From the IMG/VR virus record IMGVR_UViG_3300042558_004043: 64,000 nucleotides of DNA; one strand, 5' to 3'. Below are positions 1-64,000 of this stretch, one piece after another. How positions within the stretch are numbered: position 1 is the first letter of the stretch; each line of letters starts with the position of its first letter. The notes beneath the pieces were generated by a model, which saw only the letters and a program-made list of their open reading frames with translations, was not told the DNA's origin and did not search any database. Both the position numbers and the translations under genes were made by a program. The DNA comes from a virus. Its lineage: Duplodnaviria; Caudoviricetes.

Positions 1-2
1 AA

Positions 3-2414
3 TTATGGATTTATAAGAAACCTGCATCAGGAGGCGAATTCTTTAGAGAATATGAAATAATCTCACTATGTCCATGGACGTTTAATCCTACATATGGAGG
101 AGTTAGACCTTATCGTGACATCCCATTTCCACTTGGAATAACAGAACTCGGTAATGGTTTAACATATGCTAGAACGGTTGCTTCCACTAATTACTTAATA
201 GGAAGTCTACCTGGTCTTCCTAATAAAATGGTTGAATTTACAATTAATTCGGTATCTTTGCCATACACATCATCATACTCAATTCTATTTGAGATATCGT
301 CCGCAGTTTTAACTCCTGACAGTGTTTACGGTGATGTAATCTTAACTAGCCCTTCAGCTTTTGGAGGACAGAAAATAATATTCACGAAATACGACCCAAG
401 TCCTCCTGGTACATCTTATCTAACACAATATGATTACGCCGGATTATTTTATGAAATGGACACAAGTCCAATAGGTCAAAATACCCCACCTTTGGCATCA
501 AATAATATTAATCAACCACAAGGTATATTCCAATGGAATGGATTAACATATGTTATTCAACAAAACACGGGCGACGTATACAATATAAATGGTAATATAC
601 CATATAATAGAACTTTGGCGGGAAATGTTGGATATATTGATGTTAGAGGAGCATCACAAACTATAGATTGTTTGGGTAATAATCTAAGTGGAAGTACTCC
701 TTATTTCAGATATACCAATAGATTAACTTTAGCCCCTCCAAGTAATAGATATGTTCAACAAGTAACATTAGTTAGTGGAGATAAAGAGTTTAAAATAAAT
801 TTTGGTGACGGTACTGCAGATGTTGTATTTGGACCGTCTCCCGCAACTATCACAAATGAAACACACGTATATGCGGACTTGAGCCAAACCTATACCGCAT
901 CAACATTTGGATTTAAACTAAACGGTAGCTTCAATCCAAATATTTTTGGTCAAGCCGAAGGAGGATTATCTTTATATTTCCAAAACATATCAGGTATATT
1001 ATCGGGGGATGATGACCCTTACACATTTGGTTCTTTCCCCGGCATTAAAGGTATTAGATTTGACAATTGTACCTTTGAAAATTTAGATGGAGTAGAAACT
1101 TCACCATACTTTAGTAATTTACAATTTGATGGACACGATAACCCATCACTAGAACTAAATACGTTCAACTTAGGGTCTAAAACTAATTTACGTAATTTAT
1201 TTATGATAAATTGTGACATGACCGGATTTTCTCACGACCTAACTTCAACCATATTAGATGATGGTGTAAATGCCTTTCGCTTACTTCAAAACACATCTTT
1301 GGTTGATGTAAATATAGAGCTTCCTTTGACAATAAATAACTCATTTACTTTGGGTTGCTCAACAAGTAATTGTCTATTACAGTCAATTAATACCAACAAT
1401 GGATTTGAAAATTTGACAAACTTAACTTTAATAAATGTTAATAGAAATCAATTAACAGGATGGACGTACAATTTACCTAGTAGTTTAATTACATTTGTTG
1501 CATCATTCAATGCCAGACCAATTACTTTTAGTCCTAATCAGTTTGGCCTTAGAGAATTTAATATTGATTTAACGTCGAATACTCTATTAGAAGAAATTAA
1601 TTTACAAACCAATAGAATTACAGGTATAACAGATACAATTATAAATTGTATTTCTTTAAACGACTTAAATTTAAGTGTTAACCAATTAACTAATCTTCCG
1701 GATTTACCGGATTCAATAACAATTTTAGAGTTAGAATACAACAATTTAGTTGACCCGTTTATTTCCTCACTTCCTAATAATTTAATTACATTACTAGGAA
1801 GTAATAATACATCATTAACCGACTGGACGATACCACTTACAAATACGTCATTAGTTACTTTTAATTTTAACACCTGTAATATTTCCGGTGTTTGGGATAC
1901 TCAATTCCCATCAACAATAAGAACTATTAATTTATCTAGTAATCAAATAACCTCAATGAACATTAATTTAGTTAATGGGGTGACTACATTAAACATAAGC
2001 AATAACTCAACGTTAACAGTGGTTACCAACTTATCTAATAATAATACAATAAAATCACTTGATGTCAGAGATTGCGGATTTACTGACTGGACTGATTTGT
2101 TTACTACTACATTACCGTCATCTTTAACCGCGTTCACATTTAATAATAATAGTATAAGTGGTAGTACATGGCCAACTAATGCATTTACCAATCCGGATAT
2201 TAAAACTGTATCAATGGTTAAGTGTGGTTTGAATACAACTTCGGTTGATAGAATTATTAACGATATTTATATAACAACAACAATAACATCAGGAGGGTCT
2301 TTAAATTTAGGTAACTCAAGCCCAACTGGGGAGCCCAACGAACCCAGAAGTGACGCGAGTGATACCGCTTTCGACTTCCTAAATAGTAACGGTTGGGTTG
2401 TAACACCTCCTTAA
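3..2414 (+). CDS. Leucine-rich-repeat putative virion/adhesion protein, 5'-partial
   Basis: Frame is open from position 3 into the listed ORF at 228, so the true start is outside the window; repeated LxxLxLxxNxL motifs (e.g. LNDLNLSVNQLTNLPDLPDSITILELEYNNL) and a PKD-like INFGDGT motif. Confidence 0.7.
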   Translation, partial: LWIYKKPASGGEFFREYEIISLCPWTFNPTYGGVRPYRDIPFPLGITELGNGLTYARTVASTNYLIGSLPGLPNKMVEFTINSVSLPYTSSYSILFEISSAVLTPDSVYGDVILTSPSAFGGQKIIFTKYDPSPPGTSYLTQYDYAGLFYEMDTSPIGQNTPPLASNNINQPQGIFQWNGLTYVIQQNTGDVYNINGNIPYNRTLAGNVGYIDVRGASQTIDCLGNNLSGSTPYFRYTNRLTLAPPSNRYVQQVTLVSGDKEFKINFGDGTADVVFGPSPATITNETHVYADLSQTYTASTFGFKLNGSFNPNIFGQAEGGLSLYFQNISGILSGDDDPYTFGSFPGIKGIRFDNCTFENLDGVETSPYFSNLQFDGHDNPSLELNTFNLGSKTNLRNLFMINCDMTGFSHDLTSTILDDGVNAFRLLQNTSLVDVNIELPLTINNSFTLGCSTSNCLLQSINTNNGFENLTNLTLINVNRNQLTGWTYNLPSSLITFVASFNARPITFSPNQFGLREFNIDLTSNTLLEEINLQTNRITGITDTIINCISLNDLNLSVNQLTNLPDLPDSITILELEYNNLVDPFISSLPNNLITLLGSNNTSLTDWTIPLTNTSLVTFNFNTCNISGVWDTQFPSTIRTINLSSNQITSMNINLVNGVTTLNISNNSTLTVVTNLSNNNTIKSLDVRDCGFTDWTDLFTTTLPSSLTAFTFNNNSISGSTWPTNAFTNPDIKTVSMVKCGLNTTSVDRIINDIYITTTITSGGSLNLGNSSPTGEPNEPRSDASDTAFDFLNSNGWVVTPP

Positions 2415-2427
2415 AATTAATTTATAG

Positions 2428-3627
2428 ATGCAAAAAATAGAAATTATAGATTTATGCGGTGAACCCCCCTTTAGTGTCATAATCTGTGATTCAACAATAT
2501 CTACATGCTACACAGTTGCAACTGGAGAAACGACAGTTCCTATTATTGTAGATGTTCCTGAAACTTTACAAAATACATTTAAAGTTATTGTAGAAGTCAT
2601 TGATGTTTCAGGATGTTCTGAGTTTAAATTTTATGAAACAGTTTCTATAACACCAACAGTAACTCCAACAAAAACCTTAACCGCAACTCCTGTATTGGGT
2701 TGTAGATGTATAATTTTTGATAATTCATCAAATGAAGATATATACGTTGGATTCAAACAATGTGATGGTTCCGATTTTTACTCACCCATAGCATCTGGCA
2801 CAAGTTATTATGCTTGCGGTTCGAATCCCTATACAACAAACACTGGAGTTACGTTTAATATATATTCTGATTGTATAGGAGGTAGTTGTCCAAGAAATCC
2901 ATTTCCCGTTAGTCCTGACCCTACACCAACGGTAACACCCACATTATCACTAACACAAACACAAACACCAACAGGTTCTGTCACACCAACACCACAATCA
3001 CCAACCCCAACTAAAACATTAACAAGAACTCCAAGGGTTACTAATAGTCCAACTCCGGCACCATTTAAAGCTTATCTTTTTATAGAACCAAATACAGGTT
3101 CAACATTAATTGGAGATTGGATGTATACGGTTAATAGTCAAAATTTCTTCGGATTTAGTAACGGTAGTCAACCAACTCAAAACCAATCAGATTTTAATAA
3201 TGAATTAAATATATATGTTGATTTTTCAGGTTGGACTGCGGGAACTTTTCCTTCGGTAATTACGGCAACTATCCCTAAAACTACAGGTGGTAATGACTCA
3301 TTTGGTAATTCAATAGTTGCAAATAATTTTATAACCACATCAGTTTCGGCAAATACTTTAAATGGTAGTGGGTGGTTTGTATGGATGATTCCAACTGGTG
3401 CAACAAATGGGTTATATCAATCTCAAATTGATTATAGTTTATCAAGTCCAAATCTTTTGACTCCATTATTAATGGAATCGACAATATATAGTTATACATT
3501 CTATTATACAGGTACCACAATACCAAATACTACTTATCGAGTTTATACCACATTTCCTGGAGTAGATTTTAATTTATCAAACGCAGGAACAAATATTTAT
3601 TTTAGAGGTAACTCATTAAGTTCATAG
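2428..3627 (+). CDS. Thr/Pro-rich (mucin-like) putative virion protein with Cys-containing domains
   Basis: TPTVTPTKTLTATP and PDPTPTVTPTLSLTQTQTPT...SPTPAP tracts; located in the fibre gene cluster. Confidence 0.65.
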   Translation: MQKIEIIDLCGEPPFSVIICDSTISTCYTVATGETTVPIIVDVPETLQNTFKVIVEVIDVSGCSEFKFYETVSITPTVTPTKTLTATPVLGCRCIIFDNSSNEDIYVGFKQCDGSDFYSPIASGTSYYACGSNPYTTNTGVTFNIYSDCIGGSCPRNPFPVSPDPTPTVTPTLSLTQTQTPTGSVTPTPQSPTPTKTLTRTPRVTNSPTPAPFKAYLFIEPNTGSTLIGDWMYTVNSQNFFGFSNGSQPTQNQSDFNNELNIYVDFSGWTAGTFPSVITATIPKTTGGNDSFGNSIVANNFITTSVSANTLNGSGWFVWMIPTGATNGLYQSQIDYSLSSPNLLTPLLMESTIYSYTFYYTGTTIPNTTYRVYTTFPGVDFNLSNAGTNIYFRGNSLSS

Positions 3628-3628
3628 T

Positions 3629-4930
3629 ATGTCAAATTCTTTTAAACTTCCAATATCACCCGAACAATTAAACGGAATTCAATCCGTTTCAAGAACTGAG
3701 GTTTTTGGTACAAACTATTCTGTATTAGGTATTGGTGGTTATATGGAAGTATATAACATTTCGGATTTAACATTTGAAATACCTTCAGGTGTAACTGGTA
3801 CTATAAGTCTGAGTTCCAATACAATACCAATTAATTTTATAAAAGGTAGTGGGCCCGCATATTCTCCTGATATTCTTGTTATGGGTTCTGACAATCTATC
3901 TTCAGGTAGAAGAAGATTGGGTATGTTGGCTTATGTGTATGAGACTGACCAAATCTACCAATATCGTATAGATAATTATGATACTCTATGGGCCGCGGCA
4001 ACAGGTGCTACAGGAGTTGGTGGTGATACGGTTGTTATGTCCGATTTTGGCACTACGGTAAAAAACAATTCCGTTGCCGGTCAAAACTTTATAAACGCGT
4101 GGACTGCAAATACTATAGAGGATGTAAGTGGTGAGACTAGTGTTACTGCCGTATGGAAAAAACTCGTAACCGGTGGCGGAGGTTCAACAGGACTGACCCC
4201 AAGTGATTATGTAGTACAAGGTAAGTTAAGTGCCAACCAATCAATCTCTGCAAATACAGATGTAATTATACAATTTGTAGATGACTTTGACCCACAAAAT
4301 TGGTGGAATGCGTCTACTTATCAACTCACTCCGACTATTGCAGGATATTATAATATTTTTGTTGGGGTATGGCTTGATAATCCGGGTGTAACAAATAATC
4401 AAGCAAATATTCAGGTTAGAAAAAATGGTAATTCATTTGTAATTGTACAAAATCCATTAAACAATGTAACGGGTCAAGCATTCGAGGCCAGTAAAATTGT
4501 CTATTTGAATGGTACTACAGATTATATCGAATTTACAATCTTTCAAGGCTCAACAGGAAGTGTCAATATATTACAAGGAACTGCCAATGGTTCGGGAACT
4601 TGGTTTTCCGCATCACTAATTGTCGGTGGAAACTCGGCGTTTACCGGAGGAGGAACAACGAACTACATTTCAAAATGGACAAGTTCTTCCAGTTTAGGAA
4701 ACAGTCAAATTTTTGATAACGGAACTTCTGTGGGTTTTGGGACATCCTCACCTAGTTCTAGTTCAATAGTTGATTTGACATCATCGTCTAAAGGATTTTT
4801 ACCTCCAAGAATGACGGAGTCTCAACGCAACGCAATATCAAGTCCAACAATTGGATTAATGGTTTATCAAACTAACGGAAGTGATGGAGTTTATGTATAT
4901 AAAGCTTCAGGGTGGGTCCAAATGATATAA
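3629..4930 (+). CDS. Tail fibre/decoration protein with C1q/TNF-like beta-sandwich domain
   Basis: QFVDDFDPQNWWNASTYQLTPTIAGYYNI...VRKNG...YLNGTTDYIEF...FSASLI fits the gC1q-like pattern; C-terminal GFLPPRMTESQRNAISSPTIGLMVYQT module. Confidence 0.65.
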   Translation: MSNSFKLPISPEQLNGIQSVSRTEVFGTNYSVLGIGGYMEVYNISDLTFEIPSGVTGTISLSSNTIPINFIKGSGPAYSPDILVMGSDNLSSGRRRLGMLAYVYETDQIYQYRIDNYDTLWAAATGATGVGGDTVVMSDFGTTVKNNSVAGQNFINAWTANTIEDVSGETSVTAVWKKLVTGGGGSTGLTPSDYVVQGKLSANQSISANTDVIIQFVDDFDPQNWWNASTYQLTPTIAGYYNIFVGVWLDNPGVTNNQANIQVRKNGNSFVIVQNPLNNVTGQAFEASKIVYLNGTTDYIEFTIFQGSTGSVNILQGTANGSGTWFSASLIVGGNSAFTGGGTTNYISKWTSSSSLGNSQIFDNGTSVGFGTSSPSSSSIVDLTSSSKGFLPPRMTESQRNAISSPTIGLMVYQTNGSDGVYVYKASGWVQMI

Positions 4931-5392
4931 TTACAGACCTCTCAATCTATTAAGAATATCCTGTTTTGTGAGTTCAACTTTACCTGTTGATTGAGTTTTC
5001 TTAACTTCAACAATCTTTGGTTTTACAGGTTCTTCTTTTTGTTCGGCAACAACGACATTAACTTTTGGTTTGTCTTCAACTTGCTCAGCAACAACAACAT
5101 TAACTTTCTTGTTTGTTTTAACATTAAAGTCAGAAGCCCAAGGTTCAAAATACACATCGTCAGCAATAACTTCCAATCTCATATTACCTTTTGTACCTTC
5201 AGGTAAAAAATGTTTTGTTTTAGGAATATTAACTTCACAAATACCTGTATTTTCTATTGAACCGTTAAACATGTAAGACATTTCATCAGTTTCAATAACT
5301 AATCTAACTTTAGACTTAGATAGTGAAGTTCCTTCAATTTCAATATTACAATTGAATTTGTTTGCTTTATCTGTGTATAAATTGTATGCCAT
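4931..5392 (-). CDS. Hypothetical phage protein (beta-rich N-terminus, Lys/Glu/Val-rich tail)
   Basis: 153 aa ORF with ATG start filling the gap; TATTTAT motif just upstream on the minus strand. Confidence 0.6.
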   Translation of the reverse strand: MAYNLYTDKANKFNCNIEIEGTSLSKSKVRLVIETDEMSYMFNGSIENTGICEVNIPKTKHFLPEGTKGNMRLEVIADDVYFEPWASDFNVKTNKKVNVVVAEQVEDKPKVNVVVAEQKEEPVKPKIVEVKKTQSTGKVELTKQDILNRLRGL

Positions 5393-5409
5393 ATCTCATA
5401 AATATATCG

Positions 5410-5742
5410 TTAATCTATATTTTTCACATTGACATTTATAAATCTTTGTTCTTTCATTATAACCTCAACATCCTTTAATCTTATTTTCACTTGTTTGTTT
5501 TTTCCTTTTGTCATTTCTTTTTCAATCACAATTTCATCCACCTCAAGTCTTAGGAATAAATTTATAAGAGTTTCTTTTTCATCTTTATCTAATTCCTTTA
5601 TTTTTTGACGAAACCGACGTATGGACTGCATACCCCCAGCACCTTGAACCAATTTTTCAATAACGCAACCTTCTTTCCAAGTGAAAGGTGTTTCATTCCA
5701 AGGAAATGGTGTATCATCCCATGCGTAACAAACGAGTGCCAT
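5410..5742 (-). CDS. Hypothetical phage protein
   Basis: Start reassigned to ATG at 5742 (MALVCYAWDDTPFPW); the longer listed ORF overlaps the divergent gene at 5781. Confidence 0.55.
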   Translation of the reverse strand: MALVCYAWDDTPFPWNETPFTWKEGCVIEKLVQGAGGMQSIRRFRQKIKELDKDEKETLINLFLRLEVDEIVIEKEMTKGKNKQVKIRLKDVEVIMKEQRFINVNVKNID

Positions 5743-5780
5743 ACTATTTATAAGTAGTATATTTTTAATAAAATTAAAGG

Positions 5781-6767
5781 ATGTCCGATATATCAAATCA
5801 ATTAATAAAGGATTCGTACAATTATGTTCTTCAATCTGACCTATCAAGTGGAACGGTATATCGTATAGGAGGAACGATACCTGTCAACCCAAAGTTTTTA
5901 TCCGGTTTGACGGTTATGGAAAAGTTCGTCTATTCTGACGGAACTGAACAACCAAATTATGCATTGTTAACTGATGGTACGGGTCTTGCGTTTTGGGGGC
6001 CAATATCTGCCTCCACTCCATCTTCAGGTGTGACAAGTGTGACCGCAGGGTTTGGTTTATCGGGTGATGTTACAACAGGTGCGGTTACAATAATTAATAC
6101 CGCTCCTGATAGAACGGTAACCATTACAGGGGGAACAAGTATTCAAATTACAGGAACTTATCCCGACTTTGGTGTAAATTATACAGGTACAACTACAATA
6201 CAAGGTATAACAGGAATAACTGGAACTAGTGGAGTATCAGCAAGCACAACTGACTATGGTACAACAATAATTAACACTGCTCCTGACCAAACTGTAACAA
6301 TATCAGGTGGGACAGGAATTACAACAGGAGGAACATATCCAAACTTTACATTAGTTAATTCGGCACCTGACAGGACAGTTACAATTACAGGTGGAACCAA
6401 TATTCAAATTACAGGAACATATCCTGATTTCGGCGTAAACTTTACGGGAACAACAACAGGGGGAACCGTTAGCGGTGATTATCTTCCATTAAGTGGGGGA
6501 ACTGTAACAGGGGGAACAATATTCCAAAGCGGATTAACAGCAAATACATTTTATTCTTCAGGTCAAATTGGTATTGGAACATCCAATCCAAACGCCGCGG
6601 CAATCATAGAAATTGCATCAACAACTCAAGGTGTTTTATTTCCAAGAATGACAAAGGTTCAAAGGGATGCAATATTAAATCCTCCTATTGGACTTATACT
6701 TTTTGTAACTGACGATAATGAAGGTTTGTATATTTATAAAACAAGTGGATGGGTTCAAATAATTTAA
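5781..6767 (+). CDS. Tail fibre-like protein with internal ~31 aa repeats
   Basis: Three NT/SAPDxTVTIxGGT...TYP copies; C-terminal PRMTxxQRxAI module shared with 3629..4930. Confidence 0.65.
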   Translation: MSDISNQLIKDSYNYVLQSDLSSGTVYRIGGTIPVNPKFLSGLTVMEKFVYSDGTEQPNYALLTDGTGLAFWGPISASTPSSGVTSVTAGFGLSGDVTTGAVTIINTAPDRTVTITGGTSIQITGTYPDFGVNYTGTTTIQGITGITGTSGVSASTTDYGTTIINTAPDQTVTISGGTGITTGGTYPNFTLVNSAPDRTVTITGGTNIQITGTYPDFGVNFTGTTTGGTVSGDYLPLSGGTVTGGTIFQSGLTANTFYSSGQIGIGTSNPNAAAIIEIASTTQGVLFPRMTKVQRDAILNPPIGLILFVTDDNEGLYIYKTSGWVQII

Positions 6768-6770
6768 GAA

Positions 6771-7625
6771 ATGGCAAATAACGGAATATATTATAGTTCG
6801 GGTAATAGTTTAAATTTTACAACAAATTTAACGACCTGGGCAACACTAACAAGTGGTGGAACATTCGTTATTAACACAGTGTCAGGAGGAACCTATTTAA
6901 ATTTACCATCATCAACATTCACAGGAGGTACGGTTACTGGCTCAACTAATTTTACAAATGGTTTAACCGCAAATACAATATCCGCCGCAACTTATTTTAA
7001 TTTACCTGTTAGTGCGGTAACAAACGGAACAGGAATATCGGCTTCAACAACCAATGGAAACGTAACGATTACAAATACATTACCCGACCAAACAGTTACA
7101 ATTACAGGTGGTACAAATATTCAAATTATAAGTAGTTACCCCAATTTTGGAATTAATTTTACAGGAGCTACAAGTGGAGGTTTGGAATATTTTGTAACCG
7201 GAGCAACTCCAACGGCAACACAAAGTGGAGATAGATGGTTTAATACCGATACAGGTGTTGAACTTGTTTGGATTGAGGATGGAGATTCGAATCAGTGGGT
7301 TCAACCATTTTCAGTACCGGGTCCACTTTCACCTGATGTTGGTTATTATGCGATAACAGGTATAACAACAGGACAAACATTAACTTGGGATAAAACATAT
7401 TGGGGAATTAGTGGGTCATCAAATGTTAATTTGACTTTACCTACCACAACAAGTAAAGATGGGTATTATTTAATTGTAAAAGACGAAGCCGGAATTTGCG
7501 GTACTTATAGAATAAGAATAACTCCAGATTCTGGTTTAATTGATGGAAATAATTACATTGATATGAACATAAACTATATGTCTTTAACATTAATGGTTAG
7601 GGGCGGAAATTGGTATTTAATATGA
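6771..7625 (+). CDS. Tail fibre-like protein
   Basis: Gly/Thr-rich, fourth copy of the PDQTVTITGGT repeat, GDRWFNTDTG motif, C-terminal IVKDEAG...IDG...W domain typical of phage fibres. Confidence 0.6.
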   Translation: MANNGIYYSSGNSLNFTTNLTTWATLTSGGTFVINTVSGGTYLNLPSSTFTGGTVTGSTNFTNGLTANTISAATYFNLPVSAVTNGTGISASTTNGNVTITNTLPDQTVTITGGTNIQIISSYPNFGINFTGATSGGLEYFVTGATPTATQSGDRWFNTDTGVELVWIEDGDSNQWVQPFSVPGPLSPDVGYYAITGITTGQTLTWDKTYWGISGSSNVNLTLPTTTSKDGYYLIVKDEAGICGTYRIRITPDSGLIDGNNYIDMNINYMSLTLMVRGGNWYLI

Positions 7626-8836
7626 GTTTTATATATAACAATGCGGTAAAATATTCTGATAGTCCTAATATTGACGCTTTCGGTAGATTAAGAACCGCCG
7701 CTGTACAAAATCTATTGGACATTAAACATGTTTATGACAAAAATCCATTACAGGTTAATGAAGTAACCGCAGGAACCGCAACATCCGTGTTTAGTCAAGA
7801 ATACGCCAGAGTTAGAATGTCAACTTCGGCGAACAATGACTTAGTAATTAGACAAACAAAAACACATCCAATATACCAACCTGGAAAAAGCCAGTTATTT
7901 GAGGGGAGTTTTTCAAATTTTCAATTAGAGACAAATGTAATAAAAAGAGTTGGGTGTTTTACTAGCACAAGTGCGTCAACCTATAACTCAGTTTTTGATG
8001 GATTCTTTTTAGAAAGTAACGGAGTATCAAATACAATAAGCTTTCAAATATGGAGGTCAGGCACAACAATATTTACAGCGGCAACCACATCTTGGGTTAC
8101 AAATGAGTTTGACCCGGCAAATCTTGTATGGTCAAACACTCAATTAATTACTGTTGATTATCAATGGTTAGGGGTTGGAAGAATGAGATTTGGAATTGCC
8201 TTATCGGGTCAAACAATTTATTTCACTGACCATAATTGTTCTAATAATGAAAGTTTGGTTTATATGTCATCACCAAACCAACCTATACGATATGAAATAC
8301 GTCAAGTTGGTGCGGGTTCAGGTAGTTTTGATATGTTATGTAGTCAGGTATCAACTGAGGGAGCTTTAAATGGATTATACAGTACGGTTGGGGTTATTCA
8401 CTCATCAACCGCTACTTTATCAACCGAAGGAACAAAATACCCATATATCGGGTATAGATTAAAACAATCATATAAGTCAGTTACATCACAATATAGTAGT
8501 TTAAGTATTCTAAATACGTCAAATGATAATTATTTAGTAACTATTGAGTACAATCCAACTTTGTCCGCAACTCCAACTTGGACTGATATTCCTAACTCAC
8601 CATTTCAATATTCACTTGGAACCGGTGCAACTACAGTAACATCTTCAGGTCATATTATGTCTTCATTAATTGGAGAAGCCGGTACATCGGCATTAACAAC
8701 AATAAAAGTAGATGATAACCAAATAAGAGTCGGTTCGAATATTAATGGAACTTTAGATGAAATGTGGGTTTGTATAACTCCTTTAGGTGCTAACGCAACC
8801 TTTTTAGGAACCGCTGAAATATTATATTATTTATAA
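7622..8836 (+). CDS. Conserved phage structural protein (beta-rich, possibly lectin-like)
   Basis: N-terminal DAFGRLR motif common in aquatic phage virion proteins; ATGA overlap with the upstream stop. Confidence 0.55.
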   Translation: MSFIYNNAVKYSDSPNIDAFGRLRTAAVQNLLDIKHVYDKNPLQVNEVTAGTATSVFSQEYARVRMSTSANNDLVIRQTKTHPIYQPGKSQLFEGSFSNFQLETNVIKRVGCFTSTSASTYNSVFDGFFLESNGVSNTISFQIWRSGTTIFTAATTSWVTNEFDPANLVWSNTQLITVDYQWLGVGRMRFGIALSGQTIYFTDHNCSNNESLVYMSSPNQPIRYEIRQVGAGSGSFDMLCSQVSTEGALNGLYSTVGVIHSSTATLSTEGTKYPYIGYRLKQSYKSVTSQYSSLSILNTSNDNYLVTIEYNPTLSATPTWTDIPNSPFQYSLGTGATTVTSSGHIMSSLIGEAGTSALTTIKVDDNQIRVGSNINGTLDEMWVCITPLGANATFLGTAEILYYL

Positions 8837-8846
8837 ATAAAAGATT

Positions 8847-9581
8847 ATGCCAATTAATTTTCCAAATAGTCCGTCACCAAGTCAGTTATACACTTACGAT
8901 AATAAAACGTGGGAATGGAATGGTATATATTGGGAGGTATACTCAGGACTTACTAGTTATGTATCAGGTGCTGGAACAACAAACTATGTTCCAAAATGGA
9001 CAGGGTCAACAGGTTTAGGTAATTCACAATTACAAGATGATGGCTCACAAGTTTATACTAATCAAGGTTATGGTAGTCCTTTAACAGGTAATCTTTCTAT
9101 AAACGCAAGTGGGACAACAGGTATTGCGGGTAGAGCAACTCAATATGGTATTTATGGTACAATTAGTGGCTCGACCGCAGGTGCTTCGGCAATCTATGGA
9201 GAAGCCTCCAAAAGTCAATACGGAGTGTACGGACTAAACCAGGGTGATTCCGCAGGTGAATATATTGGAGTTTATGGGAGAGGACAACAATCGGATTCTG
9301 GTCTTGCGGGAACTGTGTATATTGGGGGTAAATTCTATGGAGATAACGGAACAGGAGGAGGATACTCAGTCCAACTACAAGACGGAACAGAGGGGGTTGG
9401 AAAGGTTTTAGTTTCACAAACTTCAGATGGTAAAGCAAATTGGAACACATTTAGTGGTATTAATATAACCATAACATCCGCAGCGACAAATACACTTGTG
9501 TTTAGTGCTGCCACAGGAGGAGGTGGAGGAGCATCTCTCGGAACTGTTTACACTACAGCAAATAATTTTAACTTTTTATAA
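8847..9581 (+). CDS. Tail fibre-like protein
   Basis: MPINFPNSP...TWEWNG N-terminus; GTTNYVPKWTGSTGLGNSQ module shared with 3629..4930; GVYG repeats. Confidence 0.6.
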   Translation: MPINFPNSPSPSQLYTYDNKTWEWNGIYWEVYSGLTSYVSGAGTTNYVPKWTGSTGLGNSQLQDDGSQVYTNQGYGSPLTGNLSINASGTTGIAGRATQYGIYGTISGSTAGASAIYGEASKSQYGVYGLNQGDSAGEYIGVYGRGQQSDSGLAGTVYIGGKFYGDNGTGGGYSVQLQDGTEGVGKVLVSQTSDGKANWNTFSGINITITSAATNTLVFSAATGGGGGASLGTVYTTANNFNFL

Positions 9582-9593
9582 AAAAATAATATC

Positions 9594-10010
9594 ATGCCAG
9601 CAAATACTTCGCCAATTTTTTCAATAGCGGGAGACGCTCAATGGAGCAGTGGAGCAATCACCGCAGCTAACACAACAACTGATTTAACCTCAGGAACAAT
9701 ATATGCAATTTTCACAGGAGGAACAAACGGAAGTTATATCCAAAGAATACGATTCAGACATTTGGGAACAAATATTGCAACCGTAGCTCGTGTTTGGATT
9801 AATAATGGTTCAACAACAGGAACTGCGGCAAACAACACTCTTTGGGATGAAATCACTTTGGCAGCAAATACTCTTTCACAAACTGCGGCGGCAATAAACT
9901 ATGAATTACCATTTGGTTTTGCATTACCTACCGGATATGTAATTTATGTTACATTAGGTACAGCCGTTGCGGCAGGATTCAAAGCAACAATTATAGGAGG
10001 AGACTACTAA
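9594..10010 (+). CDS. Small fibre-associated protein
   Basis: 138 aa Ala/Thr-rich ORF, TAATG-coupled to the next gene. Confidence 0.55.
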   Translation: MPANTSPIFSIAGDAQWSSGAITAANTTTDLTSGTIYAIFTGGTNGSYIQRIRFRHLGTNIATVARVWINNGSTTGTAANNTLWDEITLAANTLSQTAAAINYELPFGFALPTGYVIYVTLGTAVAAGFKATIIGGDY

Positions 10011-10192
10011 TGATTTACTATAAAATAGAATTTGATTATGGTTCACCTGTATTAGAAGGTTACCAAGAAATATATGAAGGTTATGTTCAAAGATTAACTG
10101 ATTTGGATGGTAATACTTTAGAACTTGTAGATAACTACGGATACTTTATAACGGATACAAATCCCCCATTTCCATCTTGGGGTACTCCTTAA
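10010..10192 (+). CDS. Small hypothetical protein (possible fibre adaptor/chaperone)
   Basis: 60 aa ORF tightly coupled between neighbours. Confidence 0.5.
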   Translation: MIYYKIEFDYGSPVLEGYQEIYEGYVQRLTDLDGNTLELVDNYGYFITDTNPPFPSWGTP

Positions 10193-10194
10193 TT

Positions 10195-11094
10195 ATGGAT
10201 TTATTTGACTTAGCAAATACTGATTATAGAACCCAAATTTTTTATACCTCGGGTACTTGGCGAAAGCCTTCAGGAATATCTATGGTTTTTATTGGATGTT
10301 ACGGAGCCGGGGGCGGAGGTGGCGGAGGGTTTACAAGGACTGTAGCACAAAATGGGGGCGGAGGTGGAGGAGGAGCAAGTGGTGCGATATATAATGATAT
10401 TTTACCCGCTTCATTAGTTCCTGATGAATTGTATGTGACAGTAGGGGATGGAGGACAAGGAGGCGCGGCACAGACCACTGGAACTTCAGGGGGAACAACT
10501 TATGTTGAAGCCTATAAAGATGGTGGTGCTAATTTTGTAATTGCAAGAGCGACAGGGGGAGGAGCAGGAGGAGGTTCTACAAGTGCGGGTTCTTCAGGAG
10601 CCGCGGGACTTAATGCTGCTTCAGCAGCATCCAACCAAAAGTTATCCACAACAGGTGTTTTTACATCTATTGTTGGACAGTCAGGGGCGGCTGGAGGTGT
10701 AACTGGCGTTGGAGCGGCTGTAACATATGGAAGTGGAACTTTATTATCAGGAGGAGCTGGGGGAGGGAGTACTAATGTTTCCAATGGTATAACGGGAGCT
10801 GGAGGAGCAATAACGGGAGTTGCTGGTTCTATACCAACAATTGCTGGAGGGGCTATAGGAGGAAATGAAGGTAATGTTGGATTACAAAGAATAACTCTCG
10901 ATGTTTTAGTATCAATGGGTGGTAGTGGTGGAGGTGGTAATGGAAGTACCGTCGCAAACTCAGGTAATGGGGGAAGAGGTGCAAATGGAAATATTGGGTC
11001 GGGAGGTGGAGGTGGTGGGACTGGTACATCGACAGGTGTTGGTGGAGCGGGTGGCAATGGCGGTAATGGAATGGTAATAATAGTTTGTTATTAA
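10195..11094 (+). CDS. Glycine-rich (polyglycine II) adhesin-like protein, paralogue 1
   Basis: ATG at 10195 (MDLFDLA); QIFYTSGTWRKP...GAGGGGGGG N-terminus, GGxGGxG tracts, ends MVIIVCY. Confidence 0.7.
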   Translation: MDLFDLANTDYRTQIFYTSGTWRKPSGISMVFIGCYGAGGGGGGGFTRTVAQNGGGGGGGASGAIYNDILPASLVPDELYVTVGDGGQGGAAQTTGTSGGTTYVEAYKDGGANFVIARATGGGAGGGSTSAGSSGAAGLNAASAASNQKLSTTGVFTSIVGQSGAAGGVTGVGAAVTYGSGTLLSGGAGGGSTNVSNGITGAGGAITGVAGSIPTIAGGAIGGNEGNVGLQRITLDVLVSMGGSGGGGNGSTVANSGNGGRGANGNIGSGGGGGGTGTSTGVGGAGGNGGNGMVIIVCY

Positions 11095-11098
11095 ACTT

Positions 11099-11974
11099 AT
11101 GTATAATTTAGCGGATACAAAATATAAAACTCAGATTTTTACAGAAAACGGAGCTTGGATAAAACCTGAAGGGTGCGTGATGGTAATGATAGAAGTCGCC
11201 GGCGCCGGAGGCGGAGGCGGAGGCGGTTCACCAAACTCCTCAACTTTTATCGGAGGAGGTGCTGGAGGTTCAGGAGGTTTTACAAGAGTTACGGTACCGG
11301 CAATATTTTTACCAAATGATTTGTATATTATAATTGGTAAAGGTGGAGCGGGGGGTGCGTCCAGTGCTAATGGAATCGATGGGGGTAACACCGCAATTTC
11401 ATTATCACCAAACGTTAATAGTACAGACTCGTATATATGTTTTGCAAGTGGTGGTGGAAATGGAAGTAGAGGACCGTCAGGAGGAACTGGAGGTGCGGTT
11501 GGTACTCCGGCCGGTATTTCATCTTGGAGATTGGGATACTTAGGACTAGCTCAAACCTCAACAGTTGGTCAAGCCGGAACCAACGGAGGTTCAAGTGACG
11601 CTGCGGTTGATTTCACAATATCTGCATCGACTGGTAATTTTTACTCGGCAACAGGTGGTGGAGGAAGAACAGTATCTGCCGGATTTAAAGGAGGCGACAT
11701 AATAGGAATTGATGGGATAATACAAACAATACCAGGGGGTGACGGAAACTCTGTAAGTGGAAATGGTGAACCTGGTCAAAATGGTTTTACATCATTTGCT
11801 CCACTTTTTTCAGTTGGAGGAACAGGGGGTGGAGGAACCACAACTGGAGGTGCCGGAGGAAGAGGAGGTGATGGTGGATTTGCCACGGGTGGAGGTGGAG
11901 GTGGCGCCGGAACTACTGCCGGAGGTGCCGGAGGAAACGGTGGAAATGGATTTGCAATAATAACTTGTTGGTGA
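11099..11974 (+). CDS. Glycine-rich adhesin-like protein, paralogue 2
   Basis: QIFTENGAWIKP...GAGGGGGGG; ends FAIITCW. Confidence 0.7.
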   Translation: MYNLADTKYKTQIFTENGAWIKPEGCVMVMIEVAGAGGGGGGGSPNSSTFIGGGAGGSGGFTRVTVPAIFLPNDLYIIIGKGGAGGASSANGIDGGNTAISLSPNVNSTDSYICFASGGGNGSRGPSGGTGGAVGTPAGISSWRLGYLGLAQTSTVGQAGTNGGSSDAAVDFTISASTGNFYSATGGGGRTVSAGFKGGDIIGIDGIIQTIPGGDGNSVSGNGEPGQNGFTSFAPLFSVGGTGGGGTTTGGAGGRGGDGGFATGGGGGGAGTTAGGAGGNGGNGFAIITCW

Positions 11975-11975
11975 T

Positions 11976-12872
11976 ATGGATTTATATAATTTACCTGATA
12001 AAAGTCAAAACGTACAAATTTTTACCACATCTGGAATGTGGCATAAACCAAGAGGAATTTCTATGGTTTATATTCACCTTGTAGGTGGTGGAAGTGGAGG
12101 TGCTGCCGGTGTTTCGGGGTCGGCTGGAACTGCAAGAAACGGAGGAGGTGGAGGCGCCTCAGGTAACACATCAAGATTGATTCTCCCTGCGGCTTTAATA
12201 AGTGATAGTCTTGGTGTTACAGTTGGTACGGGAGGAAATGGTGGAACTGGAAGTGGTGGAGCGGGACAAGCGGGAGGGGCAACATATGTTAATTCGACAA
12301 GAGGTAGTGCATCAACTGGGGTCCAAACACTACTTTTAGCTTCGGGTGGTTTAGCAATGGCTGGAGGAACGAATACTGCTGGAGCGGTATCACAAGCTGC
12401 CAATTCTATAACAAATACTCCGCCCGCATGTTTAGGTGTTACATTATTTATAGGCAATCAAGGAGGTTCTGCCGGAGGAATAAACACCGGAGCTGTAGGT
12501 ACTAATATCACTTTTCAAGCTACACCTACACCAAATACAGGAACATACACAGTTTTAAATAGTGGAGGTGGTGGAGGTGCAAGTACCAACACATCAAACA
12601 CAAACTTTTCTGGAGGTTCAGTTATTGGGAATGCTTTTGTACCAACCATAAATGGAGGAACTGCCGGAGGTGGAGAAGGTGAAGGTGGATTTTCATCATA
12701 CCAACCATTAATAAGTACAGGAGGAGCAGGAGGAGGTTCAAACGGAACAGGAACAGGTGGAAAAGGAGGAAATGGAGGTCCAGGTTCAGGTGGTGGTGGA
12801 GGAGGTGCTGGTGTAACATCAGGAAATGGAGGAAGAGGTGGAGATGGATATGCGGTAATTGTTTGTTGGTAA
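11976..12872 (+). CDS. Glycine-rich adhesin-like protein, paralogue 3
   Basis: QIFTTSGMWHKP...GGGSGG; ends YAVIVCW. Confidence 0.7.
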   Translation: MDLYNLPDKSQNVQIFTTSGMWHKPRGISMVYIHLVGGGSGGAAGVSGSAGTARNGGGGGASGNTSRLILPAALISDSLGVTVGTGGNGGTGSGGAGQAGGATYVNSTRGSASTGVQTLLLASGGLAMAGGTNTAGAVSQAANSITNTPPACLGVTLFIGNQGGSAGGINTGAVGTNITFQATPTPNTGTYTVLNSGGGGGASTNTSNTNFSGGSVIGNAFVPTINGGTAGGGEGEGGFSSYQPLISTGGAGGGSNGTGTGGKGGNGGPGSGGGGGGAGVTSGNGGRGGDGYAVIVCW

Positions 12873-12940
12873 AAAACAAATTAGTATTTCCTATTTATGT
12901 TTAATTATTAGTTTTTATATTGAAAATATATAAAATTAAT

Positions 12941-14191
12941 ATGAACAGAATATTCGTACAAATCGCAAGTTACAGAGACCCTGAGCTCGTACCAACAATT
13001 AAAAATATGTTGGAAAATGCAAAAAAACCAAAAAATCTAAGATTTGGTATTGCCCGTCAATTTCATCCCGATGATAAATTTGATGATTTATCAGAATGGA
13101 AAAAAGACAAAAGATTTAGAGTTTTAGATATACCTCACTTGGACTCTGAGGGAGTTTGTTGGGCGAGAAATTTGACCCAACAATTGTATGAAGGTGAAGA
13201 ATATACAATGCAAATCGACTCACATATGAGATTTGAAAAGGACTGGGATGTTGAGTTTATTGGTATGATTAAGCAACTACAAAAAGATGGTTATCCTAAA
13301 CCATTACTAACCGGTTACGTTTCGTCTTTTGACCCTGAAAATGACCCTGCAGGTCGCGTTAGAGAACCATGGAGAATGGTGTTTGACCGTTTCATTCCTG
13401 AAGGTGCGGTATTCTTCTTACCCGAATCAATTCCAGGTTGGCAGATGATGACAAAGCCAATTCCAGCACGTTTCTATTCGGCTCACTTCTGTTTTACATT
13501 AGGAGCATTTAGTGAAGAAGTTCAACACGACCCTGATTTTTATTTCCATGGAGAAGAGATTTCAATCGCTGCAAGAGCATACACATGGGGTTATGATTTA
13601 TTTCATCCTCATAAGGTTCTTGTATGGCATGAGTATACTCGTAAAGGAAGAGTTAAACAGTGGGATGATGTTAGGGATTGGGGTAAGAAAAATGAATATT
13701 GTCATAAGAAAAATCGTTCATTGTTCGGAATGGATAATGAAGAAGAGATGGACCACGGCAAATATGGATTTGGTTCAATTAGAAGTTTGAGAGATTATGA
13801 AAAATATTCAGGATTGCTGTTTTCAAAAAGAGCCATACAACAATATACAATTGATAAAGAATATCCACCAAATCCATATAACTACGCAAGTGAAGAAGAA
13901 TGGATGAATGATTTTGCGTCAATTTTTAAACATTGTATTGATGTTGGTTATTCCCAAGTTCCTGAAACTGATTACGAATTTTGGGTGGTTGCGTTCCATG
14001 ATGAGAATGATGATACAATTTACAGAAAAGATGCCGACACAGGTGAAATTAATATGATGATGAATGACCCGGATGGTTACTGTAAGGTATGGAGAGAATT
14101 TGAAACATCTAAAAAACCAAAGTATTGGGTGGTTTGGCCATACTCAACATCTAAGGGATGGTGTGAGAGAATAAGTGGTAATTTATTTTAA
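12941..14191 (+). CDS. GT60-like (Skp1/mucin-type) polypeptide alpha-GlcNAc transferase
   Basis: RIFVQIASYRDPEL, GVCWAR, MQIDSHMRF, FHGEEISIAARAYTWGYDLFHP motifs; ATG at 12941. Confidence 0.8.
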   Translation: MNRIFVQIASYRDPELVPTIKNMLENAKKPKNLRFGIARQFHPDDKFDDLSEWKKDKRFRVLDIPHLDSEGVCWARNLTQQLYEGEEYTMQIDSHMRFEKDWDVEFIGMIKQLQKDGYPKPLLTGYVSSFDPENDPAGRVREPWRMVFDRFIPEGAVFFLPESIPGWQMMTKPIPARFYSAHFCFTLGAFSEEVQHDPDFYFHGEEISIAARAYTWGYDLFHPHKVLVWHEYTRKGRVKQWDDVRDWGKKNEYCHKKNRSLFGMDNEEEMDHGKYGFGSIRSLRDYEKYSGLLFSKRAIQQYTIDKEYPPNPYNYASEEEWMNDFASIFKHCIDVGYSQVPETDYEFWVVAFHDENDDTIYRKDADTGEINMMMNDPDGYCKVWREFETSKKPKYWVVWPYSTSKGWCERISGNLF

Positions 14192-14200
14192 AAATAAAAA

Positions 14201-16438
14201 ATGGAATTGGAAGAAAAAATAAAAACTCTATATAGTATTTTCAAAGATTATTCCTGTAGAAAATCATCTAATGGATTTTCAAGTTTAATCGAGAATTTTT
14301 TAATATCGATAACTGACAATAATCCATCTATTTTAGAAATAGGTGTTGGTACTGTTAGTTTAGACCCTCCTGAAGGTAGATATTATGTTCCTGAAAATAT
14401 GAATTCTTGGAAAAAAGATAATCCTAATTATCAACCAGGAAACTCATTAAGAGCATTTAGAGATTTTTTAAATACAGGTACAGTCTACGGTATAGATATA
14501 CAAAAAGATTGTGAAATTGATGAAGATAGAATTAAAACCTTTATTTTCGATTCAAGAAATCCTTTCAAATCTAAGGACTTCATTGAAAACAAAACTTTTG
14601 ACCTAATTATTGATGATAGTGATAAAGATGCTAATATTAGAATTATTACTCTTAATAATTTTTATCCATCTTTAAGTGACAATGGGTTTTATATATTTGA
14701 AGGTTTTCTAGAAAAAAAACTATTAGAAGATTATTTTTTGTTTAATAACATACCCTATATCGTTATAGATGATTTTATGATAATGAATAAAAAAAATAAT
14801 TTTAATTTAATAAATGATATAAGAAACAGAATCGTCTCTCAAAATAACATAGAACCACAAAAAAACGAAGTAATAAAAGACTACAAAGACGATATTCAAT
14901 CTACTCCTAAATTTTCGATAGACGGAAATGTATTTGCCGACAAAGGATTTTATATTAATTTGGAAAGAAGCGTTGAAAGGAAAGAAAACGTGGACAACTT
15001 AATCAACGAATTCAATATTGAAGGATTGTTAAGATTTGAGGCTTTAACTGATGATATGATTCAGTTTGCGTGTACTAAAAGTCATTTACAAGTTTTCAGA
15101 ACTTGTTTAGAAAATGATATTGAGTCGGTTTTTATTGCAGAAGATGACTTTAATATTGACAATATTTTATATCAACCAAACTCTGAACCTGTTTATTTCA
15201 GAGAAAAAATAAAATTAATTAAACAAGATTTAGATAATTTAGAATGGGATGTTTTCTTATTTGGTTGTAATCCTAAAACACATTTAGTTCCATTAACTAA
15301 TAATGTTGCAATAATAAATAAAAGTACTGGTGCTTGGGCATATATCATTAAAAAAAGAGCTTTTGAATTTTTGATAAAAAATTTAAATTATAAAAGAGAT
15401 TATATTGCTATTGATGATTATTTACCAATACTAAATGATAACGGATTTAATACTCTAACATCAATTCCTTTAACAATAGGTCATGCGGTAGGTTTTGTTT
15501 CGACTTTACAACCTAGAGGTCCCGTTAATTATACTGATTGGATTCGAGGTAATTATTATAAATTTTTATTTGATAATTACCCTGACAATAATTTTGTAAC
15601 AGACAAACTTGAAAAAAACCTAACAATTTTTATACCTGGTTTTTTTTGTGATAATTATTTAATGTATTTAAGATATGCACTAAAAAGTTTACCAAATGAA
15701 TTACGAAAATGTAAGTTCATTATAAGATTTGACACCCCAAGTAAAGACTATGATTTATCTGAATTTATTAAACTTCAGGCTTATTTCAGAGATGTTAGAA
15801 GTGACCTAAATGTGTCTCTATCTTATGGATTTGGAGGATTAATCTCTAGTTTTGATTATTTTTTAAAAAATGTAAAAACACAATATTTTATGATGTTTGA
15901 GTTTGATTATGTTTTTTTAGATAAGAAATCAATCAAATTTGAAAAAATAATAGATTCATTTAACAAATATTCATTTATAAATACTGTTTATTTTTCAGGA
16001 GACGATATTAGTCCGAGAGGATTTGACCTATCAACAGACATAGATGGAATTACAACCCCTTTTGAAATAGAATCACGAGTACCCGAAATAAACTTGGTTT
16101 CAACAACTAGATGGTCTAATAGACCTGCAATACATAGAGTTTATAAAATGAAGGAATGGTTTGAAACCTACATGAAAAATGAACATATTGGAATATTACA
16201 TCAAAGTTTTTATGGAATAGAAGATTGTATGATTCCAATTTTTCATAAAACAATTAATGAAAATAAATGGGAAAATATTAAAGATGATTGGGGAACATAT
16301 TTATATGGTAATTTTGGAGAAGGTCCCTTCATTGCTCATACAGATTCTTCTAAACGGTATCAAAACGAAATTAAATCAATATTAGAAATTAATGCGGATA
16401 AATATATGAAGGATAATCCATTAAATGAGACTGATTAA
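14201..16438 (+). CDS. Fusion: SAM methyltransferase-like + GT25-like + GT-A-fold domain
   Basis: ILEIGVG...VYGIDI...FDLIIDD; FYINLERSVERK...CTKSH...IAEDD; C-terminal YFMMFEFDYVF. Confidence 0.7.
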   Translation: MELEEKIKTLYSIFKDYSCRKSSNGFSSLIENFLISITDNNPSILEIGVGTVSLDPPEGRYYVPENMNSWKKDNPNYQPGNSLRAFRDFLNTGTVYGIDIQKDCEIDEDRIKTFIFDSRNPFKSKDFIENKTFDLIIDDSDKDANIRIITLNNFYPSLSDNGFYIFEGFLEKKLLEDYFLFNNIPYIVIDDFMIMNKKNNFNLINDIRNRIVSQNNIEPQKNEVIKDYKDDIQSTPKFSIDGNVFADKGFYINLERSVERKENVDNLINEFNIEGLLRFEALTDDMIQFACTKSHLQVFRTCLENDIESVFIAEDDFNIDNILYQPNSEPVYFREKIKLIKQDLDNLEWDVFLFGCNPKTHLVPLTNNVAIINKSTGAWAYIIKKRAFEFLIKNLNYKRDYIAIDDYLPILNDNGFNTLTSIPLTIGHAVGFVSTLQPRGPVNYTDWIRGNYYKFLFDNYPDNNFVTDKLEKNLTIFIPGFFCDNYLMYLRYALKSLPNELRKCKFIIRFDTPSKDYDLSEFIKLQAYFRDVRSDLNVSLSYGFGGLISSFDYFLKNVKTQYFMMFEFDYVFLDKKSIKFEKIIDSFNKYSFINTVYFSGDDISPRGFDLSTDIDGITTPFEIESRVPEINLVSTTRWSNRPAIHRVYKMKEWFETYMKNEHIGILHQSFYGIEDCMIPIFHKTINENKWENIKDDWGTYLYGNFGEGPFIAHTDSSKRYQNEIKSILEINADKYMKDNPLNETD

Positions 16439-16443
16439 AAAAT

Positions 16444-16974
16444 ATGAAATTACACTTAGGATGTGGTGAAAAAATACTTGAAGGGTATATTAACGTTGAT
16501 ATTAGAGAAAGTCTAAGATGTGATGTTATAGATGATATTAAAGAACTTAAAAAGTTTGATGTTGATTCAGCTGAAGAAATTTACGCCTGCCATGTGTTAG
16601 AGCATTTCTCAAGAAATGAATATAAATTTGTTTTAACAAGATGGTATGATGTTTTAAAAAACGGAGGAGTATTAAAAATATCCGTTCCGAATATTGAAGA
16701 AGTTATTAATCAATACAATAAAGGTATTAAATTAAAAACTCTTATGGGTTTAATTTATGGTGGTCAAACTTATAAAGAAAATTATCATTATGTTGGTTTT
16801 GATTTTAAAACATTAAAAGAAGACTTGGAAAATATAGGTTTTAAAACAATCTCAATATGGGATTGGAAAAATACTGAACATTCTCACATTGATGATTACA
16901 GTCAATGTTATTTACCTCATATGGATAAAGTAAACGGAACATTAATGAGTTTAAATATAATTGCAATAAAATGA
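16444..16974 (+). CDS. Class I SAM-dependent methyltransferase
   Basis: KLHLGCG, YINVD, EIYACHVLEH, VLKNGGVLKISVP. Confidence 0.8.
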   Translation: MKLHLGCGEKILEGYINVDIRESLRCDVIDDIKELKKFDVDSAEEIYACHVLEHFSRNEYKFVLTRWYDVLKNGGVLKISVPNIEEVINQYNKGIKLKTLMGLIYGGQTYKENYHYVGFDFKTLKEDLENIGFKTISIWDWKNTEHSHIDDYSQCYLPHMDKVNGTLMSLNIIAIK

Positions 16975-17654
16975 AAAATGTAGGATTATTAATTATCGCG
17001 ACAAATAAGTATGAAATTTTTGTTAAACCTCTAATTGAGTCGGCACGTAAATTTTTTCTTAGAAATCAAAAATTAACTTTTTATATTTTTTCAAATTCGG
17101 ATAATTTGAAAAATTTAGGTGATGATGTAATTGTGATTCATCAAGAACATAAACCTTGGCCTTATATGACATTATTTAGATATAGAATATTTGTTGAAAA
17201 TATGGAATATTTTTCAAATGAAGACTATCTATTTTACTGTGATGCTGATATGTTATTTGTAAATCATGTCGGAGATGAAGTTTTAGGGGATTTAGTTGCG
17301 ACTATACATCCTGGATTTAGAGGGGGTAGAGGCACTCCTGAGGATAGAATTGAGAGTACTGCATTTGTATCTAATGATGAAGAAATGGTTTACTACGCAG
17401 GAGGATTTAACGGAGGGACAAAAGAAAATTTTTTAACAATGTCAAAATCAATTTCAAAAAATATTGATAAGGATTTAGAAAAAGACATAATCGCTATTTG
17501 GCATGATGAAAGTCACATGAATAGATATATGATAGATAATAAACCAACCTTGGTTTTAAGCCCGTCGTATTGTTACCCTGAAAACTGGGATTTACCTGAA
17601 TATGAAAAAAAACTCTTAGCGTTATATAAAAGTCATGGAGATATTAGATATTAG
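16971..17654 (+). CDS. GT6 (ABO-family) alpha-1,3-GalNAc/Gal transferase
   Basis: IIATNKY, PWPYMTLFRY, CDADM (DxD), IHPGF, YYAGGFNGG, WHDESHMNRY. Confidence 0.88.
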   Translation: MKNVGLLIIATNKYEIFVKPLIESARKFFLRNQKLTFYIFSNSDNLKNLGDDVIVIHQEHKPWPYMTLFRYRIFVENMEYFSNEDYLFYCDADMLFVNHVGDEVLGDLVATIHPGFRGGRGTPEDRIESTAFVSNDEEMVYYAGGFNGGTKENFLTMSKSISKNIDKDLEKDIIAIWHDESHMNRYMIDNKPTLVLSPSYCYPENWDLPEYEKKLLALYKSHGDIRY

Positions 17655-17684
17655 ATAATAAATAAAAAATAAAAAATAAAATAT

Positions 17685-18281
17685 ATGGAAAATATTAAAG
17701 AACATTTACAATGGTGGGAAAATAATTTGTCTTCAAATGAACTTGAAAAAGAATTTGAGGGATGGTTAGAGAATTCAGACTATGACAGTCGTAAAAAATT
17801 ATTTTTAATTATACAACAAAGAGCGATAAATAATGTTTTAGAACTAGGACCTGGAACATTCATTGACTACCAAATGTTTTTTTCTAAAGAAAAAAACATT
17901 TCATATCACTCAATAGACATTACAAAAAAAATAGTTGATAATGGTAAAAAAATGGGGATTGAATGTAGTCAGGGGTCTATAGAACAAATAAAATATCCTG
18001 ACTCTCATTTCAACTTAGTTTATTGTAGACACGTATTCGAGCATTTGGATTACTACACCCAAGCACTAAGTGAAATGATAAGAGTTAGCAATAAATACGT
18101 TGCGGTTATTTTTTGGTTAATTAATGACGGGGATTTTGACAGTATTAATTACGATAGTAATGTTAAACTTTACCACAATAGATATAGTAAAACCAAAATA
18201 GAAACTTTTTTGACTGAACAAAATTTAAAATTTAACTGGGTTTATTGTAGTAATGATATAATATTATTTATTGAAAAATAA
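17685..18281 (+). CDS. Class I SAM-dependent methyltransferase
   Basis: VLELGPG, YHSIDI, FNLVYCRHVFEHL...ALSEMIRVS. Confidence 0.75.
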   Translation: MENIKEHLQWWENNLSSNELEKEFEGWLENSDYDSRKKLFLIIQQRAINNVLELGPGTFIDYQMFFSKEKNISYHSIDITKKIVDNGKKMGIECSQGSIEQIKYPDSHFNLVYCRHVFEHLDYYTQALSEMIRVSNKYVAVIFWLINDGDFDSINYDSNVKLYHNRYSKTKIETFLTEQNLKFNWVYCSNDIILFIEK

Positions 18282-18282
18282 A

Positions 18283-19098
18283 ATGGGTAAACCTAAAATA
18301 ATTTCAGATTGGCTCCAAGGAAAAAATTTTTATTATAATGAATATGATTTAGTTAATCATCATTTTAATAAAAATGTTGAGATTTATGTTGATACATTTC
18401 CGTCAAATAAAAAATATGATGGAACTATAAGATTTTTATTATTAGTGGAACCAATAGAAATGAATGGACTAAATAATATTATATTAAATAGTGGTAATTT
18501 ATTTGATTATATTTTAACTTATGAAGAGTCTATATTGAGCACTTTGAAAAATTCTTTAAAATTTGAATACGGCACAACTTGGATTGATTATCATAATTAT
18601 AGTTTTACTGAAAAAAATTTTTCTATATCTACTTTTTTTACACAAAAAAGAGGTTTGGGTGGATATGAACTAAGAAATTCTGTATATCAGAATAAACATA
18701 AATTTAAAATTGAGACTAATTTTTTTAACGGTAACGGATTTAATGACCCCAAATTAAAAAATCTAGGTGAATTTAAACATCCACTCTTCAACAGTATGTT
18801 TAATATTTGTATCGAAAATGTAAAAAAACAAAATTTTTTTACGGAAAAATTAATAGATTGTTTTATTACTAAAACAATACCGATTTATTATGGGTGTAAA
18901 AATATTAATGAGTACTTTAATGAAAAAGGATTTTATATTGTCGATTCATTTGAAGATATCATAAATATTTCTAATAACTTATCAGAAGTTGATTATTACG
19001 ATAAATTAAAATATGTCGAGGACAATTTTGAAAGGAGTAAACAATATTGTGATTTGAGAAAAAGAATTGTTAATAAAATAGAAGAAATTATAGGATAG
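18283..19098 (+). CDS. GT10-like alpha-1,3/4-fucosyltransferase
   Basis: FNICIEN...FFTEKLIDCFITKTIPIYYG matches the GT10 C-terminal motif. Confidence 0.75.
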   Translation: MGKPKIISDWLQGKNFYYNEYDLVNHHFNKNVEIYVDTFPSNKKYDGTIRFLLLVEPIEMNGLNNIILNSGNLFDYILTYEESILSTLKNSLKFEYGTTWIDYHNYSFTEKNFSISTFFTQKRGLGGYELRNSVYQNKHKFKIETNFFNGNGFNDPKLKNLGEFKHPLFNSMFNICIENVKKQNFFTEKLIDCFITKTIPIYYGCKNINEYFNEKGFYIVDSFEDIINISNNLSEVDYYDKLKYVEDNFERSKQYCDLRKRIVNKIEEIIG

Positions 19099-19872
19099 AT
19101 GGTAACTGCAAGTATTATGGGAGGATTAGGAAACAAAATGTTCCAGATATCGGCAGCTTTCTCAATAGCTAAAGAAAATAAAGACGAATTGATATTCAAC
19201 ATTAATGATTGTGAATCATCCCACAGACCCCTAAATAGTTATTTTGATAATATTTTTAAAAAAGTAAATTTTGTTAATCATACGTTACCTATCAATAACG
19301 TTCATTTTGAACAAGGATTTCATTTTCAAAAAATAAATTACGTCCCCAATTTAAAAATCCATGGATATTTTCAAAGTGAAAAGTATTTTTTAAAATATAA
19401 AAAAAATATTAAAAATTTATTTAGTATTGATAAAGAAAATAAAAAAAAATTAAATGACAAATATGGTGATTTATTAAAATTGAATACTTGTTCAATACAT
19501 GTTAGACGAGGAGATTATTTGGGACTAACAGATTATCACACGGTTTTAGATATAAACTATTTCAATAAAGCTATGAGTTATTTTGATAGTAATACTACTT
19601 TTTTAGTTTTTTCGGATGATGTTAATTGGTGTAGGAATAATTTAATAAGTGAAAATATTTTTTTTATCGAGAATAATTTAGATTATATTGATTTGTGGTT
19701 AATGTCGTTATGTAAAAATAATATAATTTCAAACTCTACTTTTTCTTGGTGGGGGGCCTATCTTAATAATAATAGATATAAAAAAGTAATTTGTCCTAAA
19801 AATTGGTTTGGGGAATCTAATAAACATTTAATAATAGACGATTTATATTGTAAAAATTGGATAGTAATATGA
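19099..19872 (+). CDS. GT11 alpha-1,2-fucosyltransferase
   Basis: GGLGNKMFQ, GYFQSEKYF, SIHVRRGDY, NSTFSWWGAYL. Confidence 0.88.
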   Translation: MVTASIMGGLGNKMFQISAAFSIAKENKDELIFNINDCESSHRPLNSYFDNIFKKVNFVNHTLPINNVHFEQGFHFQKINYVPNLKIHGYFQSEKYFLKYKKNIKNLFSIDKENKKKLNDKYGDLLKLNTCSIHVRRGDYLGLTDYHTVLDINYFNKAMSYFDSNTTFLVFSDDVNWCRNNLISENIFFIENNLDYIDLWLMSLCKNNIISNSTFSWWGAYLNNNRYKKVICPKNWFGESNKHLIIDDLYCKNWIVI

Positions 19873-20564
19873 TACATTTTATTTCTTTTGCGGACTCTAA
19901 GTTTAAAAATACTTTAATTAGAATTGGACAAGAGGCTATTAATTCTGGATTTTTTGATAGAGTTACGACTTTTGATGAGACTTTTTTAGATGAAAAAACT
20001 TTAAATTATTGTTACTCTAACGGTCGTGGTTTTGGGTACTGGTCTTGGAAATCATATATTGTACATGAATATTTAGAAAAATTAAATTATGGGGACATTC
20101 TAGTCTATTCAGATGCTGGAAATACTATAAACATAAATGGTAAAGAAGTATTTAAAAGTTACATAGATTTTTTATTAAAAGATTACAATGATTCTATTTT
20201 TTTTCAAATGGGCCACATAGAAAAAACTTGGTCAAAAATGGACGCTATCGATTTTTTAGATTCTTACGATTTGTTAGAAACAGGTCAAATTTCTGCGTGT
20301 TCATTTTTAATAAAAAAAACAGATAGAACTGTATCTTTAATAAAAACATGGAGAGATATATGTTATAATCATAAAAATTTAATTGATGATACCGAATCTA
20401 AAATAAAAAATGATGAGACTTTTTTAGACCACAGGCATGACCAATCAATAATATCAATTATAGTAAAAAAAATGAAAATTGAATTATTTGAAGATGATAC
20501 ATGGAAGTATATTTCTCATAACGACAACAGTTATCCTATTAATTGTACAAGAATTAAGTATTAA
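19869..20564 (+). CDS. Putative GT-A fold glycosyltransferase
   Basis: RGFGYWSWKSYI, ILVYSDAG, DHRHDQSIISI motifs; ATGA overlap with the GT11 stop. Confidence 0.6.
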   Translation: MIHFISFADSKFKNTLIRIGQEAINSGFFDRVTTFDETFLDEKTLNYCYSNGRGFGYWSWKSYIVHEYLEKLNYGDILVYSDAGNTININGKEVFKSYIDFLLKDYNDSIFFQMGHIEKTWSKMDAIDFLDSYDLLETGQISACSFLIKKTDRTVSLIKTWRDICYNHKNLIDDTESKIKNDETFLDHRHDQSIISIIVKKMKIELFEDDTWKYISHNDNSYPINCTRIKY

Positions 20565-20623
20565 GTGTTTAGAAGGATAAAAAAAAAATTATTATTACCA
20601 ATATAAAATTTAATTAAAAAATT

Positions 20624-30757: not shown

Positions 30758-30786
30758 TTGATTTAGTGAAGTTTAATATTTATAAT
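30758..30786 (+). promoter_or_regulatory. sigma70-type promoter upstream of DNA polymerase
   Basis: TTGATT (30758-63), 17 nt spacer, TATAAT (30781-86). Confidence 0.65.
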
Positions 30787-30801
30787 TGATACAAAGGTAA
30801 A

Positions 30802-30819
30802 TGTCGTAATTTCGCGGCA
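30802..30819 (+). promoter_or_regulatory. 5-bp stem / 8-nt loop hairpin in the polB 5' UTR (candidate translational operator)
   Basis: TGTCG-TAATTTCG-CGGCA, 19 nt before the ATG; GC-rich patch in an AT-rich spacer. Confidence 0.4.
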
Positions 30820-30838
30820 GCCAATAAACCAATCAATT

Positions 30839-33664
30839 ATGATAAGTCAAGAAGAAATTAAATCGTTTCTAGAAGGAAACGACCCTGAAGAGCACATCGT
30901 TGCCATAGAGTTTGACTATGTTTCAGATTCTATATTCAAAATCAAAGAAATACCTGGTAAAGGTAAAGAAATCAAAAAAGACACATTTGTAGCATTTGCG
31001 TGGGTCGGTGACCTACGAGGTTTAAATTTTTATCAATCATCAAAGGCTTTACAGAAAGAAGCGATGTCCAAATATGGAATTATGATTGATAAACTTGAGA
31101 CTGGTGACAATGACCGAATGGAAGAAGGTTTAAAGTATATGGTTAAATCCTTAAAGGGTTACCGTTCTTTAATTCAATTCTTCCGTGATGGCGGTGCAGA
31201 CCCTTGGGGTGAAAGGACAAAAGACCTAATTATGGTTTTACCTCCTACAGAGCAGTATCTTATTTCAAGGGAAAAACGACTATTTAAAGGGTATGATGAA
31301 TACAATGACATCACGAGGTTTGTATTCGACTTAGAGACGACCGCACTCGAACCAAAAGACGGTCGTATCTTCATGATAGGTATCAAGACAAACAAAGGAT
31401 ACCAAAAAGTAATTGAGTGTTCTAATGAGGACGAGGAGAGACGAGGACTCGTAGAATTCTTCAACATAATAGATGAGTTAAAACCAAGTATTATCGGAGG
31501 TTATAACTCCGCAAACTTCGACTGGTATTGGATATTCGAACGTTGTAAAGCTCTGAACCTCGACATTAAAAGAATTTGTAAAACACTTAACCCAAAACAT
31601 ACAATTAAAGAAAGTGAGAACTTACTTAAACTTGCCAACGAAGTTGAGAGGTATAATCAGGTTGGAATGTGGGGTTATAATGTGATTGATATTATCCATT
31701 CAGTCCGTAGAGCACAAGCGATTAATTCAAGTATTAAGTCAGCGGGTTTGAAGTATATTACCCAATATATAAACGCAGAATCTAAGGACCGAGTTTATAT
31801 TGACCATACCGAGATTGGTTCCATGTATGCCAAAAAGGAAGAATATTGGTTAAACATTAAAAACGGAAAATATAAGAAAGCTAATAATCCTGAGTTTGAT
31901 GACTTAGACATAAGGTTTCCTAACACATATATTAAAACAACAGGTGATGATATTGTGGAGAGATATCTTGATGATGACTTAGAAGAAACATTAAAGGTTG
32001 ATGAAGAATTTAATCAGGGGACATTCCTTTTGGCGTCTATGGTTCCGACAACATATGAAAGAGTTTCTACTTTAGGTACCGCAACAATTTGGAAAATGTT
32101 GATGTTGGCTTGGTCTTATAAACACAAATTAGCAATACCAAAAAAAGAAAATAAGACAGACTTTGTTGGGGGGTTATCAAGATTATTAAAAGTGGGTTAT
32201 TCCACGGACGTTTTAAAACTAGATTACTCCTCTCTTTACCCTTCAATTCAACTTTTACACGATGTATTTCCAACTTGTGACATTACAGGAGCAATGAAAG
32301 GAATGTTAACTTATTTTAGAGATACTCGTATAAAATACAAAAATTTGGCTAAGGAATATTCTAGTATTGATAAAAAAATGTCATTATCATTTGATAGGAA
32401 ACAATTACCGATTAAAATTTTTATTAATTCATTATTCGGAGCGTTATCCGCACCTCAGGTATTTCACTGGGGAGATATGTATATGGGGGAGCAAATTACA
32501 TCTACCGGTCGTCAATATCTTCGTCAAATGCTTTATTTTTTTATGAAAAAAGGTTATACCCCTTTGGTTTGTGATACAGACGGTATGAACTTTTCGTTAC
32601 CTGAAGGAGGTGTTGATGATAGAAAATATATAGGTAAAGGAAACAACTGGTTAGTAAAAGAAGGAAAAGAGTATACAGGTTATGATGCCGATGTTGCCGA
32701 ATTTAACGATATATTTATGAAAGGTGCGATGGGTCTTGATTGTGACGGTACTTGGAAATCCTGTATGAATATCGCTCGTAAGAATTATGCTACAATGGAA
32801 CATAATGGTAAAATTAAACTAACAGGTAATTCAATTAAGAGTAAGAAACTCCCGATTTATATTGAGGACTTTTTGGATAAAGGTATAAAACTTTTGCTTG
32901 AGGGTAAGGGACAAGAGTTTGTTGAGTGGTATTATGAATACCTACAAAAAATATATGAGAGACAAATCCCCCTAATGAAAATTGCGCAAAGAGCTAAAAT
33001 TAAACTATCTATTGAGGATTACATCAAACGGTCTAAAGAAAAAACAAAGGCGGGTAATGAAAACTCAAGAATGGCTCATTTAGAACTTGTAATTAGAGAT
33101 AAAATTGCCGTAAATTTAGGAGATGTGATTTTTTATGTTAATAATGGAATAAAGGCTTCGCATGGAGATGTACAAAAAGTTAATAAACCAAAAAACGGGT
33201 GGAAGCAGGAACATATTGATACGTTTTTTAAAACTTACAACAAAGTTTTAGACAACACAATGAATTCATTCATACAATTAAATTGTTATAGATTAGAACC
33301 GTCTGAAGTTGAGTCTAATCCCGATTTATTAGGTGAATATAATATCGCGAGAGCTATCGCAACTTTCAACAAAAGAATTGAGCCTTTGTTGATTGTGTTT
33401 GGAGAGGAGGTTAGAAACAATTTATTAGTTGATAATCCTGAAGATAGAGGACTTTTCACAAAAGAACAATGTAAGTTAATTAATGGTATTCCATTTGAGG
33501 ATGGCGACCAAGACAGTATTGAAGATTTGTTAACGATTACGGAACAAGAAATGAAGTATTGGGGTAAAAGAGGGATTAACCCTTTTTATATTTATGAGTT
33601 AGCTGAAGAAGGGTGGGAAAAATATGTAGATTTACAAATAAAAAGTGAAACTTTAACTAATTAA
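30839..33664 (+). CDS. polB: Family B DNA polymerase
   Basis: Exo motifs FDLETT, YNSANFD, YLDDD; polymerase motifs DYSSLYPS, KIFINSLFG, CDTDG. Confidence 0.95.
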   Translation: MISQEEIKSFLEGNDPEEHIVAIEFDYVSDSIFKIKEIPGKGKEIKKDTFVAFAWVGDLRGLNFYQSSKALQKEAMSKYGIMIDKLETGDNDRMEEGLKYMVKSLKGYRSLIQFFRDGGADPWGERTKDLIMVLPPTEQYLISREKRLFKGYDEYNDITRFVFDLETTALEPKDGRIFMIGIKTNKGYQKVIECSNEDEERRGLVEFFNIIDELKPSIIGGYNSANFDWYWIFERCKALNLDIKRICKTLNPKHTIKESENLLKLANEVERYNQVGMWGYNVIDIIHSVRRAQAINSSIKSAGLKYITQYINAESKDRVYIDHTEIGSMYAKKEEYWLNIKNGKYKKANNPEFDDLDIRFPNTYIKTTGDDIVERYLDDDLEETLKVDEEFNQGTFLLASMVPTTYERVSTLGTATIWKMLMLAWSYKHKLAIPKKENKTDFVGGLSRLLKVGYSTDVLKLDYSSLYPSIQLLHDVFPTCDITGAMKGMLTYFRDTRIKYKNLAKEYSSIDKKMSLSFDRKQLPIKIFINSLFGALSAPQVFHWGDMYMGEQITSTGRQYLRQMLYFFMKKGYTPLVCDTDGMNFSLPEGGVDDRKYIGKGNNWLVKEGKEYTGYDADVAEFNDIFMKGAMGLDCDGTWKSCMNIARKNYATMEHNGKIKLTGNSIKSKKLPIYIEDFLDKGIKLLLEGKGQEFVEWYYEYLQKIYERQIPLMKIAQRAKIKLSIEDYIKRSKEKTKAGNENSRMAHLELVIRDKIAVNLGDVIFYVNNGIKASHGDVQKVNKPKNGWKQEHIDTFFKTYNKVLDNTMNSFIQLNCYRLEPSEVESNPDLLGEYNIARAIATFNKRIEPLLIVFGEEVRNNLLVDNPEDRGLFTKEQCKLINGIPFEDGDQDSIEDLLTITEQEMKYWGKRGINPFYIYELAEEGWEKYVDLQIKSETLTN

Positions 33665-33978
33665 TTAAGTTTTAACCCGTCCGATGAAAGGATATACCAT
33701 ATATTATTTAACTTTAATAAATGAACACATGACCCTTTTTCTAATAAAATCTCATCATATTCTTCATCTATTTTATTTTCGGTACACGAAATAACTACTT
33801 GAGATAACGCCTTAATAGTTATTTCATTAGTTTTTTTATTATCTAAAACAATTTTATCTACCGTATTTTTAACCAATATAAAATCTTCATCATTTGTCCA
33901 ATAAACAGGTTCTTCTACAATTTTTTTAATTGTATAAACTTTTTGGCCCACTTGCTTTCGTAAAAATTTATTATCCAT
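33661..33978 (-). CDS. Hypothetical protein
   Basis: Likely start ATG at 33978 (MDNKFLRK), 1 nt after the upstream neck gene stop. Confidence 0.55.
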   Translation of the reverse strand: MDNKFLRKQVGQKVYTIKKIVEEPVYWTNDEDFILVKNTVDKIVLDNKKTNEITIKALSQVVISCTENKIDEEYDEILLEKGSCVHLLKLNNIWYILSSDGLKLN

Positions 33979-33979
33979 A

Positions 33980-35101
33980 TTAAATAACGTATATTTGTCT
34001 TGGCATTGCTGTAAATTTCTTCTGTTTGTTAAGATTTTCGGCAATTAATGCTTCTCTTTCCATTACTTTCTCAGGCTTCAATCTTGTCAAACGACCTTCA
34101 GCACCAATTAATTCTTCAATTAATTTTGATTTTTCATCTTTGGCTTCAGTGGCCAATGAAGCATAATCCATTGTTAATTCTGAATCGGGTGTTTTGATAT
34201 TACCACTAAATTTACCTCTTACTCTAGATAAAGTTTCTTTAGCGTAAGCAAAAAACCATCTACGAACCCATACCTGAGATGGGTTATTTAAGTCCACCCA
34301 ATTAATTTTTTCAAATGGAACATCTGATGGAAGTTTAATAATGTCAGGATTATCTTTTAAACACTTATCTCTATCTTTTCCCTCAACTTCATAATACCAA
34401 TACCAAACTTTTCCTCTCATTAATGTTGCATTACCAAAGTCAAATTTGCCGCCAGGAGTATTCATAAGGTGAATTGCCTTTTTCCCTTCAGGAAGTGCGG
34501 TAACTCTGTATGTTAAATCACCGGCAATGATTCTTCTTTGGATGTTTATCTCTTGCATTCTAAGTAACATGTCGAATGCCGGCATCATAAAATACGAACC
34601 CGAATATCCCATCTGAGAATAACCGGCCGGACCTCCTAATCCAGCACCACCTAACGCGCCAAATGACCATGGGTCGAATAATAGGTTATTCAATTCCGAC
34701 GGAGTAAACCATAATAGTTCATTAAGTTCCCTACCCGCAGGTATTTCATAAATTTGTTGGTTTGGGTGAAGTTGAATGTAGTCTTTTTTAAGTACTGAAT
34801 CTCCTCCGGCTTGCAATCCAACTATTTTAGAATATGCGTAAGTATATCTTTCCTCAAAGTCTAAACTTTTTGTGATAAAGGCTTTAGATAAGGATTGTGT
34901 ATCTAAATTAAGTCCGTACAATGAAGTCCACTGAGATTCAATCAACCAATCTTGTACATATTGGGAATAATCATCGATAGATAATTCTAACAAAGAATCT
35001 AGTTGTTCATCCTCAAGTTCAACACTTCTAAGAGGAGCTCCCAATAAGTGTCTCAATCTTTTATAAAGTTCACCTCTATATGGTTCTTCAATTATGGCCA
35101 T
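33980..35101 (-). CDS. Neck protein, T4 gp13-like head-tail adaptor
   Basis: RHLLGAPLRSVELEDEQLDSLLELSIDDY N-terminus; LSRVRGKF near the C-terminus. Confidence 0.75.
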   Translation of the reverse strand: MAIIEEPYRGELYKRLRHLLGAPLRSVELEDEQLDSLLELSIDDYSQYVQDWLIESQWTSLYGLNLDTQSLSKAFITKSLDFEERYTYAYSKIVGLQAGGDSVLKKDYIQLHPNQQIYEIPAGRELNELLWFTPSELNNLLFDPWSFGALGGAGLGGPAGYSQMGYSGSYFMMPAFDMLLRMQEINIQRRIIAGDLTYRVTALPEGKKAIHLMNTPGGKFDFGNATLMRGKVWYWYYEVEGKDRDKCLKDNPDIIKLPSDVPFEKINWVDLNNPSQVWVRRWFFAYAKETLSRVRGKFSGNIKTPDSELTMDYASLATEAKDEKSKLIEELIGAEGRLTRLKPEKVMEREALIAENLNKQKKFTAMPRQIYVI

Positions 35102-35128
35102 CGATTTGTTTATTATATAAATATTTCT

Positions 35129-35917
35129 TTAAATAGATTTATTTTGGTTAAGGAATACCTGACCTTTAAAACTCTCCAAAATTTGATTCTTTGTTGTTTT
35201 TACAGATTCGTTGGTTTCTTTTTTGGTTCTTAACTTGTAAAGTTCATTTACAAATTCCCAGTTCACAACATCCCAAAAGTTTTTAATATATTCATCTCTT
35301 TTGTTTTGGTATTTCAAATAGTAGGCGTGTTCCCAAACATCTAAACCCAATAAAGGATAACCACCTTTAATATCATTCATAAGTGGGTTGTCCTGATTTG
35401 CGGTTGACATAATTTTAAGTTTGTTGTTCTTTGTTAACACCAACCAAACCCATCCTGAACCAAATCTATCTTTTGCGGTTTCCTCGAATTCTTTTTTGAA
35501 TTCGTTTATACTACCGAAATCCTTTTTAATTTTTTCAATAACTTCTCCCTCAACTTTTTGTTTTTTAGGAGACAACATTTTCCAAAACATTGCGTGGTTA
35601 AAGGCACCACCAGCATTGTTTCTAACGGTTGTGTTATACTTACTGATTGATTTTACAATTTCTTCGAGTTCAACATCACCATAATCTTTTTTTGACAAAG
35701 CGTCGTTTAATTTCTTAACGTATGTTTTGTAGTGTTTATTATAGTGAACATCCATAGTTTTAGAATCAATAAAATTTTTTAAAGACGAATACGAATATGG
35801 TAATTTTTCAATACCAATTCGTTTCATTTCGGTTATCAAAAAATCTTGATAACCTTTTTTGTCTTGTGAAATAATTTCCTCTTTAATTAACTCCGCCTTT
35901 GACTCTAACTTTTTCAT
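35129..35917 (-). CDS. sodA: Superoxide dismutase, Mn-type signature, with 30 aa N-terminal extension
   Basis: LPYSY, HYNKH, GGAFNH, FGSGWVWL, NQD, DVWEHAYY; GG..NH plus NQD are Mn-SOD signatures. Confidence 0.9.
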   Translation of the reverse strand: MKKLESKAELIKEEIISQDKKGYQDFLITEMKRIGIEKLPYSYSSLKNFIDSKTMDVHYNKHYKTYVKKLNDALSKKDYGDVELEEIVKSISKYNTTVRNNAGGAFNHAMFWKMLSPKKQKVEGEVIEKIKKDFGSINEFKKEFEETAKDRFGSGWVWLVLTKNNKLKIMSTANQDNPLMNDIKGGYPLLGLDVWEHAYYLKYQNKRDEYIKNFWDVVNWEFVNELYKLRTKKETNESVKTTKNQILESFKGQVFLNQNKSI

Positions 35918-35954
35918 TAAGATATTTTATACATATAAATATCTTGTTTTGTAG

Positions 35955-37694
35955 TTATAAACGGGTGTTGATTCTATTCATCAATTCTTCTATGAAATCC
36001 GCCTTATCCAAGTTATCTCCCATTACAGTATCGATTATATTTTTCTTTTTGGATAGCATATCATAAATAACACCTTCTATTGTGTTGTCAAAAATTGGAT
36101 AATAGACTGACACTGAATTTTTTTGACCGTATCTATATGCTCTATCCTCAGCTTGTTGGTGATGAGCGGGAACAAAAGATAGGTCGTTGAATATAACCGC
36201 CTCGGCTGCGGTTAAGGTTAAACCAACTCCGGCCGCCAACAAATTGCCCACGAATACTTTAATCTTATCGTTCTCTTGAAATTGGTCAACTGCATGTTGT
36301 CTCATTGGTTTACTTGTTGACCCATCTAAACGAACCGCCTGTTTACCAAAATGGTCGGCGATTTTATTTAAAGTATCGGTGAAATTAGTAAAAACAATAA
36401 CTTTTTTATCTTGGTCAATAATATTTTGAATTAATTCAATGGTATCCGAGACTTTTTCATCCGCAATTGTTTGTCTTACTTTCATTAACTTGTTAAATTG
36501 AACGGTCAATGATGACGATTCATCTTTTCTATTTTCATACCAATTGTAATAATCCCCCATCAATTCCTCATAAACTTTTGACTTTAATCTGAGATATACA
36601 GGTGAAATAATTTTATCAGGTAAATCTAAAACTTCAGTTTTTAATCTCCTTAGAACCTGTCGAGAAGTCCTATCTCTTAACTCTTCTAAATTTGAAGCCC
36701 CTGTAACATTCCAAACTTTTCTATTTCCAGCCTTAAATTGGTATCCTTGACAATATCTTATGGCGTAGGCCATCCAATTTTGTGCAACGGGACTTTCAAT
36801 TAAACTTAATAGGTTGAAATAATTCATTGGACGAGATGTCATTGGGGTTCCCGTTAACAACCACAGTCTTTTTACATTTTTGGCAAAACTATTAATCAAT
36901 TTGGTTCTTTGAGCTTGAACATTTTGAACATAGTGAGCCTCATCTATTATAATTAAATCAAAATTTCCTTGAGTTATTGGTGAATTTTGTTTGTCCTTCA
37001 AATCATAAAAATTCTTTATAATATCATAGTTAACAATCACAAAATCATGTTCCAAAGAGAAGTTTTTTCCCTCTGCAATATAAACACTCCTATCGGTGTA
37101 GTTTTGAATCTCTCTCATCCAGTTTATTTTGAGTGAAGCCGGACAAATAATTAAAACTTTCTGAATACCCGTTTCTAAAGCCGCTATAATTGTTGCCGTT
37201 GTCTTACCCAATCCCATGTCGTCAGCCAAGATAAACCTAGTACTACCGACCAATTTTTCAATAGCAATTTTCTGATGTTCTAAAGCTGGTCTATGTTTGT
37301 ACTTTTCATAGTCAACTTTAACATCTTTAATAACATGTGTCTTAATTATGGCTCCTTTGGGTAACCAAAAATCGTGAATAGTCTCACCTGAAAAAACTTT
37401 ACCCCAAACGTGGTATGATTTTTCTTTTTCCACTAATAGTTTTTCAATCCACAATTCGGTAGGTATTTCAGAATAAAGTTTTTCGTCGGCAATTTTCTTT
37501 GCAAAATATGGGTCTAAATCAACCCATTTTTTCGCGACTTTTGGAACAACATCGTGATAAGTTGTAATATATTCTGATTGAGCTCTTGTGGGGTAAAACT
37601 TTTTGTTTGACTCTTTTTGAGTTTTTAATCTTAAAATATAATTATTAGCACCCGAATATGACTCTAAAATATTCAGAGCTCTACTTTCAATCAT
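35955..37694 (-). CDS. SNF2/SWI2-family helicase-ATPase
   Basis: LADDMGLGKT, DEAH, LLTGTP, AAGVGLTLT, QQAEDRAYRYGQ; start set at ATG 37694. Confidence 0.9.
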   Translation of the reverse strand: MIESRALNILESYSGANNYILRLKTQKESNKKFYPTRAQSEYITTYHDVVPKVAKKWVDLDPYFAKKIADEKLYSEIPTELWIEKLLVEKEKSYHVWGKVFSGETIHDFWLPKGAIIKTHVIKDVKVDYEKYKHRPALEHQKIAIEKLVGSTRFILADDMGLGKTTATIIAALETGIQKVLIICPASLKINWMREIQNYTDRSVYIAEGKNFSLEHDFVIVNYDIIKNFYDLKDKQNSPITQGNFDLIIIDEAHYVQNVQAQRTKLINSFAKNVKRLWLLTGTPMTSRPMNYFNLLSLIESPVAQNWMAYAIRYCQGYQFKAGNRKVWNVTGASNLEELRDRTSRQVLRRLKTEVLDLPDKIISPVYLRLKSKVYEELMGDYYNWYENRKDESSSLTVQFNKLMKVRQTIADEKVSDTIELIQNIIDQDKKVIVFTNFTDTLNKIADHFGKQAVRLDGSTSKPMRQHAVDQFQENDKIKVFVGNLLAAGVGLTLTAAEAVIFNDLSFVPAHHQQAEDRAYRYGQKNSVSVYYPIFDNTIEGVIYDMLSKKKNIIDTVMGDNLDKADFIEELMNRINTRL

Positions 37695-37766
37695 ATTTTC
37701 TACCTGTCCTGTCTCCAAAACAATATTTGATATTATAAAAATAGTAAAATTTAGATATTTATCAAT

Positions 37767-38282
37767 ATGGGACAACCAAGAGTACCGATTTCAAGAATAG
37801 GTAAATTTTTCGGAGCGGAGGATTATGACCTTGATATATCAATGGGTGAGGAATGGTTACATGGTGACATGAATTTCACATTGGTTTTGTATAGTGTTGA
37901 TAGATATAAGACTAAAACCGATGATGTTTATGGAGAAACTCTAACTGACGGTATAAAGTTTAATCCACCAGTTGAATTTAAGGCATTTGTTCAAATAATG
38001 GCTCCTGAGAATAAAAATTTGGGAACTTCTAAAATAGAACAAACGGAACCTGGTAATATTAAAATTTCAGTATATCAAAAACATTTGGAGGAACTTGGGA
38101 TTGATATAAACTTTGGTGATTACATTGGATATTATGAAACTGAATCACGAGTTAGATACTATACGGTTAATAATGATGGTCGTGTTGTTTCAGATAACAA
38201 ACACACATACGCTGGATATTTACCTTTTTATAGAACAATAACCGCATCACCTGTGACGGATAACGAATTTAGAGGATTATGA
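37767..38282 (+). CDS. Neck/head-closure protein, T4 gp14-like
   Basis: VDRYKTKTDDVYGE motif, size and context. Confidence 0.6.
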   Translation: MGQPRVPISRIGKFFGAEDYDLDISMGEEWLHGDMNFTLVLYSVDRYKTKTDDVYGETLTDGIKFNPPVEFKAFVQIMAPENKNLGTSKIEQTEPGNIKISVYQKHLEELGIDINFGDYIGYYETESRVRYYTVNNDGRVVSDNKHTYAGYLPFYRTITASPVTDNEFRGL

Positions 38283-38437
38283 AAATTAAAATAACAGAAG
38301 AACAATTAATTAAGTTAACCGAAATGGTTGATTTAGAAAAAGTAGTTTGTGATGTGTGTGGGTGGTCGTGGAAATTATCAGAAGGAGGAAACGACCCTTA
38401 TATCTGTCATACATGTGGACATAATAATGAAGAATAA
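38279..38437 (+). CDS. 52 aa zinc-ribbon protein (not in ORF track)
   Basis: MKIKITEEQLIKLTEMVDLEKVVCDVCGWSW...PYICHTCGHNNEE; ATGA and TAATG coupling on both sides. Confidence 0.75.
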   Translation: MKIKITEEQLIKLTEMVDLEKVVCDVCGWSWKLSEGGNDPYICHTCGHNNEE

Positions 38438-39474
38438 TGCCATTACCTAAAAAAATTAAAAAACATATTCCTTTAACTCAACCTAAGACTTTATTAAGTA
38501 GGAGATATGAACTTGCTGAAAAAATTCAACAAGACGGGACATTTTTACCGAAGTCATTATTACATGCGGATTTGGATAAAGGATTTTTAGATTTTGTTAA
38601 AGATGAGTTAAAAACAATTGTTGATGGTAAAGTGGTCCCAATGGTTGACATTCTTATAACCACTCAAAATTGGGCTCAATTTACAGAAACTTGGAATTTC
38701 CAAAATTTAGATAAAAACGCGGAGCCTCCATTCATTACAGTAGTCAGGGTACCTGAAGTTAAATTTGGAACGAATCCTGCGGTAATGTACAATATACCAA
38801 ATAGAAAACAATATTTTTATGCTCAAGTCCCTACATGGGATGGAAATAGACAAGGTTTTGATGTGTATAAAATACCTCAACCTGTTCCTGTAGATATAAC
38901 TTATTCTGTAAAAATTATTTGTAATAGAATGAGAGAACTCAATACGTTTAACAAAAACGTAATTGAGAAATTTGCATCAAGACAGGCTTATCAGGTTATT
39001 AAAGGTCATTACATACCGATTGTTATGGGTGAAATTTCTGATGAATCAGTTATGGAACTCGAGAAAAGAAAGTTTTATATACAAAGTTACTCATTTACAA
39101 TGTTAGGTTTTTTAATTGATGAGAATGAATTTGAGGTGTCACCCGCAATTTCAAGAGTTTTACAATTAACTGAAACTGAAAGAAAAGATGTTAGAAGGCA
39201 AAAGAAAAGAAATTCAAATCCATCAAGTACAACTATGAATATTGATTTTCCTGTGGATGTTGACAGTTATACCAAAAAATTTGATTACTCGGTTAACGTT
39301 AATATTAGTAATCCCGTTAATATATCATCATATTCTGTATACATTAATGATAACTATTTTGGAGATGACATTCTACAGATTCAAATTAATAGTGGGGATA
39401 CTTTAAAAGTTACGGTTGTTAAACCTGATTACTATGGTCAAACATCTATGGTGTTTAACAATCTTTTAGTTTAG
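38437..39474 (+). CDS. Tail terminator/sheath stabiliser, T4 gp15-like
   Basis: PQPVPVDITYSVKIIC motif; position upstream of sheath. Confidence 0.65.
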   Translation: MPLPKKIKKHIPLTQPKTLLSRRYELAEKIQQDGTFLPKSLLHADLDKGFLDFVKDELKTIVDGKVVPMVDILITTQNWAQFTETWNFQNLDKNAEPPFITVVRVPEVKFGTNPAVMYNIPNRKQYFYAQVPTWDGNRQGFDVYKIPQPVPVDITYSVKIICNRMRELNTFNKNVIEKFASRQAYQVIKGHYIPIVMGEISDESVMELEKRKFYIQSYSFTMLGFLIDENEFEVSPAISRVLQLTETERKDVRRQKKRNSNPSSTTMNIDFPVDVDSYTKKFDYSVNVNISNPVNISSYSVYINDNYFGDDILQIQINSGDTLKVTVVKPDYYGQTSMVFNNLLV

Positions 39475-39635
39475 TCTTCACCGTAAATATCCTTTTTTTC
39501 TTTACAGGTTTCAATTATAAGTTTTTCTAAAAACCTATAAATTTTAACTCCTTTCTTGTCACAATAATCTTTTAATAGTTTGTGAGCATCTTTTGAAATC
39601 TTTAAATTCTTTATTTCTCGACCGTTCTGCAACAT
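39471..39635 (-). CDS. 54 aa ribbon-helix-helix-like DNA-binding protein (not in ORF track)
   Basis: MLQNGREIKNLKISKDAHKLLKDYCDKKGVKIYRFLEKLIIETCKEKKDIYGED; alternating K-N-L-K-I strand then two amphipathic helices. Confidence 0.6.
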   Translation of the reverse strand: MLQNGREIKNLKISKDAHKLLKDYCDKKGVKIYRFLEKLIIETCKEKKDIYGED

Positions 39636-39756
39636 AAGATAAAAAAGGCAGAAAATAGTCTGCCCAATTTATAAATACTTGATACAAAGTCAAGAATTTT
39701 GGTTTTTTCTCAAATATTTATCTATAAAAATAAATTAACTAACAAAAAAATTAATA

Positions 39757-42700
39757 ATGGCTTCTAACAGTAAAGTATTCGTATCTCCCGGGGTTTATAC
39801 CTCTGAGGTCGATTTGAGTTTTGTATCACAAAGTGTTGGTGTTACAACTCTAGGTATTGTTGGTGAAACTTTAAAGGGTCCGGCTTTTGAGCCAATCTTT
39901 ATTACCAACTTTGATGAATTCACCACCTATTTTGGTGGAACTTCACCTGAAAAATTTATAAACACACAAATCCCAAAATATGAGGCCGCGTATATTGCTA
40001 AGGCTTATTTACAACAATCTAATCAATTGTTTGTAACTAGAATTTTAGGTCTATCAGGTTATGATGCTGGTCCATCATGGTCTATAAGAGTTAAGGCAAA
40101 CGTTGACCCTTCAACTGTTGGTTTTAATTGTATAGCATTCGATGGCCCTGATTTATCAACGGGTTGTGCGATTGAATGTATTCAGTATGAACAATATGAT
40201 TATAATATTATTTTTACAGGATGTAACAATGGTATTTCATCTATATCATTTACAGATACTACAGGGTCACCTGATATTCTTTTAGAAAGATTAGACTTAC
40301 CTTACGAACAATTTGATGGTGGTGTTTCATCACTCAGAACTGATTTATTGAATCAAATTAATAATGTTATAGATGATAATGATTTACAATATTATCAAAT
40401 GAATGTTTATGGTGCCGTTCCACAATCTATAATAACAGATTTTGAAAGTTACGGTTACACGTCATTTACAAATGTTTTTGAAGTTGACGATTATATTTAC
40501 GAAACCGCCAACTTTACAGATGCTAATAATGACCCTTGGTATTATGCTATGTTTGATAATAATGGAAACTCGGTATATACCGGTTCTTCATTTTATTCTT
40601 ATTTATCAATTACAAATTCTACATCTTCTTCTAATTGTGCAACTTTTTACAATTATAGTGTTTATGGAGTTAATGGTGTTATAAATTATAATACAAATAC
40701 TATTAATGTGGTATTACCATATTCCGCGTTTTCAGGAGTTAATCTTTCGACAATTATAAGTGATTTCAGCGCTTGTACCGCAAATGTAACGGTTAATGGT
40801 TTACCTCAAGAAACTGCAAATACTGAAAATGATTTTTCATTTGGTCCTATAACTTATGTTTTAGTATCTGAAGATACAGGAACTACAACAAACTGGACAG
40901 TTTCAGTAACTGTTCAAAATCCTTGTGACCCATTGACTTCAGGTAATACTGGTTCAGAAAATGTTGGTGAAATATTACAATGTTACACAGGTTCCGTTGT
41001 AGGTAGAATATACGTTTACTCAGGAACTGCTTTTACAAATTATGATGATTTAGTTATAGCAACACTTCGTTCAAGAGGATTGGCAACATATTCTTCAGAT
41101 AATGGTGCGGTATATGAGGTTCCAGATTTAAGTGGTGTTACTTTAAATTGTACAGGTGCGTATTCAGGTGTTACCAAAAACCCATATTTAACATTTGGAG
41201 TTAATGTAACAAGTAAAGATGGAGATGTATATTTCTTTGAAACTTCATTAACAAATTCAGATACAGAATATATAACTAAAGTTTTTGGAACAACTAATTT
41301 TTCAAAACCTAGAACTGTTGTCCCTCTTTTTGTTGAAGAAAAATATCAACTTCTTTTGAACTATGGTTATAGAAAAGGTTATATTAGAGGTTTAGATTGT
41401 GAATTAATTTCTCTACCTGATGCAAGACAAGGGTTCGACCCAACTTCAATCGGATGGTATTTAGAACAATATCAATCACCAACATCTCCATGGGTTGTTT
41501 CTGAACTTAGAGGTAATAAAGTTTATAACTTATTTAAGTTTACAACAATTGCCGATGGTAATGACGCAAATACCGAAGTTAAAATTTCTATAGCTAACAT
41601 GTCATTTGGTAATGGAACATTCGATGTTTTAGTTAGAGATTTCTATGATTCAGACGCAAATCCAATTGTAATTGAGAAATTTACAAATTGTTCAATGGAC
41701 CCAAATGATAATAGTTTTATTGCTAAAAAAATTGGTACTAAAGACGGTGAATATCAATTAAACTCTAAGTATGTTATGTTAGAAATAAATGAGGACGCTC
41801 CAATAGACGCGTTACCTTGTGGATTCTTAGGTTACAATATGAGAGAATATGCGGGAGCTCGTCCACCGTTCCCAATCTACAAAACAAAATACGATTTCCC
41901 TGGTGAAGTAATTTATGACCCTCCATTTGGTTTGGCAACAGGTGGTAATGATGCGATTACTTCTGGTGGTGATAATGTCCGTAGAACTTACTTGGGTATT
42001 TCCGACACTATAGGTATTGATGTTGATTTTTATCAATATAAAGGAAAACAAACTCCTCTTAATATTTGTACAGATACTACGGGTGATGAGTGGGCTTATA
42101 GAACTAGAGGTTTTCATATGGACGTAAACGCAAGTGCTATTACAATAGGTAATGGATTTGCAACTTCAGGTGAACCGACCTTCTATGTTGGTTCTGCATC
42201 ATTCACTAGCGACCCTGATAATGAAACAAATCCATATTACAGAATATACGCTCGTAAATTCTCATTGTTATGTCAAGGTGGTTTTGACGGATGGGATATC
42301 TATAGAGAATACAGAACAAACGCCGACAGATTTGTATTAGGAAAGAGTGGTTATTTGAGAGGAGCGTGTGCTGACACAAGATACCCTAACGCAACTGGAT
42401 GGGGAGCGTTTAAACAAATTTCAGTTGGTGATAACACAATGGATTATGGTAATAGTGACTATTACGCTTATTTATTAGGTCAAAAATCATTCTCTAATCC
42501 TGAAGCGGTTAATATTAACGTATTTGTAACGCCTGGTATTGATTATGTTAATCATTCTAATTTGGTAGAAGCGGCTGTAGAAATGATAGAGTTTGACAGA
42601 GCAGATTCTTTGTATATTACAACTACTCCTGACTATAACATGTTCTCATCAACTGCAGGTGAACCAACTGAATTAATTTACCCACAAGAAGCGGTTGATA

Positions 42701-43344
42701 ACTTAGAGACCGCGGGATTAGATTCTAACTACACTTGTACTTATTACCCATGGGTATTAACGAGAGATACGGTTAACAATACTCAAATTTACATTCCTGC
42801 GACTGCTGAAGTTACTAAAAACTTGGCGTTAACTGATAACATCGCGTTCCCTTGGTTCGCGGCGGCTGGCTACACTCGTGGTATAGTAAACGCTATCAAA
42901 GCTCGTAAGAAACTAACTCAAGAGGATAGAGACACTCTTTATCAAGGTAGAATTAACCCAATTGCAACCTTCTCTGATGTAGGAACTGTAATTTGGGGTA
43001 ATAAAACTTTACAAATTAGACAGTCGGCTCTTGACAGAATTAACGTTAGAAGATTGTTATTACAAGCTCGTAAGTTGATTTCAGCAGTTTCTGTTAGATT
43101 GTTATTTGAACAAAATGACCAAAAGGTTAGACAAGATTTCTTGGACGCGGTTAATCCAATCTTAGATGCTATTAGAAGAGACAGAGGTTTATACGATTTC
43201 CGTGTAACAGTTTCTTCAGATGTTGCTGACTTAGATAGAAACCAAATGACAGGTAAAATCTACATTAAACCTACAAGGTCTCTTGAATTTATAGATATAA
43301 CATTCTACATAACCCCAACAGGTGCGTCGTTTGAAAATATCTAA
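39757..43344 (+). CDS. Tail sheath protein (gp18-like), enlarged
   Basis: VSPGVYTSEVDLS, TYYPWV, PWFAAAGYTRG, INPI, VIWGNKTL, RINVRRLL. Confidence 0.95.
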   Translation: MASNSKVFVSPGVYTSEVDLSFVSQSVGVTTLGIVGETLKGPAFEPIFITNFDEFTTYFGGTSPEKFINTQIPKYEAAYIAKAYLQQSNQLFVTRILGLSGYDAGPSWSIRVKANVDPSTVGFNCIAFDGPDLSTGCAIECIQYEQYDYNIIFTGCNNGISSISFTDTTGSPDILLERLDLPYEQFDGGVSSLRTDLLNQINNVIDDNDLQYYQMNVYGAVPQSIITDFESYGYTSFTNVFEVDDYIYETANFTDANNDPWYYAMFDNNGNSVYTGSSFYSYLSITNSTSSSNCATFYNYSVYGVNGVINYNTNTINVVLPYSAFSGVNLSTIISDFSACTANVTVNGLPQETANTENDFSFGPITYVLVSEDTGTTTNWTVSVTVQNPCDPLTSGNTGSENVGEILQCYTGSVVGRIYVYSGTAFTNYDDLVIATLRSRGLATYSSDNGAVYEVPDLSGVTLNCTGAYSGVTKNPYLTFGVNVTSKDGDVYFFETSLTNSDTEYITKVFGTTNFSKPRTVVPLFVEEKYQLLLNYGYRKGYIRGLDCELISLPDARQGFDPTSIGWYLEQYQSPTSPWVVSELRGNKVYNLFKFTTIADGNDANTEVKISIANMSFGNGTFDVLVRDFYDSDANPIVIEKFTNCSMDPNDNSFIAKKIGTKDGEYQLNSKYVMLEINEDAPIDALPCGFLGYNMREYAGARPPFPIYKTKYDFPGEVIYDPPFGLATGGNDAITSGGDNVRRTYLGISDTIGIDVDFYQYKGKQTPLNICTDTTGDEWAYRTRGFHMDVNASAITIGNGFATSGEPTFYVGSASFTSDPDNETNPYYRIYARKFSLLCQGGFDGWDIYREYRTNADRFVLGKSGYLRGACADTRYPNATGWGAFKQISVGDNTMDYGNSDYYAYLLGQKSFSNPEAVNINVFVTPGIDYVNHSNLVEAAVEMIEFDRADSLYITTTPDYNMFSSTAGEPTELIYPQEAVDNLETAGLDSNYTCTYYPWVLTRDTVNNTQIYIPATAEVTKNLALTDNIAFPWFAAAGYTRGIVNAIKARKKLTQEDRDTLYQGRINPIATFSDVGTVIWGNKTLQIRQSALDRINVRRLLLQARKLISAVSVRLLFEQNDQKVRQDFLDAVNPILDAIRRDRGLYDFRVTVSSDVADLDRNQMTGKIYIKPTRSLEFIDITFYITPTGASFENI

Positions 43345-43355
43345 TCAATAATATA

Positions 43356-43383
43356 AGACAGGTCGGCAAAAGTCGGCCTGTCT
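43356..43383 (+). terminator. Intrinsic terminator after sheath
   Basis: AGACAGGTCGGC-AAAA-GTCGGCCTGTCT, 12 bp stem with two G-U pairs, T-rich tail. Confidence 0.75.
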
Positions 43384-43401
43384 TTATATTTATTTAATAT
43401 T

Positions 43402-44220
43402 ATGAGATTAAAATCAGTTAACGAAGGAATTACAGAAACCGGAACTCCGGACATGAAGTATTATGCATTTGATTGGGATGACAATATTTTGATAATGCCA
43501 ACAAAAATAATTCTTAAAGATAACAAGAATGATGAAGTTGGAATGTCTACCGAAGATTTTGCGGAATATAGAATGAAAATTGGTAAAGAACCTTTTGAAT
43601 ATAATGGACATAACATTGTAGGGTTTGCTGAAAATCCATTTAGGTATTTTAGTGTGGAAGGAGATAAACAGTTTATAATTGATTCTCTATTAGGAAAACC
43701 AGGTCCTGCTTGGTCTGATTTTGTAGAGTCTATTAATAACGGTTCTATTTTTTCAATCGTGACCGCTAGAGGACATACACCTGAAGTTATGAAAGAGTCA
43801 GTTTACAATATGATAATTTCAAACCATATGGGTATAGATTCTAATGAACTTCTAAAAAATTTAGAAAAATTTAGAGACATAGAAGGTATTGGTAAATCAT
43901 CAAAAAAAGAAATGATAAAAGAATACTTAAATATGTGTCGGTTTTACCCTGTAACTTATGGTAAAGGAAGTGCGGTTAGTCCCGAAGAAGGAAAAATTAA
44001 AGCTTTAAATGAATTTGTGGGATATGTTAAAAGAATCTCTAAACACATAGAGAAAAAGGCATATTTAAAGAATAGAATATCAAATAATTTTGTACCTACA
44101 ATTGGATTTTCTGATGATGACCTAATGAATTTGGAAAAAGTTAAAAGTCATTTTGAAAATGAACCAGATAATATAATTAAAACGATTTCAACTGCAGGAG
44201 GAGTAAAAAAACCTTATTAA
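43402..44220 (+). CDS. HAD-superfamily hydrolase-like protein
   Basis: YAFDWDDNI (DxD), IVTARGH, GFSDDD..N. Confidence 0.65.
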   Translation: MRLKSVNEGITETGTPDMKYYAFDWDDNILIMPTKIILKDNKNDEVGMSTEDFAEYRMKIGKEPFEYNGHNIVGFAENPFRYFSVEGDKQFIIDSLLGKPGPAWSDFVESINNGSIFSIVTARGHTPEVMKESVYNMIISNHMGIDSNELLKNLEKFRDIEGIGKSSKKEMIKEYLNMCRFYPVTYGKGSAVSPEEGKIKALNEFVGYVKRISKHIEKKAYLKNRISNNFVPTIGFSDDDLMNLEKVKSHFENEPDNIIKTISTAGGVKKPY

Positions 44221-44337
44221 TTATTTACTAGTGATTTATAACTAGAAGTTATTTGAAAAAACCCAAAAGTAAATAGAAAAAAATTATTATTAGATATTTA
44301 TAAATAAAAAGAATAAAAAATTTAAAACAAAAATACA

Positions 44338-44826
44338 ATGGCTGATTTATTAATGAAAATGCCCATACCTTATGAACCCAAAAGGAATAACCGATTTATT
44401 TTACGTTTTCCTTCTACATTAGGTATAAACGAGTGGTTCGTTGAATCTGCCGCTCGACCACATATTACGATTGTTAGTACTGAGATTCCATTCTTAAATA
44501 CCTCAACTTATGTTGCTGGTCGTTTTACATGGGGAGCTCTTAATGTAACTTTTAGAGACCCTATTGGTCCTTCCGCTTCACAAGCTCTAATGGAATGGGT
44601 TCGTTTATGTGCCGAATCAGTTACAGGTCGTATGGGTTATGCTGCAGGGTATAAAAAAAATGTTGACATTGAAATGTTAGACCCAACAGGAGTCGTGGTT
44701 GAAAAATGGATATTGGAAGGAACTTGGATGATGGACGTAAACTTTAATGCATTGAGTTATTCTGACGATAAAGTTTCAACAATCACCGCTCAACTTAGAA
44801 TGGACCGTTGTATCTTGGTTTATTAA
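44338..44826 (+). CDS. Tail tube protein (gp19-like)
   Basis: EPKRNNRF, YVAGRFTW, GYAAGYKK, LDPTGVVVEKWILEGTW. Confidence 0.9.
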   Translation: MADLLMKMPIPYEPKRNNRFILRFPSTLGINEWFVESAARPHITIVSTEIPFLNTSTYVAGRFTWGALNVTFRDPIGPSASQALMEWVRLCAESVTGRMGYAAGYKKNVDIEMLDPTGVVVEKWILEGTWMMDVNFNALSYSDDKVSTITAQLRMDRCILVY

Positions 44827-44834
44827 GATTATAC

Positions 44835-44875
44835 TTTACAATATTATATAAATCCCATATTATTAATATGGGATT
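44835..44875 (+). promoter_or_regulatory. sigma70-like promoter overlapped by a perfect inverted repeat (terminator and/or operator)
   Basis: TTTACA-N17-TATTAT (44835-44863); AATCCCATATT-ATT-AATATGGGATT (44851-44875) followed by TTTT. Confidence 0.55.
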
Positions 44876-44886
44876 TTTTGTTTATT

Positions 44887-45012
44887 ATGGAAAACAATAC
44901 AGGATTTACATGTAATACTTGTGGTAAAGTTTTTGAAACTGAAGAAGAGTTTCTTAATCGACATAAAAAAAATTCCGAAAATCAACCGAAAGATAATCTA
45001 AATAAGGAATAA
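44887..45012 (+). CDS. 41 aa C2H2-like zinc-finger peptide (not in ORF track)
   Basis: MENNTGFTCNTCGKVFETEEEFLNRHKKNSENQPKDNLNKE; stop 1 nt before the chaperone ATG. Confidence 0.6.
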   Translation: MENNTGFTCNTCGKVFETEEEFLNRHKKNSENQPKDNLNKE

Positions 45013-45013
45013 A

Positions 45014-45769
45014 ATGGACCCAAGTCTTTTAAACGCCGCTACAGAAAATTTTAATCTACCTCATGACATGGTAGTACTTCCAACTGGAGGTATATTTTAT
45101 AAATCTAAAAAAAAGTCTATCAAAGTTGGGTATCTAACCGCTAGTGATGAGAATTATTTAATGTCAGGACTTGGTAATAGAGAAAATATAATTATGACTC
45201 TATTACGAAATAAAATTTACGAACATGATTTAAGACCTGACGAGTTATTAGAAGAAGACATTCAGGCAATTCTTTTATTTTTAAGGAATACATCTTTTGG
45301 TTCCGAATATATAGTAAACTTAGACGACCCCAGAACTGGAAAACAATTCGAAGAATCTATCATACTTGACGAAATTAGTATAAAAAAAGGATTGGTACAA
45401 CCAAATGAGGATGGAACTTTTACTACTAAATTACCTGTGTCAGGTGCAAATGTAAAAATAAGACCATTAGCTTTTGGTGAACTATTTGATATAGACAAAA
45501 TTGTTGAGAATTATCCTAAAGGTAGAGTCGCTCCAAAAGTAACTTTGAAATTACAAAAACAAATCGTGGAATTGGAAGGACAAAATGATTTAGGTAAAAT
45601 TAGTTTGTTTGTAGACCAATTACCTATCGGTGATTCGAAATATATTAGAAAGTTTTTAAAGGACAACGTGCCATCATTAGATTTAAACAAGAAAGTAACT
45701 ACCCCATCAGGAGAAAAGATAGATGTTGACATCGTCTTTGGGGTCGAATTTTTTCGCCCTTTCTTCTAA
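45014..45769 (+). CDS. Baseplate hub/tail assembly chaperone (T4 gp26-like)
   Basis: VVLPTGG, YLTASDEN, DIQAILLFLRNTSFG, C-terminal GVEFFRP; directly upstream of tape measure. Confidence 0.75.
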   Translation: MDPSLLNAATENFNLPHDMVVLPTGGIFYKSKKKSIKVGYLTASDENYLMSGLGNRENIIMTLLRNKIYEHDLRPDELLEEDIQAILLFLRNTSFGSEYIVNLDDPRTGKQFEESIILDEISIKKGLVQPNEDGTFTTKLPVSGANVKIRPLAFGELFDIDKIVENYPKGRVAPKVTLKLQKQIVELEGQNDLGKISLFVDQLPIGDSKYIRKFLKDNVPSLDLNKKVTTPSGEKIDVDIVFGVEFFRPFF

Positions 45770-45911
45770 CTATAGAATTTCTTTAGCGAACGAGTATATA
45801 ATTCTATCAAAAAATCTACATACGTCATATTCAGATTTTTTGATTATGCCAACTTATTTTAGAAAATATTTGATTGATAAGGTTATCGAGATTAACACAC
45901 CTAAAACCTAA
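45723..45911 (+). CDS. gp51-like chaperone extension in the +1 frame (own ATG or frameshift product)
   Basis: LANEYIILSKNLHTSYSDFLIMPTYFRKYLIDKVIE resembles the T4-like gp51 pattern. Confidence 0.55.
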   Translation: MLTSSLGSNFFALSSNYRISLANEYIILSKNLHTSYSDFLIMPTYFRKYLIDKVIEINTPKT

Positions 45912-45941
45912 TTCAAAATATTTATAAAATAAATTTAGATT

Positions 45942-47753
45942 ATGATGATGGCAACTACTGCAGAAACCGTACAAGATTTTTATGATTTTATATCAACTTT
46001 AGGAAAAAAAAGTGTTGAAACTTTTACAGAGAGTTTTGTACCCGGACTAAAATCAATTTTAAATACTGTACAAGAAGTTGATGCTCAGGCGGTTGCAGTT
46101 GCAAAATCATTTGGACAAGGAAGAGAGAATATTTTGTCAATCAAAACATCTTTGGTTGATGCAGCTTCTTCCGTTGAAGCTTTGGGTGGTAAATTTTCTG
46201 ATGTCGCGGATATTCAAACCAGTCTAGTTAAAAGTTTAAATAGAGCGGTTTTGTTAAGTTCCGATTCATACGAAAGTATTTTTGCAACTATAAAAGTAAC
46301 TGGCCAAGAAGCGGGTACTTTATTTACTCAGTTCAAAAATATAGGAGTATCGGCATATGGTGTTGCTGATGGGATGCAAAAAATTGTTGATACCGCAAGA
46401 CAACAGGGATTAAGTGTGGAGGCGGTGAGTAAACAAGCCGTTGATAACATGGAATCTATGAATAAGTATAACTTTCAAGGAGGTGTTGACGGATTGGCTA
46501 AAATGGCGGCCCAAGCAACTAGTTTAAGAATTGATATGGCAACTACTCTTAATTTTTCAAATGATTTATATAAGCCCGAAAAGGCGATTGAAATGTCAGC
46601 AGCACTCCAAAGACTTGGGGTTACTCAGTCTGAATTATTGGACCCATTAAGATTAATGGATTTATCTATTAATGACCCAACAGAACTTCAAAATCAATTA
46701 GTACAAATGACTCAACAATTTGTAACTATGAATGAGGCCGGACAATTTGAGATTGCGCCTGAGGGAAAACTTAGAATGAGAGAATTACAAGAAGCCACTG
46801 GAATTGCGTATGGAGAGTTAACAAAAATGGCTTTAGGTGGTGCCGAATTAGAAAATAAGTTATCTAAGATAAGATTTCCTGAGTTTATGACTGATGACCA
46901 GCAAAAAATGATTGCAAACCTTGCTGAAATGAAGGATGGTGAATATGTTGTAACAATTGATGGTAAAGCAGAAAGTTTAGAAGATTTATTATCTAGAACT
47001 GATAGTACTGCAGAACTTGAAAAAATTCTTGATGCCGCCAAACCTAAAACTATGGAAGATTTGGCATCCGAACAATTGGATATGCAAAAAAGTATGGAAG
47101 CTAGTATGGCGAAAATCGCTAATAGAACATCAAGAGCACTGGCAACATCAAATATCATTGAAGAATTAGGAAATGCGACTAGAGAAGGATACAAGGGATT
47201 GACAGATATTATAACTGAAAGGGATGTTATGTCGGCAAAAAGTATTAGAGAATTAATAAATGTTAATGGGGAGGTTATTGGAGATGTTGCTGAAAAAATG
47301 TTTAAGGGAGAAGATGTTGATTTGGGAGGTGTTGTTGCTGAAATGGGTGAAAAATCTGGTGGCATTTTTGCAGAACAACTTGAAGGTTTGGGGATTAATT
47401 TTGCAGAACAAATTAAGGGGTTACAAGAATCTGATAATCGCGTTGCGGAAGTAATGTCATCACTTTATGAAAATTTAGCAGATGTTATTAAAGAAAAAAC
47501 TGGATATGATATAAGGCCGGCCGATACCATGAACAGAAATAGAACTGATACCACAACAAATCAACAAGATAGAACGCAAACACAAAATATAAATTCTACA
47601 TCAACTGTCGATGTTACTATAAAATTAGATGTTCCGGCAGGTATGTCAGAAAGTGAAGTCATAAACGCATTAAGAACTGAACAAATCAAACAAGAAATAG
47701 TAAAAATTGTTGAGGAGAAACATCCTGACCTCAAGTTAAAACCAGCGCAGTAA
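45942..47753 (+). CDS. Tape measure protein
   Basis: Ala/Gln/Met-rich helical composition; position after tube and chaperone. Confidence 0.75.
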   Translation: MMMATTAETVQDFYDFISTLGKKSVETFTESFVPGLKSILNTVQEVDAQAVAVAKSFGQGRENILSIKTSLVDAASSVEALGGKFSDVADIQTSLVKSLNRAVLLSSDSYESIFATIKVTGQEAGTLFTQFKNIGVSAYGVADGMQKIVDTARQQGLSVEAVSKQAVDNMESMNKYNFQGGVDGLAKMAAQATSLRIDMATTLNFSNDLYKPEKAIEMSAALQRLGVTQSELLDPLRLMDLSINDPTELQNQLVQMTQQFVTMNEAGQFEIAPEGKLRMRELQEATGIAYGELTKMALGGAELENKLSKIRFPEFMTDDQQKMIANLAEMKDGEYVVTIDGKAESLEDLLSRTDSTAELEKILDAAKPKTMEDLASEQLDMQKSMEASMAKIANRTSRALATSNIIEELGNATREGYKGLTDIITERDVMSAKSIRELINVNGEVIGDVAEKMFKGEDVDLGGVVAEMGEKSGGIFAEQLEGLGINFAEQIKGLQESDNRVAEVMSSLYENLADVIKEKTGYDIRPADTMNRNRTDTTTNQQDRTQTQNINSTSTVDVTIKLDVPAGMSESEVINALRTEQIKQEIVKIVEEKHPDLKLKPAQ

Positions 47754-47792
47754 AAAAAAACCTTTTATTGTATTTATATATAAAATGTTATA

Positions 47793-50700
47793 ATGTCAGA
47801 GAGCACTTTATCATTTGCATCTAGTGAATCTTTTCGTAAATCACTTATTGTAAGAAATTTACAACCGTATTCGGTTACGGGTGTTTATACTCCACCGGCT
47901 GGCGACATAACTTATGAGTATAATCAATCTGATTTTTCGGTTATTGATTCACCCGACAAATTGATTGCAAAAAATCCGTTTGTTAACAAACTATATCCTC
48001 TTAATGAATTTGGACCATCGGGTGGATTTGATTTTAATATTAATTATAACGGGTCATTAGTACCTGTAAAACCTTCAGGAGAACCTTATTATCCATTAAT
48101 TAATAGTCCCTTAATCGGGTTGAGTAATTATTGGTTAAATGAATTAGTTACGGGGCCTGCAAATCAGAACAGCTTCATACCCGACGGAGGATTTAAATTT
48201 TTATACGAGGTTGACGACTTACCTAATTTAAACAAATATTTTTCACCTTATTGGGACCCACCAACGTTTGTTCCGTCATTTTATAGTCCATATGAGATAT
48301 TAAGTTCATCTAACCCAGTTGGTTCTGACGGACCATTGTCACAAGATTCTTTTATTGCTCGTTTGGGAGCTCAAACATTAAGGGAACTTTTTGTTGAGAG
48401 AATTAATCTTGAAATTTATCAAAATACTGTAGGTGCGGTAAACTTGGCGAGTCTTCAGGACCCATTTGAAGCTAGTTTGTTAATAACAGGACAACAACCT
48501 TTAGTTTATAGAAATTGGAGAATCACTGTACCTGAAAATCCAATATTAGCGGTAGTTGATTTTGCAACAAGATTGGCTGGAGCTTATTGGCCCGTATCAC
48601 CGATACCTGGTGATTATTTTGATGAAAATACTAATGGTAATTTACAGACTAGTCAAACATCAACAGCGCTAAACGTAGTTAATAATTTAACGGGTGGGTT
48701 TTTAGGACCGATTTTAAATATAACTAGAAATCCATCTCAGATATTTTTAGCAAATACAGGAAACGGACAAAGGTCTGCATTATTCAATAATATAGATTAT
48801 AATAGATATAGACCGGCTTATGACAGAGGATTATTAGGTACCTTGGCTCAAGGATTAACAAATCTTTTAGCCTCGGCAATTAATCCGAATAATGGAACTT
48901 TGATAGGTGGTTATTATGTTGGAAGTAATACTTCAGAACCTTCACAAATAAACTCACCACCGAATCAGTTACCTATAAATCCTTACGGACAACAAGTTCA
49001 AACACCTGTTTATGGTCCATCTGAATTGGCAATTTTATATGAAGGAAACCAAGAAGTTCTTAATTTTGGATTAGCCGGCAAATCTTTATCCGATGGAGGA
49101 GGAATTGACGGTCAATTTGTTTGGACATCACCAAAATATAAAGGAAATGCGGGTTATAAACCTACACCAGGAGGAGGCACGGGAAGTTTAGATGAACAGT
49201 TCAATTTAGTTAGTGGTAATTACACTCGAGGTTCATCAACAAATGTTGATTTTAAGGATAATTCAATATTAGACCAAACTCAAAGGTTAATTGAATCTGC
49301 CGACTTAGTTGAAGGGATTGCCCGATTAAAACACGTAGGTAACGCAATCAATCAAGTTTCTAAAGTATTCAATGATGGATATAAAGAAATGACTAAAGGG
49401 TCTAAAGTTTTATCTTATGTTGATAATACAACTGGAACTCAAGCTGGTGTTGAGTATTGTAGAGTTTTTGCAAAAGATACACCATATTATACCTACTCTG
49501 ATTTACAAAAGACTGACGGAATTACTAATTCAGGGAGAAGGTTTTCATATTCCGTGTTAGATAACACCTTCAATTTGAATATTTCTCCAACCAAAAATCC
49601 TGGGTCAACAAATATTATTGCGGATGGAAATAACGGAACAGGTGGTTATGCTAAAAAATACATGTTCTCTATTGAAAATTTAGCTTGGAGAACATCCAGT
49701 AGACCTGGTTATACTTATGATGAACTTCCAACATGCGAGAAGGGACCAAACGGAGGTAGAGTTATGTGGTTTCCTCCATATGATTTAAAATTTAACGATA
49801 CAAGTAAACCAAGTTTTTCACCTACTTCATTTTTAGGTCGACCCGAACCAATTTATACATATAAAGATACTAGTCGTACTGGAAGTTTAAATTGGACTAT
49901 TATAGTTGACAGTCCTTCAATTATGAATTTAATTATTGAAAAACAATTGAAAGGTGCCGCCAAGGAAAGAGTTGATTCAATAATAGATTCCTTTTTTGCG
50001 GGGTGTGTGAAGTACGATATATATGAGTTAGCCCAAAAATTTAATACAATACCTGCCAAGGATTTATATACCTACCAAGAAATTTTGAATAATCCACAAT
50101 TAACCGAAGAAGAGGTTAATTTCGTGGTTGAATCAATACCTAAAGACCCTGAAGTTTGTACATCTGACGTTTGGGGTGACGTTCCTGAAACTAAAAAAGT
50201 GTCTAATGAGCCTGAATTAGAAGCATTTGCTGATACTTATACTAATTTGTCATTTTATTTTGATAATAATGTACCTGGACCTAATAATGGTACAACGTCA
50301 AATGAGGATTATTTGAGTGCTTACAACTCATATGTTAGTAATAAACAAGTTTACGGAGCTCAGGCTAATAATTTATTCAATACTGATGATTTTAATGGTA
50401 ATGTTCTTGATTTCTTTGATAATGTTATAACAAATAATTTTGAAAAAATTAATAGTGGTTCATCTTGTATGGTACAAGATTTATATAAGATATTATCAGA
50501 ACAAAAGGGAACTATTGTTATAACTTTAGAAGGAGCGGCGTCGGCTAAGGCAACGCCTGAATATAATCAAAAATTATCCGAAAGAAGAATTGATTCTGTA
50601 ATAAAATACTTACAAAACTATTCTGAAGGTGATGTTTCGTTTAAAAAATATTTAGAAGACGGTTCTTTAAAAATAAATTCGGCGGGAGGGTCTGGCGAAA

Positions 50701-52850
50701 ATACAACAATTCCAGTTGGGGAGGGAAACATATCCCAAGACCCTATTAATTGTACTGAAGAGACTAAAGATAAGAATGGTAAAACTAATCAAGGTTCGTT
50801 AATTTATTCTGTCAGTGCTATGGCATGTAGAAGAGTTAGGGTTACTAGTATTTCTTATACCGATATACCTAAAGAAGAAACAATTATGGTTAATAAAGTA
50901 ATTGGACAAACAACTGAAATAGAAAATCCCCCATCTGATAAAACATCAGGACAAGGTATTACCCCTCAGTTTCCAAAACCACAACCAACCGTAACAATTG
51001 AAAAGAAGTTAAAAGAAGGTATTAGTAAAAAAATATTAAGAAATTTATTGAGTGAGTGTGATTATTTTGAGGTGCTAAAACAAGATGTACCAATGGTATA
51101 TGATTCAATCAAAGAAAAAATTAGATACTTCAATCCAGCCTTTCACTCTATGACACCTGAGGGTTTAAATGCTAGATTAACTTTCCTTAATCAGTGTACA
51201 AGACCTGGAGAAACAGTTCCAACTATAGGTGCCGATGGTAAACCAAAGACAAATGATGCTATCAATACTTCTTTCGGAGCTCCTCCTATTCTAGTATTAA
51301 GAATCGGTGATTTCTATAACTGCAAAATAGTACCTGATAATGTTGCATTTACATATGAACCATTAATTTATGACATGAATCCTGAGGGGATTGGTTTACA
51401 ACCTATGATTGTAAAAGTTAATATGAGTTTTTCTATGATTGGAGGTCACGGACTTAAAGAACCGGTTGACCAATTACAAAATGCATTGTCGTTTAATTAT
51501 TATGCTAATACTGAAATTTATGATGAAAGGTCAACATGGACTGACGATTCGTGGAAAGTGATTGATAAGAAATTAATAGACTCAATCGAACAATCAGAAC
51601 AACCGGCAACAGTGGCTAATGTGGAAAGTCAAAGAACTAATGACGGGGGAACAACAATTGGTGAAATTATAACTAATATACCTGTTGAAAGTGGTCAAAC
51701 TGGTGAAATTGCATATCAAAAAATAATGGATACCCTGTTTGACCAAACAAAACAATATATTGATGCGGTTCCTAATCTTTTAGAAAAAATAATGTTAAAT
51801 ACAAACCAAGGTATTGTTCAGATTATAAGTAATGATAGATTATATAGTGAAGGGTTACTTAATGTTGATTTAGATGAAGTTGGTTCGGCCCCAATTTACG
51901 GAGCGCCAAATAAAATGGATGCGAAAATAAAAGAAATTTTTGATAAAGTAATATTAGAAATTCAGGACCAAACTAACCCAATTATTAGTCAATTAAATAC
52001 TATTGAATGGCAACCAAAGGATTTATCGGCGGTCATAACCAATATGGTTGATTATATTAATTCTCTTTCTTCCGAATTCTCAAATGGAATATTCACCACC
52101 ATACAGGAATTAGTTTTGTTGGAACAAGATTATGTTCAAAATTTAAGAAAAATAAATTTGGTTTCCGACTTAACTGACGGTAAAATTATTGATAAGGGAG
52201 TTCCAAGACCTTATACTCTTTCGGGAACTGATAAGGTTAGTGAATCAACAACCATTGATGATGATACTATAACAACAACAGATGACGAATTATGGAATGA
52301 CATTGCGAGATTACAATTAACTTTAGAGGAATATTATGAGTTTTTACAAAAAAAGAAGATATTTGAACCTATTGGTGATGTTGTGGTAAACTTTAAACCA
52401 ATATATCCTTATTTTATTAACTCAGGTGAAAGCCCAACACCTGAAAAAACATTCTTTTTAGTTATAGGTAGAATTTTTTACAATAGAACAAAACGACAAG
52501 AGTTTGTTGATGCAATTATTAAAGGAGATTTGGTTAACGTAAAAGACCCACAAAAATTAAAAAAGAAATTTGAGGATATTGTTGACGAGTTGTCCAAAGA
52601 GTATAGTAAAGAAATTGATGATGAAGAAAAATTATATAAAGACTTTAAAAAAAGTACTGAGTTTAAAGATTTTTCTGAAGGATTGGACGAAAAACTATAC
52701 CCTAAAGGAAAAACTCGTAAATTTACTTATACCACGGTGCCTGGAACTGATGAGGGAAATCAAAAAACCGCAATCACTAATTTATACAGCACAATAAATG
52801 TTGATGAGGATACAAAAACTTATATCGGTAAAGTTAAATTCAATTCATAA
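47793..52850 (+). CDS. Baseplate tail-tube initiator-like protein with inserted OmpA-like domain
   Basis: GRPEPIYTY...SRTGSL and APPILVLRIGD halves; EGAASAKATPEYNQKLSERRIDSV. Confidence 0.6.
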   Translation: MSESTLSFASSESFRKSLIVRNLQPYSVTGVYTPPAGDITYEYNQSDFSVIDSPDKLIAKNPFVNKLYPLNEFGPSGGFDFNINYNGSLVPVKPSGEPYYPLINSPLIGLSNYWLNELVTGPANQNSFIPDGGFKFLYEVDDLPNLNKYFSPYWDPPTFVPSFYSPYEILSSSNPVGSDGPLSQDSFIARLGAQTLRELFVERINLEIYQNTVGAVNLASLQDPFEASLLITGQQPLVYRNWRITVPENPILAVVDFATRLAGAYWPVSPIPGDYFDENTNGNLQTSQTSTALNVVNNLTGGFLGPILNITRNPSQIFLANTGNGQRSALFNNIDYNRYRPAYDRGLLGTLAQGLTNLLASAINPNNGTLIGGYYVGSNTSEPSQINSPPNQLPINPYGQQVQTPVYGPSELAILYEGNQEVLNFGLAGKSLSDGGGIDGQFVWTSPKYKGNAGYKPTPGGGTGSLDEQFNLVSGNYTRGSSTNVDFKDNSILDQTQRLIESADLVEGIARLKHVGNAINQVSKVFNDGYKEMTKGSKVLSYVDNTTGTQAGVEYCRVFAKDTPYYTYSDLQKTDGITNSGRRFSYSVLDNTFNLNISPTKNPGSTNIIADGNNGTGGYAKKYMFSIENLAWRTSSRPGYTYDELPTCEKGPNGGRVMWFPPYDLKFNDTSKPSFSPTSFLGRPEPIYTYKDTSRTGSLNWTIIVDSPSIMNLIIEKQLKGAAKERVDSIIDSFFAGCVKYDIYELAQKFNTIPAKDLYTYQEILNNPQLTEEEVNFVVESIPKDPEVCTSDVWGDVPETKKVSNEPELEAFADTYTNLSFYFDNNVPGPNNGTTSNEDYLSAYNSYVSNKQVYGAQANNLFNTDDFNGNVLDFFDNVITNNFEKINSGSSCMVQDLYKILSEQKGTIVITLEGAASAKATPEYNQKLSERRIDSVIKYLQNYSEGDVSFKKYLEDGSLKINSAGGSGENTTIPVGEGNISQDPINCTEETKDKNGKTNQGSLIYSVSAMACRRVRVTSISYTDIPKEETIMVNKVIGQTTEIENPPSDKTSGQGITPQFPKPQPTVTIEKKLKEGISKKILRNLLSECDYFEVLKQDVPMVYDSIKEKIRYFNPAFHSMTPEGLNARLTFLNQCTRPGETVPTIGADGKPKTNDAINTSFGAPPILVLRIGDFYNCKIVPDNVAFTYEPLIYDMNPEGIGLQPMIVKVNMSFSMIGGHGLKEPVDQLQNALSFNYYANTEIYDERSTWTDDSWKVIDKKLIDSIEQSEQPATVANVESQRTNDGGTTIGEIITNIPVESGQTGEIAYQKIMDTLFDQTKQYIDAVPNLLEKIMLNTNQGIVQIISNDRLYSEGLLNVDLDEVGSAPIYGAPNKMDAKIKEIFDKVILEIQDQTNPIISQLNTIEWQPKDLSAVITNMVDYINSLSSEFSNGIFTTIQELVLLEQDYVQNLRKINLVSDLTDGKIIDKGVPRPYTLSGTDKVSESTTIDDDTITTTDDELWNDIARLQLTLEEYYEFLQKKKIFEPIGDVVVNFKPIYPYFINSGESPTPEKTFFLVIGRIFYNRTKRQEFVDAIIKGDLVNVKDPQKLKKKFEDIVDELSKEYSKEIDDEEKLYKDFKKSTEFKDFSEGLDEKLYPKGKTRKFTYTTVPGTDEGNQKTAITNLYSTINVDEDTKTYIGKVKFNS

Positions 52851-52853
52851 GTT

Positions 52854-53180
52854 ATGGCAAAAAAACAGTATTATAATAGATATAGTGAGTTTATTGTTGA
52901 TGGTTCACCATCGGTAGTAACATATGTTGATTTGCCTTCTAAAAGTACTGACAAAAGGTACATTTATAAAGTTGGTCAATCTAGATTAGATAAAGTATCT
53001 CAACAATATTATGGGACTCCTTTTTTTGGATGGTTAATTCTAATGGGTAACCCAAAATTTGGAGGGCAAGAATGGAATATAGTTGACGGCAGTGTATTGA
53101 CTATTCCATTTCCGCTGATAACTTCATTACAGGACTATAAAAATCAGTTAGATAATCATTTCTTTTATTATGGCAGATAA
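52854..53180 (+). CDS. LysM-like baseplate wedge protein (gp53/gpX-like)
   Basis: RLDKVSQQYYGTPFFGWLILMGNP...VLTIP. Confidence 0.7.
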   Translation: MAKKQYYNRYSEFIVDGSPSVVTYVDLPSKSTDKRYIYKVGQSRLDKVSQQYYGTPFFGWLILMGNPKFGGQEWNIVDGSVLTIPFPLITSLQDYKNQLDNHFFYYGR

Positions 53181-56100
53181 TTCAGAGAACATATTAGTAG
53201 AATTTGATTATAATAATATTACCATAATAGACCCAAACAAAGTTATTGATGAAAATGGTAATGCTAAAGACAGATATGTAAAACAGGAAGATTTGGTTAT
53301 GTATGCTAACTTGGAATGTAAACCAATTCCAAGAACAAAATTAGCGGTTGGGTCTAACAACAGTGACATTATTAGAAATACCTCAATCGCTTCCATTAAT
53401 TTCTTAAAACCGGGTGGTAAACGAATACTTGAAAATGATTATACAAATAATTTGACAGGTCAGGAAAATCTAAAGTCGGAAAATAAGATTAATTCAAAGG
53501 ATGAAGAGTATTATGTAAAACAAACCAATTTATCGGAAGGAAATAATGGTACAGTAGATAGTGGGTTGTTAGGTATAACATCAATTTCTATACAACAAAA
53601 CACCTCTTTTACTCCTGTGATAACAATTGAGTTAGAAGACGTTAAAGGTAGAGCGTTATTTGAATCGGGTAATAATTCACCATACGCTGCATTTTTTAAT
53701 ATGCCATACCCCATATTTTATCTGACTATAAAGGGATATTATGGAAAGGCGGTAAGATTACCGTTAATGTTACAAAGCTTTAATAGTAGATACAACACTA
53801 GTTCTGGTAATTTCCATATTACTCTTAGTATGATTACCTATAAGTATAATGTGTTAAATGAGGTAACTATGGCGGCGGCAATTGCTACACCACAAATGTA
53901 TCAAAAAAATATTGATATAAAGGGTGTTGAAGGAGGTCCATCCCAATTTGCTAACATATCTAGTGTGTCGGTTTCGCTAGGTAAACAAAAAATGCATGAA
54001 ATGTATAGTGAATATAAAACAAAAGGTTTAATTCCCGAAGACTTTCCTGAAATTACGATTCTCCAAATGTATTATAGATTGGAAAATTTTATCAAAAACA
54101 CTTTAGAATCTTATATACAACAAAACCTTGACCCATTAAACAACGTACAAGAATATGAAAAAAAGTTAAGAGAATATCAGGGAAATATTGCGACTTATCA
54201 AAAATCGTGGAAAGATAAGTATATGGATAACGAAAATTTCTATGTTAGTAATTTAAGTGGAGAAAAACTTTATTCGTTCAAAAAAGAGTTTGATGAACAA
54301 TCTAAACGAGAGGTCGCGTTGGCCGAGTTGAAAAAATACATTACCGAATATAATGAAATTTTAAATAAAAATGAAACTGTTGGTACTAATGGTTTTTATG
54401 AAATTAACGGAAAAAGAGAAAATTGTACTATTCCAAATAACATAACTTTTGACATATTTTTGGAGATAATTGATAAACCTGATGATGTCAATCTACAAAA
54501 AACATTGAATCAAAGGTCAACTAAGAAAAAATTTACTGATGATGATATTAGTAAATTAAATGCCGAATTGGGCACAAATATGACGTTCAATTCAGGAAAA
54601 ATTGTTATGAAAGATGGAGGAATTGTCCCTGAATATACATATTACAAATTTGGTGACTTGAATGAAGAACAGTCACCCGTACCACTTTTTAGAACATTTT
54701 TAGGAGAAGTTAATAGAATGTTCAAAGACGTAAAATCGTATCGAGAAAAAATTCAAGAGGCTCTTACTAAAGCTTTGACTGAAAAAATTCAATCAAAGGA
54801 TAATGGAATTGGATTTATACCTACAATTAGAAATGTTTTGTCTGTTATTTTTGCAAATGGTGAGGCGTTTTTAAGAATAATGGATGATGTTCACGCTAAG
54901 GCTTGGGAAGTTAGAGATGATACCGATAGAAAGAAAGCAATTTTAGACCCTTCAGTTTCGAACGCAAATCCTGATAATTTATCAAGTGGTGATAATACTA
55001 ATCTACCTATATATCCATGGCCACAATATATTGTTGAAACCGCCGGAGAAAATGGACAAGAAAAATACATTGTTGCTTATCCTGGTGACCCTAAGTATTC
55101 TAATTTAACCAATGCCACTTCTTACGAAAAATGGCCTGAAGTTGAATTTGTTGAAGAATTTGTTAATGCGTTTGTAAATAGGAATCCTGAAATAGATAAT
55201 CCAGAGCCTGTATCTAATGAGCAAACCGATATTAATAGACTTAGTTTTAATGCTATTGAATTTCCTGTTGAGAATATTGTTTATGGTAATAAAGAAGAGG
55301 TTAAATTTTTCTTTGAAATATACGAAAGATTATTTTATACAATTTATTATTCGAGGCTATCAAGAGCGGAATCCTCAACTAAAGAAAAAGATTTGGTTAG
55401 TAGTATCATCGCAGAAGCTGAAAAAACTAATTTACTTTATGCATTAGGTACTGACAATCCATTTTTAATTGAAAAAATAAAACAGTACGGAATTAATTCG
55501 GCTAATTTTGAAACCACGCTCAGACATATATCAAATGGAGGTACAGGACAAAGTTGGCAAAATTTTATTAGAGGTATATTCAATACAAGTTACATAAGAA
55601 ATACGGTGCAAAATTCACAATTTGAATTTTTAAATTTAGATGAAATTTTAGAAACTAAATCAAATCCACTACTTTCTTTGGAAAAAGAGGATGAATTTTT
55701 GAATTATATTACAGGTAGTAGTTCATCTAATAGTTACGATTATTCAGACATTTATCCTTTAACTAATTTAAGTTGGTGTAAAGATAAATTAGCGAATGGT
55801 CAATCTATTTCTGATAATAAAGCAGCGTTTAACACTACAAAAATTTTGACTTATAATAAGTCAAATAAGACTATTACTAATTTTCCTTACAATTTATCCA
55901 CATTAGAAAAAAGACCGATAACTAATTTTGTATTTGAAAATACTGTAGTACCGACTGCAGATACCACAACAAATTTAGTTGATTTTTATGACGAAAGGGT
56001 CCGAACCAAACAGTTAGTTACCGAAGGAGATTTAATTTACTATAATTATTCAGGACAAGTAGGATTTTATCAAACAACATCCATGTTGAATACACCATTT

Positions 56101-59100
56101 TATGTGAATTCAATACAACAGGCTGTGGAAAAATTCAGAAATTACGATGATTATCCTTACACTGTACCTGCTTATCTATTCTTAAATAGTCTACCATTAT
56201 CGACACTAAGAGAAAAATTTAAAACTTATAAAAATTCCGATTCAAATATTACAGTTGAAGATTTAGATTATATTTTGGCTAGTTTGAAAAAATTCGGAGC
56301 AATACACAAAGTACCTTACTCGTGGATTTTAAAAATCGGTTCAATTTACCACAGATATAAAAAATATGTTGAAAACAATGTTGATATATTAGATGATTGT
56401 TGGCAAAACTTTAAACAAGTTGAAAATTTTGACCCTGTAACTAATGTTCCAACTAGAAATTACGGATTAATAATTAATGGAGCTAATATCGACATAGTTT
56501 TAGAAAAAGATACAATTATTGGTACCGAAACATCCACTCTGATAAACACAGGTTTTTATCCAAAATTAATAAATGACTTCAATGTGTTTTATCAGGGGTA
56601 TATGATTTATAGTACGTTTACCGATACAGATATTCAAAACGGGTTTCTTAGTGGTGTAACTTTAAATTATGTGTCAGAGGCAATTATTGATGAACCCGAA
56701 GGATTTGACGATACAAATCTTATGAGGGATTTGAGAGTTATCCCATGGTCTGTTAGTATTGATAATATAATTAAAACCTTTACATATCCAATTCCGTCTC
56801 AGGGCTCACTATTGAATCAGACTTTTAATGAATGTTTCAAAAAAGAGGGTAATGTTGACAAATTAAAATTAGAAGTTAAAGGTAATCAATCAATGTACGA
56901 CGGCTCAATTAGAAATTTTTGGGCGGCACCTCACTATGGTTATTTTGATTTATCAAAAATAAAAAAACCGGAATATGATGAGTATATCAAAATAATTTTT
57001 ACAGAAAGTGATGTGTTATCACAAGAAAATTTTGGTTTACATAACCCTATTATAGGTTATTCAAAAATCAGTGAAATATTTTCTGCCTTTAATACAGAAA
57101 TTTTGGATAAATTCGAAGAAGAGTTTTTAAATTTTTCTAAATCGGTATACGATTATGATGTAACAAATTTATCCGAAACTTTAACCAAAACTGAAAAATC
57201 TTTCAAAAATTTCCAATTTTTAATGAGAGAAATGATGAAAGTACCGAAACAAAGTACCACAGGAGCAACAGGTACCGAAGCAGTTTCAAGAACTCAAGAA
57301 ATTCAATGTCAAACGATTAATTCATATATAAAAGAATTTTTGAATTTTGACTACGTATTCAAATATGGAAATCCATCGTCATTCGATAAAAAACTATTCT
57401 ACAGTTTCTCCAATAAATTTATTGAAGACCCATACACATGGGAAAAATATACTGAGACGACACCAGATGCATTACCAGTTCAAGGGGGTTCTGTTACATT
57501 AACAACATCACAAACAAATTTCCCTGAAGAGTGGAAAACTCTTAGAATATATGTTGGATTTTCAGATATACCTGAACTCACTTATAAAGATAGTGGTTCA
57601 TTTATAACCGATTTCTTCATAGATTTAAATGTTGGATTTAATGTGCAGAATATCAAAAATTTTGCACCGATAATTAAAATTTATGCAACACAAAAATTAA
57701 CACAAACTCAACCACAAACTTCGGTTTCCCCATTACCAATACCACCTGTTTTACCTACACAACAATTTGTAGGATTAATAATAGAAATTTTTACTTTAAA
57801 TGATGGGTCAACTGTAACTATTTATAAACAAAATGAAAATAAATTTTCTTTATTTAGGAATTTTTCACAAGAGATAAAGTTTGTTGGAGAACAAGTTGGT
57901 ATGTCCGTTGAAACTAATTTAAATTTGGCAAAAGTTGCAATAACTGAAATTTACGGATTTTATTCACAATCACCTTTAGACCCACAATATATTGCGGCGG
58001 TTACAACTCCTCCCGAACCACAGTTCCCGTTAGTACCGAGTTCAACCAACAATTGGGGTAAAGTAACATTTATTAATAATATGGATAACTACCTAAGTGC
58101 GGTTGACAGATTCCAAGGTACTATAGTGGACAATTTAATGATAACATTAAGGGCTAAATTACCATTAATTACTGTTGAAAATAGTAAAGGTGTTAGAAAA
58201 GATTTGGACGGAACTCAAACAAAATTAGAACTATGGGAGTCATTTAAAGCAACTAATGATAAATGGATTTCTGGCGGTGATTTTAAAAATAAAACAATTT
58301 TTGAAGATTTACTATTATTAGATAGGGCCAGTAGGAATATTGGAGACACGGTTATTGCCGACATTTTTCATTTGAAAAATTTTATAATGGATGCTAGTCC
58401 TAAAATGTCAGTATTAAGTTTTGCACAATCTGTTTTATTAAGAAATAACTTCATGGTAATGAATATACCATCATATGTTAATTTCTATAACGTACAAGAT
58501 GCCGTTAAAAATCCAAAACCTAGACCCGAAGGTACTTTAGAATTCGCTAATACTTTGTTTGGTACTTTTTTGAATGTTGACTATAGAGACTCATCATCTA
58601 AAATGGTATGTTTTTTTATTTCAAAACCATCTGAACACTTAGCAATAAATAAAAATGTTGATTACAGGTTTAAAGATGATGCCTTTGATTTGAGAAAAAC
58701 TTCTAATCCATTAGTAGAAAACCAAGTTGGTAAAACAGATTGGGATAAGTCAAATAAAGTTGTTGGTTTCAATGTTGATATTGGAGTACAGAATCAACAA
58801 ATATTCCAAAGTTTTGACGTATCTCAGGATGCGGGAACTTCTACGGCTGAGTCTTTAGAAGTGATTAATCAAATGGCAAACCAATCGGGTAATAGAGGGG
58901 GGGCAACACAGAATTTATCTTTATATAACATTTACAAAAACAGAAGTTATAAATGTAAGATAATGATGCTGGGTAACGCAATGATACAACCAAGTATGTA
59001 TTTTAATTTAAGGTATGTACCTATGTTCAGCGGACCATATATGATTTTGGATGTAACACATAACATAGTCCCTGGTATGTTTCACACCACAATTACCGGT

Positions 59101-60357
59101 ATTAGACAACCAACTGCTTCTTTACCGAAAGTTGACCAATTTGTCCAAACGATAAGAACAAATCTTTTGAAAATAATAAAGGATAAGTTAAAAGTTGAAT
59201 CAAGTTCAAATACACCTCAAGTTGTGCAATCAACACAAAATGTGACAAATACTAATGGAGTACCTAACCAATCTAACAGTGTTACTTCCCCAACTACAAC
59301 TACAGGACCAACTTCTAATACCACCACTAATTCAGTTGACCAAACTAAAGTATTAAATGAAGAATTGACAAATAATCCGGCAAGTACAAAATCCGCTAAT
59401 CAAGAATGTACTCCTCATTCTGACTATAATACATTCATAAAGTCTGAAATTGTAAAAAGAACATTGAATGTAAGTGAAATGACTAAGATTGTTAATGAGT
59501 TAACAGGTAACAGTAATAATAGATTGAAATTAGCTCACACCATATTTGCATTTATGTGGTTAAACTCAAATGGTACTAGTGCCGGATTTTCGTCCAATAA
59601 TTTCAATTTTGGAGGTATAGACCTCACAAGTTCGTGGGGGGCGTCTGGAGAAGCGAATTTTATGAAGGAATATTTTTGTTCAACTGACAACGTACCATAC
59701 GCATCATTTGAAAGTACCAATAAGTTTATAACCTTTTTAAAAAATAGGTGGGACTCAAGAATGGTAACAATATCCAAAGATGATTATAAAGAAATAAGTA
59801 AATTTATTATTTTGAATTCAAAACAGGAGATTAAACCGGTAAGTATTTATGATAATTACAATGTTACCGATAAATCAAACATAGAAACTGAAGTTCAAAA
59901 AGCAATATCGGCATATGACGAAGCAAATAGACAATTAAATCCTGCTGAAGTAAAACCAGAACCTTTAAAAACCGAAACTGTATACGTTGCGGGTGTAGGA
60001 TTCGAATCTTTCATCGCCACTGTGGATACATCAGTAGATGGTAAAAGAGAAATATTCTTAGTCACACACGTAGTTAGAGGTACGGCTAGTTGTATTTCAG
60101 AAACTATTTCATATTCATTTGGTAATGCGGTAACATTGAATGTGGGAACTATCTCTAATAACGGACAAAGGTTTGAAGTAACACTTGAGGAGTTATTCTC
60201 TGACTCAGGGTGCGAGGATTCAACAGGTTCTGAAAGTAGAGGTAAATATGAATATAAATTGTGGATTTACACTAATCCTATTTTATCTGACGGAACACTT
60301 GATACTACCAGACGACAAATAATTTCAGGTCCCTACCCTATTACATTCGAACTTTAA
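53170..60357 (+). CDS. Giant baseplate hub protein (gp27/VgrG-like termini)
   Basis: ITIELEDVKGRALFE...FYLTIKGYYG; MLGNAMIQPSMYF...GPYMILDVTHNI; 2395 aa. Confidence 0.6.
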   Translation: MADNSENILVEFDYNNITIIDPNKVIDENGNAKDRYVKQEDLVMYANLECKPIPRTKLAVGSNNSDIIRNTSIASINFLKPGGKRILENDYTNNLTGQENLKSENKINSKDEEYYVKQTNLSEGNNGTVDSGLLGITSISIQQNTSFTPVITIELEDVKGRALFESGNNSPYAAFFNMPYPIFYLTIKGYYGKAVRLPLMLQSFNSRYNTSSGNFHITLSMITYKYNVLNEVTMAAAIATPQMYQKNIDIKGVEGGPSQFANISSVSVSLGKQKMHEMYSEYKTKGLIPEDFPEITILQMYYRLENFIKNTLESYIQQNLDPLNNVQEYEKKLREYQGNIATYQKSWKDKYMDNENFYVSNLSGEKLYSFKKEFDEQSKREVALAELKKYITEYNEILNKNETVGTNGFYEINGKRENCTIPNNITFDIFLEIIDKPDDVNLQKTLNQRSTKKKFTDDDISKLNAELGTNMTFNSGKIVMKDGGIVPEYTYYKFGDLNEEQSPVPLFRTFLGEVNRMFKDVKSYREKIQEALTKALTEKIQSKDNGIGFIPTIRNVLSVIFANGEAFLRIMDDVHAKAWEVRDDTDRKKAILDPSVSNANPDNLSSGDNTNLPIYPWPQYIVETAGENGQEKYIVAYPGDPKYSNLTNATSYEKWPEVEFVEEFVNAFVNRNPEIDNPEPVSNEQTDINRLSFNAIEFPVENIVYGNKEEVKFFFEIYERLFYTIYYSRLSRAESSTKEKDLVSSIIAEAEKTNLLYALGTDNPFLIEKIKQYGINSANFETTLRHISNGGTGQSWQNFIRGIFNTSYIRNTVQNSQFEFLNLDEILETKSNPLLSLEKEDEFLNYITGSSSSNSYDYSDIYPLTNLSWCKDKLANGQSISDNKAAFNTTKILTYNKSNKTITNFPYNLSTLEKRPITNFVFENTVVPTADTTTNLVDFYDERVRTKQLVTEGDLIYYNYSGQVGFYQTTSMLNTPFYVNSIQQAVEKFRNYDDYPYTVPAYLFLNSLPLSTLREKFKTYKNSDSNITVEDLDYILASLKKFGAIHKVPYSWILKIGSIYHRYKKYVENNVDILDDCWQNFKQVENFDPVTNVPTRNYGLIINGANIDIVLEKDTIIGTETSTLINTGFYPKLINDFNVFYQGYMIYSTFTDTDIQNGFLSGVTLNYVSEAIIDEPEGFDDTNLMRDLRVIPWSVSIDNIIKTFTYPIPSQGSLLNQTFNECFKKEGNVDKLKLEVKGNQSMYDGSIRNFWAAPHYGYFDLSKIKKPEYDEYIKIIFTESDVLSQENFGLHNPIIGYSKISEIFSAFNTEILDKFEEEFLNFSKSVYDYDVTNLSETLTKTEKSFKNFQFLMREMMKVPKQSTTGATGTEAVSRTQEIQCQTINSYIKEFLNFDYVFKYGNPSSFDKKLFYSFSNKFIEDPYTWEKYTETTPDALPVQGGSVTLTTSQTNFPEEWKTLRIYVGFSDIPELTYKDSGSFITDFFIDLNVGFNVQNIKNFAPIIKIYATQKLTQTQPQTSVSPLPIPPVLPTQQFVGLIIEIFTLNDGSTVTIYKQNENKFSLFRNFSQEIKFVGEQVGMSVETNLNLAKVAITEIYGFYSQSPLDPQYIAAVTTPPEPQFPLVPSSTNNWGKVTFINNMDNYLSAVDRFQGTIVDNLMITLRAKLPLITVENSKGVRKDLDGTQTKLELWESFKATNDKWISGGDFKNKTIFEDLLLLDRASRNIGDTVIADIFHLKNFIMDASPKMSVLSFAQSVLLRNNFMVMNIPSYVNFYNVQDAVKNPKPRPEGTLEFANTLFGTFLNVDYRDSSSKMVCFFISKPSEHLAINKNVDYRFKDDAFDLRKTSNPLVENQVGKTDWDKSNKVVGFNVDIGVQNQQIFQSFDVSQDAGTSTAESLEVINQMANQSGNRGGATQNLSLYNIYKNRSYKCKIMMLGNAMIQPSMYFNLRYVPMFSGPYMILDVTHNIVPGMFHTTITGIRQPTASLPKVDQFVQTIRTNLLKIIKDKLKVESSSNTPQVVQSTQNVTNTNGVPNQSNSVTSPTTTTGPTSNTTTNSVDQTKVLNEELTNNPASTKSANQECTPHSDYNTFIKSEIVKRTLNVSEMTKIVNELTGNSNNRLKLAHTIFAFMWLNSNGTSAGFSSNNFNFGGIDLTSSWGASGEANFMKEYFCSTDNVPYASFESTNKFITFLKNRWDSRMVTISKDDYKEISKFIILNSKQEIKPVSIYDNYNVTDKSNIETEVQKAISAYDEANRQLNPAEVKPEPLKTETVYVAGVGFESFIATVDTSVDGKREIFLVTHVVRGTASCISETISYSFGNAVTLNVGTISNNGQRFEVTLEELFSDSGCEDSTGSESRGKYEYKLWIYTNPILSDGTLDTTRRQIISGPYPITFEL

Positions 60358-60389
60358 ATAATTTATTAGATATTTATAAATAAAAATAC

Positions 60390-60614
60390 ATGAGCACCAA
60401 AGAAATATTAGACAGTTATTTAGGTAAGAGTACCCGAATTACTGAAAGAGACAACGGTAATGGTTACAAAGAAGTTTGTGACTTAGATACCGGTGAATGT
60501 TACACTCTTAGAATGAAAGATGGTTTAATTGAAAGAGTTGACAACACTATGAATACCAATAAAAAAATTCAAGTAGAAACTCTAAACGGGGTTAAACAAC
60601 TTTTAAACGGATAA
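60390..60614 (+). CDS. Small hypothetical protein
   Basis: 74 aa; preceded by TATTTATAAATA. Confidence 0.6.
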   Translation: MSTKEILDSYLGKSTRITERDNGNGYKEVCDLDTGECYTLRMKDGLIERVDNTMNTNKKIQVETLNGVKQLLNG

Positions 60615-60618
60615 TAAA

Positions 60619-61293
60619 ATGGGGATTGATTCTAAAATTTTACAAGAGTTAAATAGATATAATTCTATTAATCGTTACATAACTGAGCAAGAGGTTCCAC
60701 CTCCACCACCTGGTGAAGAGGTCGGAGCAGTTCCTCCACCACCTGGTGACCCGGGAGCAATACCACCTCCAGCAGAAGGGGCTGTCCCACCACCCCCTGC
60801 GGCCCCTGAAACCGCAACTCCTCAGGCAGTAGATGTTGCTACAGACCCTGATGTTGAAAAAATTGGGGAAGAAGGTGCCGAGAAAAAAGGAGAAGAATTA
60901 GAAATTACTGATTTAGTTAAGTCACAAAAAAATATTGAAACAAAACAAGAAGAATATTTTGATAATTTATTTAAACATTTAGAAGATTTAGAAAGTAAAT
61001 TATCTAATATGGACTCTATAGTTACCAAATTAAATGATTTAGAGGCTAAAGTTGAAAAATACAGGACAAAAACTCCTGAAGAAAAACTTGAATTACGTAG
61101 TTTAGACTCAGGTCCTTTTAACCAAAAATTGAGTGATTTTTTTGAGGACAAAGAAATTGATATGGAAAAAACGGGAAAGAATGACTATGTTTTAACTCAG
61201 GATGATGTTGAAGGTTATTCACCTATAGATATCAAAAAAAGTTTTAGAGATTTTGGAGATGAAGAAACAGGGGACTTCACTGAAGTAAGATAG
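60619..61293 (+). CDS. Pro/Glu-rich acidic protein with coiled coil (possible internal head protein)
   Basis: VPPPPPGEE tracts, heptad region, leader ending YITE. Confidence 0.55.
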   Translation: MGIDSKILQELNRYNSINRYITEQEVPPPPPGEEVGAVPPPPGDPGAIPPPAEGAVPPPPAAPETATPQAVDVATDPDVEKIGEEGAEKKGEELEITDLVKSQKNIETKQEEYFDNLFKHLEDLESKLSNMDSIVTKLNDLEAKVEKYRTKTPEEKLELRSLDSGPFNQKLSDFFEDKEIDMEKTGKNDYVLTQDDVEGYSPIDIKKSFRDFGDEETGDFTEVR

Positions 61294-61294
61294 T

Positions 61295-61321
61295 AAAGTG
61301 GGGTCGAAAGACCCCATTTTT
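61295..61321 (+). terminator. Intrinsic terminator
   Basis: AAAGTGGGGTC-GAAA-GACCCCATTTTT. Confidence 0.8.
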
Positions 61322-61324
61322 GAT

Positions 61325-61353
61325 TTGACAAACCAACGGCTGACACTTATACT
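61325..61353 (+). promoter_or_regulatory. Near-consensus sigma70 promoter for ssb
   Basis: TTGACA (61325-30), 17 nt spacer, TATACT (61348-53). Confidence 0.8.
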
Positions 61354-61379
61354 TAGTAAACAATTTAAATTTATATATT

Positions 61380-62231
61380 ATGGCGACAAACAATTCTTTA
61401 GATGCGATTCTTTCGCAGTACGAAAATTCAAAACAAGGAGGTTCATCTAACTCCTCAAAAATGTCTCAAGATGAAAGAATGAAAAAGTATTTCGCGGCTA
61501 TCCTAAAGGATAACGAGAAACAGGGTCAAAAAAGACTACGTGTCCTCCCAACAAAAGACGGAAGTTCACCATTCAAAGAAGTATGGTTCCACGAAGTTCA
61601 AGTTGATGGAAAATGGCAAAAGTTTTTTGACCCAGGTAAAAATGACAACGAGCGTTCTCCTTTGTCAGAAGTTTATGAAGAACTTATGTCAACAGGAAAA
61701 GAATCCGATAAGGAGCTTGCAAAACAATATAAGCCACGTAAATTCTATATTGTTAAGGTTATTGACCGTGACAACGAACAAGACGGAGTTAAGTTTTGGC
61801 GTTTCAAGCACAACTACAAGAACGAGGGTATTTTGGACAAAATCATTCCAATTTTCCGTCAAAAAGGAGATATTACTGACCCTGAAAATGGTAGAGATAT
61901 TATTCTTGAGTTGACCAAAGCTAAGACACCAAAAGGTGCAACATATACTGTCATTCAGACAATTATGCATGACGACCCATCTCCTCTACACGATGATAAG
62001 GAGACCAAAGATTCTTGGGTTTCTGATAAATTGGGTTGGGAAGATGTATATTCTAAAAAGCCAGCCGAATACCTCGAAGCTATTGCTCGTGGTGAGGTTC
62101 CACGTTGGGATTCAGATGCGGGTAAATATGCTTATGGAAACTCAATTGAAGAAACAGTTTCTATGGGTGGAAAGAAATCAGTTGTTGACCCCCAATCTGA
62201 AGACGAACCCTCTGACGACCTACCCTTCTAA
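61380..62231 (+). CDS. Single-stranded DNA-binding protein (T4 gp32-like)
   Basis: RLRVLP..DG.SPFKEVWFH, KFYIVKVIDR, acidic C-terminus DDLPF. Confidence 0.8.
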   Translation: MATNNSLDAILSQYENSKQGGSSNSSKMSQDERMKKYFAAILKDNEKQGQKRLRVLPTKDGSSPFKEVWFHEVQVDGKWQKFFDPGKNDNERSPLSEVYEELMSTGKESDKELAKQYKPRKFYIVKVIDRDNEQDGVKFWRFKHNYKNEGILDKIIPIFRQKGDITDPENGRDIILELTKAKTPKGATYTVIQTIMHDDPSPLHDDKETKDSWVSDKLGWEDVYSKKPAEYLEAIARGEVPRWDSDAGKYAYGNSIEETVSMGGKKSVVDPQSEDEPSDDLPF

Positions 62232-62250
62232 TATAAAAAAAATATTAATT

Positions 62251-62280
62251 AAACTACCCCTGAAAGATGGGGTAGTTTTT
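62251..62280 (+). terminator. Intrinsic terminator after ssb
   Basis: AAACTACCCC-TGAAAGAT-GGGGTAGTTTTT. Confidence 0.75.
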
Positions 62281-62294
62281 AATCCCTTTAAAAA

Positions 62295-62519
62295 ATGACA
62301 ACTCAAGAAAAAATTACACAAAAATTGTATGAGGCGTTGACAAATAAATACTCCGCCCAAATTTCAGAAGCAGAAGCAACACTAATGGTTTATTTCAATA
62401 ATCCTGTTGGTATTGGAGAACATCCACAACATTTGGAAGAAATGGATAAGTTTGTTGACCAACTTGCAAGTGCGAAAGATAAACTCGAAGCTTTACAGCA
62501 GTTTAAAAAGTATAGTTAA
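62295..62519 (+). CDS. Small conserved T4-like phage protein
   Basis: NPVGIGEHP motif. Confidence 0.65.
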   Translation: MTTQEKITQKLYEALTNKYSAQISEAEATLMVYFNNPVGIGEHPQHLEEMDKFVDQLASAKDKLEALQQFKKYS

Positions 62520-62520
62520 T

Positions 62521-63531
62521 ATGGCTATCAAGAAAAAAGAATTAGGTTTAGATTCAATTAAATCTAAATTCTCTACTTCGGCAAAATATAAACCTCAAAG
62601 GTATTTTGACTTGGGTACAGAATTTTTGGATGCGGTTGGAATACCAGGGCCGGCTATTGGGCATATCAATATGTTCTTGGGTCACTCTGATACAGGTAAG
62701 ACCACTGCTCTTGTAAAGGCGGCGGTTGATGCTCAGAAAAAAGGAATTCTTCCTGTATTCATTATCACAGAACAAAAGTGGTCATTCGAACACGCCCGTA
62801 TTATGGGGTTTCAGTGTGAAGAAGTTGTTGATGAATCGACAGGTGAGATTGACTGGGATGGTTTTTATCTCTTTAACAATAACTTCGACTATATCGAACA
62901 AATTACCGAGTATATCAACAACTTGTTGGATGCTCAAGAAAAAGGTGAATTGGATTATAGTTTGTCATTCCTTTGGGATTCCGTTGGTTCAGTTCCTTGT
63001 AAGATGACCTTTGAAGGTAAGGGTGGAAAACAACACAACGCTTCGGTTCTTGCCGATAAGATTGGTATGGGTATTAATCAACGAATCTCAGGTAGTCGTA
63101 AAGCAGATTCAAAGTTTGAAAACACACTTGTGATTGTTAATCAACCTTGGGTTGAATTACCTGATAATCCATTTGGTCAACCAAAAATTAAGGCAAAAGG
63201 TGGTGAGGCAATTTGGTTAAACTCATCTTTGGTATTTTTATTTGGTAATCAAAAAGGTGCCGGTACTACAAAAATTACCGCCACAAAAGATAAGAGAACT
63301 GTTAAATTTGCAGTTCGTACCAAAGTATCTGTACTTAAAAACCACATTAATGGTTTGGGATATGAGGATGGTAAGATTATAGTAACACCACATGGATTTA
63401 TGGCAGGTAAAGAACCGGCCGAAGAAAAGGCATCCATTGAAAGTTACAAAAAAGAACACGCTGAATATTGGAAAGATATTTTGGGTGTGGCTGATTTGGA
63501 TTTTGATTTGAAAGAAGAAGTAGAACCTTAA
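62521..63531 (+). CDS. uvsX: RecA/UvsX-like recombinase
   Basis: Walker A GHSDTGKTT, WDSVG, VIVNQ, KGGEAI, KNHING; start set at ATG 62521. Confidence 0.85.
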   Translation: MAIKKKELGLDSIKSKFSTSAKYKPQRYFDLGTEFLDAVGIPGPAIGHINMFLGHSDTGKTTALVKAAVDAQKKGILPVFIITEQKWSFEHARIMGFQCEEVVDESTGEIDWDGFYLFNNNFDYIEQITEYINNLLDAQEKGELDYSLSFLWDSVGSVPCKMTFEGKGGKQHNASVLADKIGMGINQRISGSRKADSKFENTLVIVNQPWVELPDNPFGQPKIKAKGGEAIWLNSSLVFLFGNQKGAGTTKITATKDKRTVKFAVRTKVSVLKNHINGLGYEDGKIIVTPHGFMAGKEPAEEKASIESYKKEHAEYWKDILGVADLDFDLKEEVEP

Positions 63532-63542
63532 CCAAATAAAAG

Positions 63543-64000
63543 GTGACCAAAACATTATTAATTGACGGAAACAATTTATTAAAAATTGGATTTCACGGTG
63601 TGAAAGATTTCTTTCACGAAGGTAAACACGTTGGGGGTATTTGGCATTTTCTAAATACCACCCGACGATTTATCGAAGAAGAAAACTTTGATAAGGTGTG
63701 TGTGTTTTGGGATGGTGAGGGAAGTTCTCTCGCAAGAAAAATAATCTACCCCCAATACAAGGAGAACAGAAAACCTGGTTATGACTTTAAAGAAGAATCG
63801 TTTTACGAACAAAAACATAGAGTAAAACAATATCTTGAAGAGATGTTTGTTCGTCAGGTTGATATTAACAACAATGAGGCGGATGACCTTATTGCTTATT
63901 ATTGTCAGATTGCAAACGACGAGAATATAACCATTTTCTCAAGTGATAAAGACCTAACACAACTTATATCACAAAACGTGTCTATATACTCACCTAGTAA
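63543..64000 (+). CDS. 5'-3' exonuclease (T4 RNase H / PolA 5' domain-like), 3'-partial; not in ORF track
   Basis: GTG start; LLIDGNN, VFWDG, YPQYKENR, EADDLIA, SSDKDLTQL; open to window end. Confidence 0.9.
   Translation, partial: MTKTLLIDGNNLLKIGFHGVKDFFHEGKHVGGIWHFLNTTRRFIEEENFDKVCVFWDGEGSSLARKIIYPQYKENRKPGYDFKEESFYEQKHRVKQYLEEMFVRQVDINNNEADDLIAYYCQIANDENITIFSSDKDLTQLISQNVSIYSPS

Follow-up and report, generated by a model that had tools for sequence, protein, structure and literature searches.

The window analysed here, a stretch of 64,000 nucleotides (nt) from a tailed virus (Duplodnaviria; Caudoviricetes; IMG/VR record IMGVR_UViG_3300042558_004043), comes from a giant lake-water phage and has a GC content of 32.8%. 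Its contractile-tail module carries a sheath gene, a tube gene, two overlapping open reading frames (ORF1 and ORF2) and, by position, a tape measure gene (Table 1), in the same order as in the isolates. The tube protein scored 26.9 bits against Pfam Phage_T4_gp19, slightly below the 28.2-bit cut-off. No family match and no pairwise similarity was found to identify the 603-aa protein as a tape measure; its gene starts 30 nt past the end of ORF2, and at the corresponding position Flavobacterium phage immuto and Bacillus phages HSE3 and SP-15 have a gene annotated as tape measure. Equally, two overlapping ORFs lie between the tube and tape measure genes in the same order in five isolates, the next gene being annotated as tape measure in three of them. 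The original prediction had placed a frameshift at the chaperone-tape measure junction. The shift site itself held, but it lies where the chaperone gene meets the small +1 ORF; the presumed tape measure gene begins at 45942.

Two neighbouring products showed further features. The 44-aa ORF upstream of ORF1 has a C2H2-like pattern (F-x-C-x2-C-x3-F-x5-F-L-x2-H), and residues 893-945 of the 1685-aa protein matched the OmpA family weakly, at E 1e-4 and short of the cut-off. Across the window, SD-like motifs were seen at 3/40 gene starts (ORFs of at least 100 aa) and the leaders are A/T-rich; this scarcity of SD motifs together with A/T-rich leaders fits an SD-independent host, such as one of the Bacteroidota.

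Table 1 Features of the tail module in the window, and of the T4 and GenBank loci compared with it.
Feature	Position	Strand	Remarks
Tail sheath gene, 1195 aa	39757..43344	+	Pfam Phage_sheath_1 and Phage_sheath_1C; phrog_23 at 1e-56
272-aa gene between sheath and tube genes	43402-44220	+	without Pfam or PHROG match
Tail tube gene, 162 aa, gp19-like	44338..44826	+	phrog_4542 tail tube at 3e-24
44-aa ORF between tube gene and ORF1	44878-45012	+	
ORF1, zero-frame product, 251 aa	45014..45769	+	PF12322, phrog_150 baseplate hub
ATG in the +1 frame, non-conserved start	45723..45725	+	missing in 39/44 distinct relatives
TTTGGGG, 6 nt upstream of the T run	45737-45743	+	synonymous positions invariant in window clade
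Proposed shift site UUU_UUU_CGC	45749..45757	+	invariant TTT TTT CGS in 44 distinct relatives
+1-frame extension, 'T-like' domain, 51 codons + stop	45756..45911	+	open in all relatives
Presumed tape measure gene, 603 aa	45942..47753	+	assigned by position only
1685-aa protein gene, 3' of the presumed tape measure gene	47793-52850	+	
T4 gp26 gene	AF158101 (L081), 3803-4429	-	
Short hypothetical ORFs in GenBank records	L168 3746-3916; L169 3701-3877; L170 3812-3931; L167 3848-3958; L084 4752-4988		

ORF1 matched Pfam PF12322 (T4_baseplate, gp26/gp51) with 36.9 bits, against a gathering threshold of 24.5, over profile positions 10-214 of 219. The sequence places ORF1 among the baseplate-hub assembly chaperones of the T4 gp26/gp51 family, and its zero-frame product is the short form. 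T4 gp26 and gp51 are given as hub assembly chaperones (PMC3004832). ORF1 and ORF2 were modelled separately with AF2. The ORF1 model (pLDDT 86) had 67 matches in BFVD at E <= 0.001, including the SP-15 baseplate hub (TM 0.80), 'Baseplate hub assembly protein, T4-like' and Aeromonas phage 25 gp26. Among 48,161 PDB chains, VIA-align ranked 3fgx (Z 6.5), 3klu (Z 5.3) and 2ob9 (Z 5.0) first to third, Z values of 5-6.5 being below the level that the tool calls distinctive. 3klu is YqbN, an XkdN-type tail chaperone, and 2ob9, the third-best match, is the HK97 tail assembly chaperone; Foldseek aligned the ORF1 model to 2ob9 with a probability of 0.85 at E 0.26. Because the Z values reach only 5.0-6.5, this modelled likeness to tail assembly chaperones is suggestive of a related fold and is no proof of it.

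The 3' end of ORF1 reads GAA (45746-48) TTT (45749-51) TTT (45752-54) CGC (45755-57) CCT TTC TTC TAA (45767-69), exactly as the original prediction gave it for 45746-45769. A TAG at 45720-22 closes the +1 frame (equivalent to the -2 frame); from ATG 45723 the frame runs open over 62 codons, up to TAA 45909-11. The claim of a +1 frame open to 45911 was therefore correct, and the frame is likewise open in 44 + 71 distinct relatives of the two clades described below. We estimate the chance of 62 open codons at about 0.008, taking roughly 7.5% stops per random codon at the window's base composition. At the same site the -1 frame closes after 12 codons and would give a 12-residue tail only. Translation of 45014-45754 followed by 45756-45911 yields a predicted fusion of 298 aa, in which the ORF2 part is modelled as three helices (pLDDT 86). 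The predicted tryptic peptides that distinguish the outcomes are IDVDIVFGVEFFALSSNYR for the junction of a +1 shift, IDVDIVFGVEFFFALSSNYR for a -2 shift and IDVDIVFGVEFFR for the zero frame. The arginine codon at the site had been described as rarely used, and the counts agree: CGC and CGG are the rarest Arg codons, with 5 and 3, respectively, among 573 Arg codons counted over the 41 long ORFs of the window, or 0.3 and 0.2 per 1000 codons.

A scan of IMG/VR recovered 80 loci at 63-80% protein identity, which reduce to 44 distinct relatives, or 45 distinct sequences once the window is included. GAR TTT TTT CGS CCT TTC TTY stop was retained in 81/81 sequences (the window and all 80 loci), and the +1 frame stayed open for a further 50-53 codons in every locus of this window clade. 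Codons were counted in 24 representatives with less than 95% nucleotide identity. Five did not vary at all: Phe243 TTT, Gly244 GGG, Phe247 TTT, Phe248 TTT and Pro250 CCT. The Arg codon of the site is CGG in 17/24 and CGC in 7/24 representatives and AGA in none, against AGA in 177/209 Arg codons elsewhere in the ORF1 homologues, where CGC occurs once and CGG never. The codon before the stop, by comparison, varies between TTC and TTT. Pairwise synonymous identity in a sliding window rose modestly at the site, 0.78 versus 0.63 overall; since that measure is confounded by relatedness, we relied on the per-column codon counts. The check called for in the original prediction, nucleotide conservation of the site against conservation of the in-frame ATG, came out in favour of the shift: TTT TTT CGS and the open +1 frame were kept in 44/44 distinct relatives, the ATG in only 5/44. 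The synonymous variant TTC TTC AGA, named there as contrary evidence, was found in no homologue, nor was an own start of ORF2 conserved.

ORF2 could instead be a separate small gene, expressed from its own start (ATG 45723 in the window, an internal ATG or a TTG in other loci) or through reinitiation after termination of ORF1, with no fusion made. In the window itself, ATG 45723 is in frame with ORF2, no stop lies between them and AGGAG precedes it, so that a separate 62-aa product is also possible there; a TTG at -11 is present in 40/44 window-clade loci, and GenBank annotators called small downstream ORFs from internal starts. Initiation at ATG 45723, which the original prediction had offered as the alternative, is contradicted by the comparison: the 39/44 distinct relatives that lack this codon have no ATG upstream in the +1 frame, and 4/44 have no ATG, GTG or TTG upstream at all. 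The seven closest loci (L001-L007, 79-80% identity) do have the ATG, but a TAG in the +1 frame stands directly before AAT TTT TTC, between the ATG and the T run, and likewise severs the TTG at -11 from ORF2. This TAG means that in L001-L007 ORF2 can be entered only within GAA TTT TTT CGG CCT TTC TTC TAA, the last eight codons of ORF1. The AGGAG itself consists of conserved Ser-Gly-Glu codons, in a phage that makes little use of SD motifs.

Distant relatives, in lineages at about 25% identity that keep this gene order, were collected by tblastn against GenBank phages and by a second IMG/VR scan. In the clade of Microcystis phage Mel-JY01, 71 distinct loci have TTT TTT TGG CCT at the homologous Phe-Phe, where a +1 ORF of 65-114 codons begins, with the frame open in 71/71. 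Here 26/71 loci have no ATG, GTG or TTG upstream in the +1 frame, and in 10/71 ORF2 contains no ATG at all. Across the two clades, conservation of the +1 peptide starts at its first residue, F(G/A)L..Y(R/K)..L...MP...R, with F1, L3, P33 and R37 invariant and G2, Y7, L11 and M32 near-invariant; protein conservation extends upstream of every candidate internal start. Nucleotide diversity at the three codon positions of the +1 frame was 0.27, 0.19 and 0.43, highest at the third. By both the peptide and the nucleotide measure, the +1 frame reads as coding from the shift site onward. A classic TAATG start of the ORF2 homologue in LR756511 speaks for a separate gene in that phage; overall, the missing starts, the severing TAG and the conserved N-terminal residues leave a separately initiated ORF2 improbable.

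Seven GenBank phage records (five isolates, two metagenomic) also have a +1 ORF that opens at an in-frame TTT_Y at the homologous Phe-Phe. The site is AGC TTT CTT TGG in Flavobacterium phage immuto, TTC TTT CGT CCC in both Bacillus phage HSE3 (vB_BceM-HSE3) and phage GXN1, TTT TTT CAC in Bacillus phage SP-15, TTT TTT TGG in Rhodothermus phage RM378 and AAC TTT CTA in the huge phage LR756508. An in-frame UUU_Y is the only element common to all lineages with ORF2 in the +1 frame. In LR756511 (LR756511.1, a huge uncultured phage), the ORF2 homologue lies in the -1 frame, at about 3650-3930. This is the sole distant relative examined without an in-frame TTT_Y; its site reads TTT TTC TTC, and ORF2 is reachable from a T_TTT_TTC heptamer at the homologous Phe-Phe, besides having the overlapping TAATG. 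The -1 frame of LR756511 indicates that the direction of recoding, and perhaps even the need for it, varies within the family.

The interrupted T runs of the distant homologues bear on how the ribosome, or the polymerase, would reach ORF2. A -2 ribosomal frameshift on U6 leads to the same frame, with tRNA-Phe in the P site re-pairing perfectly two bases back, and would give ...EFFFALSS with one extra Phe. Such re-pairing is impossible with TTC TTT C, AAC TTT C or AGC TTT C, at which +1 slippage on UUU_Y works in every case. The -2 alternative, raised in the original prediction, is disfavoured by these sites (TTC TTT CGT, AAC TTT CTA and AGC TTT CTT), and we consider it very unlikely. Alternatively, RNA polymerase could omit one U within U6 (U7 in the other clade), which would produce the same protein as the +1 shift. 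The T run is invariant at T6 in the 44 window-clade loci and is T7 in 67/71 Mel-JY01-clade loci, more than a UUU_Y tetranucleotide needs, which leaves some room for transcriptional slippage. On the other hand, the +1 ORF is found at the same place behind interrupted runs in HSE3, GXN1, immuto and LR756508, and a conserved rare CGS is expected for a ribosomal pause and not for polymerase slippage. Known bacterial sites of transcriptional slippage are usually runs of 8-9 or more. We consider slippage of the polymerase unlikely. Because the interrupted runs bar a -2 shift and are poor substrates for polymerase slippage, a ribosomal +1 shift is favoured.

Taken with the codon counts, this comparative evidence gives strong support to the slip proposed originally, +1 movement of tRNA-Phe on UUU_C before a rare CGC to make a fusion of the G/GT kind. 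ORF1 and ORF2 are very probably joined by programmed +1 ribosomal frameshifting into a short and a long form of the chaperone. We infer the slip itself, its low efficiency, its products and their role in assembly from what is seen directly, namely the sequence and its conservation, a start that is not conserved, the rare codon and membership of the family. Most ribosomes would stop at TAA 45767 and release the 251-aa short form. In a minority, translation would pause with the A site empty over the rare CGC and UUU (45752-54) paired to tRNA-Phe in the P site. The tRNA-Phe would then re-pair one base forward on UUC (45753-55), and decoding would restart at GCC 45756-58. The resulting long form of 298 aa would consist of ORF1 residues 1-247 and an extension of 51 residues in three helices, and would be expected at a few per cent relative to the short form. 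If lambda gpG/gpGT is a guide, assembly of the hub, tape measure and tube may require both forms in a fixed ratio.

The pause in the window clade probably comes from the rare CGS codon. The identity of this codon is also constrained by the overlapping +1 codons GGC/GCC, and a rare A-site codon is not universal in the family, other clades having TGG, CGT, CAC, CTA or CTT. ARAGORN found no tRNA in the window, where a quadruplet-decoding phage tRNA was looked for. Two complete relatives of 318 kb and 322 kb (holding loci L028 and L053; tRNA islands L214-L217) have 21-23 tRNA genes each. Their sets include Arg(UCU) and Arg(ACG), and the latter could read CGC, which weighs against the rare-codon argument. 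In the same tRNA islands, ARAGORN called neither a tRNA-Phe nor a tRNA-Arg(CCG), and the anticodon loops were all ordinary, with no quadruplet-decoding tRNA among them. Each of the two relatives also has three or four tRNA-Pro(UGG) calls, some of them unusually long (78-94 nt).

No downstream RNA structure that could serve as a stimulator was found at the site (z 0.18); Alifold gave a weak hairpin enclosing it (-4.1 kcal/mol). A stimulator of the SD type is unlikely, since the genes of this phage lack SD motifs. With neither a structure nor a probable SD stimulator, the slip would be unstimulated and weak. A second conserved element, TTTGGGG, lies just upstream, its TTT and GGG each present in 24/24 representatives although GGG makes up only about 10% of Gly codons in the window. 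This conservation is absent from the second clade, and the search for a role found none beyond a weak hairpin with CCYU after the site.

That the genes of tail assembly chaperones undergo programmed frameshifting is textbook knowledge, the trait being conserved in long-tailed phages. A conserved frameshift in these genes was reportedly described by Xu, Hendrix and Duda in 2004. A later account has the G-T frameshift conserved among all long-tailed phages 'except T4', and the archaeal myovirus HSTV-2 is thought to use a +1 shift for its G-T pair (Atkins et al. 2016, PMC5009743). The locus described here resembles lambda gpG/gpGT in having overlapping ORFs between tube and tape measure genes, a second ORF whose start is not conserved, conservation of a slippery site a few codons ahead of the first stop, and a long form expected to be minor. 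It differs in the shift, which would be +1 on UUU_Y here and is -1 on a heptamer in lambda, and in ORF1, a PF12322 protein of 251 aa, about twice the size of gpG, with a fold only weakly like those of the HK97 and XkdN-type chaperones. A complex prediction for the tube protein with ORF2, probing for a tube contact like that of lambda T, scored 0.00, a value that counts neither way on binding. A search for natural proteins carrying ORF2 fused in frame found none, which is weak evidence.

The site itself has closer counterparts elsewhere. UUU_Ynn is described as a sequence at which bacterial ribosomes are particularly liable to shift +1 (Atkins et al. 2016, PMC5009743), and the +1 site of influenza A PA-X is UCC_UUU_CGU (PMC5009743). 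As at the UUU_Ynn sites of PA-X and Yersinia YopN-TyeA, tRNA-Phe in the P site would move from UUU to UUC before a CGN codon; HSE3 and GXN1 have exactly UUU_CGU_C. The likeness to PA-X extends to the absence of a stimulatory structure and the low efficiency expected. Unlike PA-X, these sites belong to bacterial hosts and to a gene for structural assembly, and the E-site codon is UUU/UUC rather than UCC. The proposed slip also resembles that of prfB (RF2), in which, while the A-site step is slow, the P-site tRNA moves +1 to a cognate codon overlapping the first. In contrast to prfB, the A site holds the sense codon CGC, with the stop four codons later, and the window has no SD-like stimulator at the required 3-nt spacing.

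In T4, gp26 (208 aa) and gp51 (249 aa) are encoded by two divergently transcribed genes, neither of which is followed by a +1 ORF; the +1 frame of gp26 closes after 14 codons. T4 gp26 ends in ...GLKEFFELL, three residues past a Phe-Phe that aligns with the shift site of the window, and gp51 extends about 50 residues past the aligned position, which is the length of ORF2. The profile of the fusion aligned with T4 gp51 through to the end of gp51 (P 0.0016). When ORF2 alone was aligned with hhalign, its best placement was the C-terminus of gp51, at a non-significant P of 0.37-0.51, with 48/300 column shuffles scoring equally, and a BFVD fold search with the ORF2 model returned nothing below E 2. 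The label 'gp51-like' given earlier to the ORF2 peptide thus lacks statistical support. The related idea of a gp26-gp51 fusion is to be read as an analogy and makes no claim of homology, since genes 26 and 51 of T4 are separate and divergently transcribed.

These comparisons admit an evolutionary reading, which we put forward tentatively. PF12322 may be the tail assembly chaperone family of T4-type contractile tails, with an ancestral state of one recoded gene giving a short and a long product that T4 later split into two paralogues. On the same tentative footing, the recoding might be +1 at UUU_Y in many lineages and -1 in others such as LR756511. Perhaps, too, the end of gp26 marks the former shift site and gp51 has the extension joined in frame. 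It is an attractive idea, and not an established one, that T4 uses separate genes for the short and the long form. If true, it would explain why T4 appears as an exception to the G/GT rule, and would account for the role of the 'catalytic' gp51.

In the literature searched we found no report of recoding in the gp26/gp51 family and no paper on the slip described here. The set examined, 115 distinct metagenomic loci and seven GenBank phage records, spans many T4-related and giant phages. A conserved recoding site in this family would give T4-type tails the two-product scheme known from lambda and a concrete, testable role to two poorly defined T4 assembly proteins. It would also add, for bacteria, a large collection of natural +1 UUU_Y sites. 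The finding extends a known principle, frameshifting in tail chaperone genes, rather than introducing a novel type of system.

The predicted long product is missing from current phage annotations, in which either no ORF is called or a small one, cut short by its internal ATG start, and none of the GenBank records examined is annotated with ribosomal slippage. The short hypothetical ORFs in Table 1 come from the records of Bacillus phages HSE3 and SP-15, RM378, immuto and Mel-JY01. In each of these the +1 ORF was called from an internal or overlap start, leaving part of the conserved coding sequence unannotated.
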